10,159 bases of DNA from Deinococcales bacterium (GCA_031414595.1 JANNVX010000117.1:1-10159); one strand, 5' to 3'; positions 1-10,159 are shown, numbered from the stretch's first letter. Made by a program: numbers and translations. Notes: generated by a model from the letters alone, not told the origin.

Positions 1-2
1 CA

Positions 3-28
3 GGACAGACACAGGGGTCTGTCCCTAC
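3..28 (-). repeat. GTAG-family REP hairpin (variant A)
   Basis: Minus strand reads GTAG-GGACAGAC-CCCTGT-GTCTGTCC: a GTAG tetranucleotide followed by an 8-bp stem. Confidence 0.85.
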
Positions 29-50
29 AAAATCCATAAAAATACGTCAG

Positions 51-76
51 GTAGGGGCGGACCCCCGTGTCCGCCC
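51..76 (+). repeat. GTAG-family REP hairpin (variant B)
   Basis: GTAG-GGGCGGAC-CCCCGT-GTCCGCCC. Same architecture as variant A, with two compensatory A-T to G-C stem changes. Confidence 0.85.
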
Positions 77-135
77 TGTGACCAATTGTCTGTTTTTGGT
101 CTATTTGAAATCAGGAAGTTATTCTTGGACAGTTC

Positions 136-1404
136 CTAAGAAACCAACAATGCCTGAGCTTCTTGCTCGAGCCGAACAACCCCTTGGACTTTGGCAAGTT
201 CAACGGCTTCTAAAGCTAGGCTCGAGTCATTATCTTTTTGGGCAACCAACAAAAGCGTGCGTAAAAGTAACGGCTGATGCGTCGTGGCTCGAGCCTCAGT
301 TAAGGCGTTGCGGGCAAAACTCCCGATTTTGGTAATCGCATACAAACTCATAAGCGCCCGAATCGTGGCGGTGCTGTCTTTGCCACTTCTGGCACGTTTG
401 AAGGCACGTTCTGCCATCTCAAGGGCTTTTTGTTTAGCGCCCCAAATCGCATGGGCATGGGCAAGTACCGCTAATGTTAAGGCACTGGCTTCTTCGGACA
501 GGACTTCGCTAATACCAACGGCTTGACCAAGCGAAATAACCGCTTCTTTGGGTTCTGTACTCTCTAAAATGGCTTGTTGCAGCTTTGCTTCACCAGCAAT
601 GGTCTTGGCAGACATAGCAAGAAAACCATCTTCGCTCTTTTTTGCCTCGAGAAAAGCGGCTTCGCAATTTTCTAAACATTCAGAGAAACGCTCCAAGAAA
701 CACAAAGCATTGGCTCGGTGCAACAACGCCCAACCTCGAGACTCGCCGCTTGGCAGGGTTTTGAGGGCAGTCAGCGCCTCTTCTAAGCGCCCTAGGCGTA
801 CCAGTGCAGCCGCATAATTAACGCTTGCCTCGAGTTTGGCTACTTCCTCGAGTAGAGGTAGGGCTTGTTCGATGGTTTGGGCAGTCTTTAAAATTCGTTT
901 GCGTTGCCAATAAAATTTTGCAAGTTCAAGTAAAAGTAAACCTGCAAACCTAGGCTCGAGTTTTTCTTGTTCGGCTTGCACATACATCAGATTTTTTTGT
1001 GCTTCCTCGAGCCGCCCGTTCTCCTCGAGTCCAGCCGCATTCTCGAGCAGCGCAACCAAGAAAATTCGGCGCAAAGCAAAACGCTCTCGGGCTAACCAAT
1101 CCTCAAATTCTGCTGTGCCGTTTGGCAAATTCGGGGCAAATTCGCCTTTTAAGTTATGTAATGCTTTTAAGTTGTCGCTGCTGGCGCGGTACAGCAGCAC
1201 ATCCGAAGCGCACTCGAGCCGCCACATCTTGCCAATTTGTTCAATATACGGCGCAAAAACACTTAAATTGGTGGGTAAAACAATTTCTATTGGTGTATCG
1301 CTAGAAGCCAGTCGGACAAGGCAAAAAAGTAATTCAGGTGCGGGTTCAACAATAGCATCATTGATTTTAAATTCAAGCCTACCCATTAAGCGAACCGATA
1401 ACAT
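136..1404 (-). CDS. BTAD-like / tetratricopeptide-repeat protein (SARP-like N-terminus), 422 aa
   Basis: Long ORF. N-terminus LSVRLMGRLEF resembles SARP/AfsR starts. GEFAPNLPNGTAEFEDWLARER resembles the BTAD motif. The Ala/Leu/Glu-rich helical repeats are TPR-like. No P-loop seen. Confidence 0.75.
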   Translation of the reverse strand: MLSVRLMGRLEFKINDAIVEPAPELLFCLVRLASSDTPIEIVLPTNLSVFAPYIEQIGKMWRLECASDVLLYRASSDNLKALHNLKGEFAPNLPNGTAEFEDWLARERFALRRIFLVALLENAAGLEENGRLEEAQKNLMYVQAEQEKLEPRFAGLLLLELAKFYWQRKRILKTAQTIEQALPLLEEVAKLEASVNYAAALVRLGRLEEALTALKTLPSGESRGWALLHRANALCFLERFSECLENCEAAFLEAKKSEDGFLAMSAKTIAGEAKLQQAILESTEPKEAVISLGQAVGISEVLSEEASALTLAVLAHAHAIWGAKQKALEMAERAFKRARSGKDSTATIRALMSLYAITKIGSFARNALTEARATTHQPLLLRTLLLVAQKDNDSSLALEAVELAKVQGVVRLEQEAQALLVS

Positions 1405-1416
1405 GACGCGATGCTA
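1405..1416 (-). promoter_or_regulatory. Leaderless-type -10 element for the BTAD/TPR gene
   Basis: Minus strand reads TAGCAT-cgcgtc-ATG (TANNNT-N6-ATG). No good -35 seen. Confidence 0.55.
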
Positions 1417-1448
1417 CTAACTTGGTTTGTCCTCTGCTAGGGACAGAT

Positions 1449-1477
1449 TTGCAAAAATCTTCAAAAAGATGTATACT
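1449..1477 (+). promoter_or_regulatory. Sigma70-type promoter of the gntR-put operon (leaderless)
   Basis: TTGCAA (1449-1454), 17 bp, TATACT (1472-1477), 7 nt, ATG (1485). No Shine-Dalgarno. Confidence 0.8.
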
Positions 1478-1484
1478 GTATACA
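1470..1484. promoter_or_regulatory. Putative GntR operator TGTATAC-T-GTATACA
   Basis: Perfect 7-1-7 palindrome covering the -10 and the predicted transcription start. It fits the GT-Nx-AC consensus of GntR-family sites. Confidence 0.75.
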
Positions 1485-2156
1485 ATGTCAAACCGAGATG
1501 CCCTATTTGCCCGTCCGCAATTGGTGCGAAACGAAGTCTACGAGCATCTGAAGCTCGAGATTCTATCGGGTATTCTCGAGCCGAACAGCAAACTTGCCGA
1601 AATCCCACTCTCTGAGCGCCTTGGGGTCAGTCGCACCCCCGTGCGTGAAGCAGTCCAACGCCTTGCCCAAGACGGACTGGTGTTAATACAAGCCAATAAA
1701 GGCGCAAAGGTACGCGGCATCAACGCCCAAGAAATCGAAGAAATTTATGCAGTGCGTGAAGTGCTGGACGGACTGGCTGCCAGACTTGCTGCCCAGCACC
1801 ACACAGCAAAAAACCTAAAAGCCATGCAAACCGCTCTAGGTAAACTCGAGAATGCACCCAGCACCGCCTACACCGAACAGGTGGCTGCCGACCTCGAATT
1901 CCACAATGCCATCGCTGCCGCAAGTGGCAACCATACGCTCGAGACGACGCTGCACAGCCTCGGGCAGAGTGTTGCTCGTGTCAAACTGCTGACTCGAGAA
2001 ACCAATCAAACTAAAGTTACAGAACTTTCGCATCACGCCATATTAGAAGCAATTCAAAATAAAGACCCAGAAGCTGCCGAATTCGCGGCTCGAGAACACG
2101 TCCGAGTGTTTAGACAACTCCTCCTCAATTCATTCAAAGGAAATCAAGATGCTTGA
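1485..2156 (+). CDS. GntR family transcriptional regulator (FadR/FCD subfamily), 223 aa
   Basis: wHTH motif LSERLGVSRTPVREAVQRLAQDGLV. FCD motifs DLEFHNAIAAASGN and HHAILEAI. Start moved to ATG 1485 on promoter geometry. Confidence 0.95.
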   Translation: MSNRDALFARPQLVRNEVYEHLKLEILSGILEPNSKLAEIPLSERLGVSRTPVREAVQRLAQDGLVLIQANKGAKVRGINAQEIEEIYAVREVLDGLAARLAAQHHTAKNLKAMQTALGKLENAPSTAYTEQVAADLEFHNAIAAASGNHTLETTLHSLGQSVARVKLLTRETNQTKVTELSHHAILEAIQNKDPEAAEFAAREHVRVFRQLLLNSFKGNQDA

Positions 2157-3066
2157 CCAATACTACCGTGCAGCAGTGCTGGGAATCGCCAACGCCGAAC
2201 CGATTAAAAACCTTGTGCAGACCCGTGGTTTCGGGCTTGCCAAACGCTTTGTGGCTGGAAACGAACTGTTAGACGCGATTAAAGCCGTGGAAACACTCGA
2301 GCAGGACGGGGTTCATGGGATACTCGATTTACTCGGCGAGATGATTAGCACCAAAGAACAATCCGACCCATTTGTACAAAAAATTCTCGAGATTTTCCCG
2401 AGTATTGCCAGTAAAACCTTTCCAAAATACGTTTCGATTAAACTTTCGCAGTTGGGCTTGGATGTTTCTAAAGACCTCGCCATCACAAACGGACGCAACA
2501 TCTTAAAAGCCGCCAAAGAAGTTGGTGCTTTTGTTCGTATAGACATGGAAGACAGCCCTCGAGTAGACGCGACTTTGGAAGTTTTTCGTACCCTGAAACT
2601 CGAGTTTGACAATGTGGGACTGGTTTTACAATCCATGTTGCGGCGCACCGAAAAAGACTTGGAGAATTTATCTGACCTTACGCCCAATTTACGAATTGTC
2701 AAAGGTGCGTACTTAGAAACTGCCGAACACGCCTACCCAGACAAAGCCGTGATAGACCACCAATACCGCCGTTTGGTTTACACCAATCTCGAGAAAGGCA
2801 ACCACACCGCCATTGCCACCCACGACCACAACATCATTAACGACATGAAACGTTTTACGACAGAAAGTAACATCCCCAAAGAACAATTTGAATTTCAGCT
2901 TCTATACGGAATTCGCCGCGACCTGCAAAAGCAACTGGCATCTGAGGGCTACACGGTTCGGGCATATATTCCTTACGGGCATGACTGGTACGCCTATTTC
3001 TCGAGACGAATAGCCGAACGCCCAAGCAATGCGCTGTTTGTGCTGCGCGGCATGATTGGCGGATAG
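2149..3066 (+). CDS. putB: Monofunctional proline dehydrogenase (PRODH), 305 aa
   Basis: Motifs RFVAG, SIKLSQLG, IDMED, LRIVKGAY, IATHD, EFQLLYGIR and YIPYGxxWYAYFSRRIAERP. Overlaps gntR by 8 nt. Confidence 0.95.
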   Translation: MLDQYYRAAVLGIANAEPIKNLVQTRGFGLAKRFVAGNELLDAIKAVETLEQDGVHGILDLLGEMISTKEQSDPFVQKILEIFPSIASKTFPKYVSIKLSQLGLDVSKDLAITNGRNILKAAKEVGAFVRIDMEDSPRVDATLEVFRTLKLEFDNVGLVLQSMLRRTEKDLENLSDLTPNLRIVKGAYLETAEHAYPDKAVIDHQYRRLVYTNLEKGNHTAIATHDHNIINDMKRFTTESNIPKEQFEFQLLYGIRRDLQKQLASEGYTVRAYIPYGHDWYAYFSRRIAERPSNALFVLRGMIGG

Positions 3067-3069
3067 AGT

Positions 3070-3092
3070 AAAAAGTGTCGTAGCTGCGACAC
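3070..3092 (-). terminator. Short hairpin after PRODH, with the U-tract on the minus strand
   Basis: GTGTCG-tagctg-CGACAC (3075-3092) preceded by AAAAA (3070-3074). Could be an antisense terminator or an mRNA-stabilising stem. Confidence 0.35.
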
Positions 3093-3147
3093 AAATTATA
3101 CTCGAGCAATCGGAAACCAAACTCGAGGAAAGGACGTAAAGGAATAC

Positions 3148-3627
3148 ATGAAAACATTTACTTTCAAAAAGAACTTTGCGCCACTTTGGTTAGCCGCTTC
3201 ATTGCTGGCATTGGTCAGTATTTTAAGTCTGACAGCCCCAAATCCAAACGCATGGTTTGCTTGGCTACTGATTACACCAATGTTGCTGGCACTTGTTTAC
3301 GGTTACTTTTACAGTCACGCCACAATAGACTCGGGTCACTTAAAAATCAGAGCAGATTTGTACTGGCACACGGTAAAACTCGAGGACATTGGACTCATAG
3401 AAGAAATAAACTTAAGACTCGAGCCAATGCTACACGCAGGATTTCGCAGTTGGGGTACGAGTTTGCCGACTTATAACACAGGAAATTTTACGTTAGCCAA
3501 CAATCAAAAAGGTTTTTTATTTGTTTCAGATGACCGACATGTGGTTCATATTCAAACAAAAAGTGATTTGCATATTTTGCTCAGTCTCGAGAATCCAAAA
3601 GAATTTGTGGCAGCGCTCAATGCTTAA
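3148..3627 (+). CDS. Membrane protein with bacterial PH-like domain (bPH_5-like), 159 aa
   Basis: Two N-terminal hydrophobic helices. The segment FRSWGTSLPTYNTGNFTLAN...HILLSLENP resembles bPH_5 family proteins. AAAGGA Shine-Dalgarno upstream. Confidence 0.7.
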   Translation: MKTFTFKKNFAPLWLAASLLALVSILSLTAPNPNAWFAWLLITPMLLALVYGYFYSHATIDSGHLKIRADLYWHTVKLEDIGLIEEINLRLEPMLHAGFRSWGTSLPTYNTGNFTLANNQKGFLFVSDDRHVVHIQTKSDLHILLSLENPKEFVAALNA

Positions 3628-4256
3628 TTCGAGAAGTTAGAGATTATACCAAAGAATGACAAACGCAAGTCACAAGAAATCCTACAATTTTATATTATAT
3701 GAATTCATAAATTGCATAAAAATTCTTGTACAAAACATAGAGAGGGACCATTATGCGTAAAGGGAATCAATTTCGTCTAGTTCCACCAATGAATGGAGGG
3801 TTTTGGATTTTAGTATTATTTGCGCTTTTACTTATGATTTATATGATTTTAAGTAATAAATCATTTAACTTTATTTCTCCATTTTTCTTAATTGTCTTGC
3901 TTTTTGGATATTTTGTTATGTTTTTAAATGATAAAAATAATTTTGTCTTAGTGAAAAAGAATAAAATAATTTTTTTGATTCAATCTTTATCTTTAATTAC
4001 AACTCCACTTAATTTTTCAAGTTGGGATATTGAAGAATTAAATATGAATGAAAGTTGCATTCTACTACCAAAAACAGAAGAGGCTAATTCTATTTTAAGA
4101 TTACACGAAATTTTGAATGATTCAGTAAATTATTTCGGTCTTAAAAAATTGAAAAATAACCAAACAATTTTTCGATTCCTCTCAAGAACTGATGTTCCAT
4201 TAGTAATTATTCCAATCAAATCAGGAGGACATATTCTGCTCAGTCTCGAGAACCCA
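3571..4256 (+). repeat. Imperfect 27-bp direct repeat (3571-3597 and 4230-4256) bracketing an AT-rich block
   Basis: catattttgctcagtCTCGAGaatcca versus catattctgctcagtCTCGAGaaccca, 25/27 identical. Both copies encode HILLSLENP. Confidence 0.85.
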
Positions 4257-4301
4257 GAAGCCTTTATTGCCGTCCTGAAGGAAGCCCATGCAAATACTTA
4301 A
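3753..4301 (+). CDS. AT-rich, divergent paralog of the upstream PH-like membrane protein, 182 aa
   Basis: Two N-terminal TM helices. The C-terminal region aligns with the previous gene (LxNNQxxFxFxS...IxxKSxxHILLSLENPxxFxAxL). GAGAGGGA RBS upstream. Confidence 0.65.
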   Translation: MRKGNQFRLVPPMNGGFWILVLFALLLMIYMILSNKSFNFISPFFLIVLLFGYFVMFLNDKNNFVLVKKNKIIFLIQSLSLITTPLNFSSWDIEELNMNESCILLPKTEEANSILRLHEILNDSVNYFGLKKLKNNQTIFRFLSRTDVPLVIIPIKSGGHILLSLENPEAFIAVLKEAHANT

Positions 4302-5169
4302 TGCCGCCCAAACCAAAGCGGCTCTCCCCTACTCGAGCCTTGCCGATGCCATCCGCGAAGTGCTGCTGGATGCCGATGCTTTTGCGCCTGAACGGGCGCG
4401 TCTCGAGTTACCAAATGGCGTGCTGCTCTTGATGCCCGCTAAAGATTCTGATTTTGCAGTCACAAAACTGGTCACAGTTCACTCGAGCAACACGGTGCTA
4501 CCCGCTATTCAGGGCGAAGTGATTCTGATGAATGCCCACACTGGCGAACGCCTGCTGATGCTCGATGGTGTGACCGTCACGGCTCGGCGCACCGCAGCCG
4601 TGAGTTTACTGGCTGCCCAGACCCTTGTGCCAAATAAAAGCGGGAATTTACTGATTGTTGGTAGTGGCACACAAGCCAGAAGTCATCTCGAGGCGTTCCG
4701 TGAGAATTTGGACATTGCACAAATCTGGATTACTTCAAGGAACTTTGCAAGAGCCTTAGCACTGGCAGAAGAATACGGGGTCATGGCTATCTCGAGGGGC
4801 GAAGAAGTGATTGAACAAGCCGATTTTATTTGCACCACCACAAACGCCGCCAGCCCTATCATTCCAGAAAACATTAAATCTAATGCTTTTATTGCTGCCG
4901 TTGGTGCGTACCGCCCTGACATGCTCGAGATTCCGTTTGGCATCACCCGCCGCGCTCGAGTCGTGGTGGATGATTTAATTGGAGCGCATTCAGAGGCTGG
5001 GGATATTATCCAAGCGGGTCTGGATTGGAGCAAAGTAGAATCATTACAATCTGTGCTGCAATTACACGCACCTAGCACTCAACTTACTTTGTTCAAAAGT
5101 GTTGGCTGTGCCTTGTGGGATTTAGCGGCGGCAAAACTGGCTTACTCGAGCCTTGGGAATCTGCCATGA
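4288..5169 (+). CDS. Ornithine cyclodeaminase/mu-crystallin family protein (OCD or delta1-pyrroline-2-carboxylate reductase), 293 aa
   Basis: Motifs LLLMPA, TARRTAAVS, Rossmann IVGSGTQA, AVGAYRPDMLE and LFKSVGCALWDLAAA. Confidence 0.9.
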   Translation: MQILNAAQTKAALPYSSLADAIREVLLDADAFAPERARLELPNGVLLLMPAKDSDFAVTKLVTVHSSNTVLPAIQGEVILMNAHTGERLLMLDGVTVTARRTAAVSLLAAQTLVPNKSGNLLIVGSGTQARSHLEAFRENLDIAQIWITSRNFARALALAEEYGVMAISRGEEVIEQADFICTTTNAASPIIPENIKSNAFIAAVGAYRPDMLEIPFGITRRARVVVDDLIGAHSEAGDIIQAGLDWSKVESLQSVLQLHAPSTQLTLFKSVGCALWDLAAAKLAYSSLGNLP

Positions 5170-5459
5170 CCGAAAACAATAATTTTGTTCACCCTTCTAT
5201 TAACCAAAGTTTGTATCCGCTCGAGATTACGGCACTGGTTGAAAAATCACTTTTTGAAGATAAGCGTGTTCGTGTCACCGATTTAGAAGGTTTGGTGATT
5301 AAAGATTTTAAGCCCGGCGCGGCAACTCGAGCCAGAACCACGGCGCAGAACCTGAGTAAAACCGAGTCCAAGCCGATGCTTGTTTGGTACGGGCGTTTGG
5401 TGGCGTTGCAAGCCAATTCAAGTGGTAAATTTTCTAATTATTTGCACGAAAAAATCTAA
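5166..5459 (+). CDS. Hypothetical protein, 97 aa
   Basis: ATGA overlap with the stop of the OCD-family gene suggests translational coupling. No recognised motif. Confidence 0.6.
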   Translation: MTENNNFVHPSINQSLYPLEITALVEKSLFEDKRVRVTDLEGLVIKDFKPGAATRARTTAQNLSKTESKPMLVWYGRLVALQANSSGKFSNYLHEKI

Positions 5460-5491
5460 CTTGATTTATTTAGGAAAAGGAGCAAAATGGT

Positions 5492-5704
5492 ATGATGAGC
5501 CTAGCCGAAGTCAAAGAACGAGTAACTGAACTCTCACAGCAAGAACGTGCTGACTTACAAGCGTTTCTACTGAGCTTAGAAGTAGAAGAATTAAGCCCAC
5601 AATGGCTCACTGAGATTGAGCGTCGTCGTGCAGATTTTCATTCTGGAAAAGTCAAATTTTTAACCCATGACGAGGTTTTCGCATCAACTCGAGTTAAAGA
5701 GTGA
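5492..5704 (+). CDS. Addiction-module antitoxin (putative addiction module component family), 70 aa
   Basis: Acidic small protein with LSxxERAxL and WxxEIERRxxxxxSGKV...TxDEV. AAGGAG RBS. Overlaps the toxin by GTGA. Confidence 0.85.
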   Translation: MMSLAEVKERVTELSQQERADLQAFLLSLEVEELSPQWLTEIERRRADFHSGKVKFLTHDEVFASTRVKE

Positions 5705-5991
5705 AGCCGTTATATCATCCAGATTTTCTCGAGGAAATGCTGTCCTTATCAAATCAGTTTCAATCAGATGGTTCAAATCCTTTTACAATTGCGCTCGAAG
5801 AAACAATTGCAGATGCTTGTTTGTTCCCCCATGCTGCACCCAAAACCCAGATTGATGGTATCCGCAAAAAGACTGTTGGAAAATACGAATTTCATCTGAT
5901 TTATGAAGTTCAAGCCGATACAATCTTGTTCTTCGCCATAGCCCATAAACGCCGTCATCCTTTTTACTGGATTCACCGCCTTGATTCATAA
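5701..5991 (+). CDS. Type II toxin, RelE/ParE superfamily, 96 aa
   Basis: GTG start coupled to the antitoxin stop. Motifs GIRKxxVxKYxFxLIY and C-terminal AIAHKRRHPFYWxxR are typical of ParE-like toxins. Confidence 0.85.
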   Translation: MKPLYHPDFLEEMLSLSNQFQSDGSNPFTIALEETIADACLFPHAAPKTQIDGIRKKTVGKYEFHLIYEVQADTILFFAIAHKRRHPFYWIHRLDS

Positions 5992-6007
5992 GGCTTTAGG
6001 AGTAACT

Positions 6008-7564
6008 ATGAACCTTCCAGAGTACCATTGCGAACCGTACACCGACTACACCCACCCAAATCACGCGGCTGCCTACCGACAAGCGATTGCCAAAGTCTCG
6101 AGCGAACTTGGCAAAGATTACCCGCTTATCATTGGCGACCAAAAAATCATGCTCGAGGATAAAGTCGTTTCGCACAATCCGTGTAAGCCATCTCAGATTA
6201 TTGGGCAAGTCTCGAGTGCCACCAAAGAACATGCTGACCAAGCCATAGAAGTAGCCTATAAAGCCTTTGAAACATGGAAAAACACCCCCCTCGAGACGCG
6301 AGTAGCTGTATTGGTCAAAGCCGCCGCGATTATTCGTGAGCGCAAACTCGAGTACAACGCTTGGCTGACTTACGAAGTCGGTAAAAACTATGCCGAAGCC
6401 GAAGGCGAAACCGCCGAAGCGATAGATTTTCTCGAGTATTACGCCCGCAGTGCCTTAAAACTCTGCAAGCCGATTCAGACCTATCAAATGGCTGGCGAAT
6501 CTGACCGTGCCGAGTATATTCCGCTTGGTGTGGGCGTTAGCATCACCCCGTGGAATTTTCCTTTTGCAATTTTTTTAGGGCAGGCATGTGCGCCGATTGT
6601 GGCTGGCAACTGTATGATTGTCAAACCTGCCGAGGACAGCGCCGTGATTGCATTTAAGGCAATTGAATTGTTGCTCGAGGCTGGGTTGCCATCTGGGGTG
6701 ATCAATTTTCTACCGGGGCTGGGTGAGGTTGTCGGAGATTACTTGGTCAAACATCCAAAAACCCGTTTTATCAGTTTTACAGGTTCTAAAAACGTTGGTT
6801 TGTACATCAATGCCGAAGCCGCCAAAGTGGTGACTGGTCAACGCTGGATTAAGCGTGTGACGCTAGAACTTGGTGGCAAAGACGGAATGATTATTGATGA
6901 AACCGCCAATCTCGAGGAAGCCGCTACTGCCGCTGTCGCTGGGGCATTTGGTTTTGCTGGGCAAAAATGCAGTGCCTTAAGTCGTTTAATAGTGGTCGAA
7001 AGTGTGTACCCCGAAATTCTCGAGAAAGTAATTGCTAAGGTCAATGCCCTAACGGTCGGCGACCCGCTCGAGAATAAGTATGTCAACGCCGTCATCAACT
7101 TAGAATCGCTCGAGAAGTCACGCACCTACTTGGAGCTTGCCAAAACCGAAGGGCGAGTTGTGACTGGCGGCACAGCCTCAAGCAACCCCGAAACCGAAGG
7201 CTACTTTGTGCAACCCACCGTTGTTGCCGATGTCAAACCGACTGGTAAACTTGCCCAAGACGAGATTTTCTCGCCGATTCTGGCAGTTATTCCTGTCAAA
7301 GATTTTGAAACCGCGATGTTTGTGATGAACGACACCGAATACGGTTTAACAGGTGGACTGTTCTCGAGCGACCCAAGCCGTCTCGAGTATGCCGAACGCG
7401 AACTGCATGTTGGCAACTTGTACTTGAATCGTAAAATTACTGGCGCAATGGTTGGTTGTCATCCGTTTGGAGGGTTCAATCTGTCTGGGACAGATTCCAA
7501 AGCGGGTGGACCTGATTACCTACTGCACTTTTTACAAATGAAAAGCATTGCTCGTAAGAACTAG
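6008..7564 (+). CDS. pruA: 1-pyrroline-5-carboxylate (glutamate-gamma-semialdehyde) dehydrogenase, 518 aa
   Basis: ALDH motifs ITPWNFP, SFTGS, LELGGK and catalytic GQKCSA. P5CDH-type EAIDFLEYY and LYLNRKITGAMVGCHPFGG. AGGAG RBS (5998-6002) supports ATG 6008. Confidence 0.95.
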   Translation: MNLPEYHCEPYTDYTHPNHAAAYRQAIAKVSSELGKDYPLIIGDQKIMLEDKVVSHNPCKPSQIIGQVSSATKEHADQAIEVAYKAFETWKNTPLETRVAVLVKAAAIIRERKLEYNAWLTYEVGKNYAEAEGETAEAIDFLEYYARSALKLCKPIQTYQMAGESDRAEYIPLGVGVSITPWNFPFAIFLGQACAPIVAGNCMIVKPAEDSAVIAFKAIELLLEAGLPSGVINFLPGLGEVVGDYLVKHPKTRFISFTGSKNVGLYINAEAAKVVTGQRWIKRVTLELGGKDGMIIDETANLEEAATAAVAGAFGFAGQKCSALSRLIVVESVYPEILEKVIAKVNALTVGDPLENKYVNAVINLESLEKSRTYLELAKTEGRVVTGGTASSNPETEGYFVQPTVVADVKPTGKLAQDEIFSPILAVIPVKDFETAMFVMNDTEYGLTGGLFSSDPSRLEYAERELHVGNLYLNRKITGAMVGCHPFGGFNLSGTDSKAGGPDYLLHFLQMKSIARKN

Positions 7565-7815
7565 CCCTCGGGTTCGCCTATAATTTCTCGAGCATCCTCA
7601 GCACACACTTCTGGCACGTACAGCATCACATCACCTTGGTACGCGCCAGCTTCGACTTCGATGACGTTATTGCCCATGACCCAACCAAAAGGGGTTCTTA
7701 GCACACTGGGAATCCCTTCTGGCTCGAGCATTCGCCTGAATGATTCGGCAATTGGGCGTGGTTGGGTCTCGAGGTAAACCCATGTGTTACCGCCTAGGGT
7801 GACTGTTTCGGTCAT
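7561..7815 (-). CDS. Small DUF2007-like (putative signal-transducing) protein, 84 aa
   Basis: Pattern W...AE...LExEGIP...LYVP...AEDAREII. Leaderless TAGACT-N6-ATG upstream. Shares the stop palindrome CTAG with convergent pruA. Confidence 0.7.
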   Translation of the reverse strand: MTETVTLGGNTWVYLETQPRPIAESFRRMLEPEGIPSVLRTPFGWVMGNNVIEVEAGAYQGDVMLYVPEVCAEDAREIIGEPEG

Positions 7816-7827
7816 GGGTTTAGTCTA
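7816..7827 (-). promoter_or_regulatory. Leaderless-type -10 element for the DUF2007-like gene
   Basis: Minus strand reads TAGACT-aaaccc-ATG. Confidence 0.6.
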
Positions 7828-7840
7828 CTGTATTTTGCCC

Positions 7841-7970
7841 TTGACGAAAGCATCTGGTCTGTGCTTACAATTAGCGCAGATGCTTCTGACCGCACGAGCT
7901 TGACCGCACAAGACCACCCCACTCGGGGTTTTGTCTTGTGCGAATCACTCGAGTGAACAGAAGTTTTTTT
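7841..7970 (+). promoter_or_regulatory. Promoter plus structured 5' leader (candidate attenuator) of the aminotransferase
   Basis: TTGACG (7841), 19 bp, TACAAT (7866). Mini-ORF 7880-7903 (MLLTARA*). 10-bp stem 7905-7914/7933-7942 within a longer imperfect hairpin ending in T7 (7964-7970). Confidence 0.55.
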
Positions 7971-8008
7971 ATGCTTGCTCGAGCAGGTTTGTGCTAAAAA
8001 GGATATGT

Positions 8009-9151
8009 ATGCGTAATCTCGAGCAAGTTCTTCTCACCCCCGGTCCTACGCCCATCGAGCCTCACGCCCAAAAAGCCCTGTCTTTCCCAATGCGTGGTCA
8101 TATGGATCCCGAGGTTTTTGCCCTGAATAATAGGGTTCAAGAAAACCTCAAAACATTGTATGGCGCAGATGACTCGGCGTTTACCTGTTTACTGGCAGGG
8201 ACTGGTAGCCTTGGTATGGAAGCTGGGTTTGTCAATCTGCTCGAGCCTCAAGATAAGGTTTTAATTTGTGCCAACGGAAGTTTTGGTTTTCGCATGGCGG
8301 AAATGTGCGAGCGGATTGGAGCGCGAGTTACGGTAGTTAAAGCGCCAATTGGTCTGGCAATTAAACTCGAGGATGTCAGGGCAGCACTCGAGGCAGATTC
8401 GTTTAAGCTGGTGGCAGTAGTGCATGGTGAAACCAGTACAGGTGTCTTAAATCCTGCCGTCGAAATTGCAAAACTAGCCAAATCTTATGGTTGTTTAGTG
8501 ACCGTGGATGCCGTCACCACAGCCGGAATGATGCCGTACAAGATGAATGAATGGGGGATTGATTATGCTTACACGGGTTCTCAAAAATGCCTCAGCGCCC
8601 CTCCGGGGGTTGCGCCAGTCGCCTTCTCGAGCGCCGCGATTCGGACTGTCGAAAACCGCAAAACCAAAGTACCACTTTGGTACGCCGACCTCGAGGGCTT
8701 GCAAGCCTACTGGAATCGTCAAGAGTACCATCATACTGTCCCAGTGCAACTGCATTATGCTTTGGATGCGGCTTTAACTGCTGCGCTTTCTGAGGGGCTA
8801 GAAGCTCGAGAAAGGCGTGTCCATGAAGTTGGCGCAGCCGCCCTTGCCGCCCTCGAGACAATTGGGTTTTCGGCGTTTGTGGATAATCCGTTGCAACGTT
8901 TACCCACAGTTTTGGCAGTTCGTTTGCCAAATTCTGTGCAAGATGTACCTGTGCGTTCTGGCTTGCGTGAACATGGCGTGATTGTGACTGGTGGACTTGG
9001 TGAAACAGCCGGTAAAATCTGGCGGCTTGGCTTGATGGGCGAATCGGCTAAACCTGCCATTTACCACCGTTTCTTTGATGCCTTAGAGCAAGTGCTAAAT
9101 GTAAAGGGCTTAATCAGCGCCTTTGATTCTAAACTTGGTATTCGGGCATAG
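8009..9151 (+). CDS. Class V PLP aminotransferase (alanine-glyoxylate/serine-pyruvate family), 380 aa
   Basis: Motifs [31 protein letters not shown]-lysine [15 protein letters not shown] and WRLGLMG. AAAAGGA RBS before ATG 8009. Confidence 0.95.
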
Positions 9152-9158
9152 AAAAACC

Positions 9159-9187
9159 TTGACTTTACAAAAACCATTGGATACCCT
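9159..9187 (+). promoter_or_regulatory. Sigma70-type leaderless promoter of the GNAT gene
   Basis: TTGACT (9159-9164), 17 bp, TACCCT (9182-9187), 6 nt, ATG (9194). Confidence 0.7.
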
Positions 9188-9193
9188 CAAACC

Positions 9194-9959
9194 ATGATTC
9201 ATTCACTTGGTTATAAAACCGATTTATTCTTGCGTGGTTTTGAAGGCGAAATTCTCGAGCGCAACGAGTACACCGTGATTCGCACACCGAAAAATCCGAC
9301 GTTTCGTTGGGGTAATTTTTTACTGTTCAAACGCGCTCCGACCCTTTCTGACCTCGAGCTGTGGCAAGCCGCTTTTAGCCTCGAGCATGGCGCAGTCCCA
9401 CACATTGCCCTTGGTTGGGATGACCCAGAACAAGGTGATGTTAGCGCATTTACGGCGGCTGGGTTTGACTTTGACCAAAGCATTGTCATGACTGCGACAT
9501 CGGTTCACCAGCCGCCAAAAATCAATCCCGATTGTCAAATTCGCCCACTCGAGGGGTCTGATTGGCTCGAGTGGATAGACATGGAATGTGCCATCAATGA
9601 AGCGCTACCCGAATCGGAGCGCGAGGGGACTGGCTACCGCGTTTTTGTTGAACGCAAAGGCGCAGAGATGCAACGCATGAGTGCAGCTGGTCATGGGCAT
9701 TTCTGGGGTGCTTTTCTGGGGAATAGATTGGCAGCAAGTTTGGGCTTGTACTTCTGGCAGGGCGTGGGCAGATTCCAGTGGGTGGCAGTTTAGGCGGCGT
9801 GGTTTATGCGGCACACTGGTGCATCATGTGGCAAAACTTGGACTCGAGCAGGTAGACACACTGGTGATGGTGGCTGACCCTGAGTATGTGGCGGCTGGAA
9901 TTTACGAAAGTGTGGGGTTTAAGCCGAGCGAAAAACAATTCCAACTCGAGAAGGTTTGA
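9194..9959 (+). pseudogene. GNAT family N-acetyltransferase, frameshifted at about 9790
   Basis: The first frame ends RFQWVAV* (TAG 9791-9793). The +1 frame continues with the acetyl-CoA motif RRRGLC and AAGIYESVGF to TGA 9959. Confidence 0.8.
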
Positions 9960-10018
9960 TGCGGGTTGTTTGATGAAATCTCCAGACGATTGTCATTGGG
10001 TAGTGTCCACAGTGTAGC

Positions 10019-10158
10019 CTTAGGAACTGTCCAAGAATAACTTCCTGATTTCAAATAGACCAAAAACAGACAATTGGTCACAGGGCGGACACGGGGGTCC
10101 GCCCCTACCTGACGTATTTTTATGGATTTTGTAGGGACAGACCCCTGTGTCTGTCCTG
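10019..10158. repeat. Right copy of the 140-bp repeat (inverted), with REP hairpins at 10083-10108 and 10131-10156, truncated by the window edge
   Basis: Exact reverse complement of 1..140. Begins CTTAGGAACTGTCCAAGAATAA. Confidence 0.95.
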
Positions 10159-10159
10159 C

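Follow-up and report, generated by a model that had tools for sequence, protein, structure and literature searches.

The window analyzed in this study, that is, the whole stretch of 10,159 bp, carries the palindrome CTCGAG so often that the question arises of what force keeps a six-base word at such a frequency. A preliminary description of this DNA had estimated about 75 copies and had suggested a genome-wide signature similar to HIP1, the iterated palindrome of cyanobacteria. We examined the word in the window, in the genome to which the window belongs (G000; 4.49 Mb in 120 contigs, 94% complete), and in related genomes.

Abundance and placement of CTCGAG

The exact number of copies in the window was 75, as had been estimated, the first starting at 166 and the last at 9945 (Table 1). 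The expected number was 1.46, calculated from 200 dinucleotide-preserving shuffles, of which the largest gave 6 copies and none (0/200) reached 75.

Table 1. Positions of the CTCGAG copies and of the genes and spacers of the window
Feature	Position	Strand	Basis
CTCGAG, all 75 copies	166..9950	. (palindrome: identical sites on both strands)	exact word count
CTCGAG starts, part 1	166, 221, 288, 646, 735, 829, 847, 955, 1006, 1024, 1042, 1213, 1554, 1575, 1845		
CTCGAG starts, part 2	1938, 1993, 2089, 2296, 2386, 2558, 2599, 2788, 3000, 3101, 3122, 3379, 3418, 3586, 4245		
CTCGAG starts, part 3	4332, 4402, 4482, 4687, 4791, 4924, 4955, 5145, 5220, 5326, 5688, 5728, 6097, 6152, 6211		
CTCGAG starts, part 4	6290, 6347, 6431, 6674, 6911, 7019, 7067, 7109, 7363, 7382, 7587, 7723, 7768, 7948, 7978		
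CTCGAG starts, part 5	8018, 8240, 8366, 8387, 8626, 8690, 8805, 8852, 9254, 9353, 9380, 9548, 9566, 9843, 9945		
422-aa ORF, no Pfam match, 12 sites	136..1404	-	ORF call, Pfam search
GntR/FCD regulator gene, 6 sites (1993 and 2089 in nCT CGA Gnn phase)	1422..2156	+	Pfam
Proline dehydrogenase gene, 6 sites	2149..3066	+	Pfam
Intergenic spacer, 2 sites (3101, 3122)	3067..3147	.	
Largest CTCGAG-free gap of the window	3592..4244	.	no site between 3586 and 4245
Ornithine cyclodeaminase/mu-crystallin family gene, 8 sites	4288..5169	+	Pfam
Stretch outside the nine long ORFs, 4 sites (5220, 5326, 5688, 5728)	5170..5980	.	
pruA-like aldehyde dehydrogenase gene, 13 sites	5981..7564	+	Pfam Aldedh, E 1.5e-139
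Intergenic spacer, 3 sites (7587, 7723, 7768)	7565..7930	.	
Class-V aminotransferase gene, 10 sites	7931..9151	+	Pfam match from residue 63

Nine long ORFs, which are crude gene calls made as longest ORFs, contain 64 of the 75 sites; the other 11 are 9843, 9945 and the nine that Table 1 assigns to stretches between ORFs. All three codon phases are used in the ORFs, 45 sites being CTC GAG, 7 nCT CGA Gnn and 12 nnC TCG AGn, and the sites named beforehand for the last phase (6097, 6211 and 7363) and for the CGA phase were found as described. Among four sites that had been called non-coding, 3101 and 3122 are indeed so, but 7948 and 7978 are uncertain. That is, they lie inside the longest possible ORF of the aminotransferase gene, the true start of which is uncertain (TTG at 7931), and are possibly upstream of the gene. 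Both 3101 and 3122 are intact in G003 and G006/G007 and are altered in G005.

In the pruA-like gene, 10 of the 13 Leu-Glu dipeptides are written CTCGAG; for Glu as a whole, the gene has 26 GAA and 17 GAG codons. Its three remaining sites are in the nnC TCG AGn phase. A codon alignment of this gene from 13 genomes of the family shows 8 site columns that are occupied in 10-11 genomes; five outgroups have other codons or residues there.

The largest gap of the window lies in its lowest-GC kilobase (GC 0.359 at 3001-4000). A contig of run X5 (a single contig, depth about 6) joins 3561 to 4229 and skips 667 bases, and the gap largely coincides with the segment absent from this related contig.

The word is not confined to this locus. 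The genome has 23,235 copies, or 5.2 per kb (about one per 190 bases), and every contig of at least 5 kb has 2.5-8.6 per kb. The observed/expected ratio was 24, 44 and 18 at orders 0, 1 and 2, respectively, and CTCGAG is the commonest hexamer of the genome, about 3-fold ahead. The backward control GAGCTC occurs 6 times in the genome.

Coding DNA has 5.15 copies per kb and non-coding DNA 5.32; in G013 the non-coding density (6.94 per kb) even exceeds the coding density (4.29 per kb). The coding sites of G000 number 19,975 (11,880, 3,901 and 4,194 in the three phases) as compared with about 1,945 after synonymous-codon shuffling, a roughly 10-fold excess, and the window ORFs gave a mean of 6.3 (maximum 13 in 200) against 64 observed. 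Taken together, the equal coding and non-coding densities, the use of all phases and the excess over the shuffle indicate a force at the DNA level. Codon usage or protein composition is thus insufficient as the cause, as the preliminary description had argued.

A trivial cause, namely codon usage, proteins rich in Leu-Glu, dispersed repeats or faulty assembly, might be suspected from the 45 of 64 coding window sites that are CTC GAG, and from high-GC relatives (genus g9) in which CTCGAG and GAGCTC both occur at about 1 per kb. The latter is a codon-usage effect. The excess in G000 nevertheless exists over the shuffles and in non-coding DNA, which refutes a trivial origin. The scarcity of GAGCTC, the lack of conserved flanking bases, the orthology of sites in independently assembled genomes and a word-poor relative that matches its own shuffle (see below) also speak against such an origin; we regard its probability as negligible.

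The flanks are uninformative, every base having a frequency of 0.17-0.30 at -10 to -1 and at +1 to +10. A dispersed repeat, MITE or REP family was ruled out, there being no conserved sequence beyond the core word. The variance/mean ratio of the counts, measured up to 10 kb on the 120-contig assembly, was 0.88-1.0 at 0.5-1 kb and rose at 5-10 kb as for control words, and the only spacing signal was a deficit of pairs less than 25 bp apart. Placement is thus site-autonomous and near-Poisson. Four CTCGAG-free gaps of more than 2.5 kb in the genome are cargo of 32-39% GC with sharp edges; that is, imported DNA is without the word.

The 18 one-mismatch neighbours of CTCGAG have 173-1,368 copies each. 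The neighbour-to-motif ratio is 0.52, whereas a neutral symmetric model gives 18, and from this difference the fixation bias would be roughly 35-fold. The effect reaches the proteins. Leu-Glu has an observed/expected ratio of 2.23, the highest of all 400 dipeptides, and the same aligned orthologous regions contain 829 Leu-Glu in G000 versus 477 in the word-poor G197. The density is only modestly reduced in the most conserved proteins. The pressure is strong enough to change proteins and overrides protein sequence.

Distribution among relatives and turnover of sites

The host and all relatives were placed in the order Deinococcales, families f1-f5, outside the cyanobacterial lineage; most of the genomes are incomplete MAGs. 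The abundance of CTCGAG varies by degrees within the order. Every one of the 19 genomes in family f1, which span 5 genera and 47-63% GC, has the enrichment, so that the HIP1-like palindrome proposed outside cyanobacteria is lineage-wide as well as genome-wide. G253, which is phylogenetically separate from f1, has 7.0 copies per kb, whereas the density in its congener G197 is 0.3 per kb at the same GC. The count in G197 equals that of its own synonymous shuffle (111 vs about 97), and no word replacing CTCGAG was found in it.

The conservation of sites was measured on 50 kb aligned to six congeners. CTCGAG was kept at 173/200, 137/163, 103/145, 170/226, 122/185 and 117/156 sites, and control hexamers, in matching order, at 63, 58, 42, 28, 22 and 26%; the ranges are thus 66-87% and 22-63%. 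Non-coding sites were kept at 18/22, 10/13 and 8/13, as compared with 30, 21 and 25% of controls. Overall, the retention of CTCGAG is 3-4 times that of control hexamers, in genes and in non-coding DNA alike. Across genera, 217 of 1,037 sites (21%) are shared, versus 6.6% for controls, and genomes assembled independently have the word at orthologous positions.

Gains and losses are roughly balanced, as at equilibrium: sites specific to G000 and to the other genome numbered 27 and 24 with G005, and 26 and 19 with G001. Sites of differing status differ at 3 or more of the 6 bases in 20/50, 10/44 and 18/67 cases, as compared with about 10% of control hexamers. Polarised gains with G005 involved at least 3 bases in 6 of 8 cases and polarised losses in 3 of 16 (Fisher p 0.02); these counts are small, with 18-20 ambiguous events per pair and some events common to both pairs. 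Losses are mostly single-base, and gains are often three-base jumps that look like whole-word events. For example, at position 17788 of L079, CTCGAG is present in G000 and G001 and TTCTAA in the four other compared genomes, with a flank divergence of 5% between G000 and G005. At position 10889 of L079, G000 and the distant G006 share TTGTAT, and the nearest relatives of G000 have CTCGAG. The flanks of sites with three differences were somewhat more diverged (0.154 vs 0.115).

Candidate enzymes and driving forces

As had been stated, the responsible gene is absent from the window, and it was not found among the methyltransferase classes tested, Vsr or the XhoI nuclease. The Vsr endonuclease profile (PF03852) gave 0 matches in G000, the genome covered by this search (18 candidates scored), and was positive in E. 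coli, B. subtilis and Caulobacter. The XhoI-family profile (PF04555) also gave 0 matches in G000, as it did in 0/14 control genomes, so that its sensitivity is unproven. Besides, the expected effect of an enzyme that cuts CTCGAG is scarcity of the word, not enrichment.

C5 methyltransferases were absent from G010 (91% complete), with a trace in G002. N6_N4 enzymes were absent at E<=1e-10 from G013 (one contig), G014 and G002. D12 enzymes were absent from the high-density G196, G090, G220 and G056, and gave strong matches in the CTCGAG-depleted G063 and G116. TaqI_C was found in 5 of 18 other family genomes and in neither G253 nor G196; the two TaqI-like proteins of G000 were found in 3/18 and 2/18 of them. 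Gamma-class methyltransferases are present but heterogeneous, and were taken as a generic class without splitting into orthologues. Judging from these profile matches in sampled, mostly incomplete genomes, C5, N6_N4, D12 and TaqI-type enzymes do not appear to track the trait, although specificity is unreadable from sequence, and the methyltransferase link put forward in the preliminary description is weakened.

In a mechanism of the type proposed by Elhai (2015), a CTCGAG or TCGA methyltransferase, probably an orphan, would mark the word, and methyl-directed mismatch repair would ratchet near-sites into sites. Cyanobacterial HIPs are reported to co-occur with matching methyltransferases (Elhai 2015), CTCGAG-specific m5C methylation is reported in Halorubrum (533/560 sites; PMC8112702), and G000 is rich in methyltransferases, including the two with a TaqI-type recognition domain. 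GATC, at 0.54 per kb, is too rare to serve as the strand mark instead. On the other hand, none of the methyltransferase classes tested follows the trait, and the deamination products CTTGAG (1,154) and CTCAAG (1,171) are not depleted but are among the commonest one-mismatch neighbours. The density is also five times the saturation value of roughly 1 per kb given for that model (Elhai 2015), and near-Poisson placement at 5 per kb argues against any model that saturates near one site per kb. We therefore think that this mechanism is improbable.

It is also conceivable that the competence machinery prefers CTCGAG DNA, perhaps in methylated form, and that recombination spreads the word, as has been suggested for DUS/USS and lately for HIP1. 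HIP1 has been linked to transformation and type IV secretion genes (Rodriguez-Cruz et al. 2026; 2024 preprint), species seem to exchange alleles that have a site and alleles that lack it, and imported DNA is free of CTCGAG. However, a density of 5-7 per kb is well above that of known uptake sequences, which are also much longer than a 6-bp palindrome, and a preference at the level of fragments should saturate and even out the spacing, whereas the counts are near-Poisson. We consider such a drive improbable as well.

A more serious alternative is that selection keeps the individual CTCGAG copies as binding sites of an abundant protein, with a roughly additive benefit per site, for example in nucleoid organisation, compaction, segregation or marking of self DNA. 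The retention of sites in coding and non-coding DNA, the persistence of the trait over 5 genera and 47-63% GC, and the lack of the word in imported DNA agree with this possibility, and Xu et al. (2018) argued likewise for HIP1. However, no spacing signal exists beyond the deficit of close pairs, selection on about 23,000 weak sites hard enough to alter amino acids is demanding, and G197 does well with 0.3 per kb. We regard selected binding sites as possible but rather unlikely, and favour biased gene conversion over them.

We thus tentatively consider that CTCGAG is a word of the HIP kind under a site-autonomous fixation bias at the DNA level, the most likely mechanism being biased gene conversion (probability roughly 0.4). 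A continuing sequence-specific bias, acting on each site independently of neighbours, reading frame and coding status, would keep the exact 6-bp word near 5 copies per kb. Random point mutations would destroy sites and a counter-force would restore or spread complete ones, with protein constraint and recent imports limiting the density. An allele with the intact word would pair with a wordless allele, from a sister chromosome copy or from the DNA of relatives, and a site-recognising repair activity would resolve a short patch toward the CTCGAG strand, all differences inside the word being converted together. Polyploidy and competence of these organisms are presumed from cultured relatives. The driving force would then be conversion rather than selection; however, Xu et al. 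(2018) read retention above background as selection for HIP1, and the present data do not discriminate between these readings. Import of old alleles through ordinary recombination would explain the multi-base gains just as well; the alleles at position 10889 of L079 and the somewhat greater flank divergence of sites with three differences also count against the conversion reading.

We further speculate, with considerable doubt, that a site-specific conversion drive writes the whole CTCGAG in single short-patch events, arose or was acquired on at least two occasions in Deinococcales (in f1 and in G253), and underlies highly iterated palindromes in general, HIP1 among them. In terms of such a drive, three-base jumps from preferred-codon versions such as TTAGAA would reflect writing of the whole word in a single event. 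If the drive exists, multiple chromosome copies and frequent recombination would amplify it, and the pair G253 and G197 would expose the responsible gene by simple genome subtraction.

Comparison with known systems

The preliminary description had allowed that the enrichment might already be known for Deinococcota. Our literature search gave no support for this, and no published report was found. New in this study are the gradation of the word across the order, the contrast between G253 and G197, the retention of sites with balanced turnover, the difference in step size between gains and losses, the near-Poisson counts, and the finding that neither the methyltransferase classes tested nor Vsr or XhoI nuclease follows the trait.

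Very-short-patch repair by Dcm and Vsr at CCWGG in enterobacteria corrects mismatches in a sequence-directed, site-autonomous manner and makes a short palindrome more frequent. Its effect on word frequency is modest, and it needs a C5 methyltransferase and Vsr. We take it as the mechanistic template for biased conversion, although here Vsr was not found in G000, C5 enzymes do not occur throughout the family, and CTTGAG and CTCAAG show no depletion.

The uptake sequences DUS of Neisseria and USS of Pasteurellaceae are non-palindromic words of 9-12 bp that occur at about 1 per kb, have a known receptor, and are defined by asymmetry and by a spacing more even than random. Like them, CTCGAG has thousands of copies, occurs also in genes, shapes peptides, is rarer in imported DNA, and is explicable by molecular drive through recombination. 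Unlike uptake sequences as they are generally understood, it is a 6-bp palindrome at 5.2 per kb with uninformative flanks and near-Poisson counts.

HIP1 (GCGATCGC) is reported to be 15- to 300-fold over-represented in cyanobacteria, and its cause has been disputed for decades. As described for HIP1, CTCGAG is a short GC-rich palindrome that occurs in all frames and between genes, is lineage-wide, is scarce in foreign DNA, and has sites conserved between genomes above background. The differences are that HIP1 is an 8-bp word of another sequence in another phylum, and that its density is about 1 per kb, CTCGAG at 5-7 per kb being about five times denser. CTCGAG is also without a matching methyltransferase that tracks it and has a stronger effect on the proteome, Leu-Glu being the top dipeptide. 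An architectural role of HIP1 is supported mainly by a periodicity of 10-90 kb, whereas the near-Poisson placement of CTCGAG was measured to 10 kb only. A highly iterated palindrome is recognized by genome-wide over-representation of at least 15-fold, occurrence in all frames and in non-coding DNA, conservation above background and a co-occurring cognate methyltransferase. CTCGAG (O/E 18-44) has the first three of these features and, as far as the enzyme profiles tell, seems to lack the last. The alternate HIPs reported in exceptional cyanobacteria (Elhai 2015; Xu et al. 2018) are likewise a different palindrome in each lineage and patchy, a pattern repeated here by G253 and G197; a word-specific methyltransferase is reported in the same genome for these words, and none was found for CTCGAG. 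In conclusion, CTCGAG in these uncultured relatives of Deinococcus forms a parallel to the cyanobacterial HIP1 word, for which an explanation is still awaited.

Abundance of CTCGAG and the level at which the force acts

The preliminary description had counted about 75 copies of CTCGAG in the window by hand. The exact count was 75, against 1.46 expected and a maximum of 6 in 200 dinucleotide-preserving shuffles. Nine long ORFs hold 64 of these sites, and all three codon phases are used, as had been claimed: 45 sites read CTC GAG, 7 read nCT CGA Gnn and 12 read nnC TCG AGn. The recount of PruA also gave 10 of 13 Leu-Glu dipeptides written CTCGAG. The statement that sites occur in non-coding DNA holds for the 11 sites outside the nine long ORFs, but two of its examples, at 7948 and 7978, fall within the longest ORF, which begins at 7931, and may therefore be coding. 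When synonymous codons were shuffled within the window ORFs, the mean was 6.3 sites and the maximum 13 (200 shuffles).

The window is contig C117 of an assembly (G000) of 4,488,778 bp in 120 contigs at 47.2% GC. As had been supposed, the enrichment extends beyond the window. That is, the assembly contains 23,235 copies, or 5.18 per kb, with 2.5-8.6 per kb on each contig of at least 5 kb, and CTCGAG is its most frequent hexamer, the runners-up being its own overlaps with about 7,400 copies. The observed/expected ratio (O/E) was 24, 44, 18 and 3.8 under Markov models of orders 0, 1, 2 and 3. The maximal-order (order-4) value of 1.16 is uninformative as an expectation because 69% of all TCGA lies inside CTCGAG and the word itself dominates the 5-mers. 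Only the exact word is concerned: positions -10 to +10 around it are uninformative, and the one-mismatch neighbours have 173-1,368 copies apiece. These neighbours total about 12,000, and the neighbour-to-motif ratio is therefore 0.52 against 18 under a neutral symmetric model, which would correspond to a fixation bias of about 35-fold.

Genes were called crudely, as the 3,610 longest ORFs (86% coding); on this basis there are 5.15 sites per kb of coding and 5.32 per kb of non-coding DNA. The coding sequences contain 19,975 sites, and the excess remained genome-wide when codon usage was preserved, since synonymous shuffling within genes gave only about 1,945. Leu-Glu shows the highest O/E of all 400 dipeptides (2.23, against 0.98 for Glu-Leu), and 60% of Leu-Glu is encoded by CTCGAG. 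These results indicate that the force works at the DNA level and not via proteins. The following table compares sections of G000, of a single-contig genome of the same family, f1 (G013), and of a word-poor genome (G197).

CTCGAG and Leu-Glu in sections of three genomes
Genome	Section	GC	Sites per kb	CDS sites, observed vs shuffled	Leu-Glu per 1,000 aa	Leu-Glu written CTCGAG
G197, word-poor	400 kb	50%	0.31	111 vs ~97	8.4	10%
G000	405 kb	47%	5.33	1,879 vs ~185	16.4	59%
G013, family f1	400 kb	59%	4.7	1,451 vs ~275	14.6	50%

In aligned orthologous regions, Leu-Glu occurs 829 times in G000 and 477 times in G197. We considered the idea that most sites came by amino-acid change and not by recoding, and found it unsupported. 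CTCGAG-encoded Leu-Glu is no newer than other Leu-Glu (129/526 against 84/303 aligned to Leu-Glu in G197, p 0.32), and 61% of the Leu-Glu positions conserved with G197 are CTCGAG, as in Leu-Glu overall. Therefore both recoding of old Leu-Glu and creation of new Leu-Glu occur. The most conserved proteins have a modestly lower site density (Spearman -0.16 and -0.24). The Leu-Glu counts show that a DNA-level force can rewrite proteins far, here to the extent that Leu-Glu is roughly doubled.

Placement, retention and turnover of the sites

In G000, site pairs less than 25 bp apart are depleted (1,376 vs 2,840), distances of 50-200 bp are enriched, and the spacing shows a 3-bp and 21-bp pattern with peaks at 21 and 42 bp. 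A helical or spacing function was rejected as the origin of these peaks, which equal 7 and 14 codons; the pattern probably reflects codons and Leu-Glu heptads in helices. The variance/mean of counts was 0.88 at 500 bp, 1.00 at 1 kb, 1.5 at 5 kb and 1.74 at 10 kb, with similar values for control words at the larger scales, and there is no sign of maintained spacing in counts from 500 bp to 10 kb. Only four gaps exceed 2.5 kb. They are sharp-edged stretches of 32-39% GC containing a polysaccharide cassette, a clostripain-family peptidase, a SUKH immunity protein and unknown ORFs. The word is a sharp marker separating native from imported DNA in these genomes.

Features of the window are collected below. 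Contigs from 4 of 9 sequencing runs, one of them X5, belong to relatives with about 88-95% likeness to the window. The repeat at the window ends also lies at the ends of 13 other contigs and internally in one more, and congeners carry it at 86-100% identity; it probably represents the terminal part of an insertion sequence or MITE at which the assembly breaks. DNA related to the 422-aa ORF occurs in G007, G006 and G002 at about 67-71% identity.

Features of the window outside the general distribution of sites
Position	Strand	Feature	Remarks
1-140; 10019-10159		~140-bp repeat	inverted copies at both ends; holds no CTCGAG
136-1404	-	422-aa ORF	12 CTCGAG sites; no Pfam family
1422-9151		GntR/FCD regulator, proline dehydrogenase, bacterial PH-domain protein, ornithine cyclodeaminase family, PruA-like aldehyde dehydrogenase, class-V aminotransferase	looks like a proline/ornithine catabolism cluster
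3592-4244		largest CTCGAG-free gap	lowest-GC part; mostly overlaps a segment absent in one related contig
3561-4229		segment variable between close relatives	X5 contig joins 3561 to 4229, skipping 667 bases, with 8 other letters between (single contig, depth 6-7)
5451-6007		segment variable between close relatives	in another contig 5452-6006 replaced by 2,102 other letters (single contig, depth 6-7)

To follow single sites, 50 kb of G000 was aligned with six congeners, with control hexamers alongside.

Retention of CTCGAG and of control hexamers between G000 and its congeners
Congener	Sites kept	Control hexamers kept
G005	173/200	63%
G001	137/163	58%
G004	103/145	42%
G003	170/226	28%
G006	122/185	22%
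G007	117/156	26%

Alignable non-coding sites were kept in 18/22, 10/13 and 8/13 cases, against 30, 21 and 25% of controls. Across genera, in 178 orthologue pairs, 217 of 1,037 G000 sites were common to G013, against 6.6% of controls, and 474 sites were found in G013 only. Retention is therefore about threefold over background, yet turnover is large. Private sites are nearly balanced in close pairs (27 vs 24 for G005, 26 vs 19 for G001), and the word looks near equilibrium. The pruA alignment has 8 columns where 10-11 of the 13 family genomes carry CTCGAG; five outgroups have other codons there, and often other residues.

Gains and losses showed an unexpected asymmetry. Among sites differing in status, at least 3 of the 6 bases differed in 20/50 (G005), 10/44 (G001) and 18/67 (G004). 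Differing control hexamers reached this in about 10% (binomial p 4e-8, 0.006 and 8e-5, respectively), and composition-matched and central-CG controls likewise in 7-10%. The recurrent alternatives, TTAGAA/TTCTAA, CAAGGG/CCCTTG and CCAAAG/CTTTGG, give the same or a similar peptide in preferred codons. Polarity was set by at least two agreeing outgroups.

Polarised gains and losses of CTCGAG by number of bases changed
Pair	Gains by 1/2/3+	Losses by 1/2/3+	Ambiguous
G000/G005	1/1/6	11/2/3	18
G000/G001	3/0/2	7/4/3	20

As shown in the table, gains are often multi-base and losses mostly single-base (Fisher p 0.02 for G005, 0.013 pooled), in small counts with some events common to both pairs. Point mutation with selection predicts one-step gains, so that many gains are either whole-word conversion or import of an old allele. 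Both occur among the examples: one is a clean derived change from TTCTAA to CTCGAG at a G000-G005 flank divergence of 5%, and in another one allele is distributed against the phylogeny.

Distribution among relatives and the search for an agent

The 18 other genomes of family f1, mostly incomplete MAGs from 5 genera, all have 4.3-6.8 CTCGAG per kb and almost no copies of GAGCTC, the backward control word; the GC of pruA ranges from 0.47 to 0.63 across the f1 genera. When the comparison was widened to 251 genomes of the phylum, all of one order, the density was graded. Genus g7 (92 genomes) is depleted, with 0.01-0.2 per kb. In genus g9 the word and its control are equally common at about 1 per kb, the level that codon usage gives; densities of 1.4-3.5 per kb with a low control word are found in genera g13, g18, g19 and several of family f2, and one genome, G196, reaches 3.6 per kb.

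G253 has 7.0 per kb and G197 only 0.3, although both bear the same genus code and have about 50.6% GC; they are more than 20-fold apart. At the pruA locus, G253 has 44 sites in 4.5 kb (GC 0.506) and G197 has 4 (GC 0.507). That G253 might be a stray f1 genome was ruled out, because its PruA falls with family f3, outside the f1 clade (support 100/100). It has the word in only 3 of the 8 columns conserved in f1. Therefore the hyperabundance originated, or its agent was gained, on at least two occasions, and the pair G253/G197 is a natural experiment for finding the agent. A search of 400 kb of G197 for an alternative hyperabundant word found none. An overlapping 8-mer family around GCCTGTACAACC occurs in the same 400 kb (G197:C1:1000001-1400000, L353-L372; about 31-39 copies, O/E 10-16) and is probably a dispersed repeat.

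A methyltransferase tracking the enrichment had been proposed as one possibility. G000 has 5 C5, 8 N6_N4 (over the cut-off) and 1 D12 methyltransferase matches, 4 strong type I-like N6_Mtase matches, several long gamma-class fusions and 2 methyltransferases with a TaqI-type recognition domain. Many palindromes are extremely avoided in it, among them GGCC (152 copies), GATC (0.54 per kb), TGCGCA (2), GGCGCC (3), CGATCG (3) and GAGCTC (6). Such avoidance, together with the unusually many methyltransferase genes, points to long-standing heavy restriction pressure. The proposal was not borne out for the C5, N6_N4, D12 and TaqI-type classes, which do not track density. C5 is lacking in G010 and N6_N4 in the single-contig G013. 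D12 was found in 17 of 18 family genomes (3 weakly), was absent from four high-density genomes including G196, and was present in five depleted ones. The TaqI_C domain occurs in 5 of 18 family genomes and is missing from both G253 and G196, and the two TaqI-like enzymes of G000 were rejected as the cause, being sporadic (3/18 and 2/18). Gamma-class matches were found in 5/5 of the best genomes, but their architectures are unrelated. This is a lack of association in a sample of mostly incomplete genomes, and sequence does not reveal specificity. Methyltransferase genes could not be sorted by their CTCGAG content, tried as a mark of ancient residents, because nearly all have 3-8 per kb.

Vsr was not found in G000. 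An XhoI-family nuclease gave no match there, and the positive control likewise gave none in any genome. The rRNA primer motif, meant for a constraint test, had no match in the G000 assembly. Among the matches listed from IMG/VR, six contigs have 3-5 CTCGAG per kb and 0-3 GAGCTC, one of them at GC 0.42; such word-dense viral contigs may be phages of word-rich hosts.

Candidate forces and comparison with HIP1

Taken together, the data call for a force that is still at work and recognises the exact duplex hexamer site by site, blind to reading frame. It must outweigh a moderate protein cost, and imported DNA must reside long before showing its effect. Since the 1990s highly iterated palindromes have lacked an agreed explanation, and biased repair, selection and DNA uptake have been debated on the basis of one phylum and essentially one word. 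In two of the models the word has a density-limited role, marking the strand for mismatch repair (Elhai 2015) or tagging DNA for uptake (Rodriguez-Cruz et al. 2026). Both predict saturation at about 1 per kb and evener spacing, so that 5-7 per kb with near-Poisson counts agrees poorly with either. This leaves two site-autonomous models, namely biased gene conversion directed by sequence and selection acting additively on binding sites.

Selection would act additively on putative CTCGAG binding sites. Conservation was taken as selection by Xu et al. (2018), but a standing conversion bias would preserve sites too. We hold selection to be somewhat less probable than conversion. Our tentative preference, at a probability of roughly 0.4, is for biased gene conversion, because of the multi-base gains, the readiness to alter amino acids and the existence of a congener that does well although poor in the word. 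In this case a very-short-patch-like, sequence-directed conversion would keep and spread CTCGAG. The present system counts against any explanation that depends on a matching methyltransferase or on saturation at about 1 per kb.

The full-text literature, apart from subscription journals and supplements, gave no report of CTCGAG abundance for Deinococcota or elsewhere; the text of Elhai (2015) considered here has zero occurrences of CTCGAG, Vsr or Deinococcus. The new elements are the order-wide grading, G253 as an independent case paired with a word-poor congener, the tests that found no methyltransferase association, the placement close to Poisson, a baseline from related genomes for the proteome effect, and the asymmetry of single-base loss and multi-base gain. 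The abundance of the word also calls for caution in binning, in codon models and in restriction-based methods applied to these genomes.

In comparison with HIP1, the hyperabundant palindrome of cyanobacteria, the CTCGAG system is denser and belongs to another phylum. It spans 47-63% GC, is graded across an order and includes an equal-GC congener pair more than 20-fold apart. This second system would make the question of highly iterated palindromes a comparative one.
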